DNA from: a virus
Reading direction: 5' to 3' (one strand)
Length of the DNA: 64,000 nucleotides
IMG/VR virus record: IMGVR_UViG_3300021197_001902
Span: 26,733-90,732 of that record
Shown here: in pieces, positions 1-64,000 of the stretch
How the letters are laid out: the number at the start of each line of letters is the position of its first letter
How positions within the stretch are numbered: the stretch's first letter is position 1
Position numbers and translations under genes: made by a program
The notes under the pieces: generated by a model
The model's input: only the letters and a program-made list of their open reading frames with translations
The model's database searches: none
What the model was told of the DNA's origin: nothing

Positions 1-3000
1 CGCATCCAATGGGAAAATCGATGCGCTAGCAACAAGTACATCCTGTGAATTGGTGCGGCCGCTGATGGTAACAGGACCATCGGGGTTGATACCTATCTCG
101 CGACTAAGTGTTCGACGTAGTGTGGCGTTGTCATTCCAAATATCATCAATGGTGAATGTGGTCCTTCTTCTTACTCGATCATCAAACATATTGATATTGG
201 ACGGATATAGACTTTCTGTATACGATATCACCACACTCAAACTACTGCTCAATGTAAAATCAAGAATTGTATTATATGAGTTTAGAATATTAGGGTCAGA
301 TTTCAAGTTATAGAAGTTGTTCAACTCATTGTGCGAGAAGTAATCAATCTGGTTTCTGAATGGAACGGTAGCGATCATATTGTTCGAAGGATCAGAGTTC
401 GCCGTGTTATCTTCCAGTGCGAAGATAATTGGTGAAGAATTGATTGAAATTGGTGACTCTGTAAGATCCACAAACGTGCTTGGTCGCAAACCCTGAACTG
501 GTTGTGTGCGTCTTGGACCAGATGGCAGCCTTTCTGGCATTGGCAGGTATCCAATTTGATTATTCTTTACCAGCGAGCGAGCGACTTTAGTCTCTCCAGC
601 ACGGATCTGCTTCCAAGTTGGGTAGCCGAAAGCTCCATTCCGCATAGTGGTTAACACATTAAGCAAATCAGCTTCATTGTCCAGCGGAGCGCCGGGGAAG
701 AAGTCAGCATTGATATAAGAGGAACTAGCGTTCGAACTTGATGGGAAACCAAGAATATGTGTAGTCGTAAATACTGGATCAATCAATCGCGTGTTCAGGC
801 CGATAAATGTTACGTTTGAATAAGACCCTGTCTGGATCAGCTCATCTAGTGAACTGGCACTGAAATATGTTGGCCTATTATTAGTGTAAATTATCTGATT
901 CTGCCCCAGAGAAGCTGTTACCCAAGTATACTGCTGGAGCGACTGAGGTATAGCATGTTGGACATACAAGTTATCGAAGTGCGAACCCGTGAAGAGCGTA
1001 TGTGTTCCTGACAACTCTGGACGGCGGCTTCTGTTTCGATTTGTTTTGTGCCATGATGGGACGGTTACATAACCTGCTGCTGGTACGGACCCGTACGCAG
1101 CATCGGAACCAAAGGGCCCACAGTGGAGGGTTGCCAGCTGGTTTAACCCACGATTCTTGCTGATTTGATCAACGACAGCGATGGTATTCACCTCGCTTAT
1201 GTCGAGAGATGCAGAACCCGACATACCGTGAGAAATAACGCCTCGATTGCGATATGGGCTTGCGTTGTATACCGACAGCTCCTCATGAGCAGGGTCGAGG
1301 TAGCCTCTTGATAATACCTTGTAAGAACCAGGGGAGGAGAACAAGTTGACAAATACTGTCTCGTTAGATCCTGTGACACCGGTTCTATCTGGAAGAGCGA
1401 AATCAATATCCCCTCCAGTATTTGCTGTTGAGGCTGTGGCCGTGCCCAGTGGGAAGCGCCCTCGTGTTGCAGTTGTCTCCGGGTTGGGTGCAAAAGTGAA
1501 TGACTGATCTTTAAAAAATAGATCGTTAATTGTACGGCCTGCGGTCTGGATCACTTGATAGTTCTTCTGATAGTTTCCGATTTGGTTGTGTGTCACAGTA
1601 CCGGAAAGCTTTGTGCCGACCGATGCAGTGGACATCAAAATGTTCTTGAGGTTAACCGGTCGCTTGGCAGTCTCATCGCGGAAGCGTTGGGCCGTTGGTG
1701 TCGCTGGTAAAAAGCCGTCAGGCGCGGAGTCGCTGGGTGAGTCGGCAAATGGATAGTTTGGTGCTACGATACCTAGCGCACCAGAAGCACCCACAGGTAC
1801 CTCAGCAGTCGGAGGATACCCAAGGCCCAGGAGAAGACGAAAACCTTCGGCCCTGTTTGTTCTGGTATCAGTGCCGGCGTTTAGTTCTGTATGCCGGTAG
1901 AAACGGCCACCAACAAACTTCTCTGTGAACGGGCCCTGGAGGCCCGTGTCTGTGTCATTAACGAAGTCGTTATGCAGGTTTGTGATTATGACGCCGGAGG
2001 TGTAACTTTCAACGACAGCCGCATTGTAGCCGGTTTGGACGGACGAGCTATACAAACTGAATGGCGCATACATGTTACCATCAAATTTCAGGTCCTCAGA
2101 ACCGCTCCGGTTTTGCGATGGGTTCAGACCAAATCCAAGGCGCTGCTTTTGGTTAGGAAAGAAGACATCTGGAGTATCAATAAGCTGTTCGACATCAGTG
2201 TCAAAGGATAGCATGATGTTAACTGGAATATTGGTAGTCGGCTGATCGACGTTCGGACCATATGGGGCAGCTGCAGCAAACGTGAAGTTTGGTTTATTGC
2301 TCGGGTGTCGCCCGGTACCAGCAACCGACGATGCGCCGTCGACGGTAATACTGACCGCATCCCCCATTATTCGTCTATAACCAGAATCAACGGCTGCTAG
2401 AATTCCTGCGCGGGCGTCTGAGACGCTCCCTGTGCCCTGTCTGTACCTCTGCCATGGCAGATGCTCATTGGCTCCCGAAAGTGGCGCGTGCAAGAATTCC
2501 CATTTTTTAGTTTGAGTATAGTTTGACGAACCAATTTGTCGTTTTGTTGATGTCCCGTTGAAGACATAATACATTGAAGCTGGTAGAGACGGTCCGCCCG
2601 GTCTTCCGTCCGCGTCTCCACTAGAAGCATATGAACATGAGGCAATTGCAAAAAGTGTATTGCCACCCTCTCTCTGGAAGAATGGGAACTTGCGCTGGTA
2701 CTTAGGTCTTTCCAACACATGGTTTTCAACCACCGTTCTAACCGTATCTGCAAAGTCTGCGGACGCAGGGACCAATTGGCCCAGCATTAAAGACAGAGAG
2801 GTGTCAAACCACTTATAGAATTCATAGAACTTGTCAAAGTCAAGTTCATCATTACCCACCTTCTCAAAGAACTTCCGGCGCATATATGCTAATTGCTTAT
2901 AGTCAGTTCTATATTTCTCGACGGGATCGCCGATCAGGTTGTGGAGATCTCTTAGGGTCGCAAAATAATTGATCATCTCTTCCGAGATGGACTGATACAT

Positions 3001-6000
3001 ACTCTTTTCGAAGGCGAAGAAGTAATTGATCGGCCTTGATTCGGTAGTGAAGACATCTTGCTCTTGAGCATTCAGCACTCTAACCATATCTTGCGACTGC
3101 ACATTCTCTGGCAGGTTTAACTTAGTGGAAACAACAAAGTCTTTATCAATGGCCTCTGTGGAGGATGCCTTGAAGAAGTCACCTCGTGCAGTATATTGCT
3201 TGTTTAGGATATTTCCTAGCTCTCCGAATCTAGTCAGTGAGGTAGAACCGGAGCTAAGATCGTCAACTATAAATTGCCCACTGGCATCCGAGCCAGTATT
3301 TGTCAGGAACTCCCAATTGAATGCAAGCGTATCAAACTTGGAGATATCCATGTTGGAGCCTGACATCTTAAATTCATACGCATACAAGTGTGGCTGCAGC
3401 GATCCGTAGTTCTCGGTGTCGAGCACATGGCCCTGAAGTGCTTCATCATTAATATAGTCGAGCCAATATCGGCAAGAGTTAACCTTAACATCAGATGATT
3501 GCAGCACAGTACCAGTGAAGTTTGTTCTATGTGCACCGACATAGACGCGCTTACTGCCAGTAACAAAGCCGGCTGGGGGTGATGTCACCGTTCCAGAGAC
3601 AGTAAATTCCTGTAGGATCTCGCCGGCTTCGGCCTGAACACCATGAAGCTCGACAACATAGTCAGAATCTGTCCCGTGTACAAGGTTTGTGAGCGGGTAT
3701 TGCTCTGGCCTGATACGTACGGAGAGGTTCCAGCGTGTATTATTATAGATGTCTTGGTATAAATCAGACTCCAGTGAGGGGACAAATCCGCCGGCGGTGC
3801 CAGTTAATACAAACTTAACATTTGTTGAGGATTCTTCATCGCGGACAGCGTATACTTGGAAGTTAACCCTGTCGAGTGGATCCCAAGTTGTCTCTGTTCC
3901 CGAATAGACTGTGCCGTGAGTACCGAAAAGTGATGCACTAATTGTGTTCGTGGCCACAAATGCCCGGGAATCCCGAGAAAGCTTGAGTGGAAACAGTACC
4001 TCGGTCTCCAGAGTAGATGCGTAACCATTCGTTAAGTCGGAACTAGCGGTTATAAATCCAACGGAGTTGGTGTTTGTAGTATCCTTATAATTGTAGATAA
4101 CGGCCGTTTGACCGTTAGATGTGTTAAAATTAGCAAATTTATCGGCAACAACGATGTTTCTTCTGTTGTTGTCCAGCTCGTACTTGATGTTATCGGCATA
4201 CATATTGAGCTTAACCAGCTCATCGTCAATACCAAAGCAGCGAATCAGGTTTCTAAATGCCTTTTCGGTGCCTTTTGACTTATAGATATAGCTTAAGTTG
4301 TTGTAAATATTCTGATAAATTGTATTCTTAATATCGTGAAGTGACTTCTCGTAGACTTTATCTTCACTTCTATCAGCGAGCTTTTCCAATACATCTGAAT
4401 CTAGGAAGATTTCTGGTGCAACAAAACCATACGAGTTCAAAAGTCTCTCGGCAAAAGGTAACGGCTTGTTACTACCACTAGGGTATTCTATATTCTTAAG
4501 ATTGTTTAAGCTGTCGATCTGTAAATGAAGAGTATCAAAGTAACTTGAGATAATCTGAGTAAGATACTTAACGTTTTTTGGACCTTCAGTATCCTCTTCG
4601 GTAATCCACGAAGGAATCGTATTGTAAATTGCAGCATTGTTCTCGTTATCGTGCGCCGAGCCAGATCTTTGAAGTCCAGTTGCCAAAAACTCAACATCCG
4701 GATGAAAAGCGTAAATAATCGGATCTTTGAACTCTTTGCTAGCAGCATTAGAGAGAACAATTGCTGATCCTGTCTGTCTATGACCTGCGGCATATCCGGT
4801 CCAAGAGCCATTTGAGAACCGGCCAGAGTAGTCCAGCACTGTGCTATCGGTTGAGCTAGTTCCCGTGATTCCCTCATTAAATTTGAAATATACGCCAAGA
4901 TCGATGTTGGCGGATTCTTCAGTTGTTGTAAAGGGAGTAGGGTCAGTGTTAACCCCACCGCCCACTTGTGTAAACCAAAAGCGGCCGATTTCTTCGGAGC
5001 TTCTCTGTGTCTTCCAATATCTTAATTCATCAAGAGATGCAGATAGTTTACCGGCGGATGCAACAGCGAGGGATGCTGAGGGAGGAGCAATCAAAGCACC
5101 AATATAGGCTTGATGTGAGGAACCATCAGTATCATTGATAGAGTCGGGGATTATTTGCTGCCTATTCAGGTTGCCGTCAACATAAAACCTTGTTTCAACG
5201 CCATCCGAGACGGACTTGAGAGTAACAGCGTAATGGTGCCAGTTGCTGTCTGCAACAGACGCAGTTGTAATATTAGACGCAGCAATCGAAACTGTCTGGA
5301 ATCCAAACGTTCCCGAAAGTATTGTGAGGAGCCATGGGTCTGCGCCGGAAGTTGCGCCTGACAGCTCTAGCCTAAATCGAAGATGATCCGCAGATGATGA
5401 CGGTTCACCGTTCCACAAATCGAAAACTACCTCTTTTTCCGTTGATCCAGTGATAAATTCTGTTTTATTCATCCAGAATTCTAATGATGCACCCTTGCTT
5501 AACAAATCAAATTCTAGGTTTGATGCCCTATTCTTTGATGGCTCATAGTAGTTTGAGCCCGTGAATTGGGTTGATTTGGGCGACATCCCATCTGGATTTG
5601 TATTTGGGCCGCCCTTTACGAAAATGTATTCGTCATCCTCTGGATCACCATAACCGTCTGTCATTGCGCTACGGGCGCCCCAGCCATTAGCTGAGATTTC
5701 TACATATCCATTTGTTCTTGGGTATAAATTATCAAATACATGCAGATCAATATAAGTTGACTGGTTTCTCCACTCTAGCTTTTCTCTCAGCGAACCATCA
5801 TAAGGATACTCGTTGTAAACTCTTTTTATTGATTGGTCATAGTATTCTTCAGCGGAGCCATAACGAGCAAAATTCTTCGGGTCGGAGAAGTCCACTCTTG
5901 GAATAAACCTTTCCTCTTCGATGATATCTTGTTCATGGTAAGCGGCGGACTCAACTTGTGAGCCAATTTCTTGCGCCGTTTTACCGGAAAGAGATTTGAT

Positions 6001-6036
6001 ATTCTCAGTGATCTCAAAATACTTTTTAAGGCTCAT
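1..6036 (-). CDS. Giant virion/baseplate wedge protein (>2012 aa, runs off left edge) with LamG-like domain
   Basis: ATG at 6036 (MSLKKYFEITENIKSLSG...). The frame appears open to position 1, consistent with its absence from the ORF track, which needs a stop. Contains IYKSKGTEKAFRNLIRCFG (wedge/P2-gpI-like motif) and a LamG-like segment (WHHYAVT...LDELRYW). Adjacent to baseplate genes. Confidence 0.75.
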   Translation of the reverse strand, partial: MSLKKYFEITENIKSLSGKTAQEIGSQVESAAYHEQDIIEEERFIPRVDFSDPKNFARYGSAEEYYDQSIKRVYNEYPYDGSLREKLEWRNQSTYIDLHVFDNLYPRTNGYVEISANGWGARSAMTDGYGDPEDDEYIFVKGGPNTNPDGMSPKSTQFTGSNYYEPSKNRASNLEFDLLSKGASLEFWMNKTEFITGSTEKEVVFDLWNGEPSSSADHLRFRLELSGATSGADPWLLTILSGTFGFQTVSIAASNITTASVADSNWHHYAVTLKSVSDGVETRFYVDGNLNRQQIIPDSINDTDGSSHQAYIGALIAPPSASLAVASAGKLSASLDELRYWKTQRSSEEIGRFWFTQVGGGVNTDPTPFTTTEESANIDLGVYFKFNEGITGTSSTDSTVLDYSGRFSNGSWTGYAAGHRQTGSAIVLSNAASKEFKDPIIYAFHPDVEFLATGLQRSGSAHDNENNAAIYNTIPSWITEEDTEGPKNVKYLTQIISSYFDTLHLQIDSLNNLKNIEYPSGSNKPLPFAERLLNSYGFVAPEIFLDSDVLEKLADRSEDKVYEKSLHDIKNTIYQNIYNNLSYIYKSKGTEKAFRNLIRCFGIDDELVKLNMYADNIKYELDNNRRNIVVADKFANFNTSNGQTAVIYNYKDTTNTNSVGFITASSDLTNGYASTLETEVLFPLKLSRDSRAFVATNTISASLFGTHGTVYSGTETTWDPLDRVNFQVYAVRDEESSTNVKFVLTGTAGGFVPSLESDLYQDIYNNTRWNLSVRIRPEQYPLTNLVHGTDSDYVVELHGVQAEAGEILQEFTVSGTVTSPPAGFVTGSKRVYVGAHRTNFTGTVLQSSDVKVNSCRYWLDYINDEALQGHVLDTENYGSLQPHLYAYEFKMSGSNMDISKFDTLAFNWEFLTNTGSDASGQFIVDDLSSGSTSLTRFGELGNILNKQYTARGDFFKASSTEAIDKDFVVSTKLNLPENVQSQDMVRVLNAQEQDVFTTESRPINYFFAFEKSMYQSISEEMINYFATLRDLHNLIGDPVEKYRTDYKQLAYMRRKFFEKVGNDELDFDKFYEFYKWFDTSLSLMLGQLVPASADFADTVRTVVENHVLERPKYQRKFPFFQREGGNTLFAIASCSYASSGDADGRPGGPSLPASMYYVFNGTSTKRQIGSSNYTQTKKWEFLHAPLSGANEHLPWQRYRQGTGSVSDARAGILAAVDSGYRRIMGDAVSITVDGASSVAGTGRHPSNKPNFTFAAAAPYGPNVDQPTTNIPVNIMLSFDTDVEQLIDTPDVFFPNQKQRLGFGLNPSQNRSGSEDLKFDGNMYAPFSLYSSSVQTGYNAAVVESYTSGVIITNLHNDFVNDTDTGLQGPFTEKFVGGRFYRHTELNAGTDTRTNRAEGFRLLLGLGYPPTAEVPVGASGALGIVAPNYPFADSPSDSAPDGFLPATPTAQRFRDETAKRPVNLKNILMSTASVGTKLSGTVTHNQIGNYQKNYQVIQTAGRTINDLFFKDQSFTFAPNPETTATRGRFPLGTATASTANTGGDIDFALPDRTGVTGSNETVFVNLFSSPGSYKVLSRGYLDPAHEELSVYNASPYRNRGVISHGMSGSASLDISEVNTIAVVDQISKNRGLNQLATLHCGPFGSDAAYGSVPAAGYVTVPSWHKTNRNRSRRPELSGTHTLFTGSHFDNLYVQHAIPQSLQQYTWVTASLGQNQIIYTNNRPTYFSASSLDELIQTGSYSNVTFIGLNTRLIDPVFTTTHILGFPSSSNASSSYINADFFPGAPLDNEADLLNVLTTMRNGAFGYPTWKQIRAGETKVARSLVKNNQIGYLPMPERLPSGPRRTQPVQGLRPSTFVDLTESPISINSSPIIFALEDNTANSDPSNNMIATVPFRNQIDYFSHNELNNFYNLKSDPNILNSYNTILDFTLSSSLSVVISYTESLYPSNINMFDDRVRRRTTFTIDDIWNDNATLRRTLSREIGINPDGPVTISGRTNSQDVLVASASIFPLDA

Positions 6037-6043
6037 ACTTTAA

Positions 6044-7573
6044 TTATTCTTCAACTCTAAATTTGAACGTTTGTGATTGTTCCTGCCAGTCTCCTATACT
6101 GTCATTATAGTATGCAAGTCTTATTTCATACATGTAGTCAGTCTCTAGAAGGGACATATCTAAGTCCAAGTAGTTTCCTTCCTTATCGTAGGATAGATAA
6201 GTGCTAAAATCAGATCCTGTACCATATGACACAGCTGGGGTGTTATCAATCACTCTGTACACACTATATGATGCACTTTCAATAATCTCGGTTGGATTAT
6301 TGGCAGTTGCGACTGTGTAGAGAGTCGGGGACCAGTCTTTGTCGCGAATAAAAAATCTAAATCTTGCTGTGTCTTGCTTGGAATAAGATTTCTTGAGGTT
6401 TTTACAAGATGTAATTCTGTTAAACGTTGGGGCACTGTCATAACTTGGAAGAGTCTCGGGATAGAACGAACCAGTAAAGTATTCGACCCCTCCGGAATGC
6501 CAGACGTCATGAATCTCTTGGAGCGCCGTAGCGGCCGATGTAAGGGCCACAGAGCATGAATAGATACCAGTGCTCACAAAACTCGCCGTAGTGTTCAGAT
6601 CGGCAGCTGCGGCCGTTGTACCGCCAAGTGAGATTGCCAATTTAGAACCGGTTGGGGTTCCAAAAGAACTTGAATAGAAAGAAACCAACAGATCGCTTGT
6701 TCCAACATTTGGAAGATTTCGCAAGCCGCCTCGAACGTAGTTATAAATATAAAGATTGTTTATATTAAAGTCTGCCTCAGCGCGGGATGATGAGTAATAG
6801 AAATTTTCTCTGTCGTCTGTAACCCGGGAATCATGCCGGGCCTCAATGACCGGTCGCTTGAAAAAGAACTCTGTAGACCGAGCGAAGAACTTTTTGGTGT
6901 AGTAGGACTGTTTGGAACCATTAATGTTCTGCAACACAGATCCCGAAGTTATACCTAACGATGAAGAAAAGTAAGCTTCCTGAGAAGCAGTCAGGCGAAG
7001 GCCAAAACCATAATTCTCATATTTTCCGCCTACAGCGCCTAGGATCCAGTTTTCAACCACCGTTGTGACGTCAACTTCTAAGTCTTCATAACCTTGTTGA
7101 AATCTAATGTTGTAGTTATCAGATGATAGATAATCACCACCTATATTAGTCCAGCCGGTCGTTGAACTAGCAGAGCCCCAGTTTGAAAACCCAAGGTCCT
7201 GATAATTATCCATATCCAGGCCGGTGCCCTCATTCCAAGATTGTGAAATAGGAGCGACAACCAAATTAAAGTCTTGAGGCAGCGTAAACGGATGCTCGGC
7301 GTTGTACATCTTAAGATAGAATGAAACTGATCCAGACGCTGGGATTGTGCCGGCTGTCCTATCAGCCTTAATTGTTGCAACCGGGAACTCAATCAGAATT
7401 CTCGATAATTCAGACGATTGACCATTAGAGCCAGACTCTTGACCATAGATCGAGAAGACTTCCAGAGAATCAGCGAAGCCCATGTTTGAACCCGAACCTC
7501 TGTACACTAGGTTCGCTTCGAAGGCATTTGTGATAGTATTATCAGCGCTTGCTGTATATCTTGTGATTGCCAT
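6044..7573 (-). CDS. Virion structural protein (509 aa, beta-rich, DNRLRE-like N-terminal region)
   Basis: Long S/T/G-rich ORF with SRILIEF / PISQSWNEGTG / WTNIGGD pattern, inside the baseplate cluster. Confidence 0.55.
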   Translation of the reverse strand: MAITRYTASADNTITNAFEANLVYRGSGSNMGFADSLEVFSIYGQESGSNGQSSELSRILIEFPVATIKADRTAGTIPASGSVSFYLKMYNAEHPFTLPQDFNLVVAPISQSWNEGTGLDMDNYQDLGFSNWGSASSTTGWTNIGGDYLSSDNYNIRFQQGYEDLEVDVTTVVENWILGAVGGKYENYGFGLRLTASQEAYFSSSLGITSGSVLQNINGSKQSYYTKKFFARSTEFFFKRPVIEARHDSRVTDDRENFYYSSSRAEADFNINNLYIYNYVRGGLRNLPNVGTSDLLVSFYSSSFGTPTGSKLAISLGGTTAAAADLNTTASFVSTGIYSCSVALTSAATALQEIHDVWHSGGVEYFTGSFYPETLPSYDSAPTFNRITSCKNLKKSYSKQDTARFRFFIRDKDWSPTLYTVATANNPTEIIESASYSVYRVIDNTPAVSYGTGSDFSTYLSYDKEGNYLDLDMSLLETDYMYEIRLAYYNDSIGDWQEQSQTFKFRVEE

Positions 7574-9372
7574 TACTGAATTGCTCCCTTAATATCCACG
7601 TTAGGGAACTTAAGTTCGAAGATCGCGTTGTTTTGTGCTTGGATTCTTCGACCATCAGCTGACAGTGCACCTTCAAAACTAAAGGACGACTGGCTATACG
7701 ATGCGCCAGTACGTTCAACTATCTCTAAATCTACAACATCAATGATGCCCTCGACTTTTTGAAGAACCTTATAAAAATCAGTTATAAGGATAGACTCGCC
7801 AATTTCATATTGATTTTTCAACAAGTACTCTCTCAACGCAGCGGTCGCACGACTAATGACGGTAAAGCGATTAGCACTTAAATCAACAGCTGCGACATAA
7901 TTGATACCAAAATTAACAACCTCGGCGTCCAGAATATCAATTGTATCATTTACAACCTTATATTGTAAGAGCCAATTTCTTAAGTTATTTTTGAGACTTG
8001 TGTTCGCGGCAAGCAGTTTTCCGCTTGTATCCTGGGAAATAACATAAATATTTAAGTTTCTTCTGAACTCGTCAAAGTCTCTAACCACAGCAGCTCTTTT
8101 AACAGACCCAAACTTGGCTGGCATGCCATAGCAAATAGACTGATAATCTTGAATCGTAACAGCTCTGTTTTGCGTTGCATAAAAACCAAACACTCTTTGC
8201 TTGATTTCCTCAGACGATGGCAGTGAGACATCACCAACAAAAGGCTCCTCATTAAGAACCTCCAGCGAACTGACTACCCCGTTACGAAGCGTCTGCGACA
8301 GGGATCCCTGGGATGTAAAACGTATCAGTGGACGGTCCACACCTGTAATAGAGTTAACACCAGCGTTAACATCGTTTGTAAGATTAACCCTATATCCAAT
8401 TCTTAAAGTCGTGTTAGACGGAGCGATACCAAACTTGTCAGTGCTGATTAATTTTGTTGGATCAAAATCTATATCGGTGGTATAGTCGCGGCCGTTGAGA
8501 TCCAAAATAAGGTTAGTTGGATCTGTGATCGAATTAGACAGGAGTTCCGAGTCTGATCCGTATCCAAACTGTAGGAAGCACTTGTCACCCTCACGCTCAA
8601 CCGTAAAGCGTCGAGCGACCGGAACTGCCTTCAAGATATTCGTGACTGTCGAGTTAGTCGCTGTGTTGGTGTTTTGCACACCCTTATAAACAACGTTCTG
8701 AGACAGATGGTCGACCTCAATGTATTCATGACCTTCAGAATCTGTAACTGAAATAACCTCTGCAACTCTATTGTTCTGCAGCTCGACTCTAAGAAACCTC
8801 TGGAAGTTCCCCACTTCCGCTTCTTTAAACAGTGTTCTGCCGGAGACGGCGCGTCCTTGGGCTCTAATAACAAAGTTGGTAGGGTTACCTGTCGAGGTGT
8901 CAACTGTTCCCACCACAACTTGATTCGTGGAGGCTGCAAAGTCTACATCTTCAATGAGAGTATACAAACCGCCTCCGGTGGAGGAGAAGATTGAGCCAGC
9001 TCTAAGGACGGGCGCATAACTTAAGTTTGGGCCGGCCGTTGAACTGTCGCTTGGGACCTGAATATAAAATGTTAGTAAACCATATGAGGAAGGGCTTGTG
9101 TTTAGCTTAAAGCCCATCTGGCGTGCGAGGCGAACGACATTGTTGTACTCGATAGAAGTCTCTAGAAACGACTCATTTGTCTGATAATCTAAGTAAAACG
9201 ACAGGATGTCACCGATATAGGACACGGTGTCTAGCATCAAAGAACCAAACGATGCTTGATTAAAATCCTTGTATGTATCGGGGTAGTACCGCTTCGCGTA
9301 GTTTTCCAGATCCTTACGAATGGAATCAAAGTCGCGGCTTGTATAATCAATCGGTTGTAGTTTTTTGGCCAT
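7573..9372 (-). CDS. Baseplate wedge protein, T4 gp6 / baseplate J-like
   Basis: IDYTSRDFDSIRKDL N-terminus, DFN..SFG..MLD..SYIGDILSFYLD, QNRAVTIQDY motif. Confidence 0.85.
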   Translation of the reverse strand: MAKKLQPIDYTSRDFDSIRKDLENYAKRYYPDTYKDFNQASFGSLMLDTVSYIGDILSFYLDYQTNESFLETSIEYNNVVRLARQMGFKLNTSPSSYGLLTFYIQVPSDSSTAGPNLSYAPVLRAGSIFSSTGGGLYTLIEDVDFAASTNQVVVGTVDTSTGNPTNFVIRAQGRAVSGRTLFKEAEVGNFQRFLRVELQNNRVAEVISVTDSEGHEYIEVDHLSQNVVYKGVQNTNTATNSTVTNILKAVPVARRFTVEREGDKCFLQFGYGSDSELLSNSITDPTNLILDLNGRDYTTDIDFDPTKLISTDKFGIAPSNTTLRIGYRVNLTNDVNAGVNSITGVDRPLIRFTSQGSLSQTLRNGVVSSLEVLNEEPFVGDVSLPSSEEIKQRVFGFYATQNRAVTIQDYQSICYGMPAKFGSVKRAAVVRDFDEFRRNLNIYVISQDTSGKLLAANTSLKNNLRNWLLQYKVVNDTIDILDAEVVNFGINYVAAVDLSANRFTVISRATAALREYLLKNQYEIGESILITDFYKVLQKVEGIIDVVDLEIVERTGASYSQSSFSFEGALSADGRRIQAQNNAIFELKFPNVDIKGAIQ

Positions 9373-9383
9373 AGTTTGTTTCT

Positions 9384-9782
9384 CTAAATAGGTTGATCGA
9401 CATCAATTTGCAGTAATGTTGATAGCTGAAGGGGCAATATAGTAAAAGATATAGAGACTGACAAGTTGTGAGGGTACAGGTCTGGATTTTGTTCTGGAAT
9501 TTGGAACCGAATATCGTCTATCTGAATATATTTTAAGTATCTTCTGACCTGTTCTCGGATTTTGCTCTCTATGGTGGTGTAAGTATTCGAGTTATTCTGC
9601 TCAAACAAATACGCTTTGAGGCCGACACCGAATCTTAGATCCATTATTCTCTCGCCAGGGATTGTCAGGATGAGCATTTTTAAATTTTGCTTGGCTAAAT
9701 CTTCAAAGTTGGTGTTTAGATCGTAGGGGCCAAACACCTCGCTAACCACAAGCGGTAGCTTTGGTGATAATCCTGATGCCAT
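9384..9782 (-). CDS. Baseplate gp25/GPW-like protein
   Basis: KQNLKMLILTIPGERIMDLRFGVGLKAYLFE is the gp25 signature. Confidence 0.85.
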   Translation of the reverse strand: MASGLSPKLPLVVSEVFGPYDLNTNFEDLAKQNLKMLILTIPGERIMDLRFGVGLKAYLFEQNNSNTYTTIESKIREQVRRYLKYIQIDDIRFQIPEQNPDLYPHNLSVSISFTILPLQLSTLLQIDVDQPI

Positions 9783-9784
9783 CT

Positions 9785-11287
9785 TTATTCCTCCTCCGTC
9801 TCAGCGTCGTCGCTACACTCGTTTGCTAGTGCGTTTTCAGCGCTAGCATTTGCAACATTTTCGTTTTGGTTGTCAATCTCACTCATAAGTAGTTCTAACA
9901 GCAGATAAATTATGCCTAGCGGGCTTGGCGGCATCATTAACATTCCAGAAATCGTTCCTGTGAAGTCAATACCGTCAATAGACACCCTAGGGAAGAAGTT
10001 CTCGGGTACACCAGGGTTCCCATCGCCAGGAGGAGGCTGAATAGCATCGAGGCCGGTTCGCATCCCCTCTTGCATAGCATAATCAATCAGACACAATAAC
10101 AGCTTCGCTAGATCTTCCCCATTGAGGGTTGGATTAAGGCCCAGACCAGTAAGAGTTTCGTTTACACCCTCTGCAATACCCTCCTCCTCCATTACCTCGG
10201 CTAGGGAGTTAAAAGCTTTACCAGTGCCAATCTTGATACCCTTAGTGATTGCAACGTGAGGATCTGCTAGTTCAACGATACCTTTAAGAATATCTATAGG
10301 TGTTTTGATTAGCATCTTGAGAATAAAGTCTCGGGCTGACGAATTAAATGCCGTTGTCTGGTCTTGTCCTGTTGAGCTCGCAATTGCCAAAGCACTTGCT
10401 GGACGGGTCATATTTGGGGACGAGTTAAAGTTATTGTCGTTTGCTATAGTGGACAGCAAAATATCTATTACCCTATCTTTGGGAGTTTGAAAGGCTCGGT
10501 TAAGGTCTGGGAAATATTGTGCTGTCAGGTAGAAGTTGTAAATTAATGGTATTAACGAAATTGAATTGGAATCGAACGTGGTTGAAAAGAACCTTGAGTA
10601 CTCTTCATTGCCAAGAATGAAACTAACATCGTTTGGTGTAAAATCAATTCCCGTGGTGTTGAGGATATATTCTTCGGCTGCCGCTGCAGCGTCTCGCGAG
10701 TCTTCTCTTAAGGTTAATTCTCGGTCAAGAACGAATATTAGATCTCGTACACGTGACAGGGACCATCGTCCCAAAACTCCATCTGTGGGGAAGGCACGTG
10801 GATCCAGATTTGGAAATGGATTATAGCCTGCGGCGCCGAAGAGGGCGTGATACAGCAAAATTGTGTTCTTTACTGTATAACTCTCGGGGCCAAGAAGCTC
10901 ATTCCAGAAAAACCGCTCTGCATTCGCGCGGGTATAACCCTCAAAAGCGCTGGTATCATTATATTGAAAAATACTGCTCAAGTCAACATACGGTGAGGAT
11001 AACACTGGGAAATATACGGATTTTAACTGACTGGAAGTGTTACCAAAAATGCCTGCTGCTCTTTGAATAAGTGTATTCATATTCGTGAGTTCATCTGCCC
11101 ACTCGGACCGGAGATTGCTATTTGTGTCACCCAGGTTGCCGTCAGCCAAAGGATTACTCAGGAGTCCATCTGGCTTGGGGCTCCATCCGGGCCCACCATT
11201 ACTGGTTGAGGACAATGGGAGGCCGGCGTCATCGAGTATATCATCGATAGCTTGATTGGCAATGGATCCTAGTGTATAAGTCGGCAT
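9785..11287 (-). CDS. Hypothetical virion-associated protein (500 aa)
   Basis: Long ORF tightly packed in the structural cluster. Confidence 0.55.
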   Translation of the reverse strand: MPTYTLGSIANQAIDDILDDAGLPLSSTSNGGPGWSPKPDGLLSNPLADGNLGDTNSNLRSEWADELTNMNTLIQRAAGIFGNTSSQLKSVYFPVLSSPYVDLSSIFQYNDTSAFEGYTRANAERFFWNELLGPESYTVKNTILLYHALFGAAGYNPFPNLDPRAFPTDGVLGRWSLSRVRDLIFVLDRELTLREDSRDAAAAAEEYILNTTGIDFTPNDVSFILGNEEYSRFFSTTFDSNSISLIPLIYNFYLTAQYFPDLNRAFQTPKDRVIDILLSTIANDNNFNSSPNMTRPASALAIASSTGQDQTTAFNSSARDFILKMLIKTPIDILKGIVELADPHVAITKGIKIGTGKAFNSLAEVMEEEGIAEGVNETLTGLGLNPTLNGEDLAKLLLCLIDYAMQEGMRTGLDAIQPPPGDGNPGVPENFFPRVSIDGIDFTGTISGMLMMPPSPLGIIYLLLELLMSEIDNQNENVANASAENALANECSDDAETEEE

Positions 11288-11299
11288 ATTATTCTTTCT

Positions 11300-14200
11300 C
11301 TATGGTTCAAACGGGACCGGGTCTTCAGATGTTTCAGTTTCGCTGGTCGTGAACGAAGTGACTCCAATTGGTGGTGGTGTTGAAAAGGGATCCCCTGAAT
11401 ATTGTGTGTTCCCGGCAGCATCTTGGACGGGTGGCATCGGCTGTGGTGGGGATCCCGCGGGTGTATACCCCAGATCCAACAGCAAATAAACATCTGTTCC
11501 TTTCTTAAGCCAGACTTTGAAGTGCCTGTTTGAACCGATCGGGTCGCCAAGCGCTTCTTCCAGCGTCTCGCTAGTACTTGGTTGCTCCTGTGTTATGTCT
11601 AAGCGACCATTAATTTGGTACCCATAGAACTCAGGGCCCTCGGGGACGTTGAGCTGCACGTTGTAGTTTTGATATCTAACTTGGGGCACCACATTTCTCA
11701 GCTCTGCATTGGGATATTGGCTGGCGAGATTAATGGCGGCAAGGCTCATAACTGTGAACTCACTATCATCAATATCATTAACTCCCAGATAGACCGAAAT
11801 GGCATTTGTTGAAGCGTTGGTGGATACATGGCCATTGAGGTATCTCAATTGACTGTTGCTGTACGGTGGATCAATTCGTGTAAAATCACTCGTGTCGTAT
11901 TCTAGAGCATCAAGCCCTTGGTCGCTTCTCTGCAGAGTTGTTAGGTTTTCATAGGTCTCTTGAACCTCCTGTGAGGCTGTTTCTCCACCTTCATAAATGT
12001 TCTCAACCCTCAGTGTCATCATTAGTCCCACTTCCGGAATGCCTAGGACTTCTGCTGTTAGTGTACTCTGGTCGAGATTTTGCAGTATCTGACTAATAGC
12101 AGCAGCCGTATCTGTCTCGACTGTGAGTCCGGGGAGTGTTCGTAGCAGCGATTCATCAAAAGACAACTGATTGGTATCAGGGAGTGCTTTGCGAAGAGCA
12201 TTGTTGATTGTCTCACGACTACGTTCAATTCTGTCTGTGATAATAAAGTCCAGAATCTCATCGAAGCCAAAAAAGGTATCTTCGGTGGTAACCGAAAATT
12301 CCGTGCCGTCTGGTATTGCGACCGTACCATCCTGATAGAGAATGCCACCCTGTGAGATAACACTCGGTCTCTTGGTCTTTATGTTAAAGTATGAAACCAA
12401 GTCCATGCGCGTCATCATCCTGCCCGCGGGGCCGTTGACGTCGAAATAGACCAACAATGATTGTAATATTTGCCCTCTAATGAAAGCAAACACAAAGTTA
12501 TCTCGGTCTAAAAGGCTATCGATGTTGTAGGCCGACATAACAAAAATGTTTTTGATGATGACCTCAGCAATGTGGATCTGAACCAAAAGCTGGTACATAC
12601 CAAACTTAATCACATTCCTGATCTTTGAACTCAGCGGGATCTGATCAGCACAGCCTTCTTTATATTCGTCCAACATCTGTTCAATAATGCCATTTATGTC
12701 TAAGAAATCACCTAGTTCGCTAGGGGGACAATTCTCGGTAGGAGTGAAAAAGTTTAGTGACTGAAGAGTTGCTGCATCAAAAATACCATTGTTTAAGACA
12801 TATTCAAATGCATTATCAACTAACTGGCCGTACGCTCTAGGAAAATCGCTGTAATATACCTCCAACGCGTCTTCTGTCGCAGGAGACGATAGCTCACTGA
12901 TCACGGCCTCTGCAAACCTGTACACAAAAGCATTTGCGGTATTGCCTAGGCTATTGATCGAGGAGTCATTATATGAGATCTCAGAAGTGGTTGCGGTTTT
13001 TTCGCCGCCGATGACTTCGTCCTCTGCATTGTTACGAAAAAATCTCTGTAGATTAAAGTCAGCTAACAACTGGGGGTCATTGTAGGATTCTGGCTTGGCC
13101 GGATATGTCAGCAACAGCGAATTTGGCATGCCCAGCGTTTCAGAAGGTTCTATGCCGAAGGGTGAATCTTCTATCGTATTAGTAATGGGGTTAACCGACA
13201 ATGTGGAGAAGCCGACCTGTGTAGGGCTTTGTAGAGTCGATGGGCCGAGAGAAAGGTGTGCAGGGTGGATATGGCTTGGAGTGTAGAGTCCAGTAACCAA
13301 GTCGTGGACGCCGTCGCCTTCGGAGGGATCAGGGGGTGGAGGGTCCAGTGTTATATCTAGGCGACCATTAATCTGGTATCCATAGAACTCGGGGCCAGTA
13401 GGAACGTTATACTGCATATCATAGTTTTGGTACCTAACGCGTGGCACCACGTTTCTTAACTCAACGTTAGGATATTGGTTCATGACGAAGAGGTTGGCTT
13501 CTTCCAAGACATAATATTCATCTTTATCATCAAGATCATTAAACGATAGGTAGATCGATATGGCGTTTGTCGAAGTGTTGGTAGATACATGACTATTAAT
13601 ATATCTTAGTTGGCTATTGCTATATGGAGGGTCAATTCGTATAAAATCAGTTATGTCGTATTCAAAAGCGTCGATGCCTTGATCAAATCTCTGCAGGGTT
13701 GTAGATGCTATATTCAGCAGAGAAATTAATTCGTCATCCTGATGTATAACATAGGGCAGCGACTCTTCCGCGGAGACGGCAGGGTCGGTGTAATAGTGAT
13801 AGTGTTGTCCCGTTGAATTGAAAAAAGGTGCAAGTGGAAGATCCGGATCTTCTGCAAACTTAAACAGTAGCTGTAAATCCTTGTACTCATCTGCTTGGCC
13901 AGCTGAAACAAGGTACGAGCTGTAAAACCTTTGTGTGATTGTCTGGAGTGTTTGCGGGTCATATGTAAATTCCGGAGTTATGTAGTCTCTGAGCGCACTA
14001 ACGAAATTTTGGTTAAATACATACGAGGTAAAAACTGGGTTTCCGGTAGAGTCGGGATTACTTAAGCCTTGGATATTGTTTATAACATTCTGAATTGCGG
14101 CTTGAAAATTAGGATCTGCAGATGCAGTTGTAATTGCTCCTGCCATTGTGGAGACAGCGCCAACGGCCGCGGCCTGGTCCGTGCCCAGAACGCGGGCTAT

Positions 14201-16642
14201 ATCGACATCACACTCTTCCAGTCTAGTCTCCAGTCCATCAAAACCATCCTTAACTTCCTGCAAAACCTCTACAATTTTGTTTAAAAAGCCCGGAGCTACG
14301 ACAGAGCCACTTCCGCGGTCGATGTCCCTAAGTTCATCAGCGTACTGGATACCGTCGAGTAGTCCGGACTCGTTCCTCAGTACTGGCTGCAACATAATTT
14401 CTTTTACAGAATCGCCCGATGCGATGAACTGAAGCTGTACTGTTTCTGCCAGTGCATTAAACGTCTCTGGGACCGACTTGCCGATCGTTGGGTCCAGAAA
14501 CTCAGAATCCGGGCATTCATTATATAAGCGAGGAAGATCGACCACCAACCCATCTTCTATCAGCGCAAGAAGTTGGCTAATATTCTCATCATCAAAAAGG
14601 CCCGGATCCAAGCAAACATTGTCCTGATTTAGGGCGTAGAGATCATTGGCAATCTGATTACAGAGGTCTGTTACGTCAACGGTTGCGGACAAATCCTCAA
14701 AGAACCCCATAATATCCGTGACAGTATCTAGTCGGTCACCAACTGCCGTGTCTGAGTATTGCGCATTAAAATCCAGTATCTTATCCAGTAAGTCTGGGGA
14801 TATATCGTTTCTATTCATAAACAAGATGCAAATATCAATTGAACTCAGTATGGTTGAAAGTGCGCTCAAGTAGTCCAGTGTCTGTTGGGTTGAAAGGCCG
14901 TTCTTCGCTGACAACTGATCAAGCTGTGATATCGCTCCAACCTGTGGTAATCCATTCAGTTGCGGGTTGAGATTATCATTAATAAAACTTGTTATATCAT
15001 TCTGACCGTAGTCAGTAGATCGTGGTGATGTTGTCGGGCAGTTCTCCCTCAACAAGTCAGCCAACTGCTTAATAATTTCTAAAACAATCTGTTGAACTGT
15101 GTCAATCAGAGCTTTTTCGATCTGTTTCCACAAGTCTCCAGAGATTGTAAACGGCTTAAAGTTTTTAAAATCGATTGGCGGCAGACTAATAGGCGATCGC
15201 TTGGGTAAGTCAGGAGGAATATAAATTGAAGCTGCAGCATTGGTCAAAGCGTTTGTCGTAGCGCGGCCAACTCGCACGGCTGCAGCTGAGGCTCCAAAAG
15301 TTAAACACAAGAATGCTTCTTTTGCGATCTCATCAATCCCAAATTGCCGCATAATGTAAGCAACCTTTGGATTTTTTTTCTGAATTAGTCCCAATGGGCC
15401 AGCTTCAATAACGTTTGCAATGGTATTCGAGACATCTGCTGCAGTTGTCAATGCCTTGACGGCTTGTGCGGCGGCGACTTTTCGGAAAACCTCTGGATTA
15501 TCAGCGATCTCCTGTTTGAGCTTTCTGTACTCTTCGGACGTAAAGTAGTCTTTAAAGCCTTTTTCCAAGTCATCGACATTGTTAAAGTCTATAAGACCCT
15601 GGTCTGCGGCCACTCTCAACAACTCGTTGGTCATGTCCTTCTTGGGTTGGAGCTGGAAGTTCTCTATTAGGTCCCCTTCGAGCCCCAGTGAATCTCTAAC
15701 TGAGTCATCATTCAAAAAATCAAAGAAAGAATATGGATTTTGTGTATCAATATTGAGCTGAAATGACGTCAGTAGGTTTTGGTAGTTCCTTAAAATTGCT
15801 AGAGTTAGCGGGTCTTTTAGTAACCTGTTGTTCTTGATGATCGAGAAATAGCCCACACGCAGAGGTTGGCTTTCAATCTCGTCTTCAACCAGCAAGTAGT
15901 CTATTCTTGATACGGCTAGCTTTCCTCGCTTTTTACCAAACACTATTGTAATTGTATCAGCTTCAGAGAAATTATAGCTAGGGGACTGAATCTTTGTCTG
16001 CTCCGACAAAATAGCCACAAGTACATTGAGAATGGTAGTCGCCTGCACTTGCAGAGGTCCAAAAGCAACATTAATATTTATTTGTCCCTCAAATCCACCA
16101 TACTGCGTATCAAACATTTTAAGGCCATTATTCAACAGATTGTTCTGCTGGCCAAGTGTACCAACCACAAGAGTAGTTTCTGAAATTTCTCCTTCAATAC
16201 CTTGCTGTTCGTTGAAGAAGGCCAAGTTTGCGTCGAAGTCAGGCATCGTTTCGTCTGCCAGCAACTCTTCCCTCTTCGCATCAAAATCATAAAGAGACCT
16301 TAGTATAACGATTGTCCTATTGGAGGGAGGTGATGTTTGGTAGAACGTCTCAAGTGAAACCGAGCGCGCTATAGCCTCTTTTATCTCATTTGCCAGATCT
16401 AGGTCGCCACCCGCAGAGTCCTGAAAATATTCCTCATCATACAGGTAGGAATAAAACTCTGGTAGATATGACGTTATGAATTCAGCTGTGGCTATTCTTT
16501 TCGTGTCGGGGTTATCGAGGATTTCGCTAAAGTCGTTAGCTCTGTCGAGCTTTAATTTGATTTTGCTAGACTGACTAGAGCGTTCATAGAACGGAACATT
16601 GAAAGTCTTACTCAGATATTTTTTTGTTATGATGGCAGCCAT
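11300..16642 (-). CDS. Large hypothetical structural protein (1780 aa) with an internal ~118-aa duplication
   Basis: Long acidic ORF with two copies of TTLQR.DQG.DA.EYD...GYQINGRLDIT. Confidence 0.65.
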   Translation of the reverse strand: MAAIITKKYLSKTFNVPFYERSSQSSKIKLKLDRANDFSEILDNPDTKRIATAEFITSYLPEFYSYLYDEEYFQDSAGGDLDLANEIKEAIARSVSLETFYQTSPPSNRTIVILRSLYDFDAKREELLADETMPDFDANLAFFNEQQGIEGEISETTLVVGTLGQQNNLLNNGLKMFDTQYGGFEGQININVAFGPLQVQATTILNVLVAILSEQTKIQSPSYNFSEADTITIVFGKKRGKLAVSRIDYLLVEDEIESQPLRVGYFSIIKNNRLLKDPLTLAILRNYQNLLTSFQLNIDTQNPYSFFDFLNDDSVRDSLGLEGDLIENFQLQPKKDMTNELLRVAADQGLIDFNNVDDLEKGFKDYFTSEEYRKLKQEIADNPEVFRKVAAAQAVKALTTAADVSNTIANVIEAGPLGLIQKKNPKVAYIMRQFGIDEIAKEAFLCLTFGASAAAVRVGRATTNALTNAAASIYIPPDLPKRSPISLPPIDFKNFKPFTISGDLWKQIEKALIDTVQQIVLEIIKQLADLLRENCPTTSPRSTDYGQNDITSFINDNLNPQLNGLPQVGAISQLDQLSAKNGLSTQQTLDYLSALSTILSSIDICILFMNRNDISPDLLDKILDFNAQYSDTAVGDRLDTVTDIMGFFEDLSATVDVTDLCNQIANDLYALNQDNVCLDPGLFDDENISQLLALIEDGLVVDLPRLYNECPDSEFLDPTIGKSVPETFNALAETVQLQFIASGDSVKEIMLQPVLRNESGLLDGIQYADELRDIDRGSGSVVAPGFLNKIVEVLQEVKDGFDGLETRLEECDVDIARVLGTDQAAAVGAVSTMAGAITTASADPNFQAAIQNVINNIQGLSNPDSTGNPVFTSYVFNQNFVSALRDYITPEFTYDPQTLQTITQRFYSSYLVSAGQADEYKDLQLLFKFAEDPDLPLAPFFNSTGQHYHYYTDPAVSAEESLPYVIHQDDELISLLNIASTTLQRFDQGIDAFEYDITDFIRIDPPYSNSQLRYINSHVSTNTSTNAISIYLSFNDLDDKDEYYVLEEANLFVMNQYPNVELRNVVPRVRYQNYDMQYNVPTGPEFYGYQINGRLDITLDPPPPDPSEGDGVHDLVTGLYTPSHIHPAHLSLGPSTLQSPTQVGFSTLSVNPITNTIEDSPFGIEPSETLGMPNSLLLTYPAKPESYNDPQLLADFNLQRFFRNNAEDEVIGGEKTATTSEISYNDSSINSLGNTANAFVYRFAEAVISELSSPATEDALEVYYSDFPRAYGQLVDNAFEYVLNNGIFDAATLQSLNFFTPTENCPPSELGDFLDINGIIEQMLDEYKEGCADQIPLSSKIRNVIKFGMYQLLVQIHIAEVIIKNIFVMSAYNIDSLLDRDNFVFAFIRGQILQSLLVYFDVNGPAGRMMTRMDLVSYFNIKTKRPSVISQGGILYQDGTVAIPDGTEFSVTTEDTFFGFDEILDFIITDRIERSRETINNALRKALPDTNQLSFDESLLRTLPGLTVETDTAAAISQILQNLDQSTLTAEVLGIPEVGLMMTLRVENIYEGGETASQEVQETYENLTTLQRSDQGLDALEYDTSDFTRIDPPYSNSQLRYLNGHVSTNASTNAISVYLGVNDIDDSEFTVMSLAAINLASQYPNAELRNVVPQVRYQNYNVQLNVPEGPEFYGYQINGRLDITQEQPSTSETLEEALGDPIGSNRHFKVWLKKGTDVYLLLDLGYTPAGSPPQPMPPVQDAAGNTQYSGDPFSTPPPIGVTSFTTSETETSEDPVPFEP
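11591..13702 (-). repeat. Dispersed intragenic duplication (~350 nt; copies ~11591-11942 and ~13350-13702)
   Basis: Near-identical peptides RIDPPYSNSQLRY, ELRNVVP.VRYQNY and GPEFYGYQINGRLDIT occur in both copies. Confidence 0.9.
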
Positions 16643-16649
16643 GTCTTAA

Positions 16650-17636
16650 TTAATTCGTATTGTTATATTTGCTTAATATAAATAAGCCTTTATCGTCTGT
16701 AGTTGTCTCCGCTCCACCGGGGACTTCGAGATATGTTCTCTTGATTCCACTAACTTTCTGCATGTGCAGCATCAATTGTGCCTCAACATTTGTGAGGTTA
16801 TTGACAATAGTCTCTACTCCCGCGGGGAGCAGAATTTCAAAGTCTGGTGCTGTGAGTTGCCCGTAGAACGGAGATCTGTGAGTGTGAGTCATTAATGCTC
16901 TTGTGAATTGTCGATTATACTCCAAAAAGTTCTTAAATAACTCTCTGAGGTCATGGACTGCATCACACGTTTCTATCAAGCACTGTTGTAGATTTGTTCC
17001 CTTTACCAATGGCTGCATATCACCATCATCATTCATGGCGATAAGATCAATACCGTAACCGATTGTTGTTGCGTTTGTGAGGTCGCCGCCTTGTGAGTTT
17101 TTCTTATCTGTTCGAGTCACAAGCTTAATATTCTCACGCGCGATGAGGCGAAGCGTGTCGGCCTTAAGAGCCACGGTACTACGGGGAGAATCAGGAGTGG
17201 TGTTCCCTACCGTCCCAGCAGACAACCCGAAGTATGAATCAGGATCTGACTTCTGCGACACATAGATCCGTGCTGCGTCCAGTTTAAAGTTAGGATCAAC
17301 ATTAAGGCGCTTGCCTCTCTTGTCGCGGCTTTTTGCTCTGTAACCTAGTCTACCTGCCACAATATCGATGGCAGCACAGTGAGTATCTTTTGAGCCTCCA
17401 AATCCGGACAAGATATTGTTCGGACGGTCTAGACCAAGAACAATTCCGGCATTGCCCTTTTGGATGGGATATTCCTCCTCTAACGCGATGTAACGAGGAG
17501 AATCGAAGTCATCCCTGGTGCCTTCGCCAAAGCCAAGGAATTCAGCCTTCTCCTGCTCTGACATGCCATCATAGGCTTGTCGGTCTGTAGGGGAAAGAAG
17601 ACTCAGATCAATTGCTAATTTTTTACGTGATGCCAT
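16650..17636 (-). CDS. Putative baseplate central spike/hub protein (gp5/gpV C-terminal-like)
   Basis: Beta-rich middle region and C-terminal THTH (HxH) motif typical of phage spike tips; structural context. Confidence 0.5.
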   Translation of the reverse strand: MASRKKLAIDLSLLSPTDRQAYDGMSEQEKAEFLGFGEGTRDDFDSPRYIALEEEYPIQKGNAGIVLGLDRPNNILSGFGGSKDTHCAAIDIVAGRLGYRAKSRDKRGKRLNVDPNFKLDAARIYVSQKSDPDSYFGLSAGTVGNTTPDSPRSTVALKADTLRLIARENIKLVTRTDKKNSQGGDLTNATTIGYGIDLIAMNDDGDMQPLVKGTNLQQCLIETCDAVHDLRELFKNFLEYNRQFTRALMTHTHRSPFYGQLTAPDFEILLPAGVETIVNNLTNVEAQLMLHMQKVSGIKRTYLEVPGGAETTTDDKGLFILSKYNNTN

Positions 17637-18798
17637 CTAGTTGATATCCTTCAATTCTACCCTCTTTAAGTAGTTTTTTTGCTTCCTTCTGAGCTTCTTT
17701 ACCTTGCGTGCCTTCCTTATAGGAAAAATCAAAATGTGGACCATTTGCTGACGCGCTGAGGTTTGAGTACTCATCGACGAGGCGGAACGGCCCATTAGAG
17801 GCACTAAATCCCTGTAAGATCTTTAGTATGGCTGCTTTCGCCGCTTTGCGATCAACTACACCGCCAAAGACAAAATCTAGGGCTAGACCGAAAGTGTGTC
17901 GGCTGCTGTACATGCCCGCCGACTTAATGACTTGGTGGTATTTATCATTACCGCCGGTCACGACGATCTCAACATTTGGTACTAGTTCCTTAATCTTTTT
18001 AAACACTTGTATACCCACACTGGCCATTACTTCAGTGATATCACCACCATTCGACAACTCATTGCCCTTCTCTTTGTAACCCAAGCGTGTCAGCTCTGCA
18101 CGGAGTTTGTCGGCGTTAGGCGTATCTCCTGTAAAGTCGGCCCGGCGCGCCGAGTATAGTTCGATCTCTTTGGTGGAAAGCTTTCTCGACGGGATGGCGT
18201 CCCGAAGTGGGATCGCTTTTTTACTATTAAATCTTTTTCTTAAACCTTGCGATTTTTCGTATCCTGCCAATTGAACCGGTGGGCCCACTACCGCAGAGAT
18301 TCTCGGGCCATAAAGACTTCCCACATCCTCGTAAATCACTCTAACTAGAGTACCAATAGGAAGTCCATTCTCGACATTGTTAACGTCCGAATGAACATCG
18401 GCATACGTGGCTAATATTGGATCGTCAGTGCCTCTCGGAATTGGCCGCGGTTCAATTTCGGGGATGTATACCTTGTAAACAAATGTGGGATAATCATCAG
18501 TTTCATCTGGGTCGCCGACTGCGGCTTCTTCTTTATTTTGTGCTTCCTTGAGAACAAACTCTCGAAACAGTGCTGATTTGTTTCTTACACTTGGGTAAGT
18601 TATCAACTTTTTAGATACTATAATCCCTTCGAAGGAGTCTTTATTTCTTAGAGCGTTTCTGCTGTAGGCTTCCTCAGTGGATAGACGCAAGAACTCCAAC
18701 GGGTCAGTTCTCCTCCGGTCGGTGGAGGGTCCACCAGCATCAGATATATTATTTAATGTACCAAATGGTATCTGATCAAGCTTAAGTTTACCGGCCAT
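17623..18798 (-). CDS. Baseplate-associated protein with C-terminal peptidase M15-like (Zn D,D/L,D-peptidase) domain
   Basis: SRHTFGLALDF (SxHxxGxAxD) and downstream HFD; probable start MAGKLKL at 18798. Confidence 0.55.
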   Translation of the reverse strand: MAGKLKLDQIPFGTLNNISDAGGPSTDRRRTDPLEFLRLSTEEAYSRNALRNKDSFEGIIVSKKLITYPSVRNKSALFREFVLKEAQNKEEAAVGDPDETDDYPTFVYKVYIPEIEPRPIPRGTDDPILATYADVHSDVNNVENGLPIGTLVRVIYEDVGSLYGPRISAVVGPPVQLAGYEKSQGLRKRFNSKKAIPLRDAIPSRKLSTKEIELYSARRADFTGDTPNADKLRAELTRLGYKEKGNELSNGGDITEVMASVGIQVFKKIKELVPNVEIVVTGGNDKYHQVIKSAGMYSSRHTFGLALDFVFGGVVDRKAAKAAILKILQGFSASNGPFRLVDEYSNLSASANGPHFDFSYKEGTQGKEAQKEAKKLLKEGRIEGYQLDGIT

Positions 18799-19099
18799 CT
18801 TCGTTGTTCTCATTCAAAAGATCAAACAGCTGCTCTTTATCATCCGCTGATAGGCCGGTGTTTCCAGTTTTTTGCCTCTGAAGGATGGCCGCGAGCTTTA
18901 CCATCTGTTCGTTTGAACGCTGAAGGTTTTCCACAAATTTTGCTGCTAGAGGGCCCATCTCTCGACGGTCCGTTGTGGACTGGGCCATGTCTGCCATCAC
19001 ATCCATTAAGAGGGTTTTGGCCATGGCCCGATCTTCTTTAATGTTTTGCGTGGTTTCTTCGATGTAGGTTTCTAAACTTAGATCTCGCTGTTTTCCCAT
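18788..19099 (-). CDS. Hypothetical helical protein
   Basis: 103-aa ORF overlapping its neighbours in an operon. Confidence 0.6.
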   Translation of the reverse strand: MGKQRDLSLETYIEETTQNIKEDRAMAKTLLMDVMADMAQSTTDRREMGPLAAKFVENLQRSNEQMVKLAAILQRQKTGNTGLSADDKEQLFDLLNENNEDGR

Positions 19100-19764
19100 T
19101 TTACTTTAAACGTCCTGTATCTCTTTCGGAGTTTATTCAAGTTGTTAACCACTTGCTTGGTGTTTAACCCCGTGATCTCCCGAAGGTATAAGTAAATAGC
19201 TTTTTTATTGAAAATTTCTATTTGATCAGCGGAGTCCAATAGGATACGAACTGCCATCAATACTTTTTTCTCGTTTTCTTTAATCATAAAAGAGTCCCAA
19301 GTCTTGATCTCGGTATTAAGAGAAGTCCAAAATTCTATCTCTGCTCTTTTATCAAAGTAGGTTGGCTCATGTGATATAAGATCCTCGTCTAATTCATTCA
19401 GAACGTCCTCCATAAAAACTTCTGTCTGAAGACGCTTTTTGGTTCTCTTAACCTTATGAATAAACCAGTTCTTAGTCACCACCGAGAAGTACGAGAATGC
19501 TTTAGATCCCTTGTTAGGGTCGTACTTATTTAAAATCGTTGTGAGCCACACCTTACAGTCGGCCCTCAAATAATCTATATTGGGTAGCGTCGTAAAACGA
19601 TAGGTGTAGATAATCTTATCTACCATGTGATCAAATGCAGGTTGAATGTACTCTTCGTACAGCTTAGATCGCAACTCCCTGTCAGTTGACAGGGCATACT
19701 TAACTATTGCGTCCTCATGGACCTGCGTAAAATAATGATTTTTCTTACTCTTCTTCCTCGGCAT
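19078..19764 (-). CDS. Phage sigma-like late transcription factor (T4 gp55-like)
   Basis: NHYFT..HEDAIVKY N-terminus and YDPNKGSKAFSYFSVVTKNWFI resemble sigma region 2 of gp55-like factors. Confidence 0.6.
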   Translation of the reverse strand: MPRKKSKKNHYFTQVHEDAIVKYALSTDRELRSKLYEEYIQPAFDHMVDKIIYTYRFTTLPNIDYLRADCKVWLTTILNKYDPNKGSKAFSYFSVVTKNWFIHKVKRTKKRLQTEVFMEDVLNELDEDLISHEPTYFDKRAEIEFWTSLNTEIKTWDSFMIKENEKKVLMAVRILLDSADQIEIFNKKAIYLYLREITGLNTKQVVNNLNKLRKRYRTFKVKWENSEI

Positions 19765-20071
19765 TTAAAGCTTCCTCTAATTCTTCCTCTAGCTCTTCGT
19801 CTATTGTGTACTCGAATACATCCCTAAAGTTCTGCATCTCATCATTGACCTGCCTAATACGGCTAAGGAGTTCCTGTATTATAGGCTCTCCATGGTATGA
19901 GTCCATGCCATACATGTCTTTAACAAACACCTGAAATGCTTTTGTCATCAAATACAAATCAGATATAGTGTTTGACAGGTATAGAAACTTTTGCAGTAAC
20001 CGAGTAACATACCAAGCTAGCAGTATATTCACTACGATTGAAATAGCAATAAAACTATAAATTGTCAACAT
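19745..20071 (-). CDS. Hypothetical membrane-anchored protein
   Basis: Hydrophobic N-terminal segment, acidic tail. Confidence 0.55.
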   Translation of the reverse strand: MLTIYSFIAISIVVNILLAWYVTRLLQKFLYLSNTISDLYLMTKAFQVFVKDMYGMDSYHGEPIIQELLSRIRQVNDEMQNFRDVFEYTIDEELEEELEEALNAEEEE

Positions 20072-20320
20072 TTATCTATCTTTATCCAGTTTTTTTCTTT
20101 GCTGTTGAAGTTCTTGTCTTGAATCTTCTATAAATCGCTCGGTTATGTGACCAACTTTTTTCTTTTGTGTTCCCGATTTGTTGGTTCTAAATTGCGTTAG
20201 CATTTTTACTAACGTGTTCTTTTTATCACACTCAGAGCAATCTGTTTCAACTTCGTTAGAAGCGTGACTTATAACGGAAACCTTATCACAGATTGTGCAA
20301 CGATATGGGTATCGTGGCAT
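20072..20320 (-). CDS. FmdB-like zinc-ribbon protein
   Basis: MPRYPYRCTIC...CSEC. Confidence 0.7.
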   Translation of the reverse strand: MPRYPYRCTICDKVSVISHASNEVETDCSECDKKNTLVKMLTQFRTNKSGTQKKKVGHITERFIEDSRQELQQQRKKLDKDR

Positions 20321-20478
20321 TACTTCCTGTTTTTTTCGAGCTGCCTTAAGCGCTTGTCGATGTCAAGAAGGTGTTTCTCAAGGTCTCTAGCTTGCTGTCC
20401 TACTGCTTCACGGATCTGTGAGTCAATAAGTTCTGTTGTTTCAAGTTTGGTAATAAAATCTGATTTTTTCTTTAGCAT
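20320..20478 (-). CDS. Small coiled-coil protein (52 aa, not in ORF track)
   Basis: MLKKKSDFITKLETTELIDSQIREAVGQQARDLEKHLLDIDKRLRQLEKNRK fills the gap exactly, with TAATG coupling. Confidence 0.6.
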   Translation of the reverse strand: MLKKKSDFITKLETTELIDSQIREAVGQQARDLEKHLLDIDKRLRQLEKNRK

Positions 20479-20479
20479 G

Positions 20480-20698
20480 TTATTCGTCTCCTTCTAAAGG
20501 TAGTGTTGCTTCTTCAACGGCGATGTCGTCCAAATTAATCGAGGGGGGATTGGTTACCACCAACTCGGAATGCGAGTTATCGTCTGGATTAACTTGAAAA
20601 TCCATCTGCTGAAGGGTTGGAACAATGTCACTCTGTTCCATGAGGGATCGCTGGAGGGCCATCATCAATGCGCCCACTGCTTGGTTTGATAGTTTCAT
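20480..20698 (-). CDS. Hypothetical protein
   Basis: 72-aa ORF with GGAG RBS, in operon. Confidence 0.6.
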   Translation of the reverse strand: MKLSNQAVGALMMALQRSLMEQSDIVPTLQQMDFQVNPDDNSHSELVVTNPPSINLDDIAVEEATLPLEGDE

Positions 20699-20699
20699 C

Positions 20700-21536
20700 T
20701 TATGTCTCCTTATTAATAAAGCAATCTTTAATCGCTTCTCTTGAATCTATTGTAGCAGACCAACCGATATTTTTTAATTTGGTCGTATCTGCTTTTGTTG
20801 TTTTTACGTCACCCATACGCTCAGGTACGTAAGAGAACTTAACCTGATTGTTCTCTTCTACAATTTGTTTTATATCATTCAAAGAAATAACGTCGCCCGA
20901 ACCAACGTCGAACCACTCACCGTTAAAATCTTCATCATAGTTCATACAAAAGACGTTGGCCCTAACAATGTCGTCTACATGGACAAAGTCTCTACTCTGT
21001 GTTCCGTCTCCGTCTAGTCGTAGCGGCAGACTTTTGTCAATCATCTCCATCCATGCACACACAACTGTCGAGTAGGACCCACCATATTCTTGGTCTTCGG
21101 AGAAAACGTTAAAGTAACGTAAGCAAACTGTGTCCAGTCCATATAATTGTGAATAAAGCTTGCACTCTTGCTCAGAGATTAGCTTGTGAAGGCCATATGG
21201 AGAGTTTGGACCCTCTCCGTCGCCAAGAACCGCGGAAGATGAGCTGAAGATTACTCTTCTTACTCCATGGTTTTTGGCCCACTCTAGTAGGACCGATGTA
21301 ACATAAGCATTATGCCTGAATGTATAACTTGGCTTCTCCACTGAGTAATTCACTCTTGGCAGCGCAGCCATGTGAAAAACATAATCATAATCGTCATCAG
21401 GCAGACAACTAACTATGTCTTCTCCTTCTTTAAGATCAATCCCTCGGATATATGTTTCCGACGAGCAGTTTTCCTTAAGGCTAGAAAACAGGTGTGAACC
21501 AATGTATCCTTTATGGCCCGTGATTAAGATCTTCAT
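20700..21536 (-). CDS. NAD-dependent sugar epimerase/dehydratase (extended SDR)
   Basis: MKILITGHKGYIG (GxxGxxG), YGLHK (YxxxK), LRYFNVF, RDFVHVDD. Confidence 0.9.
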   Translation of the reverse strand: MKILITGHKGYIGSHLFSSLKENCSSETYIRGIDLKEGEDIVSCLPDDDYDYVFHMAALPRVNYSVEKPSYTFRHNAYVTSVLLEWAKNHGVRRVIFSSSSAVLGDGEGPNSPYGLHKLISEQECKLYSQLYGLDTVCLRYFNVFSEDQEYGGSYSTVVCAWMEMIDKSLPLRLDGDGTQSRDFVHVDDIVRANVFCMNYDEDFNGEWFDVGSGDVISLNDIKQIVEENNQVKFSYVPERMGDVKTTKADTTKLKNIGWSATIDSREAIKDCFINKET

Positions 21537-21537
21537 T

Positions 21538-22512
21538 TTAGAGTTCGTTTTGCCATCTATCAATCATGTCGTCCAGCAGTGTCGAAAAAGTAAACTCTGG
21601 TTTCCACCCTAGGACCTCTCTGGACTTGGTGGAGTCACCCTTGAGGTATTTGAGTTCCTCCGGTCGCATATATTTGGGGTTCTGCTCGACATAATCACGA
21701 TAGTCCATTCCCAACTTAGTGAAAACTGTTTCACACAAGTCTCTAACGGAGTGGGCCTCGCCGGTGGCAACAATAAATTCATCAGCTACATTGTGATTCG
21801 TAATCAAGTGCATAGCTCGAACATAATCTTGGGAGTGTCCCCAGTCACGGTAGGAATCCATATTACCAAGCTCTAACTTGTCTTGCAGCCCCTTTTTGAT
21901 AGCTACAGCTCCCTTGACAACCTTGTTGGTGACGAAGTTCGAACCTCTACGCGGTGACTCGTGATTAAAAAGAATACCGTTGCATGCATGAAGGCCGTAG
22001 GCGTGCCTGTAGTGTCTTACAAGATTGTATCCCATAACTTTAGCACAGCCATAGGGACTGACGGGATTCATGGGCGTTGTGAGCCTCTGGAAGCCATCGT
22101 CATCGACGGAGTTGCCAAACATCTCAGAGGAACTAGCCTGATAGAATTTGGCATTCGGACAGATGGTTCGGTAGACCTCTAGGAGATGCAGCACGCCAAG
22201 AGCGTTTGTCTGAATGGTAAAGGAAGGCATATCGAAACTGACACGAACATGACTCATGGCACCAAGGTTATAAATCTCATCTGGCATTACCTGCGACACG
22301 ATTCTAACGAGTGAAGGATAGTCCAGAAGGTCTCCATAATAAGCATGAACGTTTTCCCCCAGTCCATATTTGTGGAGTCTGTGGTTCTGGTTTTCCGCGA
22401 CCGAGTGGCGGCGGACAATGCCATGGACTTCATATCCCAACGACAGCAGGTGCTCCGTCAAATAGCTGCCGTCTTGGCCAGCGATTCCTGTAATCAGTGC
22501 TTTCTTCTTCAT
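21538..22512 (-). CDS. gmd: GDP-mannose 4,6-dehydratase
   Basis: ALITGIAGQDGSYL, SHVRVSF, QASSSEMFG, NGILFNHESPRRG, RDWGH. Confidence 0.95.
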   Translation of the reverse strand: MKKKALITGIAGQDGSYLTEHLLSLGYEVHGIVRRHSVAENQNHRLHKYGLGENVHAYYGDLLDYPSLVRIVSQVMPDEIYNLGAMSHVRVSFDMPSFTIQTNALGVLHLLEVYRTICPNAKFYQASSSEMFGNSVDDDGFQRLTTPMNPVSPYGCAKVMGYNLVRHYRHAYGLHACNGILFNHESPRRGSNFVTNKVVKGAVAIKKGLQDKLELGNMDSYRDWGHSQDYVRAMHLITNHNVADEFIVATGEAHSVRDLCETVFTKLGMDYRDYVEQNPKYMRPEELKYLKGDSTKSREVLGWKPEFTFSTLLDDMIDRWQNEL

Positions 22513-23108
22513 TTCTTAAAAATCTCCAATTTTGTAAGGTCAGGCCAATCTGTAACGACCCATTTGTGCGGCTTTGTCGCGATGGCTTCTGGAAGCTTCT
22601 CTAAACCAGTTGTAGCTACTTCTGGTGTCATATAGTAGTGAAGCCCAAAGGTATCAATGTTTTGCTCTCTCCACGGCACATCTGGTATTCTACCATCGTA
22701 TGACATCTTTTTTAATTGTATCGCATCGTTTTCGTCATCTAAAAGAATGACTCCTCCCCGGCCTAGGCTCAAATGCTTTGCAAACTGAAAACTCACGCAC
22801 ATGAATGTCCCAGGAATATAACTATTCTCTGTCCAGAGCACAGCTGCATCATAGATTGGCTTTGGTTCATCGTTTATCTTATAACAGTCTTGCCATGCTT
22901 CGTCTCTCCATTCGAGACCTATGTTTAATTTGTTAGCCAAGAACGGAACGGACAGGTATGTTCTTTTTGGAACATTTATTTTGTCGAGCTTCTGATATCG
23001 TATGCAAAGCTCTATGCCGTGTGTGCAGCTGTCCACCGCAACAGCGTATGGACAGCCAAAGAACTCGGCCAACTGATTTTCAAACTTTCTTACGGGCTCA
23101 AAACTCAT
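22509..23108 (-). CDS. Short DegT/DnrJ/EryC1/StrS-family PLP aminotransferase
   Basis: FENQLAEFFGCPYAVAVDSCT, DAA, SFQFAKHL (PLP Lys), GRGG; only 199 aa. Confidence 0.8.
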   Translation of the reverse strand: MSFEPVRKFENQLAEFFGCPYAVAVDSCTHGIELCIRYQKLDKINVPKRTYLSVPFLANKLNIGLEWRDEAWQDCYKINDEPKPIYDAAVLWTENSYIPGTFMCVSFQFAKHLSLGRGGVILLDDENDAIQLKKMSYDGRIPDVPWREQNIDTFGLHYYMTPEVATTGLEKLPEAIATKPHKWVVTDWPDLTKLEIFKK

Positions 23109-23938
23109 TTATTTATCAATCCTTTTTCTTCAGCAAATTGCTTAATACCATAATCCCAGTATATCTGATCTAGGGTCAGGTCTTTAGCTAAGTTGTAATT
23201 CTCTTCCACCACATCCAGCTTGCTATTGTAGTGCTCCTCAGAGACAACGTTATTCAGAATATCTTTCAGCTCGTCTATTGTCTGAAAGAACAAGGCACCT
23301 TCCGTGTTGTAAAAATCGTGGATGTTCGAATCTTCATTGCCCCAGTATATGGGGATGGACCCACAACAGAATGCATCATTGACCTTTTCACTAGCATAAC
23401 CACCTTCTTCATTTTCAACCACGATATGGTATCGATAATCTGCTAGGCCTTCTGTTTTTGTTTCAATGGGATTATACGCTCTGCCATACAAATCCATCAG
23501 CTCCGAGCCCTGGAGGGCATTGACAATTTCATGTCGAAGTCGGTGACCTTGAGTATTGTTCTGCGCAGAAAAGATGGCGGATGTCATCTTAGACTTATCG
23601 TATATTTTTCTATCTTCCTTGGGGATCCAAATCTTTGGCCATATTGGATAGTATACAAACTTATCGGATGGAGTGGATGCTAGTTGTTTGTTGTGGGTCA
23701 TGATCAAATCGAAATATGAGTGATTCTGATATACCCACTCGTATACGGGCGCCATAACTGGGTGTGGCTCAATCAATAGCGCAATCTTATACTTACTATT
23801 GTGGCCCGGAGCATGTCCCGTGACCGTATCAACATACACTGCGATGTCTGTCTCACCTTGATCCTTTGTAAAAAGATCACCATAAACACTCGGGCCCAGT
23901 GAGGTTTGGGCCATAAAAACTTTTATATCATACATCAA
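23105..23938 (-). CDS. GT10-like (alpha-1,3/4-fucosyltransferase-like) glycosyltransferase
   Basis: YRYHIVVEN...YASEKVNDAFCCGSIPIYWG matches the GT10 motif. Confidence 0.75.
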   Translation of the reverse strand: MMYDIKVFMAQTSLGPSVYGDLFTKDQGETDIAVYVDTVTGHAPGHNSKYKIALLIEPHPVMAPVYEWVYQNHSYFDLIMTHNKQLASTPSDKFVYYPIWPKIWIPKEDRKIYDKSKMTSAIFSAQNNTQGHRLRHEIVNALQGSELMDLYGRAYNPIETKTEGLADYRYHIVVENEEGGYASEKVNDAFCCGSIPIYWGNEDSNIHDFYNTEGALFFQTIDELKDILNNVVSEEHYNSKLDVVEENYNLAKDLTLDQIYWDYGIKQFAEEKGLINK

Positions 23939-24341
23939 TAAACTCCTTGTCTAGCTCCTGGCCATAATATGGACCGGTCTTATACTCATACACCACTGTA
24001 TCGTCTTCGAGACAAAGATAGTTGTGGCCACCCCTAAATGAGATGGTGCAATCACCCTGGTTTAGTACCTCTTCAGTCAACAACGTCTGGTCAACGTCAT
24101 ACAGGAACACTTTTACAGAACCCTTGACGACAACCCAAGATTCTTGGGTTATGTTAGCAAGCTTCCGACATTCAATGTGCTGGTGCGCTTTAAATGTTTT
24201 GCCCTCGTTTAAACGAAAGACTGACACTTGTAGAAATTCCTCTTCGGGGCTTAGGTCTGTTCTTTTTTCCGTAATCTCACCATAGCGGTTGATGGTGTGC
24301 ATCAGGAGGCCTTCTTCTACTTTTGAAAAGATCTTTTTCAC
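23928..24341 (-). CDS. Cupin-fold protein (WbuC-like)
   Basis: AHQH...TQE...GGH...EYKTGPY. Confidence 0.7.
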   Translation of the reverse strand: MKKIFSKVEEGLLMHTINRYGEITEKRTDLSPEEEFLQVSVFRLNEGKTFKAHQHIECRKLANITQESWVVVKGSVKVFLYDVDQTLLTEEVLNQGDCTISFRGGHNYLCLEDDTVVYEYKTGPYYGQELDKEFIDV

Positions 24342-24343
24342 TT

Positions 24344-25036
24344 TTAATCCTCAAATTTGTAACTAAAGTATTCTACATCATTTTTGAACTTTTGTCCAAC
24401 CATGTTTCTAAGTTCATCGTCATAAAAGCACTCATATGATGGCATGTTGTCGACATTAAACTCTTTCGGCGGCAAATCACTGACGTTTATCTTGTTTACT
24501 GTCTCAAGTGTCTTATTGGGATTGCGGAAATCTCTTGTCTGAATGCCAAGATGGTCACATACTAGATTCATTCCGGTAGCATAGTCCTCTAGTTTCACAA
24601 TCTGATCAAACTTTATGGCACCCAGTTCACTGGTTTGGCTTTGCAGATGTTGTTCCAAGTACTGGTCAGGTGTGTCGCACACAAAGGTTACCAAATCCCT
24701 GAATGTAAAGTCTTCACTATTCATATCCTGGCGTCGGGTGTCTATTGGCCAGGTGGAGTTTTTCCACCAGACAGCAACTTTCTTGTTTTTGTAATAACTA
24801 ACAATCCTCTTCCATGGATTTCTACAAACTATGAACTTATAGTAGTCTCTCCAGAATTCTTCCATTTGATCGGGGGTAGGCTTCAGTTGTCTCTGCCCCA
24901 GAAAAACATGTGGATTTACGGTGGTTGGATCTATCCCTATTGTCTCTAGATACCACCTTTTTACTGCGGTGCATCCAGCCTTGGCGTTCCAACATACTAT
25001 GAACTTTTGTTCGTGATTAATTAAAGGAAAAAGCAT
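24344..25036 (-). CDS. Sulfotransferase (Sulfotransfer_2 family)
   Basis: WNAKAGCT (5'-PSB) and RNPWKRIVSYY (3'-PB) motifs. Confidence 0.8.
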   Translation of the reverse strand: MLFPLINHEQKFIVCWNAKAGCTAVKRWYLETIGIDPTTVNPHVFLGQRQLKPTPDQMEEFWRDYYKFIVCRNPWKRIVSYYKNKKVAVWWKNSTWPIDTRRQDMNSEDFTFRDLVTFVCDTPDQYLEQHLQSQTSELGAIKFDQIVKLEDYATGMNLVCDHLGIQTRDFRNPNKTLETVNKINVSDLPPKEFNVDNMPSYECFYDDELRNMVGQKFKNDVEYFSYKFED

Positions 25037-25052
25037 CTTGTCTATCTTCTCT

Positions 25053-25523
25053 CTATGCTGTTAGGGCTGCTGGCACTATGTTGATTCCTGATCTTAAGAG
25101 TGCAACCGAGCGATGTAGACCGTCGATTAGCTGACCTTGTTGGTTTATGATAATGTATTTATCTTGGTGCGGGGAATCTAGATAAGCAGCTGTAGTGTTT
25201 AGGATTTTATCGAACTTGTCGAACATGTATTGCATGTCCAAGTGTTCTTCGTTTATCGCTGCTCGGGCCCAAGTGATATGCTTACACTTTTCTAGATACT
25301 CCTCATATGGCTTTATATTTCCCATCGCGTACTGAAAGTGAGGAGTGTCTTTTATTAGGGTTGGCTTCAAAGAAAGAATTTTCAAATTCTGGCGATCAAC
25401 TCGATCAACAATCCCATCGCGAATGTGGTTCAAATCAACTTTGACAATTCGATGCGCAACAGAATGGTAGCCTGGGGGCCACCAGCACTCACCACTCAAA
25501 GGATTGGTGGTAATACTTTTCAT
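25053..25523 (-). CDS. ParB/sulfiredoxin-like domain protein
   Basis: IIINQQGQLIDGLHR motif. Confidence 0.55.
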   Translation of the reverse strand: MKSITTNPLSGECWWPPGYHSVAHRIVKVDLNHIRDGIVDRVDRQNLKILSLKPTLIKDTPHFQYAMGNIKPYEEYLEKCKHITWARAAINEEHLDMQYMFDKFDKILNTTAAYLDSPHQDKYIIINQQGQLIDGLHRSVALLRSGINIVPAALTA

Positions 25524-26092
25524 TTTTTCTCACAGACCACATTCAGTGCTAAATGCAGCCCTGACTCATCCATGTGTGGAATATAAGCTCTGGAGTAATC
25601 ATCATAACCTTCTGGTAAGAACTCTCGCCAATCATATCTTTCAACATTTTCGAACCCATTGTCCACAAGTATTTTTTGGAGGGACGAAAAGTCATAGGCT
25701 GTTCTCTGGTAGATCACCTCGTTGAGGCCAACTTCATTGACAATCTCCCAGCGGCCGAACAATGGCCCTAGAAGGCCCTGAGCGTCGAGATCCTTACCGT
25801 TGGTTAAATAGTTCTCTACCATCATCTCAAAGTCCGCCAGAGACGTTCTCAGCAGCCCACCAGGCTTGAGAACTCGTCGCCATTCGGCCAGAACATCGAC
25901 AACCTCATATCTATCAAAATAGATAATGACGCCACAGGAGTAGATCTCATCCACACTTTCATCTTCAAAGGCTGACAGATCCTTGATGTCCATCACCTGA
26001 TCTACATGATCTAAGTGGTCTTGGTCAATATTAATAAACCCTGGGAGATATCTGTGACCACTTCCTAAATGTAATCGGACTTTATCACTCAC
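25520..26092 (-). CDS. SAM-dependent methyltransferase (type 11-like)
   Basis: LHLGSG...NID, FEDESVDEIY, EWRRVLKPGG. Confidence 0.85.
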   Translation of the reverse strand: MSDKVRLHLGSGHRYLPGFINIDQDHLDHVDQVMDIKDLSAFEDESVDEIYSCGVIIYFDRYEVVDVLAEWRRVLKPGGLLRTSLADFEMMVENYLTNGKDLDAQGLLGPLFGRWEIVNEVGLNEVIYQRTAYDFSSLQKILVDNGFENVERYDWREFLPEGYDDYSRAYIPHMDESGLHLALNVVCEKK

Positions 26093-26504
26093 CTTTTACA
26101 GCTCCAATAATGTTTCCGACAATTCTGATCGTATCACTCTCATAATCTGCGCCTCCTCGAAGGCCCTCGCTGAATACAATAAATTCGTTATCAACGGTGA
26201 TGTTCAGTGCATGCACCTCGTACGGAGGCGTTGAAAGAATATCACCCTCATTCAGTACTATGCAGGTTGCATCATCAAGAGAGTCTAGATTGGCGTACCA
26301 ATACTCCAGAGATCCCTTTGTAATCAACATGTGTTGAGTTGAAACCTCATGGTAGTGGTTTCCTCTAACTGCACCAGCGTTAGACCTGATGATGGCAACG
26401 TGATCAATGCCACTTTTATAAAAGATGTCGGCAATAATTCCTCGATCATCTTCGTGTCTCTCCAGAGGAGCTTCGACATCTTCGTAAACGTTTTTCTTTT
26501 GCAT
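26085..26504 (-). CDS. Cupin (NDP-sugar isomerase/epimerase-like)
   Basis: DDRG, VRGNHYH, PPYEVHAL. Confidence 0.7.
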   Translation of the reverse strand: MQKKNVYEDVEAPLERHEDDRGIIADIFYKSGIDHVAIIRSNAGAVRGNHYHEVSTQHMLITKGSLEYWYANLDSLDDATCIVLNEGDILSTPPYEVHALNITVDNEFIVFSEGLRGGADYESDTIRIVGNIIGAVKGE

Positions 26505-26517
26505 TTATAAATTCTCC

Positions 26518-27741
26518 CTAAAAATCACTAAAAACTAAAAACTTAATCTTAGGATTTATTTCATTCAATTTCTGTTTAATTTTGTCAGAGATATTCCATG
26601 ACAAGATTATTGCATACACCTCATCGTATTCAGAAAATACCTCGTCTCCGCGGATAGGAATACTTGTTAACGGAGTGAGTTTGCCCTGCTTGTACTCTGA
26701 CGCGTCAGTTACATAATCAATTATCGAATTGTCTAAGTTCAGTAAGGTCAAGAAGGTATTCCCCTTCGCTGCGGCTCCAACAGCGACCAAGGAGCCGCCT
26801 TCGGCCTTAATTTCATAAATCCTCTTCAAGAAATTAAACTTTGACTCTTGCAGTCGATTTGTTAAGTTCTCGTATGTGCTTAGATTATAGAGGCCAATGC
26901 GGTCCTCTTCTTCAATCATGGTATTCACAAGCTCTGATTCTGCGGCGCCGGTCTTCTGAGCGTATACTCGCAGGGAACCTCCATGATAATCAACCACCTG
27001 AACATCTACTATAACCATGCCTGCACGGCGGAGCATCTCTCGGGCGGCCTTAACAGTTAGGTATGTAACGTGTTCGTGGTAGACCTGATCGATCTTCTCA
27101 GATTCAATGGAACATTTCCAGTAGGGAGCTTCAAATACGAAGGTACCGTCATCAGTCAATAAGGTAGAGGCTGCTTTGGCAAAGTCAACAGGATCCTCTG
27201 AGTGATTAAAAACATTGTTCGCCACTACTAAGTCAGCACTACCATAATCTGTTAAAACAAGCTCGGCAATTTGACTATCAAAAACTGCAACCTTAGTTTC
27301 TACACCATTTACAGTCTGTGCAATCTGAGAAACATGAGGTGAGGCGTCAACGCCAAGAGTCCTAGCGGAACGGTCGTCCTTAAACTGTTTGAGAAGGAAC
27401 CCATCATTAGAACCAACCTCAACCACGAAAGCGTCTTCTGATAAGGATACATTGTCAGACACCTCTAAACAAAAGTTGATCCAATGTCTTTTAGAGGTAT
27501 TGGAGTTAGAAGATGTGTAAGAATATTCGTACAGAGACGCATAACGATCATGAGGCTCCGTTTTAGATAATGTCTGTACATTTCCACATGACTCGCAAAG
27601 TACGCATGAAAGGTTGTACGTCACCAGCGGGTCGTACTTTTTGTCCATAGGGACAAATGTGTCAGCATATGCGTGGGCCCCTAAATCTAGGATACACTCC
27701 ATTTTAGTAGATTGGCATACAAGGCAGTGATTTCTTCTCAA
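26518..27741 (-). CDS. NDP-hexose C-methyltransferase
   Basis: CLVC..CESC Zn motifs, EVGSNDG, YHEHVTY, HGGSLR, GAAAKGNT. Confidence 0.88.
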   Translation of the reverse strand: MRRNHCLVCQSTKMECILDLGAHAYADTFVPMDKKYDPLVTYNLSCVLCESCGNVQTLSKTEPHDRYASLYEYSYTSSNSNTSKRHWINFCLEVSDNVSLSEDAFVVEVGSNDGFLLKQFKDDRSARTLGVDASPHVSQIAQTVNGVETKVAVFDSQIAELVLTDYGSADLVVANNVFNHSEDPVDFAKAASTLLTDDGTFVFEAPYWKCSIESEKIDQVYHEHVTYLTVKAAREMLRRAGMVIVDVQVVDYHGGSLRVYAQKTGAAESELVNTMIEEEDRIGLYNLSTYENLTNRLQESKFNFLKRIYEIKAEGGSLVAVGAAAKGNTFLTLLNLDNSIIDYVTDASEYKQGKLTPLTSIPIRGDEVFSEYDEVYAIILSWNISDKIKQKLNEINPKIKFLVFSDF

Positions 27742-28403
27742 TTTAGATCTCCATAAATCTTGTTGTATATGACCTCAGCAATCATAAAATCAAATTCAGT
27801 ATCGATATCAACTGATTCTATTTCATCTAGGATTTTGAAGGTAGGGTTTGAAGTAACAACATTGCGGCACCCGATCATGTCCTCTTTTGATACAATACAG
27901 ACTCCGTAAGTTACGGCATAGATATCAGGAAGGTCTTGGCTATTTGGTGAGTTTTCCAGATCGTAGTTGAGTGGTTCTCCATCATGCCACAAATGATGTT
28001 TGACAGGTGACACTGTCACCAAGTTAGTGACCTCTGGATTTTCTTTAAACGTTTTAATACAATCGTGATAAGTCTCAAGTGAAATCAGTGGGCAAGTCAC
28101 TGGACTATACATAAGATATTCACCGTCGATGGCTTGTCCCAGGTTTTCAAAAAACTCCGAATTTGTTGCCGCAGATGAAGCAAAGTATTCGTCGCGGAGA
28201 TGCGTCTCCACTCCTAACTCTGCTGCTAGGGCCAGCATGTCATCGCAGTCGGAACTTACGACAATGTTATCAACAAGGCTTACTTGCTTCAACTGCTCAA
28301 TCTTAATCTGCAGAAGTGTTTTGTCAGCAAAAGGCTTAAGGTTCTTGTTCTTTACTCTTACGGATCCCTTGCGTACAGGGACAACAGCTGTGATACTTCT
28401 CAT
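27738..28403 (-). CDS. CMP-nonulosonate/KDO-type cytidylyltransferase (NeuA-like)
   Basis: VVPVRKGSVRVKNKN, NSQDLP, SVDIDTEFDF. Confidence 0.85.
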   Translation of the reverse strand: MRSITAVVPVRKGSVRVKNKNLKPFADKTLLQIKIEQLKQVSLVDNIVVSSDCDDMLALAAELGVETHLRDEYFASSAATNSEFFENLGQAIDGEYLMYSPVTCPLISLETYHDCIKTFKENPEVTNLVTVSPVKHHLWHDGEPLNYDLENSPNSQDLPDIYAVTYGVCIVSKEDMIGCRNVVTSNPTFKILDEIESVDIDTEFDFMIAEVIYNKIYGDLN

Positions 28404-29380
28404 TTCAGGCGCTCCAGAATTTCTGGCCAGTTGTTGGTGAACTCAATAGCCTTATCATCAATATAGTGCTGAGCACGAGGCTTTTCATGGGTAATTTCAG
28501 CTACTAGGTCCCGGACGCCATGGTCCTGTAGCCATTCGTCCACAAGCTCGTAGCCTGTTTTGCCGGCAACTAATGGACGGTCAGGACGAACCTTTGCAGA
28601 GAAAACGATAATGTTCCAGTCCTCAGCCAATGTGCGGATGGCATCCAATGCGTTCGGGAGGGGGTCACCATAACAGGTGCCATCGTGCCAACCCTTATCA
28701 AAATTATGAATAACTCCATCGAAGTCAATGGCCAGGTTGTTGAGCTGGGTTTCCATTCCTGGCGGCACGTGCTGATCATGGGTCTCAACCTCTGATTCAA
28801 TTCCAAGCTTCTCGAAGCGGCGTTGTTGAGCTTTGGTAGAGATTGCAGGGCACATAAAGCCGGCACCATGAATCAACTCATAGGTCATTGTTAGAGAGAT
28901 GATTTCCGAAGTGTGGTAGTATTTGGTGTGCTGAATAATCTGGTTGACTTGAGGATGGATACCCTTCTCTTTTGGTTGTGCGGCCCAGAGGCACGCCGGC
29001 ATGCCATTCTCAGCAGCCCAATTGAGAGCAGTGGAAAGACAATCGGAGGAGATGCCGTTGGTGGAGCAAGAAATCCCAATAGCCAAGCACTCACTCTTAT
29101 CTAAACCGCGTGTACGAATGTCCAGCCAGTTCATAATCCAATCATTAAAACTGGTATCTCCCTGGATTGATGTGACAATGACTCCCCCTCCTGGGGCGAA
29201 CACGTTCTTGTCTGTGAGGCGTGAGTGATCAATGGCTGCGTGTTCTGCCACGCCCATGTTGCCACCATGGCCAAAGAAGAATACATACTTTGCCTTGTTA
29301 TACACCTCCTGCAGTTGGGTGTATTGTTCGCTATTAACGATAGCTCGGTACTTTCTTTCAAAATCTTCAATATCTAACAT
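28400..29380 (-). CDS. SIS (GmhA-like sugar isomerase) + HAD phosphatase fusion
   Basis: FFGHGGN...GISCS in the N-half; AIDFDGVIH...YIDDKA in the C-half. Confidence 0.7.
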   Translation of the reverse strand: MLDIEDFERKYRAIVNSEQYTQLQEVYNKAKYVFFFGHGGNMGVAEHAAIDHSRLTDKNVFAPGGGVIVTSIQGDTSFNDWIMNWLDIRTRGLDKSECLAIGISCSTNGISSDCLSTALNWAAENGMPACLWAAQPKEKGIHPQVNQIIQHTKYYHTSEIISLTMTYELIHGAGFMCPAISTKAQQRRFEKLGIESEVETHDQHVPPGMETQLNNLAIDFDGVIHNFDKGWHDGTCYGDPLPNALDAIRTLAEDWNIIVFSAKVRPDRPLVAGKTGYELVDEWLQDHGVRDLVAEITHEKPRAQHYIDDKAIEFTNNWPEILERLK

Positions 29381-29430
29381 ATTCCTAAACCTTTGTATTC
29401 ATTTTACAGCATGAACAAATATTTTACAGA

Positions 29431-30165
29431 CTAATCAACAAATAAGTTTGCCAAATCTTCATACTTTTCGTCCTGCAGGAAGGTCTCGAAGATAGGATCA
29501 ACAACTATTCTATCGTCCTTGAGATACATATTGTGTTTAAAGTATTTAAAGGCGCTGTCTGGATCGTGTCTATCGGGGCCGTCATATTCAAGATTGATAA
29601 AATCTTGTTTTCTCTTCTCAGTCCATTGGCAATTATAACCATCATAATACCCTTGCCCACCCTCCAAGCCTGCACTACGGTAAAAATCAATGCCAACTAT
29701 ATAAAGTTCCTTCAAATCTGACGATAATAAGTCGATTATGGCAGAGAATCCCGTGTTGGGTCTGGAATTGGTTGACGTCTTAATCTGCCAGTAGGGATCC
29801 TCTGGGAGTGTAACTGTAGTGAAATAGGGCACTGTTCTTAGTGCGTCGACATTGCGTGCCATACGTTCTTCAAAGAACCACTCATTTTTTGGATAAGATG
29901 AGGACAAGTATTTGACTCTGTTCCTAACACATGTTTGTGCCATTATGTGAGGAGGGTCATCGAGAGTGGCATATACCACATCGGTCCTGCTACCCAGATA
30001 TTTCTGGTATTCCTTTTCGACTTCTAGCATGTTGTTAAGTCGCACCACGACATCGCATGCCTCTATTTTTGCACCGTTCTCTTGCATAGTTGCTGTCTTT
30101 GATGGACCAACAACTGCAACAGTCTTATTCTCTAGAAATTTCTTATACTGCATTTCTCTAGACAT
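29431..30165 (-). CDS. GT29-like (sialyltransferase-like) protein
   Basis: VAVVGPS...NGAKIEACDVVVRLN (sialylmotif L-like) and PNTGFSAI...LYIVGIDFY (motif S-like). Confidence 0.65.
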   Translation of the reverse strand: MSREMQYKKFLENKTVAVVGPSKTATMQENGAKIEACDVVVRLNNMLEVEKEYQKYLGSRTDVVYATLDDPPHIMAQTCVRNRVKYLSSSYPKNEWFFEERMARNVDALRTVPYFTTVTLPEDPYWQIKTSTNSRPNTGFSAIIDLLSSDLKELYIVGIDFYRSAGLEGGQGYYDGYNCQWTEKRKQDFINLEYDGPDRHDPDSAFKYFKHNMYLKDDRIVVDPIFETFLQDEKYEDLANLFVD

Positions 30166-30874
30166 CGACTTTTCTTATCTCCTCTTCGTCTTTAGCCACA
30201 GTAGTAATAATTCTATCATCACTAAATTGATCAATCCACGGGAAGTGCGCATCTGTTGGGTAACAATATCTGGGATCTAGGACGAGTGTTGGTGGAAACT
30301 GTTTTAGCTGGCGATTCCAGTGGGACTCGTCGTGCCACACCGCCATAACGCTGTTTTTATCATCAGTATCTATTCTTTCCTTCATTAGACGGGCCGCTTC
30401 CAAGTAAAACTCTGTGCGGCCTCCTTGAACTCCTCCACAGTAATACGGATGATACATCTGTGGCGGGACATAAGCAGTCGAGGTTCCGCGGCGTTCAAAG
30501 GTACCATCACTTCTTCTGTAGAAGCCAGGGTGTTCGCAGGCCACAATATCAGACACTATCTCTTCGCCTATAGGTTTTTCTATGTTTAGGTCGACATCTA
30601 AGTAAAATAAGAAATCATAATCTTTCAAGACTTCTTCGGCCAACAGAAAATAGTGATATCTATACAAGGTGTCTCCGGGGAAGCCCTTTCTTTCTATTTG
30701 ATATTTCTTGACGTTTTCGCCGAACTCCTTATCGCTGTCGGTAAAAAGAAAAATATCTACATCATGGTCTATCATGAAGTTCTTGTTTAGACTCTTGTGG
30801 AGGTTTTCTGCTAGCTCAACGTAGCCCCCGGTCGCGACGTTTAAAACTGCTACTTTCATCCCATTATCTCCCAA
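30158..30874 (-). CDS. GT6 (ABO blood-group-type alpha-Gal/GalNAc transferase)
   Basis: VATGGY, YDFLFYLDVD, YYCGGVQGG, AVWHDESHWN. Confidence 0.85.
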   Translation of the reverse strand: MGDNGMKVAVLNVATGGYVELAENLHKSLNKNFMIDHDVDIFLFTDSDKEFGENVKKYQIERKGFPGDTLYRYHYFLLAEEVLKDYDFLFYLDVDLNIEKPIGEEIVSDIVACEHPGFYRRSDGTFERRGTSTAYVPPQMYHPYYCGGVQGGRTEFYLEAARLMKERIDTDDKNSVMAVWHDESHWNRQLKQFPPTLVLDPRYCYPTDAHFPWIDQFSDDRIITTVAKDEEEIRKVDV

Positions 30875-31668
30875 GTTGGTGGAATTATCTCGTGATCCTC
30901 AAGGTGAGCGTTCTTTTCGCCGTACCACCTTCTCGGAGCGACTACTCTCTTGTTTTCATTCTGATTCAACCAGGCGCCCCAAAATGAAAATGTGGAGTTG
31001 CCAATAATATTATCATTAAGCAATGACATAAAGTACAAGTCTATGACGTCTGTCTCGCCCTCAATAAATTTAACATTCTCAGCTTTGTCACTGAAATTAA
31101 GCTTACACCATTCAATATCATCGCTGAAGAATACAAAGGTGGAGGTTGTGTCGAAGGTGGCCATTGCATTGATATAGTACTCTGGCTTCTGTGAATAGTG
31201 ATACTGGCTAAGTCTAGGCGTCAGGAAGTCTCCTCGCCTAACGTGGACAGCCACTGTGTTGTTGAGCGCTAGAATGTCAGAATACTTAGATTCGATGTGT
31301 TCTTTAATCTCCACCGGGATCGAGAAGGTCTCTAGAATCAAGTCTCTCCGGTGTTCAAAGTACGCGTATGATTGAAAATATCCATCCAGGCATAAATTGG
31401 GCGCATATGGGAGTTTTTGGTGTTTCCAGCTGCGTTCTGAGTACAGATGCTTGGAAAACGATTTATCACCTTCAATATTCAAATTTCTAAATATTGTATC
31501 CACGTATGGGCCAAACCACTCTCTGTTTTGTAGATCGGGGAAGACGGCCTCGTCGTTATTATCCGCTGCATGCGCAAGGGTAGCCGCAATTGTAAATATC
31601 TGATTACCTAAACCAGCAAGATAATGTCCGTCAATCTTGCTAGGACCTTTAACGTGACATGTTATCAT
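30856..31668 (-). CDS. GT11 alpha-1,2-fucosyltransferase
   Basis: GLGNQ, GYFQS, VHVRRGD, FSDDIEW, NSTFSFWGAWL. Confidence 0.9.
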   Translation of the reverse strand: MITCHVKGPSKIDGHYLAGLGNQIFTIAATLAHAADNNDEAVFPDLQNREWFGPYVDTIFRNLNIEGDKSFSKHLYSERSWKHQKLPYAPNLCLDGYFQSYAYFEHRRDLILETFSIPVEIKEHIESKYSDILALNNTVAVHVRRGDFLTPRLSQYHYSQKPEYYINAMATFDTTSTFVFFSDDIEWCKLNFSDKAENVKFIEGETDVIDLYFMSLLNDNIIGNSTFSFWGAWLNQNENKRVVAPRRWYGEKNAHLEDHEIIPPTWEIMG

Positions 31669-32423
31669 TTGTTCTCCAGTTTATTATATTTGGCTTTAGA
31701 TCTTATCTCAGCCTCCAGCCTCAATTGAAGCTGATGGTTTGTTTTGTGATCGTTTAGTGGATTGGATAAGTTATAGACATACAACATTTTCTCTATATAA
31801 CGACTCTTTTCGGCGGCGCACATTTCAAGCATTGGGAACATAAAGGATAAATCCCAGGCCATTCTATAAAAGTTACCCTCAGTATCTTTCAGGTCTGAAG
31901 TTTCTATCTTTGCCCACAAGTGGTATTTAAAGGTTCTGAGGTGTGACGAGTACCATTCACTAACCCTGTAAGCATTATTCTGCATTACAGATGCTGGAAT
32001 TTGTCGAGCAAACTTTCCTCTAGTTCCTGCTGGATATTCAATATAGCTACCATACGTTAGCCAACAATCTTCGCGATTGTAAAAATCATTCAAATAAGAT
32101 AGGACTCCAGCCGACGAGAGCCAATCATCGCCGTCAAGAGTAACGATAATATCCTCTGGTTGGGGGTCTGCTTCAAGAATACCTTCATAGATATTTCTAA
32201 GGGCAAACTTCTTTTCTTGGTTTCTAACAAGAATAAACCGGTCATCGCCGGCTATTTCTTTCTCGATGATTTGCGCTGTCTGGTCCGTTGAAATATCATC
32301 TACCAATACGCATGTAAAGTTACTATAATCCTGTTTTTTTACAGATCTTAAATTAAACTTAATCCAATCTTGCACATTATAGAATGGAACAACAACAATA
32401 AATCGATTTTGCTCAGAGTTCAC
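31665..32423 (-). CDS. GT2 glycosyltransferase
   Basis: VVVPFYN, LVDDISTD, LDGDDWL. Confidence 0.85.
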   Translation of the reverse strand: MNSEQNRFIVVVPFYNVQDWIKFNLRSVKKQDYSNFTCVLVDDISTDQTAQIIEKEIAGDDRFILVRNQEKKFALRNIYEGILEADPQPEDIIVTLDGDDWLSSAGVLSYLNDFYNREDCWLTYGSYIEYPAGTRGKFARQIPASVMQNNAYRVSEWYSSHLRTFKYHLWAKIETSDLKDTEGNFYRMAWDLSFMFPMLEMCAAEKSRYIEKMLYVYNLSNPLNDHKTNHQLQLRLEAEIRSKAKYNKLENK

Positions 32424-33252
32424 CGGTCACCTCCAATATAGTGTCTACTATCTCGTCTCTTTTGTTAGTCATGTGATCAATTAATTCTTCACCCTTAAGC
32501 GAAAACCATGGCTCACTACGGGCCCCAACTAGTTTGTTTAGTACAACACTCATATTCATCATGCGCGCTTCAACACAAACTCTGGAAAGTGTCTCCGGTG
32601 TTTGTGGGAAGAAAACAAATTTCTTGTTCTTACCAAGTTTGTTAAGGAAAGTCAGATACTCCCTATCAGACACCAACTGATACTTCTCGTTCTTAGCCAC
32701 ACAATAGCGAATTGCGTCTTTAGTGTTTTTATGTGGGATATTAGAGGCCATAACGGCCACGAAATCATTTTTTTCTTGGCCGGCAATCGTTCGCATGTGT
32801 TCTAGGGACTTCAAGTCCCACATGTTGCCACCTAGGTTTATTAGGTTGTCGAGGCGAGTATTCTTCTGGACTATGTCAAAATGAAACTTGGACTGACATA
32901 GCACTCCTAGGGCGTTCTGGTATAGCTCTAAATTGACAACGTCATCTTCCGGGGCAAGAAAGTCTGCATACAGTGCCGGATTTCTTCTTCTCAAATATTT
33001 GTGGTCATGCTCGTAGATCACATATTTATGATCTTTCATGCTTTTCAAAGTTTTTGGAGGTAGATTTAAAAAATTAGACACCACATAACACGTGTCTTGT
33101 GTAAGATTAGCCGTGCTAAGTAGATGGCTATGAATCCTCGATGTGGAGTAACCTCTGTTCTCAAGCTGATTTTTTACCTCGTAATCGTTAAGCTCGCCGC
33201 CTCCGACCAGCTGATCCACGAAAACATCAGCCACAAACGTGTAGTCACTCAT
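32413..33252 (-). CDS. GT-B fold (GT4-like) glycosyltransferase
   Basis: GGGEL N-terminus, ETLSRVCVEAR (Ex7E); start MSDYTF at 33252. Confidence 0.65.
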   Translation of the reverse strand: MSDYTFVADVFVDQLVGGGELNDYEVKNQLENRGYSTSRIHSHLLSTANLTQDTCYVVSNFLNLPPKTLKSMKDHKYVIYEHDHKYLRRRNPALYADFLAPEDDVVNLELYQNALGVLCQSKFHFDIVQKNTRLDNLINLGGNMWDLKSLEHMRTIAGQEKNDFVAVMASNIPHKNTKDAIRYCVAKNEKYQLVSDREYLTFLNKLGKNKKFVFFPQTPETLSRVCVEARMMNMSVVLNKLVGARSEPWFSLKGEELIDHMTNKRDEIVDTILEVTGEL

Positions 33253-34513
33253 ATTCCTCAATGCCGTCTTGCAAATCAACAAGCCAGTTATTCATCTCTT
33301 CTGCATCGGCATTTGTAAACTCGACAGCTTCGATAAAATCGTTATAGATCTTTTCATCTGTAAAGTTTGCCAAAACATGATTCATAAGAGTTGTTGCTTC
33401 TTTCTTCCAGTGCGTCTCTTTTTCCAGGCACTCATCTAGAGCCCTCTTGAAAGAAGCCTCCTTTGCAAAGGCCCAACTTGAATCTTTCTGAATGATGCCG
33501 TCCCAGACAGCTTCTTGCTGCACTGGCAGTACATCGTAGTCAACCTTCAGAACGCGCGGGACTTGCTTGCCCTTTTTGTTTGGCTTTGTAATAAAGTCCA
33601 TTTGGCCAGACCAAGTTGTTGTGATGAGAGGAAGCCCATTATAAACAGCCTCAAACATAGGAAGACCATAGCCTTCGCCATGGCCAATGTTAATCAACGC
33701 CTTCATTGTGGGATGTTGGTAGAGCCACGTAAGTGCTCCAGGCTCCATCTCACCGTGAATTAGGTATATGGAGCACTTCTTGTCCCCAAGCGTGTTTAGA
33801 ATGGCTTCCATGCGCTTCTGAGTGTATATTCTATCCATAACAGAATCCGAGGCCATGTTGGTCTTGATAACGAGCCCGACATCTTCACGATCTCTAAAGT
33901 TATCAACGAACCACCTGATTGTATTGTCTAAATTCTTTCGGGGGCCCCACTGGGACACAGCCAGGAAGTTTTCAGTTGTCTTGAAGTTAATGTCAACTTC
34001 AACGGGTTCGGAGGTGCGCACTGGGTAATTGACAGCATCAATCGGGACGGTCACGCCCCAGTTATCTATCTTATTGCCGTTACCATCTTGAATGTTGTAA
34101 GTTGTCTGTTCAAATACTCGCTTAGAATGATTTGATACAACAACAACTTTATCAACACAGGTATTCGTCTTTTCAATCCATTGGGGTGATACTTTGGTAG
34201 TCTCGATGCCCGCAGTATAACCGATGTTAATTGGACATAACTTCTCAAACTCGTTTGGAACTGTGACTTGTAGAGATACCTCAAAGGTGCCTCCACTTTG
34301 AGTGTGGACGGACGTTTTAAGGAGTGTTTGCTGGATCCATTGCGTTTCTTCAGAAGTATCTGAAATCTGGCCCGTCCTCCCCCAGGCCGTATTGATCATA
34401 TAAATATCATACAAATCTGGTCGTGATCGAAGCGCTCTAAGAGCAAATCTAGACTGTTCTCCGTATCCGGATCGTGATAGGAGAGGCCCTTTAACTAAAA
34501 TTCTTTTCAACAT
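33245..34513 (-). CDS. GT4 glycosyltransferase
   Basis: SGYG, RKNL, GEGYGLPMFEA. Confidence 0.85.
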   Translation of the reverse strand: MLKRILVKGPLLSRSGYGEQSRFALRALRSRPDLYDIYMINTAWGRTGQISDTSEETQWIQQTLLKTSVHTQSGGTFEVSLQVTVPNEFEKLCPINIGYTAGIETTKVSPQWIEKTNTCVDKVVVVSNHSKRVFEQTTYNIQDGNGNKIDNWGVTVPIDAVNYPVRTSEPVEVDINFKTTENFLAVSQWGPRKNLDNTIRWFVDNFRDREDVGLVIKTNMASDSVMDRIYTQKRMEAILNTLGDKKCSIYLIHGEMEPGALTWLYQHPTMKALINIGHGEGYGLPMFEAVYNGLPLITTTWSGQMDFITKPNKKGKQVPRVLKVDYDVLPVQQEAVWDGIIQKDSSWAFAKEASFKRALDECLEKETHWKKEATTLMNHVLANFTDEKIYNDFIEAVEFTNADAEEMNNWLVDLQDGIEEYE

Positions 34514-35763
34514 TAAAATACCTTTACTTCATAAGAACTATAATTTTTACGATCGTCCCAGGAACCCTTCTCATCACAAATCGAAGTGAAAAGATCATCC
34601 CATCTTTGAACGTAATCATCAAAATTAAACTGCTTCTGGGTCCAGGCTCGGCCCTTAGCTCCCAGCTCAATGCGTTGATCGCGGGTCATCTCATACATTT
34701 TAACCAAAGCGTCAACAAATACTTCCTCACTAAGCCGGTCCTCATAAATAAAGGGAACCTGCTGAGATCCAATAACAGCCTTTGAGACTGGCTGGAGACC
34801 TAGGCCAAAGAATTCTTCACCGTCCGTCACTTGGTCTTGAAGGCCACCTGTCATATTAACAATGATCGGTGTACCGCAAGAAAGAGATTCTAAAGTTGAC
34901 AGACCAAAACCCTCTGCATCTGAGATACAGCAGGTTACGTCAGACATATTGTACATAATGGCTAGATCTTTTGAATCCACCTTCTGACGAGAGAACATTA
35001 CTTCCCCGTTGGTTAGCCCAAGCTCGTTAATAATCGCCTCTAGATCTTGGCCGTGCACATCTTTAGTGTCTGTATGCATGATCAGAGTGGCGTTTTCGGG
35101 CCCGACTTTGTCAAGGAAGCCTTTGAACCACCAAATCAAACTACCGGAAAGCTTACGGCGGGCATTACGGCTATTCCAGAAAATAACAAATTTGTCATTA
35201 AGACCTTTTTCTTTTCTCCATTGAATGATTTGCTCGTCATCGTATGGAGTGAAAACATCAGCATCAACTGCGTGTGGGATATATGATGAATCCGTGTTTG
35301 GTGCTACTGTCTGGACAATGTCATGAGTAAGTTTTGAGATGCATGCAACGTGATCATTTGATTGATAAAAAGGGCTGTTGAAACTTGGGTAGGGATAGTT
35401 ATCCCACACATGATAATAGACCATAGGGACATGAGGTCGAATTTCGTTCTCGATGGCCCAGAGCCAGTCATAAAAACGGGGGTCTGTCATAAACCATAAG
35501 ATATCAGGCTTCTGCTGCTGAATCATGGCTCTAACCATGTCTTGATTTCCATAACCGTCAACAGGCCAAATAACCCAGTCTTCCCCCCACTGCTCGGTTC
35601 TCTGAGGCTCATGTTTGGGGTGTTTAATAGCACCTCCAAAGGAAACAAACTGGTATTTACCCGTCTTTAGCATTCCTTCGATCATATATTTTGTTTGTGT
35701 TCCGACACCACTCGGAGATAGCGGATGGTCGCTAATGGTAAAGATCTTAATCTTATCTGACAT
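34513..35763 (-). CDS. GT4 glycosyltransferase
   Basis: SGVG, RNARRK, EGFGLSTLESLSCGTP. Confidence 0.88.
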   Translation of the reverse strand: MSDKIKIFTISDHPLSPSGVGTQTKYMIEGMLKTGKYQFVSFGGAIKHPKHEPQRTEQWGEDWVIWPVDGYGNQDMVRAMIQQQKPDILWFMTDPRFYDWLWAIENEIRPHVPMVYYHVWDNYPYPSFNSPFYQSNDHVACISKLTHDIVQTVAPNTDSSYIPHAVDADVFTPYDDEQIIQWRKEKGLNDKFVIFWNSRNARRKLSGSLIWWFKGFLDKVGPENATLIMHTDTKDVHGQDLEAIINELGLTNGEVMFSRQKVDSKDLAIMYNMSDVTCCISDAEGFGLSTLESLSCGTPIIVNMTGGLQDQVTDGEEFFGLGLQPVSKAVIGSQQVPFIYEDRLSEEVFVDALVKMYEMTRDQRIELGAKGRAWTQKQFNFDDYVQRWDDLFTSICDEKGSWDDRKNYSSYEVKVF

Positions 35764-35771
35764 TTAAATTC

Positions 35772-36554
35772 CTAACTGCAGTGTTCCGTTTTATACAGTG
35801 AACAGGGATAGGGCTTTCGACAATTCAATTTATTCTTGATTGTAAAGCCTTTTTTAATATTATAAATTGCTTGGTATAAAACTTTAAGCGCGTTTTCCGT
35901 TTTCTTTGGGCCGCTCGTCACTCTAAATATTTCCACACGGTCTTTTTTGGCCGTTCTTTTTAAGAGAGCAAAGTGTGTTTCTACGTTTTTGGGATCAAGA
36001 TTGTGCTTCTGACAGAAGAAATGTTTGTATAATGTAAGCTGGTACGTCACCATTTTCTCTGCTTTTTTGCGTGAGTCCCACCCCCATGAGCACGTTTTCC
36101 AGTCAAAAAGATGATAGGTATTACCCACTTTGACTACAGCATCAACAAATCCCTTAAAGTTGTGCCCAAAGTTTTCGATCTCCTCATATAAAAGTTCCTC
36201 AGAGGAGTAAACTTCATAATCTCCAAAATAATCATCCAAAGCATTTTCTACTTCAGCAAGAATTTCAGGACCTGCTGTTCGCATTTGCTCGACATTTTTA
36301 TCATTTACTTCAACATTTTTTTCGGCAAGTTTTTGCAACTCTTTATCGAAGCCAATTTGAAACACCTTTTTTTGGTCTATGTTTTCTCTGAGTAATTTCT
36401 TTTCACAGACATCGTGAATGGCTGTGCCAAAAGCAGTATACTCGTTGCCATCAAATGAAGCGACTTTTTCAACCCAGCTCTTTTTGTGATAGTGAGGACA
36501 ATGTACCCAGTCTTTAAGTTCGGAGTAAGATATGTGTGTTTTTTTATTGGTCAT
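35772..36554 (-). CDS. PD-(D/E)XK nuclease (RecB/Cas4-like) with probable Fe-S cysteines
   Basis: ISYS..CP, FGTAIH, GFVD...DWKT, QLTLY, C-terminal CxxxxxC...C. Confidence 0.8.
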   Translation of the reverse strand: MTNKKTHISYSELKDWVHCPHYHKKSWVEKVASFDGNEYTAFGTAIHDVCEKKLLRENIDQKKVFQIGFDKELQKLAEKNVEVNDKNVEQMRTAGPEILAEVENALDDYFGDYEVYSSEELLYEEIENFGHNFKGFVDAVVKVGNTYHLFDWKTCSWGWDSRKKAEKMVTYQLTLYKHFFCQKHNLDPKNVETHFALLKRTAKKDRVEIFRVTSGPKKTENALKVLYQAIYNIKKGFTIKNKLNCRKPYPCSLYKTEHCS

Positions 36555-37170
36555 TGAGGGTTGCTACAACTTTCTGATAGAGTATCGGACTTATACTTTT
36601 AACATATTCTGGGTTCTCTGTAAAGTATTTTTCGAATCCATTAGCAAAATACTCTTGGATTGATGTTGCTCCGTAGGGAGAACAAAACAACCCCATCGTA
36701 AGACTTAGAAGAGTTGGGTAGCCAACTACATTTGCTAGAAAATCATCAAAGGGTTTATTGTACTCTGCGTTTGCATACATTCTTTCTGGTATCTGTTCGT
36801 ACCCCTCAGCCTGAAGCAGGTGATACAACTTTCTCCTCTTGCCCAGAAACTCCATCTGCATTCTTTCGTCGTATATAAAATATGGACGATCAGTCTCGGC
36901 AGCATGTGCGACTTCGTGAATAAAGTTCTCAACCATATCGTCGTTAGTCGGCTCGGAGAGCTTCATATAGATAGCACCCTCAGCGTATGCTGCATTACGA
37001 CCATCTAAAATGGGATTGTCAGCAATATAACAGACCTCCACATTGCGTAGGACCGATAGAGGAAGCGTGTTTTCAATTTCAGTGCAGAAGCCGGGGATGT
37101 TTACACTTGGTTCGGCTTCTCCAAATACAAATACAGGAATGTGATAGATATAATATTCACGGCTGTACAT
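36544..37170 (-). CDS. Zincin-like metallopeptidase
   Basis: HEVAH plus downstream EYFA. Confidence 0.6.
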   Translation of the reverse strand: MYSREYYIYHIPVFVFGEAEPSVNIPGFCTEIENTLPLSVLRNVEVCYIADNPILDGRNAAYAEGAIYMKLSEPTNDDMVENFIHEVAHAAETDRPYFIYDERMQMEFLGKRRKLYHLLQAEGYEQIPERMYANAEYNKPFDDFLANVVGYPTLLSLTMGLFCSPYGATSIQEYFANGFEKYFTENPEYVKSISPILYQKVVATLNDQ

Positions 37171-37408
37171 TGTTTTTGTTTTCTACGGTTTCAACATCCG
37201 TAAGGGCCTGCTCATATCCTCGAAGAAAGTTTTCCTCCGCAACCGCAAGCAAGAAATCGGGGAATTCTGCTGCGAAAACCTGTACTGCCATGTCAACAGT
37301 AATATCTTCTTCAGCTAGTAATCTTTCTCCGATATAATTAACTACCAGCTCCTTAAGGCCAGTATCCGAAGTCACCACTCCGGTCTTTATAGTGTCTTTA
37401 TATTCCAT
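37157..37408 (-). CDS. Hypothetical protein
   Basis: 83-aa ORF with GAGG RBS. Confidence 0.6.
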   Translation of the reverse strand: MEYKDTIKTGVVTSDTGLKELVVNYIGERLLAEEDITVDMAVQVFAAEFPDFLLAVAEENFLRGYEQALTDVETVENKNNVQP

Positions 37409-37415
37409 TTTATCC

Positions 37416-38735
37416 TCACAAATTTTCTGCAGCGAAGGATGCGACCCTAGACCTTTCTCCCTTGAGGAGTGTTACGTGAGCAGCTAGTTCAAAATCCTTA
37501 AACTTTTCAACCGCATGGGTTAGTCCGTTTGTCGTTGCATCAATGTAAACATTGTCGATCTGCTCTACGTCACCAGTCAAAATAATCTTTGTACCTTCAC
37601 CAACTCTTGTTATTATAGTCTTTAATTCGTGAGTTGTCAAGTTTTGTGCTTCATCAATTATAATAAAAGCCTGGCCAATTGAGCGCCCACGAATATAAGT
37701 GATAGCTTCAATCTCTATTATACCCTTTTCCATGTAAATGTCAAGGGTCATTTTGTCGTTGCCCATAAGAGTCTGTAGATTATCTTGAATTGGCATGAGC
37801 CATGGCGACATTTTCTCTTCCATAGTTCCGGGTAGGAACCCAATGTCCTTTCCAAGCGGCTGTACGGGCCTAGAAACGATTATACGGTTGTATAAGGATG
37901 TGGAGTCATCTAGAGTCTGTGCAAGCCCTGCAGCGATGGCACAGAGCGTCTTACCGCTACCTGCCTTGCCGATCACGGTGAGAACCTCAATGTCGGGGTC
38001 CATCAGTGCATCTAGTAAGAAAGACTGTTCCTTGTTACGGGCACGAATACCCCAAACGCCGCGGCGGTCTTTATGGAGTTGCCTAAGAGGTGTATTTTCG
38101 TTAATAAATCTTCCAAGCGCTGTCTTTTTCTCGTTTGCGTTAGAAATCAACATCACATACTCGTTGGTTCTGAGTTTTCGGTTTATAAGATAAACTTCTT
38201 TTTTCTCGTAGAATTGATCCACGATCTCATCGTCAACTAGAACTTCGGAGTATCCTTTAAAGATCTCCTCGCTACTATCAACAATTTGCTGATTTTGAAA
38301 ATCTTCACAAGGTAGACCAATCGCATCCGAGATAACACGCATGTTAATATCACGCGAAACAAGTATGACTTGGCGCTCTGACTCTCTTGCAACAGCTCTG
38401 GCCGTCGCAATAATTAAATGGTCTGGGATCTTAATATCTAAATCGGTTGGAAGATCATCAGGATCAATGTCTGCCGCCGAAACAGATTGAAGGATACCCA
38501 GACCCTTTCGGATCCGGACGCCTTTTTTAAGACACCCTCTGGTACGGAGTTCGTCCCAGATGCGGATAATCTTTCTCGCTTGGGCACCAACTAAGTCTTG
38601 GCGCTTTTTGTGCTTATCAATCTCCTCGAATACCTTCAAAGGAACGTAAACGTCGTGATTTTTAAAAGCGTATACTGCGTCTGCATTTGTTAGATAAACG
38701 CTAGTATCTAATACATATATTTTTTTACGGCTCAT
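37416..38735 (-). CDS. phoH: PIN-PhoH (PhoH2-type) ATPase
   Basis: YVLDTSV PIN domain, GKAGSGKT, GFLPG, RGRS, DEAQN, GDVEQID. Confidence 0.92.
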   Translation of the reverse strand: MSRKKIYVLDTSVYLTNADAVYAFKNHDVYVPLKVFEEIDKHKKRQDLVGAQARKIIRIWDELRTRGCLKKGVRIRKGLGILQSVSAADIDPDDLPTDLDIKIPDHLIIATARAVARESERQVILVSRDINMRVISDAIGLPCEDFQNQQIVDSSEEIFKGYSEVLVDDEIVDQFYEKKEVYLINRKLRTNEYVMLISNANEKKTALGRFINENTPLRQLHKDRRGVWGIRARNKEQSFLLDALMDPDIEVLTVIGKAGSGKTLCAIAAGLAQTLDDSTSLYNRIIVSRPVQPLGKDIGFLPGTMEEKMSPWLMPIQDNLQTLMGNDKMTLDIYMEKGIIEIEAITYIRGRSIGQAFIIIDEAQNLTTHELKTIITRVGEGTKIILTGDVEQIDNVYIDATTNGLTHAVEKFKDFELAAHVTLLKGERSRVASFAAENL

Positions 38736-38771
38736 GGAAACCCTATCTGTAAGGTAAATAGATGGTCGGTG

Positions 38772-39290
38772 TTAATTGTCTCCCGGCTTTTTGGTATGAC
38801 CACATTGAACAATCTCAACCCGGTCGGGCCGAATGATGTCTGCAGAGTCATTATCAACCATGCCGGCGTCTTCAACGAGAGTAGAAGAACTCTGGATTTT
38901 TCCCCCACCGACTGACCAGAGCATTCCAATGCCTAATTCGTCGCATACATCCATTTCTGGGGTGTTGTCAGTCTTTCTGTCGCCCCCATTAGCGAAGTAG
39001 TTGGGCTTAATTCGCCGGAGAGCTTCGCAAACTGTATTGTCTGAGTCATCTACAAACGTGGTCTCTCCAGTAGCTGCGAATCCTTCCAAGATCTCGCAGC
39101 GCTCTTTGAATGGCATGAAAATATAACCCTTCTTTCGCATTAGCCATTCATCCGAATTGACAACAACGATAACATGTCCATGTTGTGATGCATCCTGAAT
39201 CATACGAAGGTGTCCAATATGCACAGGATCGAAGCCTCCCGATACACAAACAGTCGTGTATGGCGTTGGCCTAGGAGTTTTATTACTCAT
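38772..39290 (-). CDS. Cytidylyltransferase-like (TagD/HldE/RibL family)
   Basis: SGGFDPVHIGH, NSD, ANGGDR, KIQSSS. Confidence 0.85.
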   Translation of the reverse strand: MSNKTPRPTPYTTVCVSGGFDPVHIGHLRMIQDASQHGHVIVVVNSDEWLMRKKGYIFMPFKERCEILEGFAATGETTFVDDSDNTVCEALRRIKPNYFANGGDRKTDNTPEMDVCDELGIGMLWSVGGGKIQSSSTLVEDAGMVDNDSADIIRPDRVEIVQCGHTKKPGDN

Positions 39291-39525
39291 TTTCGACTCC
39301 CGTGTCCCTAGCTAAGGTAAAGTTTCTCTCTACTGCTCCGATGGCTTCTTCGGCCTCTGCCAATCTTACGAACGCAGTTGTTAACTCTGTAACAACATTT
39401 GGATGTTCAGCTACCCCCATGGGGTGGTTTAAGTATAACTCAATAATTGCGATTGCCTCTTGCCTGTCAGCTTCAAATTTTGCAAGGCTTGCTCGCACTA
39501 ATCGTTCTGCCATTTGATTACTCAT
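39283..39525 (-). CDS. Hypothetical phage protein
   Basis: AAGGAG RBS; YLNHPMGVAEHP. Confidence 0.65.
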   Translation of the reverse strand: MSNQMAERLVRASLAKFEADRQEAIAIIELYLNHPMGVAEHPNVVTELTTAFVRLAEAEEAIGAVERNFTLARDTGVENE

Positions 39526-39590
39526 TTAGTACTCCTTTGTTGAGTATAGTTTGATTCTACTAGAAGTTGATTAATATTTTCACAGTTATT

Positions 39591-39665
39591 TGGAGCGGGT
39601 GATGAGATTCGAACTCACGACGTTCGCCTTGGCAAGGCGATGCTCTACCACTGAGCTACACCCGC
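39591..39665 (-). tRNA. tRNA-Gly(GCC)
   Basis: GCGGGTG acceptor stem, TCGCC-TTGCCAA-GGCGA anticodon arm, TTCGAAT T-loop, encoded CCA. Confidence 0.97.
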
Positions 39666-39666
39666 A

Positions 39667-40455
39667 CTAAATCCACAAAGTCATGCACTGCAGCGAACCA
39701 CCAGATTTTAAAAATTCACTAGTGTTTATTAGTTTTACCTCATATCCTCTAACATCCAATTCTTCAAGAATTTTTTGTGGGCCTGCAGGCATTAAGATCC
39801 GACTATCATACACCACCGAATTGCATGCGAACATAGTTGCATCGTGAACATCCAATGGTATCAGTTCCGGGACATGTTTTTTCAATTTCTTAATAGCTGA
39901 TGGAGCAAAAGCGCCGGGGTAGTATAGAGCGCTCTGAGCCCCTAATAAGCAAAAACAAGTGTCCAAGTGATAGAAATTAGGATGACTTAATTTAAGGGGA
40001 ATCAACTCTAGGTCCAGAATCTTGGCTGCTCTTCTAATGCCGCCCAAGTCGGAGCGCCAACCATAGCCAGCAAACATCTTATCGCCCAAGATAACAGTGT
40101 CTCCGCAACCTTCAAAGTTAATCTGGCGCGGGAGGCGATGGGTTTCATAACCAGCTTCTTTAAACCACTTTTCATATACGTCAGTTTCAGGTTGTCGTTC
40201 TAGATGTCTGAAGTTACTTAAGACTACTTTGTTGTTACGAACTGTCCCGGCATTCGCTGTAAATACCATATCTGGAAGAGAGCGCTCTTGGTCGATCAGT
40301 TTTACCTCGACACCCCATTCTTGTATTCCATTTTTTAGTTTAAACCATTGGTCCATGGCCGCGGCCCTATTAACTTGGGCGCCCTGCATCCATGGGTTAA
40401 TAGAATATACTACATCAAAAAAAGTCGGAGGACATAATAAAACTTTATTGGACAT
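39667..40455 (-). CDS. Amidinotransferase superfamily enzyme (DDAH / arginine dihydrolase-like)
   Basis: CPPTFFDVVYSINPWM, PDMVFTAN, FEGCGD, FYHLDT, GGSLQC. Confidence 0.88.
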   Translation of the reverse strand: MSNKVLLCPPTFFDVVYSINPWMQGAQVNRAAAMDQWFKLKNGIQEWGVEVKLIDQERSLPDMVFTANAGTVRNNKVVLSNFRHLERQPETDVYEKWFKEAGYETHRLPRQINFEGCGDTVILGDKMFAGYGWRSDLGGIRRAAKILDLELIPLKLSHPNFYHLDTCFCLLGAQSALYYPGAFAPSAIKKLKKHVPELIPLDVHDATMFACNSVVYDSRILMPAGPQKILEELDVRGYEVKLINTSEFLKSGGSLQCMTLWI

Positions 40456-40503
40456 ATTATAAATAGCGTTGACTTAAGGTAATTTACAGGTTGCTTGCTT
40501 AAA

Positions 40504-40580
<77 letters not shown>

Positions 40581-40585
40581 TCATA

Positions 40586-40662
40586 TGGTGGGCGGTGAGG
40601 GACTCGAACCCCCGGCCCTCTCGGTGTAAACGAGACGCTCTAGCCAACTGAGCTAACCGCCC
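40586..40662 (-). tRNA. tRNA-Val(TAC)
   Basis: GGGCGGT..., TCTCG-TTTACAC-CGAGA, TTCGAGT, CCA. Confidence 0.97.
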
Positions 40663-40667
40663 GAAAA

Positions 40668-40743
40668 TGGTGGAGATGACAGGAGTCGAACCTGCGGCCT
40701 GATGCGTGCAAGGCAACTGCTCTCCCAACTGAGCTACATCCCC
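40668..40743 (-). tRNA. tRNA-Ala(TGC)
   Basis: GGGGATG/CATCTCC with G3:U70, CTTGCAC loop, TTCGACT, CCA. Confidence 0.96.
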
Positions 40744-40744
40744 A

Positions 40745-40990
40745 TTATTCCGCGGGTAGTTCACGCCACCCACTTTCATTATAAATAGCTTTGCAAATGA
40801 ACTTAAGCTTGAATCTTTCGGCATTCCAATACTGCGGTTCTACCATGGAGATAAAAGACGTTTTGTCTTCTCTCATATAAACATAATATGGCCGGCCCGG
40901 GACTGGCTGAACTCTGCATTCAGCCGAGCGCAAATAAATTCCTGCTACCGCTTCTTCTAGAACATCCAAGTCTTGTGTTTTGTTTACCAT
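40745..40990 (-). CDS. DUF2452-like hypothetical protein
   Basis: PVPGRPYYVY...FISMVEPQYW; start MVNKTQ at 40990. Confidence 0.55.
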   Translation of the reverse strand: MVNKTQDLDVLEEAVAGIYLRSAECRVQPVPGRPYYVYMREDKTSFISMVEPQYWNAERFKLKFICKAIYNESGWRELPAE

Positions 40991-41391
40991 CTGTGATCCT
41001 TGCCTGCCCAATCTTTAAATTTCTCTTCGCCGCCGCGTATCGTCCAATCAGAATCAATTGCAATTTTAGAAGATATTCCACCACGAGGATTAAAGTCCAT
41101 CTCTAAACGTAACCTGTGCGGCGTATAAACGCTCATCAAATCATCATATACAACATTGATCAATCTCTCGTAAGACAAAAGTCGATTACGAAAATCTTGA
41201 AAGTATTTCTTCAAAGATTTCAATTCGATAATACTATCTTTTGGGTAAAATACAATCCACACTGTGGCAAAATCTGGCTGGTCTTTGACACCAATAAAGG
41301 TTACTTCGGGATTTTTAATATTGATCTCGTACCCGTCCCCACTAGGATTAGGCAGTGTCTTTAGTAATGATTTATCGCTCCACTCTTTCAT
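40984..41391 (-). CDS. queF: QueF (preQ0 reductase, T-fold) homologue lacking the catalytic Cys
   Basis: PEVT...QPDFA, ELKSLKKYF (QueF motif), FRN, PRGGIS. The real start is MKEWSD at 41391; the upstream extension overlaps tRNA-Thr. Confidence 0.8.
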   Translation of the reverse strand: MKEWSDKSLLKTLPNPSGDGYEINIKNPEVTFIGVKDQPDFATVWIVFYPKDSIIELKSLKKYFQDFRNRLLSYERLINVVYDDLMSVYTPHRLRLEMDFNPRGGISSKIAIDSDWTIRGGEEKFKDWAGKDHRW

Positions 41392-41401
41392 ATAACATCC
41401 T

Positions 41402-41467
<66 letters not shown>

Positions 41468-41477
<10 letters not shown>

Positions 41478-42082
41478 ATTCTTGTTATTATACTAGGTCT
41501 GACGCCAGAATTCAAGACTATTTGACAAATATGTTCTAATCTCTCAATATGTTCGAATGCTTCCCAAGGATTCTGTCCAACAGAACATACTCCATGATTA
41601 CCTTGGCCAACTACATCGTACTGTAAGATTCCATCCTTTAGCCCAAATGCCCTAGAGGTTTCATCAGCAAGTGCTTGAGAAATAGCGGGAAGCACTGGGA
41701 CATTGGGGCCTACCTTGGTATATCTATAGATCTCTGGGAATTGTAGCGCCATACTCTTGAGGTCCCAACCCGCGTACATTGCTGCTACGATATTCGTCGA
41801 GTGTACGTGTAAGACACACCTAGTGCTCTTAGCGTTTTGGAGAATTTGCCAGTGCATTTCTAACTCTCCTGAAGGACATTCGCCATCATTTACTACCACT
41901 TCGCCATCATGTATCCGAAGAGATTCAACAAACTCTGGATGTATAAGGGTTTTTCTCACGCCTGAAGGAGTGATATAGATCTTGCTCTCTCCGGTTCTTC
42001 GGAGCGAACAGTTGCCATCGCGAGTGGTAATCCATCCGCGTTTATAACACTCTCTCATTACGTCGCCGATTGCGGTTATCAT
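41468..42082 (-). CDS. Class II aldolase/adducin family (FucA/MtnB-like)
   Basis: GNCS, ITPSG, PSGELEMH, HVHS, NHG. Confidence 0.88.
41487..41515 (-). promoter_or_regulatory. Sigma70-type promoter for tRNA-Thr/queF
   Basis: TTGAAT-17 nt-TATAAT, ending 9 nt upstream of the tRNA. Confidence 0.65.
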
Positions 42083-42085
42083 ATC

Positions 42086-42376
42086 TTACTCTTTTGGGGA
42101 ATATAGTGCGGGATCCATCCACTCAAATTCTTCTTCTTCCTCTGGATCCGGGTCACTGTCATAGATTACTATACAGTGCAAATTGTTCCATCTTAATGGC
42201 ATCAGGAGTCTTATCTTGTGAGCGTCTTCTTTAGTATCTGCGTAGGCGTAAAGGGTTTTTCCAATTGTACCATTCTTAATTGCGTACAGTGCTCTGTCAC
42301 CGAACTCTGCTATAGCTTTAACAATCAGGGCCTCGACCTCTTGCCTGGACATTTTGCCCTTTTTATATTTGGCCAC
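42086..42376 (-). CDS. Hypothetical protein
   Basis: 96-aa ORF in operon. Confidence 0.5.
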   Translation of the reverse strand: MAKYKKGKMSRQEVEALIVKAIAEFGDRALYAIKNGTIGKTLYAYADTKEDAHKIRLLMPLRWNNLHCIVIYDSDPDPEEEEEFEWMDPALYSPKE

Positions 42377-42564
42377 TAGCTCTTCTTTCTTCTTGTTTTT
42401 TTGTGTAACTTTTCAAATAAAAGCTTTTTCCACAATGTACCTTCGACTTCCTCTTTAGGCATTTCTAAGGAGTAAAGACCAGCAAGAATGAGTCGGATCT
42501 CTCTGTTGGAGAGGTATACAGTTTTTAAAAATGCTGGTACCTTCTTTTCATTCTCGTCTGACAT
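42376..42564 (-). CDS. Hypothetical protein
   Basis: 62-aa ORF with GGAG and CTATTTAT motif upstream. Confidence 0.5.
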   Translation of the reverse strand: MSDENEKKVPAFLKTVYLSNREIRLILAGLYSLEMPKEEVEGTLWKKLLFEKLHKKTRRKKS

Positions 42565-42617
42565 ACCTTGGATTCTCCAGTGTTTAATATAAATAGTAAC
42601 TTTTTAAGCTAACGGGG

Positions 42618-43202
42618 CTAACGGGGTTGACTTTCAAGACCTTCTTTGTCCCAGCCGCCTTGGGCCCACTTTTCATTCATAATATGGTTAATTTTATTAT
42701 AATGTAAGAATCCTAACGCATGCCCTAGTTCATGTTCCAAAACTGTCTCTCTCACATCTTTACGCATATAGATTTTAGCATATTGAATCTTATTTGTTAG
42801 GTTATCAACGTAAAAACGTGTCTGGGCGAGGGCGACTTCTTCCAGTCGAATGCCTGCCGTCACCATGTGTACCACGATATAACCAGTAGGCGCATCCATC
42901 AAGCATTTATTCATTGGATCGTGTTTATATTGGGTCGAGTAGAATCTATGTCCTAACTTTTTCCAAAAATTCACAGCACTTAGAATTTGCTTTTGAGTGA
43001 TAGGAGCATGCTCGCAAATTATAACGGTTGGTGTTCGGGCCCAGGTTGCAACCTGGGATGGTCTGTTCTCAACTAGCGAGACTCTTTGAAAGTTAGCTTG
43101 GTAATTGCTGGCTAGCGCTGATGAACACAGAGAATGTATCATCATTATTGCCATCAATACATACAAAGCACACCAAAGTGCTATCTTAGTGGTATCATTC
43201 AC
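42618..43202 (-). CDS. Secreted metzincin (matrixin-like) metallopeptidase
   Basis: N-terminal hydrophobic segment; HELGHALGFLH plus Met-turn (HIMN). Confidence 0.8.
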   Translation of the reverse strand: MNDTTKIALWCALYVLMAIMMIHSLCSSALASNYQANFQRVSLVENRPSQVATWARTPTVIICEHAPITQKQILSAVNFWKKLGHRFYSTQYKHDPMNKCLMDAPTGYIVVHMVTAGIRLEEVALAQTRFYVDNLTNKIQYAKIYMRKDVRETVLEHELGHALGFLHYNKINHIMNEKWAQGGWDKEGLESQPR

Positions 43203-43209
43203 ATTATAT

Positions 43210-43728
43210 TTAGTTAAAGAAACCAGTTTTGTGATAAACAGTGCCGGAAACCCTTGCAGAATTGCCTTCAGGATCTGGTATATAGAGAGTTAGGACCTGA
43301 TGATCACTGTCTGGTGGGCGCCAGATTATCTGTAATATATTGATCTCAGGATCCCATATAGAATCAAACTCGTTACCTATCTTATTCTCATAATGATTAT
43401 AACAATTATAACTATTATTAGTAAGACTAGCAATTAAAGCATCATGTAAGTCATAACCTGAATTAAGGATGATGTCTCTGCCACAGATTGAGAAAAACTC
43501 ATCTTTTTGTGGTCCTTTTTCAATAGCTAGGCTGACAAATCCAGAGATAAGCTGAGTCTCCATCTGTTTGTCGCACCAAAAAACCGGAGTGTTGGGTCCT
43601 TCGTTCTTACTCCACCAGCAGTCCATAACAGCATATTCTTCACCATATTCTTCTATTCTAATATCTTCTTCACCTATATTAGAGCAGGAACAAAGTAACA
43701 GAAATAAACAAATTACAATCTTATTCAC
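43210..43728 (-). CDS. Putative lipoprotein
   Basis: MNKIVICLFLLLCSC signal peptide with lipobox-like Cys. Confidence 0.55.
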   Translation of the reverse strand: MNKIVICLFLLLCSCSNIGEEDIRIEEYGEEYAVMDCWWSKNEGPNTPVFWCDKQMETQLISGFVSLAIEKGPQKDEFFSICGRDIILNSGYDLHDALIASLTNNSYNCYNHYENKIGNEFDSIWDPEINILQIIWRPPDSDHQVLTLYIPDPEGNSARVSGTVYHKTGFFN

Positions 43729-43786
43729 CTTATATTAATTATATAATAACAAGATTAATTGTAGTGTGCAAGCAAAAAGTATATTT

Positions 43787-44098
43787 TTAGTCGCAACAGT
43801 CGTGTTTATCGTAATTATCTTCTCTGTTGGTCAACTTTACCCACAGTCCCCAAAGTACTGGAATGGCTAGCCAGTGAAAGCACAGTATGAGAGATGCAGG
43901 AATTCCAGCATAGAAGGCCGGGTGTACATGGTTGCCAAGAGCGGCAAATATAATCGGGAAAACTACATCTTCTATGATTTCCCATCCAACGAAGATAATA
44001 ACAAATGCTAGTCCGTTCTTCTTAAGGAAAGCCTTTAACTTTTCAGCGGAAAAGTTGTTTAACTTGTTAGATATTCTAGTTTTTAGCCAATTGATCAT
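43787..44098 (-). CDS. Small membrane protein (103 aa) directly downstream of the mini-tmRNA
   Basis: Start MINWLK at 44098 (the ORF-track extension overlaps the RNA); several hydrophobic segments. Confidence 0.6.
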   Translation of the reverse strand: MINWLKTRISNKLNNFSAEKLKAFLKKNGLAFVIIFVGWEIIEDVVFPIIFAALGNHVHPAFYAGIPASLILCFHWLAIPVLWGLWVKLTNREDNYDKHDCCD

Positions 44099-44107
44099 AA
44101 GTTTTTT

Positions 44108-44189
44108 TGGTGGAGGTGCACGGAGTCGAACCGTGGTCCTGAGAATACCATTGCAGGCCTTAATCTCAGTCGAAACCCAAACCACCCCC
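44108..44189 (-). ncRNA. ssrA: Minimal tmRNA (tRNA-like domain only, 82 nt, no tag reading frame)
   Basis: GGGGGTG-GTTTGGGTTTCGA-CTGAGA...TCTCAG-GAC-CACGG-TTCGACT-CCGTG-CACCTCC-A-CCA. It has a G3:U70 acceptor, a stemless D-loop ending GG.TTCGAC, the GGAC linker and a T-arm, as at the two ends of tmRNA. Confidence 0.85.
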
Positions 44190-44228
44190 TTTTTTAAAAA
44201 TAGTTGTTGACAAGAAAAGACAAATAGT

Positions 44229-44567
44229 TTATTCTCTATTTATGTCATATCTCTTCTTCATCTCAACAAGTGATCTTTGGTTAATCCCAAGTATCCTTCT
44301 TATTTCAATGTTAGTTTCAGCTACACTGATAGTGGCATTATACAATGCTTCTTTAGTAATATTAACCATTTTTGACCAGAGATTAAATCCATACAACTTA
44401 CCATTTGTAAGCCGCATAGAGCATTCTAACTTAAGTCCTATAACTTCTTCAAGGGTTAGAGAAGATAACATTATCTCAAATGCTTCAGATGATTTGCCTT
44501 CTTTACGAAGTTTCTTAGATAATGACTTGTTTCTACTAAAACCCTTTTCTATATTAGGGTTTGACAT
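44229..44567 (-). CDS. Hypothetical basic protein
   Basis: 112-aa ORF. Confidence 0.6.
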   Translation of the reverse strand: MSNPNIEKGFSRNKSLSKKLRKEGKSSEAFEIMLSSLTLEEVIGLKLECSMRLTNGKLYGFNLWSKMVNITKEALYNATISVAETNIEIRRILGINQRSLVEMKKRYDINRE

Positions 44568-44573
44568 GTATTA

Positions 44574-45404
44574 TTATTGTAAAAGACTATCGACTAAGCT
44601 TTCTAAGTTAATCTCACTTCCTTCTTCCAGTTCAAATTCAGGAAGCTCGGAGCTAGGCTCTCCTTCGTCAGGTTCTACCGGTGTATCTGGTGTTACATTG
44701 GCTGCAGCTGCCGGCGGGCCGGGGTCTTCGACCAATTCGCTTTCATATTTTTCGAAATATAAAACTAGATTCTTAATCAGGTATTCCTCGAACATGCTGG
44801 TATCTTTTGGATTATCAAGATTATCAAAAGCAGTTAAGATGTTCTTCTCTATATCATGGAAATCATCATACGCTCTGTTTCGCCCAGTTTTGTCTTCACC
44901 TTCGAGGCCGAACTCAGCTCGCTCGTCTGGCTCGGCGACAGGTACCTCAGGTTCAACATCAATAAAGGCAGGATCATCTTCAGGCTTGTCGGAAAGCGAG
45001 ACATTAATCTCTTCTTCTACGGGATCAAGTTCACCATCGGCGCCGGCTTCTTTGCGCTCTTCTTCAGGTGCAAGAGATTTTTCAACAGCATTTAAGATAT
45101 GGTTTTTGTACGAATCTCTCTGTTGCGCATCCGTAGTAAGAGACTTATACCCAGTCTCAATAACAGACAAGACATTGGAATTCTTAAGTAAATCTTCCAA
45201 AGTATTGATCCCAGTACTAGGGTGTTTTGCCACAGAAGCAACTGCAGACTGGCTCTCTATCAGGCCTCTGATAATGGTACGTAGTTGGTTCTCTTCTTCC
45301 AGACTCTTGGCACCTCTTTTGTCCAAAACGTGCCGAATGGCCTTGCGCACATTCTCGCGGAGCATTATCTCTTGTGTAAATTCCTTGCGTTCTATCATTA
45401 TCAA
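44574..45404 (-). CDS. Acidic hypothetical protein (possible head-internal protein)
   Basis: 276-aa ORF with CTATTTAT motif upstream and LRE/LIE sites. Confidence 0.6.
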   Translation of the reverse strand: MIMIERKEFTQEIMLRENVRKAIRHVLDKRGAKSLEEENQLRTIIRGLIESQSAVASVAKHPSTGINTLEDLLKNSNVLSVIETGYKSLTTDAQQRDSYKNHILNAVEKSLAPEEERKEAGADGELDPVEEEINVSLSDKPEDDPAFIDVEPEVPVAEPDERAEFGLEGEDKTGRNRAYDDFHDIEKNILTAFDNLDNPKDTSMFEEYLIKNLVLYFEKYESELVEDPGPPAAAANVTPDTPVEPDEGEPSSELPEFELEEGSEINLESLVDSLLQ

Positions 45405-47671
45405 CCCACCGTTATACCTAATAAATAGTCCATTACTTCATTAACTATCTCTTGTTCTTCTTTAATGAAGTTCTTGGGATGTCTCTTCTCTTTCTGTTCG
45501 GAGCCTACAATCTTAGGGGTCCGCATTCCAAAGGGACCTGCATAGCCCCCGCCGGCCCCGACGCCAGATAACTCTTCAAGTTTCCCTTGAAGTATATCAT
45601 ATATTTCTTGATTATAAAATCCCATGATCTTTTCGAAGTCTTCACGAGAGGCCCCCTTCAGGGCTTTTCTTAAAGTTGTACCAGACATTTCGCCAAAGCC
45701 AGGGATCTCAATCTCAACATGTGGAGCGACTGCAATATATCCGTGCTTGTCAAGCCCTACAAGCTCTTCTGTTGGCTTATAAGTTTTGTAGTAAGCAGGA
45801 GTCCCCTTTTTGGTTAAACCGTCTAGATTTGCGAATCTGGGGCTCTCACGCATATCCTTGCCACCAACAGCGAACACGACCGCGGTGTTCCCCGGATCGA
45901 AACCATCGGTAATCTCATCTGCCTGATATGGATTACGAGTCAGGATAATCTTATCCCCAGGGACACCATGCTCCACCGCGATACGTCTTTTCTCGTTAAA
46001 GCTTAAGGGAGATCCTTTTGTCGGATCCATAACATTTGATGTAGCAATAAAGGTATTCTCTACGCCAAACTTGTCGGCCAGAGCTTTATATGTTTGATAG
46101 TGATGTTGTCCCATTGGTTGGAACCTGCCGGGATAAATGGCGATCACTCTCTTTTGATCTTGTTCCATCGTTAATGTGTTTTTCAAAGCAGGCATTGTCT
46201 TCGAGATATACTTTTTAAGAGTACCAACGGCAGTATCAACCACCCTATCTCCAAGACTCTCATTCAAAGCCCAATTAACAGCCTCAGCCAAGGCAACCTT
46301 TACGTACCGCGCATCACGAACCAAAGAGGTAATTGGAACACCACCAAGAAGGTTTTCATAAAGTTCTTGATTCTTCTTTTCAACAGGAGGAAGGTTCTGG
46401 GACCACTCCAAGAGATTCTTAGTAACTGAGAACCCATCAGATCCCCAATATACTGTAAGACTTTCGGTTTGCTGGAACTTTGCACCCTTGTCGACTGCAA
46501 AGTTCGCTTTGCTAAATTCCAAACGATCAACAAATTTAACACCGTTTCCGTCGTTGTCAACGGCTACATAGCCTTCTGGGTTGCTTGCGACCAAATCGCC
46601 CGAACCATCATCAATAAAGTGTTTTGTGTTGTATACAGCGTTGTTGTATTTGTTGACAAAGATGTTCTTTGCTTCAAAGAGAAGTCGGGAAACTCTGAAA
46701 AGATTGAGAATATCTTCTTGTTTGCTATCAAAGGCTGCGAGCATCTCTTGACCTTTTTGGGTTGCTCGCATCTTTCCTTTTTCAGACTTAAGTTTATCAA
46801 TTCTTTTTTCTAGGCGACCTGAATACCAACGTTTGAAGCCTAGAAAAGATTTAGCTGGATCCTCAAGAAATTGACCGCCTCTGATTTCAGAGTTGATATA
46901 GATGTTAAGAAGGTCCATCGGCAGACCTTCATAATCAATCTTTTCATTGACCTGATCCGCAGCTGAAACTAATTCCTTAACCTTCGTCTCTTCATCTTCA
47001 GTTAACGTAACGGTTCCGGTATCATCGGTAAACCGAGCATCATCGAACCAAATTCCGGGCACTCGGTTCAGTCCACTGACATCAGCACCAAGTTTAACAC
47101 CGGTTGGACGCCCCTTCTCGTCTGCGCCGTTATATGTTGTATGAAACACAATTCCAAACTTAGATTGGCCTATTTCTTGACCAAGTTTCGAATCAACCGG
47201 AACAGTATAAATAAGTGTGTTTGGCTTAAATCGATAATGAGGCTCCCCATCAATATTGACTTTTGAGAGCATTTCATCATCAAACATGAAATCGCCTTGG
47301 AGAATGTTCTTAATTCCAAGCTTGGGTAACTCAATCAGCGCCCTGTTTAATTTATCAACAAGCCCTGGAGCACGGCCATGATTCTTCTGAATGTCCTGGG
47401 GTGTGTAGTTAATCTTCGGGGTTTCGTTAAAGACAGACTTGGTGCCAACAAAAAACTTGCCATTATTGGGATTGGTACCAGCAAAAATAGCAGGAGCCCC
47501 GTCCCATTTGACGGTGGTCTGAACACTGGAGTTGGTATTTCCCTTTAACTCTTCCAACAACTCAAGCAAAAATGCCCGAGCCATATCATAGCCTTTTGGA
47601 CCCTGTGTTAAAACAAGCTCTTCAAGGTGAGTTAAGTGAGTGTTTGCTTTGCCTTCATCCAGAAGGGACAT
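45401..47671 (-). CDS. Fusion: DUF6267-like ligase-fold nucleotidyltransferase + HIGH-type (cytidyltransferase/NMNAT-like) domain
   Basis: NTHLTHLEE, VKWDGAP (KxDG), QGDFMF, EGYV, KFVDRLEFS; then YPGRFQPMGQHH...MSGTTLR. Confidence 0.7.
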   Translation of the reverse strand: MSLLDEGKANTHLTHLEELVLTQGPKGYDMARAFLLELLEELKGNTNSSVQTTVKWDGAPAIFAGTNPNNGKFFVGTKSVFNETPKINYTPQDIQKNHGRAPGLVDKLNRALIELPKLGIKNILQGDFMFDDEMLSKVNIDGEPHYRFKPNTLIYTVPVDSKLGQEIGQSKFGIVFHTTYNGADEKGRPTGVKLGADVSGLNRVPGIWFDDARFTDDTGTVTLTEDEETKVKELVSAADQVNEKIDYEGLPMDLLNIYINSEIRGGQFLEDPAKSFLGFKRWYSGRLEKRIDKLKSEKGKMRATQKGQEMLAAFDSKQEDILNLFRVSRLLFEAKNIFVNKYNNAVYNTKHFIDDGSGDLVASNPEGYVAVDNDGNGVKFVDRLEFSKANFAVDKGAKFQQTESLTVYWGSDGFSVTKNLLEWSQNLPPVEKKNQELYENLLGGVPITSLVRDARYVKVALAEAVNWALNESLGDRVVDTAVGTLKKYISKTMPALKNTLTMEQDQKRVIAIYPGRFQPMGQHHYQTYKALADKFGVENTFIATSNVMDPTKGSPLSFNEKRRIAVEHGVPGDKIILTRNPYQADEITDGFDPGNTAVVFAVGGKDMRESPRFANLDGLTKKGTPAYYKTYKPTEELVGLDKHGYIAVAPHVEIEIPGFGEMSGTTLRKALKGASREDFEKIMGFYNQEIYDILQGKLEELSGVGAGGGYAGPFGMRTPKIVGSEQKEKRHPKNFIKEEQEIVNEVMDYLLGITVG

Positions 47672-47675
47672 AATC

Positions 47676-47921
47676 CTACTCCTTGTTTTCTTCTAAGATA
47701 GAAACCTGCTCTTCTAATACCCCAACACGCTCTTGAAGCCGGCGCATTTGGCGCCGTACTTCTTTCAGGCTTTGTCGAGCCATTTCAATCCGGCGCTCGT
47801 CAGTGCGAGTGCTCGGACGGATGTTGGTGAGAACTTCAGAGATTGACTGAAGATAACTCGACACGCTAGGGGCTTGGCCTTCATTAAGAATGAACTGGCG
47901 TGTTAAACGACGAAAGTCCAT
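47676..47921 (-). CDS. Small coiled-coil protein
   Basis: 81 aa with heptad-like C-terminus. Confidence 0.6.
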   Translation of the reverse strand: MDFRRLTRQFILNEGQAPSVSSYLQSISEVLTNIRPSTRTDERRIEMARQSLKEVRRQMRRLQERVGVLEEQVSILEENKE

Positions 47922-47927
47922 ATCTTA

Positions 47928-48224
47928 TTACTTTGCAGTAGTCTTTTTAGTAACAGTCTTAGCAACTGCTGGCTTAGCAACAGGATCCTTGGCCAGGGTC
48001 TTTTCAACCTTGTCCCAATCCTTCTGTGTTACCTTCGGTGCTACCGGTGCTGCCTTTGGAGCAGCTGGAGCAGGTGTAGGCTTTACGTCCGCCGCAGGCT
48101 TCACTGCCACGGCCTCTTCAGCCTTCTTTGCTGCCTCTGCGGCTTTTTTCGCTGCTTCAGCTTTTCTTCTTCTTTTAACGTGTGGTGCAACCATTTTACT
48201 TGGCCTCCTCTTTGATTTTCGCAA
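47928..48224 (-). CDS. Lys/Ala/Pro-rich basic protein (histone H1-like composition)
   Basis: AEAAKKAAEAAKK, PAPAAPK; exact start uncertain. Confidence 0.5.
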   Translation of the reverse strand: MRKSKRRPSKMVAPHVKRRRKAEAAKKAAEAAKKAEEAVAVKPAADVKPTPAPAAPKAAPVAPKVTQKDWDKVEKTLAKDPVAKPAVAKTVTKKTTAK

Positions 48225-48942
48225 GAATTCTGCGAGTGATGTCTTTGGCTTCCTTGAGGGAAATCATTCTTGGAGCTGTTGTTTCCTCAACAGCCTCCTC
48301 GATCTCGTCTTCTTCAACAGCTTTCACGAGTTTACCATCCTTTACGGACATATCTCCTGGGCCATCAAGCACATCGTCAGAATCTAATTTATTTTTAGAA
48401 ACCTCTGGCACGCCTTCTTTAAGAAGTCCCCATTTTTTCATCAACTTAGTGTTGATTTCGTTGTTTTTCCACTCTTTAAGTGACATTTTTGGTTCTCCTG
48501 TTTTTAAAAAATCAATCTCTATGTCAATTTTTCCTGTCTTAATTAGGTCTTCAAAATCCCTAAATATTAAATTTCCTTTGGTATATGCCTCTTTCTCCAT
48601 GTTACGAAGATGAGGGTTACTCTGGGCATACCCTTCATGTGTTTCATTGTCGCTTGTAAAATCGCCACGACAATTTTGTGCATGGTGAACAAGTTCATGG
48701 GACAAAGATCTCATAATGTCCTTGGGATGCCGACCATCAACGTATAAAACAATATTCATATGCTCAGGGTCGTAGTAGGCTGTTTTTCCAAGCATTTTAT
48801 TGGAATTTTCCGAATCGCTCTGAAAATAGACAGTCACTGGTTTATCAAAGCCAAGTCTTTCTTGAGAGTATGGAAAGAAATTGTCGACCATCTGTTCAAG
48901 ATGATACACGTTTCCTACTGTATTGTTTACGCATTTGTGCAT
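48196..48942 (-). CDS. Zincin-motif protein
   Basis: SLSHELVHHAQ...MEKEAY. Confidence 0.65.
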   Translation of the reverse strand: MHKCVNNTVGNVYHLEQMVDNFFPYSQERLGFDKPVTVYFQSDSENSNKMLGKTAYYDPEHMNIVLYVDGRHPKDIMRSLSHELVHHAQNCRGDFTSDNETHEGYAQSNPHLRNMEKEAYTKGNLIFRDFEDLIKTGKIDIEIDFLKTGEPKMSLKEWKNNEINTKLMKKWGLLKEGVPEVSKNKLDSDDVLDGPGDMSVKDGKLVKAVEEDEIEEAVEETTAPRMISLKEAKDITRRILAKIKEEAK

Positions 48943-48948
48943 TGTTTA

Positions 48949-49269
48949 TTAATTAGTTGAAAATAACAGAAAGAGAACCGCCCATAAATGATAAACAAAA
49001 ACAGCGATGTAAACTAGATTAAGTCCCAAAAGAGCTGCGAAGACTTTTTTCTTAAATCTTTTTCTAAAATAGTAGAGAATCCAAATCCCAGCGCCACTAA
49101 GGCCCAGTTTCGCAACAACAAATAAAAGCGGTGAAGCTTGATAAAAGAAATCCATGATCGGATTTGCTTCTGTTGCGAGCCCTTGCTCTACCCAGAATAG
49201 TGTTGCTGTTAAATCTATAAGAATGAGAACAGACAAGAAATATACTAGCTTGACAATTCTCCGGAGCAT
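48949..49269 (-). CDS. DUF5658-like membrane protein
   Basis: DLTAT......A.EANPIM motif, several TM segments. Confidence 0.65.
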   Translation of the reverse strand: MLRRIVKLVYFLSVLILIDLTATLFWVEQGLATEANPIMDFFYQASPLLFVVAKLGLSGAGIWILYYFRKRFKKKVFAALLGLNLVYIAVFVYHLWAVLFLLFSTN

Positions 49270-49491
49270 CTAGTCCAACCCTGCTTGTTTCCTAGCCACT
49301 TCTTTGAGTTCGACGTCCAGTGTGTCCCGGAGCCCATATCCCGATAACCATTTAGGTTGCTGCCAAAATGGAACGAGCATATGAAGAACCATTGCCAACC
49401 CACCAAGGATAAGAAGCCCTGAAAGTTTCCCAGAGCGTTTAAGATGTGAGATATATCCCTCGGCTTTAAAATGGGCCCAATCCCAGCTCAT
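49270..49491 (-). CDS. Small membrane protein
   Basis: 73 aa, hydrophobic core, LHMLVPF. Confidence 0.5.
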   Translation of the reverse strand: MSWDWAHFKAEGYISHLKRSGKLSGLLILGGLAMVLHMLVPFWQQPKWLSGYGLRDTLDVELKEVARKQAGLD

Positions 49492-49817
49492 CCTAGATCA
49501 CCCTTGCCCGGGCCCTTTTCATAGGTAATAGATTTAAAGGCGGCCTCAAGATAATCAGCTGCCTTGACAATTTTTGCCTGGACCCATGGCTCTAGGTTTT
49601 CATCATCCTGTAGCATATCATGAAGCTGTTGTGACTGTGCGGCCATATGATAGAGCGATTTTTTCGCCATGTGACCTTCGTAGCCGTCAGGATCTTTATC
49701 ATCTTGTGGCGCCGAGTGCAGGTTTTCGTCCAGCTCCGGAGTCTCAAATAAGACAGAGGAAGACTGTTGCAGTTCTTTTTTAATCAGCTGCCTAAGAGCG
49801 TTTTTTGAAATTTTCAT
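49488..49817 (-). CDS. Hypothetical phage protein
   Basis: MKISKNALRQLIKKEL leader; LEPWVQAKIVKAADYL. Confidence 0.65.
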   Translation of the reverse strand: MKISKNALRQLIKKELQQSSSVLFETPELDENLHSAPQDDKDPDGYEGHMAKKSLYHMAAQSQQLHDMLQDDENLEPWVQAKIVKAADYLEAAFKSITYEKGPGKGDLG

Positions 49818-49829
49818 TATTCGTTTTCC

Positions 49830-50561
49830 TTATTGTTTAACTTTGCTTGCATCCGCGGCTGCTCGCTTCGACGACGACGCAATCAGTCTCTTCAACATCT
49901 GCTGTATAACAGGTCTATACTTAGAAAGATCGTCTTTTTCAGCGACATCAGTTAATATTTTTTCAATTTGCAACAGCATTGCTCTTTCTCTGGTGTCGAC
50001 ATCTTCTAGAGCGTCCCCGCTCGCAATTTGTTTAGATTTTTCTAATTCTGCTTTTGCCTGAGCCGACTTGCTGACTACCGATGTTCCAAAGCCCTTAAGG
50101 GTATCATCTTGTTCCTCAAGCCCAACACCGCCACCAAAATCAGCATAACCCATGCTGTATGCATTCATGGCGTTAGAACCGCCTGTTCCATATGGCTGTT
50201 GGCTCTTAGATGGAGCAACAACACGCTGGTCTGGCATCGGGTGTGCGCCAGCAGCCTCAAGATCATTGAGTGCCTTTCTAAGGCATGCGGACGCTTTAAA
50301 AGCATGCTCATAAGCGCCGTCATAGATGGGCTCATCCAAAGCTTCTACGAGCTTCTCTGTGGCTTCCCTGGCAACTAGCGCAATCTCATACATCTTGTTG
50401 GCATCTTCATCACCGCGGTCTTGCTCTGGTGTATCGACATCTGCGGCCGGCATTCGGTGCGGTACACCTTCGGGCGCTGATGGGCCCATAACTCCGCCGC
50501 CGACATCACCGCCGAGCGCTTCCCTAACCATGGATTCAAGTTGTTTATAGTCTATACTCAT
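49830..50561 (-). CDS. Hypothetical protein
   Basis: 243-aa ORF. Confidence 0.6.
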   Translation of the reverse strand: MSIDYKQLESMVREALGGDVGGGVMGPSAPEGVPHRMPAADVDTPEQDRGDEDANKMYEIALVAREATEKLVEALDEPIYDGAYEHAFKASACLRKALNDLEAAGAHPMPDQRVVAPSKSQQPYGTGGSNAMNAYSMGYADFGGGVGLEEQDDTLKGFGTSVVSKSAQAKAELEKSKQIASGDALEDVDTRERAMLLQIEKILTDVAEKDDLSKYRPVIQQMLKRLIASSSKRAAADASKVKQ

Positions 50562-50564
50562 TTT

Positions 50565-50807
50565 TTAACCCTTTGATGCGTGAAAGGCATCAAGAATCTC
50601 TTCGCAATGTGCTTTTGAGTCGCATTTACGCCAGATTCCGCCCTTTTTGTTGTTCATAATCACCCACTGGTCATTTTTTTTCTTGATACATCCCGGGCCG
50701 CCTTCGCTTTCAGCACAACCTTTGCCCTCGGCTTCATTTAGAGCTTCTAGTTCTTCTAAAACAAGTTCTCTAATTCTATCAACTAATGTTACAGTGAGTT
50801 CTCTCAT
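50565..50807 (-). CDS. Hypothetical protein
   Basis: 80 aa; CTAATTA motif upstream. Confidence 0.55.
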   Translation of the reverse strand: MRELTVTLVDRIRELVLEELEALNEAEGKGCAESEGGPGCIKKKNDQWVIMNNKKGGIWRKCDSKAHCEEILDAFHASKG

Positions 50808-50814
50808 ATGCTAA

Positions 50815-51933
50815 TTAGTCTTTTTTCTTCTGTAAACGTTTTGTTTTTTCTTTTGAAGTGGCTTTTCTCTTTTCCGCATAATCTAAAACTTTCTTCAACC
50901 TAGCTTTAGTTTTTGGATCTTTGGCATTCTGATAAGCCGATCGCACTCTTTGATGAACCAGATTTATAATTTGAGACTGCCGCTTGTGAGATTTTGATTT
51001 AAATGATGTTTTTGAGAAAGTATCTTTTACATCTTGGATGGTGCGAAATTTTACAGAGACTGTATCACTTGGATCCTCATCAGTATACAGACGCCGCCCG
51101 GAGCCTTTAGGTTTCTTACCGGTACCTTTTTTCGGCTCCGCGGCCTCTTGTAAACCATCAGGCTCCATATAAGGGTGATTCTTAAGATATATTCTCATTC
51201 CCTCGGGAATCTCCATGCCACCCTCTTGCAGTTCTTGAGATAAGTTATGGACCCACTTTGCTCGCAGCCTCTCTGTCTCTTCTCCGGGAACCTCTACTTT
51301 GACCCCCTGGATACCAGTATCGGCGAGAGCGTTAATTTCGTCTTGATCGTCATCCCAGTGTTTTATTATATTATAAGGCAGTCCCAGAAGCTTTGAAGTC
51401 TTAAGTTCGCCATCAGTATATTCAATAACCTCAACTGGGAGGTTTAGATCAGCTACCAACTCCTCCGGAGTCGGGGCATCATCCCAAGGTTTCTTCGGGC
51501 CCTTAAGCTTAAATCGCGATGTTACAATAATAACTTTATTGCCCTCTGCAGCAAGATCTTTGAGGATCTGGAGGTTTTCTTCGTGTGGGCCTAAATATAC
51601 AACATCGCCATCCTCTAAAGTCTGGTATCGAATAAGTGTGTTATCGAAATCAAAAGAATAGGCATTCTGGTTTTTTTCGCTCATATCAATCGCGTCGGAC
51701 TCAATCCAACCTTCTATGCCATCCACATTTATTAGTTTCCACTCAACTCCTTGGTCTTGCCAGCCACTAATTATTTCAACCTCTTGTCCTTCAACACCGG
51801 CCGTCGCAGTTTCCATATTTGAACTGTACAGTCCGTGTGTATACACTTCGCCGCTATGGTTCGAGTTTAGGACACCAATTCTCTTGTTGCTCTCAACGAT
51901 AAACTTCCGCCAGTTTTCAAGTAGGAGTTTCAT
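50815..51933 (-). CDS. Multi-domain protein: leader + SH3-like + HAD phosphatase + basic C-terminal domain
   Basis: FDFDNTL (DxDxT), IVTSR, HWDDD; MKLLLENWRKF leader. Confidence 0.65.
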   Translation of the reverse strand: MKLLLENWRKFIVESNKRIGVLNSNHSGEVYTHGLYSSNMETATAGVEGQEVEIISGWQDQGVEWKLINVDGIEGWIESDAIDMSEKNQNAYSFDFDNTLIRYQTLEDGDVVYLGPHEENLQILKDLAAEGNKVIIVTSRFKLKGPKKPWDDAPTPEELVADLNLPVEVIEYTDGELKTSKLLGLPYNIIKHWDDDQDEINALADTGIQGVKVEVPGEETERLRAKWVHNLSQELQEGGMEIPEGMRIYLKNHPYMEPDGLQEAAEPKKGTGKKPKGSGRRLYTDEDPSDTVSVKFRTIQDVKDTFSKTSFKSKSHKRQSQIINLVHQRVRSAYQNAKDPKTKARLKKVLDYAEKRKATSKEKTKRLQKKKD

Positions 51934-52385
51934 TCAAAACCCTTCCCGACAACCATAAACTCAGAAGACTTAAGAAAGGAAGGGTCAATCCCAGAATTAG
52001 AAAGTACATTGAAGACAAAGCTCCCACAATTTTCTGATTTTTTGTTTGGGTCATCGGTACGACAGATAATACCGTCTGGCACCTGTACACCTTTATCCAG
52101 CGATATCGTCTTAAAAAGCCCTGCTTCCTTGGCTTCCTGCGGGTCCTCCGGCAGGTGCTCAAATCCATCTTTGCGCATCTCTTCCCAAGTACTAATAACC
52201 GGTTCTACCATTTCACCGCGATGACCGGACATATCTTTCATTTTACCATTGGGAAGTAGAAAGCCTACGTGGTCCCATTTGTTATTTTTTACACCCCAAG
52301 GAGACTTAACAAAAAAGAGAGTGTCAGAAACATCAACTGCTTCTTCATTCAAATACTGTCGCCAGGTTTCAAGTAGGAGCTTCAT
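51930..52385 (-). CDS. Hypothetical protein, possibly permuted papain-like (NlpC/P60) fold
   Basis: MKLLLETWRQY leader; WDHVG followed later by NCGSFV (His before Cys). Confidence 0.45.
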   Translation of the reverse strand: MKLLLETWRQYLNEEAVDVSDTLFFVKSPWGVKNNKWDHVGFLLPNGKMKDMSGHRGEMVEPVISTWEEMRKDGFEHLPEDPQEAKEAGLFKTISLDKGVQVPDGIICRTDDPNKKSENCGSFVFNVLSNSGIDPSFLKSSEFMVVGKGFE

Positions 52386-52387
52386 TG

Positions 52388-52819
52388 CTACTCCTCATCA
52401 AATGAATTCTTATCTTGCCATTCGTGCGAAGTTTCGTCTGTCTCGATTGGTCCACCAGCTGCCCACGTATAGCATGTGCGAGCGCTGTGGCACTTAAAGT
52501 GATGCATCCAGCAATATCCAAGCCGGCCATCTTCATCTTCAGCCGGCCCGGGCATGCATTCCTCCATCCGCGGAGATATGTCAAATGCCACACAATTGCC
52601 ACAGTTGGACGCCTTTGCAACGTCGATGGTTGTATTCCAGTGATCTGCAGCTCTATCCCAGTAACTCTCATCCTCTAAGTTTAGCGGACCGTACTGAATA
52701 TGTTCAGCTTCAATTGCAGCGTTACGATTTTTAGTGTTAAGTTCAAGATCCTGTGTTGCAGGAGGGCAGATATACTTTTTAATCTTTTTTATAGCCTTGC
52801 CAATTCTTATTCTGATCAT
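52388..52819 (-). CDS. Cys-rich (HiPIP-like 4-Cys) protein
   Basis: CGNCVAF...GYCW....C....TCYTW; start MIRIRIG at 52819. Confidence 0.55.
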   Translation of the reverse strand: MIRIRIGKAIKKIKKYICPPATQDLELNTKNRNAAIEAEHIQYGPLNLEDESYWDRAADHWNTTIDVAKASNCGNCVAFDISPRMEECMPGPAEDEDGRLGYCWMHHFKCHSARTCYTWAAGGPIETDETSHEWQDKNSFDEE

Positions 52820-52914
52820 TTTTCTTCCCCCGCGTTCCAACAGCCACAGTTAGAACAGCACCGACCGATTGTAAGGTCTGCGAGCTTTCTAAGATATTTG
52901 ATTATAAAATTCAT
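52816..52914 (-). CDS. Small 32-aa Cys-rich ORF (not in track)
   Basis: MNFIIKYLRKLADLTIGRCCSNCGCWNAGEEK; ATGA overlap with the next gene. Confidence 0.4.
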   Translation of the reverse strand: MNFIIKYLRKLADLTIGRCCSNCGCWNAGEEK

Positions 52915-52917
52915 AGT

Positions 52918-53952
52918 TTACCACTTCTTGCAAGACCAGTACCTGGCCTTCGTCTTGGGTCCTGGGTTGTCGCAGTTATGGCGGGCCCGGAAGTTCTTCC
53001 TGGCCTTGGGGTTGCTCTTGCGGATCTTCATTGTCTTTTCGCCCTTAGCCTTGGCACTTGATCCGCCATGGCCAAAGTTAACCTTTTTTATATTTCCAGT
53101 TGACGGATCCTTGACATAAACTTTGAATTTCTTGACATCTCCACGTGTGGGCTTGTTAAGTGTTACCTTACGCCCCTGGTACTCTGCCTCGTAGACAAGA
53201 TCTGGGCACCCGCAGGTCGCGGTATCAAGCTGTTCCATTAGACACGCCACGCAGACAGCAGTGCCATCGTCTAAGTGAGCCTCAGTCAGGTGTGGGAAAA
53301 TATCTCTTTCAAGAAGATAACGCTCCGTTTCCTCTGTGATCAGAGCACCAACATCAAGAACCTGAACTGTCTTCATCTCATTCTTCTTGGCTTTCTTGCC
53401 CCAAGACTTGCCTTTGCCACGCTCTTTACAAGCGCCCGGAGTTGGTCGACAGGCAGGATATTTGCCTCGCTTTTCGCCCTTTTCGCGACCACAAGATTTA
53501 TAACCACCGTCACCGTCTGGTGCATTGCAATCAACCCAACCGCTCTTAGAGCCCTTGGCGCCTTTGCGGCCGAACCAGTCTCGTAGGCTACTTTCTTTGC
53601 TGGACTCTGTACCAGCCTTCTTCTTTTTAGCTTCTTCAAGAAGATCTTCATACTCTGTGTTTTCTGCTAGGGCAACGTCTTCAATCTCTTCTTTGACACC
53701 CTTCCAGATCTTCCCTGCTCGACAGCGCACTACAGCGCCGGATGCATATGCAGACGGCCAAACATCATATTTACGTTTAGCGATTCTTGTACAACGATCA
53801 TCTTTTTCTTCGATGACCTCTTCTTCAAGGGGTACACAGTTAGGGACCATTTTGTCGCCCTTCTTTTTCATTCCCACCTTTTTGTAGCCATCCCAACACG
53901 GATCCGCTGCCTCTTCGAGGTAAGTCTTCCAGTCTTCAAATAAGTGTTCCAT
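52918..53952 (-). CDS. Modular basic phage protein (DUF5872-/DUF6321-like modules)
   Basis: CWDGYK...VPNCVP; SAYASGAVVRCR; SLRDWF..YPACRP; RKNFRARHNC..ARYWSCKKW. Confidence 0.65.
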   Translation of the reverse strand: MEHLFEDWKTYLEEAADPCWDGYKKVGMKKKGDKMVPNCVPLEEEVIEEKDDRCTRIAKRKYDVWPSAYASGAVVRCRAGKIWKGVKEEIEDVALAENTEYEDLLEEAKKKKAGTESSKESSLRDWFGRKGAKGSKSGWVDCNAPDGDGGYKSCGREKGEKRGKYPACRPTPGACKERGKGKSWGKKAKKNEMKTVQVLDVGALITEETERYLLERDIFPHLTEAHLDDGTAVCVACLMEQLDTATCGCPDLVYEAEYQGRKVTLNKPTRGDVKKFKVYVKDPSTGNIKKVNFGHGGSSAKAKGEKTMKIRKSNPKARKNFRARHNCDNPGPKTKARYWSCKKW

Positions 53953-53969
53953 ACTATAAATAGTATATA

Positions 53970-54371
53970 TTAAGTGAAATCTTTCGGGTCTCTATATCTC
54001 AGACGCACTTTCTCAGAAATTGGGATAGCTTCTCCATCACCATCGATTCGAACGAAGGTCATCTCAGTACACACCACCGCCCGTTGAGTGCCATTGTACA
54101 CAGAGTGTCTTCTGGCCTCCATAGCCAGCGTTAGAGACGTTTTACCGACCTTAGCCACCTCTCCATATATCTTGATGATTTGACCGGGCCTAGCGGGCCT
54201 CTCAAAGGTCATACTAGCGATATGTTTGGTAACCATTCGTGGTGTGTCAGCAACTTGAGCAGCAAAGGCCGCCGCAGCCTCATCCAGCCATGCCATCATA
54301 ATACCTCCGAAGAGATTACCATGATATCCTACATCATTCTTCTTTACGAAGTGTGTTGATATCAATTCCAT
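53970..54371 (-). CDS. Acyl-CoA thioesterase (hotdog, YciA-like)
   Basis: HGNLFGGIMMAWLDEAA, VGKTS, TFVRID. Confidence 0.88.
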   Translation of the reverse strand: MELISTHFVKKNDVGYHGNLFGGIMMAWLDEAAAAFAAQVADTPRMVTKHIASMTFERPARPGQIIKIYGEVAKVGKTSLTLAMEARRHSVYNGTQRAVVCTEMTFVRIDGDGEAIPISEKVRLRYRDPKDFT

Positions 54372-54540
54372 TATTCTTTTCTTTCTTGTTCAACAATTCT
54401 TTATTAATCTTTTTAATTTGTTTGCAAGCGCCGGTCTCTTTGCAAAGCACATCAAGTCGCAACTGAAGCTGTTCCACCTTTAAAACTAGTTCTGAAAGAG
54501 CGTTATTAAGTACTTCAATGGTGCTTTTCTTAGAGTCCAT
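54334..54540 (-). CDS. Small coiled-coil protein
   Basis: 68-aa ORF overlapping both neighbours. Confidence 0.45.
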   Translation of the reverse strand: MDSKKSTIEVLNNALSELVLKVEQLQLRLDVLCKETGACKQIKKINKELLNKKEKNNGIDINTLRKEE

Positions 54541-55207
54541 TTTCTTCTATCTCCAGAATCATATTATAGTGCGCGTTAGCAACTGCTTGTCTAACATTTG
54601 GGTCCAAAAGAAGTGTGGCATCGTCAAAGTTCGTCATGAACCCGTTCTCAGACAGAACCGCGGGCATACGAGTCTTTCTTAAAACGTAGAAGTTTGCCCA
54701 TGTTTCATTTGCTCTGATTCCCCTATCTCTAAACGGTGTCAAATCTGATAGCCACTTTTGCAAACTTGTCGCTAGAACCTTACCGGTTTTGCTTTTGTGG
54801 TAATAGAAAGTGCAGGTACCCTTAGCTTTGTTAAAGTCTCTACCGTTACCAAATGCATTGGCGTGGACAGAAACATAGATACAGTTTTTCTTTTCAGCGT
54901 GTATCTGATTTGCTGAGTTAACACGAACCCTAAGAGGGGTGTCTTCTTCTGTGTTGACTAGATTGACGGCATCGACCGCATGAAAGGCCCAACTCTTCTT
55001 CCTTTTAAGCGCAACTTCAAGCTTGCCGCCTTCTCCCCATCTGCCAGAGCACAAATCCATTATTCGTGCGACAACATCTCTATTAAATTCGCCCTCGTAC
55101 AAGCGCGAGCCATCTGGAAACTCTGGAGATCTCTTTCCGGCTGTTTGATAAACACCATCAATAAAACCACCATGCCCAGGGTCTAATAACCAAGTATAAC
55201 GTGACAT
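54530..55207 (-). CDS. N-acetylmuramoyl-L-alanine amidase (Amidase_3), probable endolysin
   Basis: LDPGHGG, E..N, SVHANA, FYVLR, PAVLSENGFMTN. Confidence 0.9.
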   Translation of the reverse strand: MSRYTWLLDPGHGGFIDGVYQTAGKRSPEFPDGSRLYEGEFNRDVVARIMDLCSGRWGEGGKLEVALKRKKSWAFHAVDAVNLVNTEEDTPLRVRVNSANQIHAEKKNCIYVSVHANAFGNGRDFNKAKGTCTFYYHKSKTGKVLATSLQKWLSDLTPFRDRGIRANETWANFYVLRKTRMPAVLSENGFMTNFDDATLLLDPNVRQAVANAHYNMILEIEENGL

Positions 55208-55224
55208 TCTTCAACCACTCCCAG

Positions 55225-55725
55225 TTATAAATACTCTTCCCAGAGCAAATTCGCACCAGCAATACGTTTTTTCATCATCAGTCGATAAGCTGGCTTTTTT
55301 GGTAGAGTCTCCAAAATAACTGGTGAATCCTGAAGGAGATGGCTAGCTTTTTTCTGATTACATGGCTTGCACGCGGCTACAACATTATCCCACTGATGCT
55401 TTCCACCTTTTGATCGTGGTATAACATGATCAATTGTTAAATCTTCTTGTGGAAACCGATTTTTGCAATATTGGCATATGTTGTTGTCTCTTAAGGCAAT
55501 ATTTTTGCGATTGCAGTTGATTGTAAAGAATTTTTCGTCAATAAACTTCTTTAATGCGATAATAGCCGGGATCTGAAAACTCTCTCTCGCAGAACTAACC
55601 CACATATCGGTATATTCCACTGCCCAAGCCTTTCCAACATAGGTTAAAAGAAAAGCTTCTTGCCAAGAGATGACCTCAATTGGCTTGAAAGAAGAATCAA
55701 GTTTTAAAACGTTTATACTGTCCAT
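55225..55725 (-). CDS. HNH endonuclease (McrA/HNH_5-like)
   Basis: RDNNICQYC, TIDHVIPRSKGG, NVVAACKPCN. Confidence 0.9.
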   Translation of the reverse strand: MDSINVLKLDSSFKPIEVISWQEAFLLTYVGKAWAVEYTDMWVSSARESFQIPAIIALKKFIDEKFFTINCNRKNIALRDNNICQYCKNRFPQEDLTIDHVIPRSKGGKHQWDNVVAACKPCNQKKASHLLQDSPVILETLPKKPAYRLMMKKRIAGANLLWEEYL

Positions 55726-55729
55726 TGAA

Positions 55730-56179
55730 TCATAGTTTCGGTCTGCTCTCAATGTAACTAGAGAAGATTTTGTCTATGAAGGGGTACATTCCCGAAAAAT
55801 TCCATTTTGGCTTCAGGTGATGCATGGTGTGATGGTAGTAAGAGTGCCGATAGTGCTTTCCACGATGGATAGCGAGGTGGTTATACGCATAGTAAAGAGA
55901 AAAGCTCAGTAACCCCACAGCAAATGAAAAAGAAATCCAGGCTACTCCAATATAAACCAATGTAAAAAAGAATCTTGCCCACTTAGGCATCACTATATAA
56001 GTTGGCAGCCGCGCCCCCCATGCATGCTTGTGATGCATCGCGTGATAGTGTACTAGAGGCCTCAAAACCTTAGTTTTACCCAACCGGCCATGAAAAACAA
56101 ACCGATGATTAAGGTAAACGAGCAGTGCTGCTGCAAAGTGTCCGACAAAAATCAAAGATAGTACTTGAAGTATTAGCAT
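55730..56179 (-). CDS. Sterol desaturase / fatty-acid hydroxylase superfamily membrane protein
   Basis: His boxes HRFVFH, HAMHH, HLAIH, HHTMHH; TM helices. Confidence 0.8.
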   Translation of the reverse strand: MLILQVLSLIFVGHFAAALLVYLNHRFVFHGRLGKTKVLRPLVHYHAMHHKHAWGARLPTYIVMPKWARFFFTLVYIGVAWISFSFAVGLLSFSLYYAYNHLAIHRGKHYRHSYYHHTMHHLKPKWNFSGMYPFIDKIFSSYIESRPKL

Positions 56180-56256
56180 ATTTGTATTATACTGTTAGAA
56201 ACAGAAAAACTAAAATGTTTTTAGGCTTTTGTGCCCATTAGGAAAGTATTTAGTGC

Positions 56257-57504
56257 ATGAGCGTATTCCGCAAACACAAATCCATTGTCGACCGAGCCGC
56301 GAGTGATCGCGATCGCCACAAAAAGAAGATTGATAAGGCGATTAAAGAGTCTATCAAGGATGTAATAGCTGAAGAGTCAATTATTGGACAAAATGGCAAA
56401 AAAAAGATCCGAATTCCCGTACGCGGCCTTAAAGAATATCGATTTGTCTATGGATCGGGCGAAAAAAACCAAACGGTGGGTTCAGCCGGCGATCATTCCG
56501 TAAAAAGAGGCCAAAAAATAGGCAAAAAAAGAGCCCAGAAAGGTCAGGGCCAGGGTGGTGGCAAGGCCAGCGATAAAAAAGGTGATGAATATTATGATGT
56601 AGAAGTTTCTCTCGAAGAACTGGCTGAATATCTCTTTGCTGATCTAGAATTGCCCGATTTGGAGAAAAAACAGTTCCGTTTTGTTACCCAAGAAACAATA
56701 AAACGTAAAGGGTACCGCTTTCAGGGCATCAGACCTCGACTTTCTAAGAAAGAAACACTAAAAAGAAAGATTCGCCGCCAAAAAATGGCTGAAAAATTGG
56801 GAACGTACGACCCGGAAGGTGAAGAACGGTTCCCATTCCACAATTCTGATCTAAAATACCACCACATTAAGCCAAAAGACAAGGAAAACAGCGCCGCCGT
56901 CATCTTTTTCCTGATGGATGTATCCGGGTCGATGTCTCAAGCAAGAAAATATCTTGCAAGAAGCTTCTTTTTCCTTCTATATCAGTTTCTTAACCATCGA
57001 TATGAGCGAGTTGAAGTAGTTTTCATCTCTCATTCGACAATCGCAGAACGTGTCAATGAAGATGATTTTTTTAAAGTCGGAACTTTTGGTGGTACCATTG
57101 TTTCGAGTGCTTTGGAGAGAGAGCTTGACATAATTGACAAGGAGTATCACCCAAATACTTGGAATATTTATACTTTTTACTGTGGTGATGGCGAAAATTG
57201 GGCCTCGGACAACGAAAAATGTGTTGATATGTTCAAAAAAGTTAAGGAAGTGAGTCAACTGACAGCTTATTGTGAGATTAATGAGAACTATGAGGGACTT
57301 GACGACGATGCATTACACGACGACAGTAAGTTTAAGACAAGTCCATGGGCTAATTTTTCTGCTTGGAAGAACGAAAACTTGGAAAATCTATGGACGCGCA
57401 TGCGACCTATATGTGACAACACCTTCAAAAGAGTCATGATAGGTGAACCTGATCATATATGGAAAGCGTTTACTACGCTTTTCGGGGGAGGTAAACAAAA
57501 ATGA
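56257..57504 (+). CDS. yeaH: YeaH/YhbH (DUF444) VWA-domain protein
   Basis: EYRFVYG, LELPDL, FFLMDVSGSM (MIDAS), GGTIVSSAL, WNIY..CGDGENW. Confidence 0.9.
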   Translation: MSVFRKHKSIVDRAASDRDRHKKKIDKAIKESIKDVIAEESIIGQNGKKKIRIPVRGLKEYRFVYGSGEKNQTVGSAGDHSVKRGQKIGKKRAQKGQGQGGGKASDKKGDEYYDVEVSLEELAEYLFADLELPDLEKKQFRFVTQETIKRKGYRFQGIRPRLSKKETLKRKIRRQKMAEKLGTYDPEGEERFPFHNSDLKYHHIKPKDKENSAAVIFFLMDVSGSMSQARKYLARSFFFLLYQFLNHRYERVEVVFISHSTIAERVNEDDFFKVGTFGGTIVSSALERELDIIDKEYHPNTWNIYTFYCGDGENWASDNEKCVDMFKKVKEVSQLTAYCEINENYEGLDDDALHDDSKFKTSPWANFSAWKNENLENLWTRMRPICDNTFKRVMIGEPDHIWKAFTTLFGGGKQK

Positions 57505-58808
57505 GTAATTGGACAGTTTCAGACTTAGAAAAATGGGACGAAAAGATATGTCAGGTAGGTAAAGATTTTGGATTGGATTGGTTTCCAATCGATTATGAGA
57601 TCATTGACTATGCCGAGATGCTTGGAGCCATGGCCTATACTGGTCTCCCAACTCATTATCGCCACTGGTCGTTCGGAAAAGAGTACGAAAGAACTCACAC
57701 ACTATACAACATGGGGCAAACGGGCCTTCCGTATGAGATGATTATCAACTCAAACCCTAGTATCGCATATCTAATGAGGGAAAACGCTCTTTACATTCAC
57801 ATTTTAACTATGTCGCACTGTGTAGGTCACAGCGATTTCTTCAAAATGAATAGAATGTTTGAGCACACAGACCCTGATAACATTATTACCAGCTTTAAAT
57901 CAGCCGGTAAGTACGTTCGACAGCTAATTGAAGACCCTTCAATCGGTATTGACAAGGTAGAAAGAATCTTGGATGCAGCGCATTCGATCAAATATCAGGT
58001 ACCACGTTTTCCCGGCATTAAATATAAAACAAGAGATCGCATAATTGAGATCGAAAAAGACAAGATGGCTGACAACCCAGGCTACAAACCAGATCTGGCC
58101 AAGAATCCATTACGTCCTGAATACAATTTAATTCGATTCATTGCGGAACATAGCAAGCACCTACAAGAGTGGGAGAGAAACCTAATTCTTATTGTGGAAG
58201 AGTCCTCAAAGTATTTTATCCCTCAAGCCCTTACAAAAGTGATGAACGAAGGTTGGGCATGCACCATTCATCAAAAGATTATTAATGAACTGAATCTGCC
58301 TGATAGCCTTTATCTTCCTTTTGTCAAGCTTCACAACCAAGTGATTCGCCCCCATCTTGGGCAACTTAATCCTTATCACTTGGGATATACTCTCTTTCAA
58401 AAGATTATTGAAGAAAAAGGTTTCGAGGAGGCCATGACAATTCGTGAGGTTCACAATGATATAACGTTTCTTCGCTTTTATACTGATGAAGAATTCATGC
58501 GGGAGCATAATTATTTTAGTTACTCTTTTGATAAGAAACAGCAAAGCAGCACAGTCGATGATATATCTGACGAAGGCGGCTGGGAAAGTGTACGAGATGC
58601 CATGATTACCAACGTGGGTCTTAATAGAGTACCAGTGGTATTTGTGGACGAAATTGAAAAAGACAATACTTTAGCAATTGTTCATGAACACGACGGTCGA
58701 GATTTAGAAATGAATTACGCTCGAAAGGTATTTGAAAATATCAAAGTACTTTGGGGCGATGAGGTGAAATTAATCACCATAGTGGAAGACGAAATATGGG
58801 AGTTTTAG
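57501..58808 (+). CDS. spoVR: SpoVR/YcgB family protein
   Basis: YRHWSFGK, YEMIINSNP, HCVGHSDFF, TKVMNEGWA, NPYHLG, HDGRDL. Confidence 0.92.
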   Translation: MSNWTVSDLEKWDEKICQVGKDFGLDWFPIDYEIIDYAEMLGAMAYTGLPTHYRHWSFGKEYERTHTLYNMGQTGLPYEMIINSNPSIAYLMRENALYIHILTMSHCVGHSDFFKMNRMFEHTDPDNIITSFKSAGKYVRQLIEDPSIGIDKVERILDAAHSIKYQVPRFPGIKYKTRDRIIEIEKDKMADNPGYKPDLAKNPLRPEYNLIRFIAEHSKHLQEWERNLILIVEESSKYFIPQALTKVMNEGWACTIHQKIINELNLPDSLYLPFVKLHNQVIRPHLGQLNPYHLGYTLFQKIIEEKGFEEAMTIREVHNDITFLRFYTDEEFMREHNYFSYSFDKKQQSSTVDDISDEGGWESVRDAMITNVGLNRVPVVFVDEIEKDNTLAIVHEHDGRDLEMNYARKVFENIKVLWGDEVKLITIVEDEIWEF

Positions 58809-58809
58809 C

Positions 58810-60744
58810 ATGACCACAACAAACAAATTTCTTGAATCGGTTAGAGAACACCGTGAGAGTAAGAAAACAGAAAAGTTCTCTGGGGTACTGGAAGACTACC
58901 TGCGTTTAATTGAGAAAGACAAGGGTATTCCCGCTCTCGCTCATAAAAGACTTTATGAGAAGATTTTATCAGAGGGCTTAACCATCTTGGACGAGACTGA
59001 TGGTCGTTGTAACAAATTGTTCAACGGCGAGAGGGTAAAGACATATGATTACTTCTCAGACCAGTTCTTTGGAATGGAACGGCCACTAGAAAAAGTTGTC
59101 CGCTTTCTGCATTCGGCTGCAATGAAGGGTGAAGAGAGTCGACAAGTTCTTTTGCTCCTTGGTCCAGTAGGCGCAGGTAAATCTGCTCTCGTAGAACACA
59201 TTAAGGGCGCCCTCGAAGAGTGTGATCCGATTTATGTGTTGGATGGTTGTCCAATTAGAGAAGAACCACTTCACTTAGTTCCGCGCTCTTTACGTGAGGA
59301 GTTTGCTGAGTCATACGGTGTCAAGATTGAAGGTGACCTTTGTCCCGTTTGTCGTCATCGTCTTATCAACGAGTTTGGTGGCGACTATACTAAATTCCCA
59401 ATCACTCAGAAGGCGTTTTCTGTACGAGGTCGAAAAGGTGTTGGTGTTGTCCCTCCCATGGATCCCAATACACAGGATACAAGTCTTCTTATTGGTTCCG
59501 AAGATATTTCGAAGCTTGATCTCTATCCCGAAGATGATCCGCGAGTACTCTCACTTAACGGAGCTTTCAACGTCGGCAACCGTGGCATCGTAGAATTTGT
59601 TGAGGTCTTTAAGAACGAGATCGAATTCCTTCATACAATGATCACAGCAACCCAGGAGAAGAATGTTCCTTCCCCAGGTAAGCAGGCAATGATCTACTTT
59701 GATGGTGTCATCCTTGCGCACTGTAATGAAGCAGAGTGGAACAAATTTAAGGCTGAGCATACTAATGAAGCTATTCTTGATCGTATCGTTCGTGTTAACG
59801 TCCCGTACTGTCTTGAGGTTGATCAGGAAGTTAAAATCTACAAGAAGCTTATCGGCCGTTCTGACTTTGACTGTCACATTGCTCCACATACACTTCAGGT
59901 GGCCGCAATGTTTTCGGTTCTTTCTCGACTCAAGTCATCCAATAAGGTTGATGCCCTTACCAAGATGAAAATCTATAACGGTGAGGAAATCGTTGAGAAG
60001 GGTCTTATCAAGAAGGTTGACATCAAGGATCTCCGCGAGGAAGTAGAAGAGGAAGGTATGACCGGTATCTCTACTAGGTTTGTTATGAAAGCGATTGATG
60101 CTGCTCTGGCCGATTCAACCAAGAATATGATCACACCAATTTCTATTCGTGAATCACTTATTAAGCAGGTTAAGGAGCAAATCGTTAGTCCAGATGAAAG
60201 AAAGCGATGTCTGCACTTCCTACAGAAGGTTCTTCATGAAGAGTACCTCTCTATACTTGAGAAGGAAATTACAAAGGCTTTTGTAACAGCGTATGAGGAA
60301 CAGGCGGAGTCTCTCTTTAATAACTATCTTGACCATGCTGAGGCTTATGTCAACGCAACCAAGGTTAAAGATCAGGTGACCAACGAAGAGATGGAAGCAG
60401 ACGAAAGGTTCTTGGCTTCGATTGAAGAGCAAATTGGAATTAAGGGATCGGCAAAGAATAACTTCCGTGCTGATATCACTTCTTACATGTTTGCGAAGTT
60501 ACGTCGTAATGAGACTATTGATTGGCGTTCTTACGGCCCACTCCGCGAAGCAATTGAAAGCAAGCTTGTTGCTTCGGTTAGGGATATATCTCGCATTGTA
60601 ACCAAGTCGAAAAGCCGCGATACCAAGCAACAGAAGAAGTTTAATGCAATGGTGCTGACCCTTATTGATAACTACGGTTACAATGAGGACTCTGCAGAAG
60701 AGGTAATTAAGTTTGCTTCGAATAACCTATGGCGCGACTCATAA
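58810..60744 (+). CDS. yeaG: PrkA/YeaG AAA+ serine kinase/ATPase
   Basis: GPVGAGKS Walker A, CPIREEPL, NRGIVEFVEVFK, NEAILDR, EGMTGISTRF. Confidence 0.93.
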   Translation: MTTTNKFLESVREHRESKKTEKFSGVLEDYLRLIEKDKGIPALAHKRLYEKILSEGLTILDETDGRCNKLFNGERVKTYDYFSDQFFGMERPLEKVVRFLHSAAMKGEESRQVLLLLGPVGAGKSALVEHIKGALEECDPIYVLDGCPIREEPLHLVPRSLREEFAESYGVKIEGDLCPVCRHRLINEFGGDYTKFPITQKAFSVRGRKGVGVVPPMDPNTQDTSLLIGSEDISKLDLYPEDDPRVLSLNGAFNVGNRGIVEFVEVFKNEIEFLHTMITATQEKNVPSPGKQAMIYFDGVILAHCNEAEWNKFKAEHTNEAILDRIVRVNVPYCLEVDQEVKIYKKLIGRSDFDCHIAPHTLQVAAMFSVLSRLKSSNKVDALTKMKIYNGEEIVEKGLIKKVDIKDLREEVEEEGMTGISTRFVMKAIDAALADSTKNMITPISIRESLIKQVKEQIVSPDERKRCLHFLQKVLHEEYLSILEKEITKAFVTAYEEQAESLFNNYLDHAEAYVNATKVKDQVTNEEMEADERFLASIEEQIGIKGSAKNNFRADITSYMFAKLRRNETIDWRSYGPLREAIESKLVASVRDISRIVTKSKSRDTKQQKKFNAMVLTLIDNYGYNEDSAEEVIKFASNNLWRDS

Positions 60745-60751
60745 GCTCCCA

Positions 60752-60964
60752 CTAAGTATCAGCGTCAACAACGGAGGGGTCGGAAACGGCCCCTCCTGCT
60801 TTAATTACAACCAATGCATCTTTCTTGCACCATTGAGTGTGTTGTGGCGATCCTTGGAATACAACTTGAACCCAGGGGTTCTCGGGATCTAAGTCTCCGA
60901 ACATATCGATAACAACGCCGATTTGCCTTGTTTTTGCCCAACGGACTAAATCACCTTTTTTCAT
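60752..60964 (-). CDS. Small SH3/KOW-like protein
   Basis: MKKGDLVRW...GVV. Confidence 0.55.
   Translation of the reverse strand: MKKGDLVRWAKTRQIGVVIDMFGDLDPENPWVQVVFQGSPQHTQWCKKDALVVIKAGGAVSDPSVVDADT
60773..60802 (+). terminator. Hairpin terminator after yeaG operon
   Basis: GGAGGGGTCG-GAAA-CGGCCCCTCC followed by TGCTTT. Confidence 0.6.
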
Positions 60965-60980
60965 ATATTAACAAGAGAGA

Positions 60981-61505
60981 CTAATGATAGGTCTCGTCAT
61001 CACTCCCGGCAAAATTGAAAAACTTAGCCTCCGTGGCCTTTTCGGGATCGGATGATAAAACCAGCTCTTGTTTCTTGGTATCAACATACACCGAAACGTA
61101 ATCATCATCGGTTACATTCTTCATATCATCCATAGTAAGTTGAAAGTCTCCGTACTTAACAACCAGCGCAGTCAGGACCGAAGCCATCAGCGGCGCATCC
61201 TCATTGAAAGGGAGCATACCATCAACTAGTCCCACAGCATCGGGGTCAGCATCCGGAAGTCGATGAACTGCCGCCGAAGCTGCCGCAATTTTTTTCTTTG
61301 TTTCCGCGACTAATTTTTCATTTCTCAGTAGCTGGTCTTGTATGCTTTGATTAAACTCTCGTAATCCTTCACGGATAAGAGCATTCTCTCGCATCTTATC
61401 AAGGTTGTGTCGGGAAAGTTTATCATTGTTTTTAAAGCCCTTCCACAGTACAAAGGACAGACACCCATAAAATGCAAGAATAATCAGATGAACATACAGC
61501 AGCAC
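60981..61505 (-). CDS. Membrane-anchored hypothetical protein
   Basis: N-terminal TM segment, coiled coil; GGAG RBS. Confidence 0.6.
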   Translation of the reverse strand: MLLYVHLIILAFYGCLSFVLWKGFKNNDKLSRHNLDKMRENALIREGLREFNQSIQDQLLRNEKLVAETKKKIAAASAAVHRLPDADPDAVGLVDGMLPFNEDAPLMASVLTALVVKYGDFQLTMDDMKNVTDDDYVSVYVDTKKQELVLSSDPEKATEAKFFNFAGSDDETYH

Positions 61506-61942
61506 GATAAGATCTCCACCTATAACTAGTTGGTCAGAAACTTAAGAGCTTGGGCTCTTGAACGTAGCGTACCGGCCTACAGTAGGTCCCGAAAGCGAAG
61601 GCCGAGGCATAACTCCCATGTTAACGCACACAGGCATAAACGAACGCTCCAGCTCTTGCAGGAGTTACCTCCGTATTGGAGAGATGCACCTAGCAGCCAT
61701 CCGTAGGTGCGATTGATGCAAATATAAGGGATAGGGAGCATTTAGGTATGCGCCAAGATCCATATCATCGATCCGAGGATCGTAGCACAACACACATAGA
61801 ATACAGCTTCTGTCAATTCAGCATTTGATGATAGGATCTTGCGCATAACTCAATAAGTAGAGGGCAGTATACCAGAAAGCCCCAAAATGTTGTTATGGAG
61901 TTATGCACATATTGTGCCAATACATAAAAATCTGGAAAATTT

Positions 61943-62230
61943 CTACTGGAGTTTTTTCTTGGGTCTTGTTTTATAGTTTTGCAAACGCCCTGCACGACTC
62001 CGCGCGCGAAGGGATTCTTTCGAGTACCTGGGAAATGCTTCGAGATATGCCTCTAGAGCTTCCTCAGGTGTCGGACTATTGACGTCGAATCCTTGATTCT
62101 GAGCTGTGTGATTAGGTTCTCCCTTAAAGGAGATAGAGCGTGTAGCCCTCCAAGCGAAGTAGACCAACAGTCCACCCGGAATCAACACTGCTGCAATGAA
62201 TGCTATAGCATGTACTACCGGATTTGCCAT
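61943..62230 (-). CDS. Membrane-anchored hypothetical protein
   Basis: AAGGAG RBS; TM segment FIAAVLIPGGLLVYF. Confidence 0.6.
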   Translation of the reverse strand: MANPVVHAIAFIAAVLIPGGLLVYFAWRATRSISFKGEPNHTAQNQGFDVNSPTPEEALEAYLEAFPRYSKESLRARSRAGRLQNYKTRPKKKLQ

Positions 62231-62241
62231 TGTCTCTCTCC

Positions 62242-62394
62242 TTATCTCCGGCCTTGGCCTCTGTACTTCTTCTTATATCGCTTACTCTGCCCCTGCGGGC
62301 CCGGCATACCTGTCTTAGTATACGGACTTGCCCCAATTGACGTCTTCTTTTTCTTCTTATCAAGCTTTGTTGTACTTAAATTCTTGCGTGCCAC
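62242..62394 (-). CDS. Small basic phage protein (50 aa, KKYRGQG type; not in track)
   Basis: GGAGG RBS, GTG start, MARKNLSTTKLDKKKKKTSIGASPYTKTGMPGPQGQSKRYKKKYRGQGRR. Confidence 0.7.
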   Translation of the reverse strand: MARKNLSTTKLDKKKKKTSIGASPYTKTGMPGPQGQSKRYKKKYRGQGRR

Positions 62395-62709
62395 TGTTCT
62401 ACCTCCCGGAAAGGCGCTTTGTACTGCCTATTACTCTCATGATAGGATCCTCGTATGTCTCCATTCTACCTTAATTATGCTTGGAAGTATATTGTTTATC
62501 CTGTAATATCGAAAAGTCCCAAAAAATTGCCTGCGCATTGAAAACGTACTTAGGGCACTCTCCGGAGCCGGCTAGTTGCATAGCACATATATCGGGCGCC
62601 GGGGGCGGGGGGCCCCGGGGGGCTGTCAACACTATGTCAAGTGAGTTTTTATATTGTGTCAAACAATATATCTGTGAGTTATATGTAACCCGCAACCACT
62701 CACACTAGA

Positions 62710-62735
62710 TAAAAGAAAGCCCGCACGAGGCGGGC
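62710..62735 (-). terminator. Intrinsic terminator
   Basis: GCCCGC-CTCGT-GCGGGC followed by TTTCTTTT. Confidence 0.75.
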
Positions 62736-62757
62736 AATCTCACAGACTCACGCGCTG

Positions 62758-63204
62758 TTAGCTACGGCGCGCGCCCTTCCGCTTCTGAAGAGTCATCGGC
62801 GTGATAGTGTAGCTCACAGAATCATCCGCCTGTGATACATCAGCTTGCGCCGCTTCGACTTGCTCACGAAGCTCGGTGACCTTCGCGACGCTATCCGGCT
62901 CGACACCGATGAGAGCGCATGCCTTGATAGCACCGTCCAGCTTAGAGCGGAGCGCCTTCGATGCTCCGGCATCAGCGGCCGCAACGAAGCGACAAGGAAG
63001 ATTGAACTGTGTACGGTCGCGGACTGCGCTCGTGGACTCCTCGACAAGACCGCGCGGAGTCTGAAGCATCAGCGCGAGGCCCTCAGCATTTTCGTCCTCG
63101 TGCGAGTCGCGGACGTACTGGAGAGCGGTACCCAACGAAGCGAAAGCGAGGTCGGAGGTGGAGAGGTCGGAAGAAGAGACGATGAAGATGTTAGAGTTAG
63201 CCAT
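62758..63204 (-). CDS. GC-rich hypothetical (probable early) protein, 148 aa
   Basis: AAAGGA RBS before MANSNIF at 63204; own promoters and terminator. Confidence 0.7.
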   Translation of the reverse strand: MANSNIFIVSSSDLSTSDLAFASLGTALQYVRDSHEDENAEGLALMLQTPRGLVEESTSAVRDRTQFNLPCRFVAAADAGASKALRSKLDGAIKACALIGVEPDSVAKVTELREQVEAAQADVSQADDSVSYTITPMTLQKRKGARRS

Positions 63205-63258
63205 TTTTAGAGTGTCCTTTCGAGACGGTCGGGGCGTTGTTGCCCCTTCATTGTTTAT

Positions 63259-63426
63259 ATAATACCAAATATTCTGGTTTTTGTATCGGGCATTATCGTG
63301 CCCGATTGACTTTGTGGGAGCGCACAGAGCCGCGCGGGTTGCGTCGGCGTTGCTTTGTCGTTCCCTCATCGTCATACAAGTATTGTACCCGAAAAATCCC
63401 CTTTTGTATCGGGCATTATTGTGCCC
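63259..63426 (-). promoter_or_regulatory. Two tandem promoters, each CGGGCA-N6-TGCCCG palindrome + GATACA-17-TA(T/C)(T/A)AT
   Basis: Repeated TTTTGTATCGGGCATTATyGTGCCCG at ~63279 and ~63402; identical 17-nt spacing to TATTAT / TACAAT. Confidence 0.6.
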
Positions 63427-63670
63427 GGTCGAAAGCACTCGGTTTAGTTGTATGGTACAAGGGGAATGCTTGCGGCCCGCAAGGGTATGTTGGTGAGTTG
63501 CTTGCATGCTGCATGGACTCACGGCATGCTTTGTGATATGTTTGCATGCCGCATATACTCACGTTTTGCCCGTGCCCTAAGTTGATAGCATACCAGATAG
63601 CAGCTTTGAAACAATGATAGCAAGGTAGCTATCACCTAAAAGCACTATATACAGATTCACCCTAAACCAC

Positions 63671-64000
63671 CTAAGTCACAATTACATACTCTTCCTTCCT
63701 AGACAATACCTTAAACCTATAGTCCAATACAGTACCAGAAAGATAATACGAGTTCCACCTGGGAAGCATGTATTGTTCTACATGACTATTATTAGCAGTC
63801 CAGTCTACGTCTACTGTATCGTCCATTACTTTGGTTACAATACCAAGGATTTTTCCTGTGAAGTTTTCTGTGACTTTTTCTCCTCGGATTTCTTCTACTG
63901 TCACAAGATCTCCTGGCAAGATATTAGCTGCAAACTTTTTCTGTGACTTTTTCTCTACGCTTTTATTGAGCGGATATGTTCTCTGCCTTTTTGCCGCTCC
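63671..64000 (-). CDS. SH3/KOW-like hypothetical protein (frame open to right edge)
   Basis: PGDLV...GIV...V.W pattern similar to 60752-60964; no stop upstream within the window. Confidence 0.45.
   Translation of the reverse strand, partial: GAAKRQRTYPLNKSVEKKSQKKFAANILPGDLVTVEEIRGEKVTENFTGKILGIVTKVMDDTVDVDWTANNSHVEQYMLPRWNSYYLSGTVLDYRFKVLSRKEEYVIVT

Follow-up and report, generated by a model that had tools for sequence, protein, structure and literature searches.

Tag-less forms of tmRNA, which retain the tRNA-like domain (TLD) and lack the tag frame, have been described in phages and organelles, and have been engineered in the laboratory. The TLD is charged by alanyl-tRNA synthetase (AlaRS), binds EF-Tu approximately as well as tRNA does and SmpB with high affinity, and is known to enter stalled ribosomes (PMC8012679). 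E. coli tmRNA is strongly inhibited by a molecule that consists of the TLD alone (Mao et al., 2009, as cited in PMC4131195 and PMC11915505), and this inhibition did not depend on charging (PMC4131195). The phage TLD-only tmRNA is an already known kind: "Mycobacterium phage DS6A (TLD only)" was listed by Hudson, Lau, and Williams in 2014 (PMC4131195), and the entry was repeated in the 2025 tmRNA database paper, which added CDS-less plastid forms (PMC11915505). DS6A was the sole tag-less phage tmRNA example found in the literature searched. Organellar tmRNAs with a TLD and no tag frame include those of jakobid and oomycete mitochondria (RF02544) and the approximately 65-bp plastid forms of Mallomonadaceae (PMC11915505).

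Here we describe an 82-nt gene, hereafter the mini-tmRNA, in a 64-kb window (the whole stretch of viral DNA that was analyzed). It is almost certainly a functional gene for a tag-less tmRNA, composed of a bacterial-type one-piece TLD alone and preserved by purifying selection across a group of marine T4-like myophages. What is new here is that the full-length and the tag-less tmRNA constitute a natural polymorphism at one locus in this phage group.

Identification of the Gene

The Rfam tmRNA model RF00023 matches the minus strand of the window at 44108-44189 with 63 bits (gathering score 47, E = 3e-22; cmscan of the 64-kb window), exactly at the coordinates and on the strand proposed by an earlier sequence-only reading. 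The alignment spans model positions 1-374, and 13 nt stand in for 306 central positions. The GAC and GGAC motifs are separated by just 29 nt; the mRNA-like domain (resume codon, tag frame, and stop codon) is absent, and the sequence to form the pseudoknots PK1-PK4 is missing, which agrees with the loss of the tag ORF and pseudoknots noted in that reading. The order of the gene is GGG...CCA, and the model of the permuted two-piece tmRNA (RF04321) reaches only 14 bits against a cut-off of 47; with no permuted tmRNA found in the whole 90.7-kb source record, the view of the gene as one-piece holds. The mitochondrial tag-less model RF02544 gave no match at E <= 10 in the whole record, which completes the comparison with Rfam models that the sequence-only reading had proposed.

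ARAGORN reported five tRNAs at 39591-41477 and made no call, tRNA or tmRNA, at 44108-44189. At 60 loci of the family described below it produced no correct mini-tmRNA call (57 without a call, 3 miscalled). The suggestion that tRNA and tmRNA finders could both miss the gene was therefore borne out for ARAGORN and failed for Infernal with Rfam, which scores above threshold here and in 20/20 other family members tested.

The mini-tmRNA fits the DS6A-type layout, that is, a one-piece gene of approximately 65-120 nt running from the 5' to the 3' acceptor strand, in which a short hairpin caps helix 2a. Our own covariance model R1, when constructed from marine copies only, matches DS6A (JN698994, 28478-28560) with 57.8 bits (E = 3e-11) and the same architecture. 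The sequence-only reading had regarded tag-less tmRNAs as known only from mitochondria; this claim of novelty does not stand, given the published DS6A form and its match to R1. Both genes are phage-encoded, one-piece, and approximately 80 nt long, with an acceptor stem carrying G3:U70 and A73, a T arm, and a helix 2a beyond which lie an A-rich bulge and a short hairpin of the form CC...GG. They differ in that DS6A is an actinobacterial siphovirus, whereas the window belongs to a marine T4-like myovirus, in the motifs GUCGAC and GCAC of DS6A versus UUCGAC and GGAC of the window, and in that a full-length allele occupying the same slot has not been reported for DS6A. The DS6A gene (L096:979-1061) has no GenBank feature, scores below the RF00023 gathering score, and is not called by ARAGORN.

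In comparison with the canonical RF00023 tmRNA, the mini-tmRNA is devoid of pseudoknots, resume codon, tag frame, and stop codon. The organellar tag-less tmRNAs co-occur with an organelle-targeted SmpB, whereas the window gene is bacterial-type and virus-encoded. Engineered TLD minimal RNAs are reportedly present with SmpB in crystal structures, in work attributed to Gutmann in 2003 and Bessho in 2007. Such engineered RNAs, including that of the E. coli inhibition test, share with the mini-tmRNA the acceptor stem, the T arm, the D-analogue, and a capped helix 2a; they are laboratory constructs, whereas the mini-tmRNA is natural and conserved, and has a specific A-rich bulge and stub.

Structure of the RNA

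The gene and its parts are as follows (the window coordinate equals 44190 minus the RNA position p):

44108..44189, minus strand: TLD-only (tag-less) tmRNA gene, 82 nt; 63 bits with RF00023 and 90.4 bits with R1
44183..44189, minus strand: 5' strand of the acceptor stem, G1-G7, with G3 at 44187; pairs 7/7 with 44112-44118
44169..44182, minus strand: D-loop analogue (RNA 8-21), unpaired, ending in GG.UUCGAC, with no D stem; from the sequence as aligned to the tmRNA consensus
44140..44168, minus strand: helix 2a, AAG bulge, and 3-bp stub with a hexaloop, replacing the whole mRNA-like and pseudoknot body
44119..44139, minus strand: GGAC linker (RNA 51-54) and T arm (RNA 55-71); T stem 100% paired in the family
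44108..44118, minus strand: 3' strand of the acceptor stem, discriminator, and CCA; U70 and A73 each in 71/71 family members

The acceptor stem (RNA 1-7 with 72-78) comprises 7 bp, GGGGGUG/CACCUCC, in which G3:U76 is the equivalent of G3:U70, the U lying at 44114. It is followed by the discriminator A79 (equivalent to A73) at 44111 and an encoded CCA at 44108-44110 (RNA 80-82). The T stem comprises 5 bp (RNA 55-59 with 67-71) and closes the loop UUCGACU. The acceptor stem with G3:U70, the A discriminator, CCA, the D-region, GGAC, and the T arm, all of which had been listed in the sequence-only reading, can be read directly in the sequence.

Helix 2a spans seven positions (RNA 22-28 with 44-50), including a U27-U45 mismatch, and is followed by an AAG bulge (29-31) and the stub with its hexaloop (32-43). 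The helix itself had been recognized before; its description as closed by a plain loop of approximately 13 nt should be replaced by the AAG bulge, the 3-bp stub, and a 6-nt loop, an arrangement common to the whole mini-tmRNA family. Since the RF00023 consensus, as shown on E. coli ssrA, has a matching layout at the corresponding place (P2a, a 3-nt 5' bulge, and P2b), what the mini-tmRNA keeps is the base of helix 2 and not just any cap.

The single-sequence fold of the 82-nt gene is no better than that of shuffled sequences (z = -1.27), and the T arm is not recovered in it; hence the case for the mini-tmRNA rests on the comparison of homologues.

A Conserved Family of Viral Mini-tmRNAs

Homologues were collected with a pattern of TLD motifs that allowed 15-45 nt between GAC and GGAC. 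The pattern imposed GGGG, GG.TTCGAC, GGAC, and GGTTCGA.TCC, and the invariance of the family at these positions is partly made by the search; the 3' strand of the acceptor stem was not imposed. In IMG/VR, 90 loci were found, representing 65 distinct sequences, whereas the identical pattern yielded only 4 matches in 185,579 bacterial and archaeal species genomes (one per species). The mini-tmRNA family is virus-specific. The 90 loci are an underestimate, since the mini-tmRNAs at L129:1865-1947 and L130:1676-1758, which have GGGAAUUCGAC in the D-analogue, escaped the pattern. In all 65 pattern-found sequences the acceptor stem is paired at 7/7 positions, the 3' strand reading ...CUCCA or CUUCCA.

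Covariation among homologues, proposed earlier as a check, confirmed that the pairing is kept. In a MAFFT alignment of 27 homologues, 94.3% of pair cells are standard pairs, 14/22 pairs have changed on both sides, and the covariation score is 0.658, compared with 0.145 for shuffles (0/500) and 0.07-0.11 for slid controls. When 71 distinct sequences were realigned to R1, 94.7% of pair cells were paired and the covariation was 0.702 versus 0.132 for shuffles, although this alignment is structure-fitted and leans towards the structure. Across the two alignments, compensatory changes were observed in 14-18 of the 22 pairs. All seven pairs of helix 2a have changed on both sides, with 92.6-94% of cells paired; in the T stem, pairing is complete (100%) and 3-4 of the 5 pairs covary.

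The pairs G1:C, G2:C, and G3:U are each present in 71/71 sequences, and acceptor positions 5 and 6 covary. A73 is likewise found in 71/71, so that the alanine identity elements pointed out for the window gene prove to be a property of the entire family. CCA is encoded in 35/71 members, and the median length is 82 nt (range 67-86 nt). The A-rich bulge and the CC that follow helix 2a, which were not imposed by the pattern, are also conserved (A 62/71, A 57/71, A or G 59/71, C 57/71, C 55/71).

Among close relatives, the mini-tmRNA is 88-96% identical, compared with 64-86% for the DNA of the upstream ORF and 44-75% for the leader; two of the differences, A56G with U70C and U22G with A50C, are compensatory stem changes. 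The mini-tmRNA is the best-conserved local element, and one lineage of it recurs in no fewer than 10 phages even though their flanking ORFs share only 61-87% identity.

Other structured RNAs were observed on contigs that carry a mini-tmRNA. The Pistol ribozyme was found in L021:6093-6154 and L038:5916-6012 (52 and 51 bits), in L021 approximately 100 nt upstream of the mini-tmRNA. An EGFOA RNA (62 bits) is present in L019:5398-5503 and a RAGATH-24 RNA (54 bits) in L020:871-1073.

Phage and Genomic Context

The source record is a 90.7-kb IMG/VR contig, approximately 48% complete, from a marine T4-like myovirus, and it carries baseplate wedge, PIN-PhoH, and glycosyltransferase genes. The nearest cultured phages (Melnitz, HTVC008M, and T4-like cyanophages/cyanomyophages) show approximately 35-40% amino acid identity in one protein, and Melnitz does not have the synteny of the slot described below. 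A blastn comparison of the 2.5-kb neighborhood and the 82-nt gene with 50,697 cultured-phage records gave no match, and near-identical DNA is present in marine metagenomes from 10 studies. Neither SmpB nor a tyrosine integrase (PF00589) nor a separate tmRNA coding piece was found in the 90.7-kb record; a search for smpB and for such a piece had been suggested by the sequence-only reading. The relative L029, which is complete according to CheckV (100%; 193,778 bp), has the mini-tmRNA as its sole tmRNA-like gene and is devoid of SmpB, RF-1/ArfB, Pth, and the PF00589 integrase. Because SmpB and integrase are absent even from this complete relative, the RNA must work with host factors, and a role as attP is unlikely.

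The gene lies among the following neighbors:

44229..44567, minus strand: 112-aa ORF that always precedes the tmRNA slot and serves as the synteny anchor; 34-87% identical relatives at 30 IMG/VR loci
44190..44228, minus strand: 39-nt leader between the 112-aa ORF and G1; sole invariant block TGTCAA (44207-44212)
43787..44098, minus strand: 103-aa predicted membrane ORF with two helices, ending in CC and starting 9 nt after CCA; from its translation
39591..41477, minus strand: tRNA genes for Gly, Pro, Val, Ala, and Thr, 2.6 kb downstream; ARAGORN and Rfam

The 112-aa ORF has no Pfam match (even at E <= 5) and no PHROG family. Its AlphaFold model is all-helical and weak (pLDDT 68, pTM 0.39), and Foldseek with this weak model returned only non-significant Fis/LuxR-like helix-turn-helix matches (E > 3). 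The ORF may be functionally linked to the phage tmRNA. The 103-aa ORF follows the mini-tmRNA also in L098, L029, L058, and L032 (79-94% amino acid identity), that is, in five lineages including the window, and it is absent where a full-length tmRNA fills the slot in the relatives compared. In relatives, the slot is likewise followed by this tRNA array. The tRNA genes of the window are interspersed with genes for a PIN-PhoH fusion (37416-38735, minus strand), a DDAH/arginine-deiminase-like protein (39667-40455, minus strand), and a class II aldolase (41468-42082, minus strand).

A sigma-70 scan revealed no convincing sense-strand promoter for the mini-tmRNA gene, and no terminator-like site was found between it and either adjoining ORF. 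The tight spacing of the ORFs without terminator-like sites suggests that the mini-tmRNA is processed from a polycistronic transcript. Contigs from two metatranscriptome runs, one of them a relative's variant, cover the gene and its flanks; DNA carry-over is possible, as these pieces also occur in the DNA runs of that study, and the ends of an RNA cannot be read from contigs, so that the coverage speaks neither for nor against expression.

The leader block TGTCAA is located 16-22 nt past the ORF stop in 12/12 leaders compared, in the mini-tmRNA and full-length alleles alike. On the opposite strand it reads TTGACA, followed 17 nt on by TATTCT in the window, TATCAT in L005, and TATTAT in L058. 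Window positions 44207-44235 (plus strand) are thus a sigma-70-like candidate promoter directed antisense into the 112-aa ORF, which is also seen in L005, L058, and L099-L105. The candidate is conserved in both alleles, the -10 hexamers of the relatives having been read by eye.

Two Alleles in One Slot

The shared synteny of the relatives consists of a DUF6267 gene, a 276-aa ORF, the 112-aa ORF, the slot, and later the aldolase gene and the tRNA array. Among the 30 IMG/VR loci, the slot after the 112-aa ORF is readable in 27, and in 25 of these it holds either a mini-tmRNA or a full-length tmRNA; the two-allele slot was seen across about 28 related marine myophages. The mini-tmRNA (82-83 nt) is carried by the window, L113, L121-L124, and L129-L132, which represent one RNA lineage with a common CCUGCAAKGG hairpin. 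One-piece full-length tmRNAs of 312-402 nt are carried by L114-L120, L125-L128, L134, L136, L137, L139, and L140; the closest of these relatives encode the tag ANDADYGLALAA or near variants according to ARAGORN. The full-length tmRNA of a distant relative (L139:2003-2393) also scores above the threshold of the permuted-tmRNA model along a portion of its sequence, with 48.2 bits.

The full-length tmRNAs of sister phages (L099-L105; 313-316 nt, tag ANDADYGLALAA) have in common with the mini-tmRNA the TLD, the slot, the leader motif, and the acceptor stem GGGGGUG/CACCUCC. They differ in the D-analogue, which is 2 nt longer in the mini-tmRNA (a 5' segment of 21 nt versus 19 nt), and in the sequences of helix 2a and the T stem. 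The identity of the TLD core between the window mini-tmRNA and the sister full-length tmRNA is approximately 0.77 by hand count, compared with 0.79-0.87 between the window and unrelated mini-tmRNAs.

The most distant relatives (34-49% identity) carry the full-length tmRNA or none, and the full-length form is therefore probably ancestral and the mini-tmRNA derived. In the maximum likelihood tree of the flanking ORF, the window and L113 belong to a clade with 100/100 support that also includes seven full-length bearers. The mini-tmRNA label requires five changes on this tree, of which strongly supported branches force at least two, the tree being that of a short protein with many weak inner branches. 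The AU test rejects a single mini-tmRNA clade on the flanking ORF (delta lnL 82.5, p = 5.6e-6). Since the mini-tmRNAs form one RNA lineage but are interleaved on the tree of the flanking gene, the pattern indicates exchange of the alleles by recombination and not repeated deletion.

A recent in-place deletion was considered and rejected: three parts of the sister full-length TLD (D-analogue, helix 2a, and T stem) do not match those of the mini-tmRNA, and the bearers of the two alleles are intermixed on the tree of the flanking gene.

Proposed Function and Alternative Explanations

The presence of an intact tag-encoding tmRNA at the matching position in relatives ties the mini-tmRNA to the trans-translation pathway. 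The two functions put forward in the sequence-only reading, a decoy for SmpB and rescue without a tag, are plausible candidates. With moderate confidence, we propose a role that depends on charging, in which the alanylated mini-tmRNA, together with host SmpB, competes with tagging on stalled ribosomes by accepting nascent chains. The mini-tmRNA would probably be cut from a longer transcript by host tRNA-processing enzymes and then charged with alanine by the host AlaRS via G3:U70 and A73. Its elbow and helix 2a would be bound by SmpB, which has to be that of the host because the phage encodes none, and EF-Tu would bring the complex of Ala-mini-tmRNA and SmpB to ribosomes stalled on broken mRNAs. 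On the ribosome, the mini-tmRNA would compete with full-length tmRNA and could accept the nascent chain. As it has no resume codon or tag frame, the stalled chains would be diverted from ssrA tagging and proteolysis, and it would fall to host factors such as ArfA/ArfB, or to drop-off and Pth, to complete the release.

It is possible, though we doubt it, that the mini-tmRNA is a pure decoy, which soaks up host SmpB (perhaps AlaRS or EF-Tu) off the ribosome and shuts down trans-translation and tagging without accepting a peptide. The phage has no SmpB of its own, all elements of the elbow and helix 2a are present in the RNA, and titration of SmpB was suggested for the E. coli TLD-only construct (Mao et al., 2009, as given in PMC4131195) and restated for DS6A (PMC11915505). 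In E. coli, pure titration would be sufficient, since inhibition by that construct, in the account of PMC4131195, did not need charging. A sponge, however, needs no alanine identity, yet none of the 71 diverged copies departs from G3:U70 or A73, whereas the neighboring acceptor pairs 5 and 6 vary freely. Moreover, the full-length allele in the slot of the relatives would promote the very pathway that a sponge blocks. For these two reasons, namely the invariance of the alanine identity elements and an alternative allele that promotes rescue rather than blocking it, the charging-dependent role is preferred over SmpB titration.

Some other tRNA-like role is improbable; such a role might be that of a decoy that draws off host anti-phage nucleases directed at tRNA or tmRNA, or that of a regulatory RNA that only reuses the fold for stability and processing. 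Mini-tmRNAs are indeed located inside or beside tRNA arrays in many phages, and the inner hairpin differs between subfamilies. The conserved parts, however, are those known for AlaRS, SmpB, and T-loop function and not the variable hairpin, and what other phages carry in this slot is a genuine tmRNA.

The sequence-only reading had itself named a decayed fragment or integration scar as an outcome that would overturn it. A neutral remnant, be it a decaying deletion derivative of a phage full-length tmRNA or an attP-type fragment of host ssrA, is very unlikely, and we consider this explanation already largely refuted. It can draw on the outgroup phages, which hold the full-length form in the slot and make the mini-tmRNA state derived, and on the common location of integration sites at tmRNA 3' ends (PMC4131195). 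Against it, one mini-tmRNA lineage persists in at least 10 phages despite the divergence of the flanking ORF (61-87% identity), with fully paired stems and compensatory changes; both the 5' and 3' halves are present, and no PF00589 integrase is encoded in the record or the complete relative.

An ordinary tRNA, e.g., an odd tRNA-Ala with an anticodon arm, can practically be dismissed, for although the acceptor stem, T arm, and CCA are tRNA-like and the tmRNA and R1 models give real tRNA-Ala 31-33 bits, there is no ARAGORN call and no D stem, the central arm has 7 pairs, a bulge, 3 pairs, and a 6-nt loop instead of 5 pairs with a 7-nt loop, and in the competition among models of the Rfam clan it is tmRNA that prevails, with 63 bits.

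Combining the charging-dependent role with the polymorphism of the slot, we tentatively suggest that the population maintains both alleles and that recombination reshuffles them. Charged with alanine, the mini-tmRNA might then act on the ribosome as a template-less acceptor that either frees stalled ribosomes or adds alanine repeatedly without an ssrA degron, and the phages might thereby switch between rescue with and without tagging.

Significance

The tag-less form of phage tmRNA is not a curiosity, as this locus shows it to be a selected, virus-enriched RNA family, whose members are missed by ARAGORN-based annotation. In one phage group, either the mini-tmRNA or an intact tag-encoding tmRNA occupies this position, behind the same leader. 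This natural allele pair offers a direct comparison of whether phages want ribosome release, tagging, or the inhibition of tagging, and because alanine identity is strictly retained, charging is predicted to matter.
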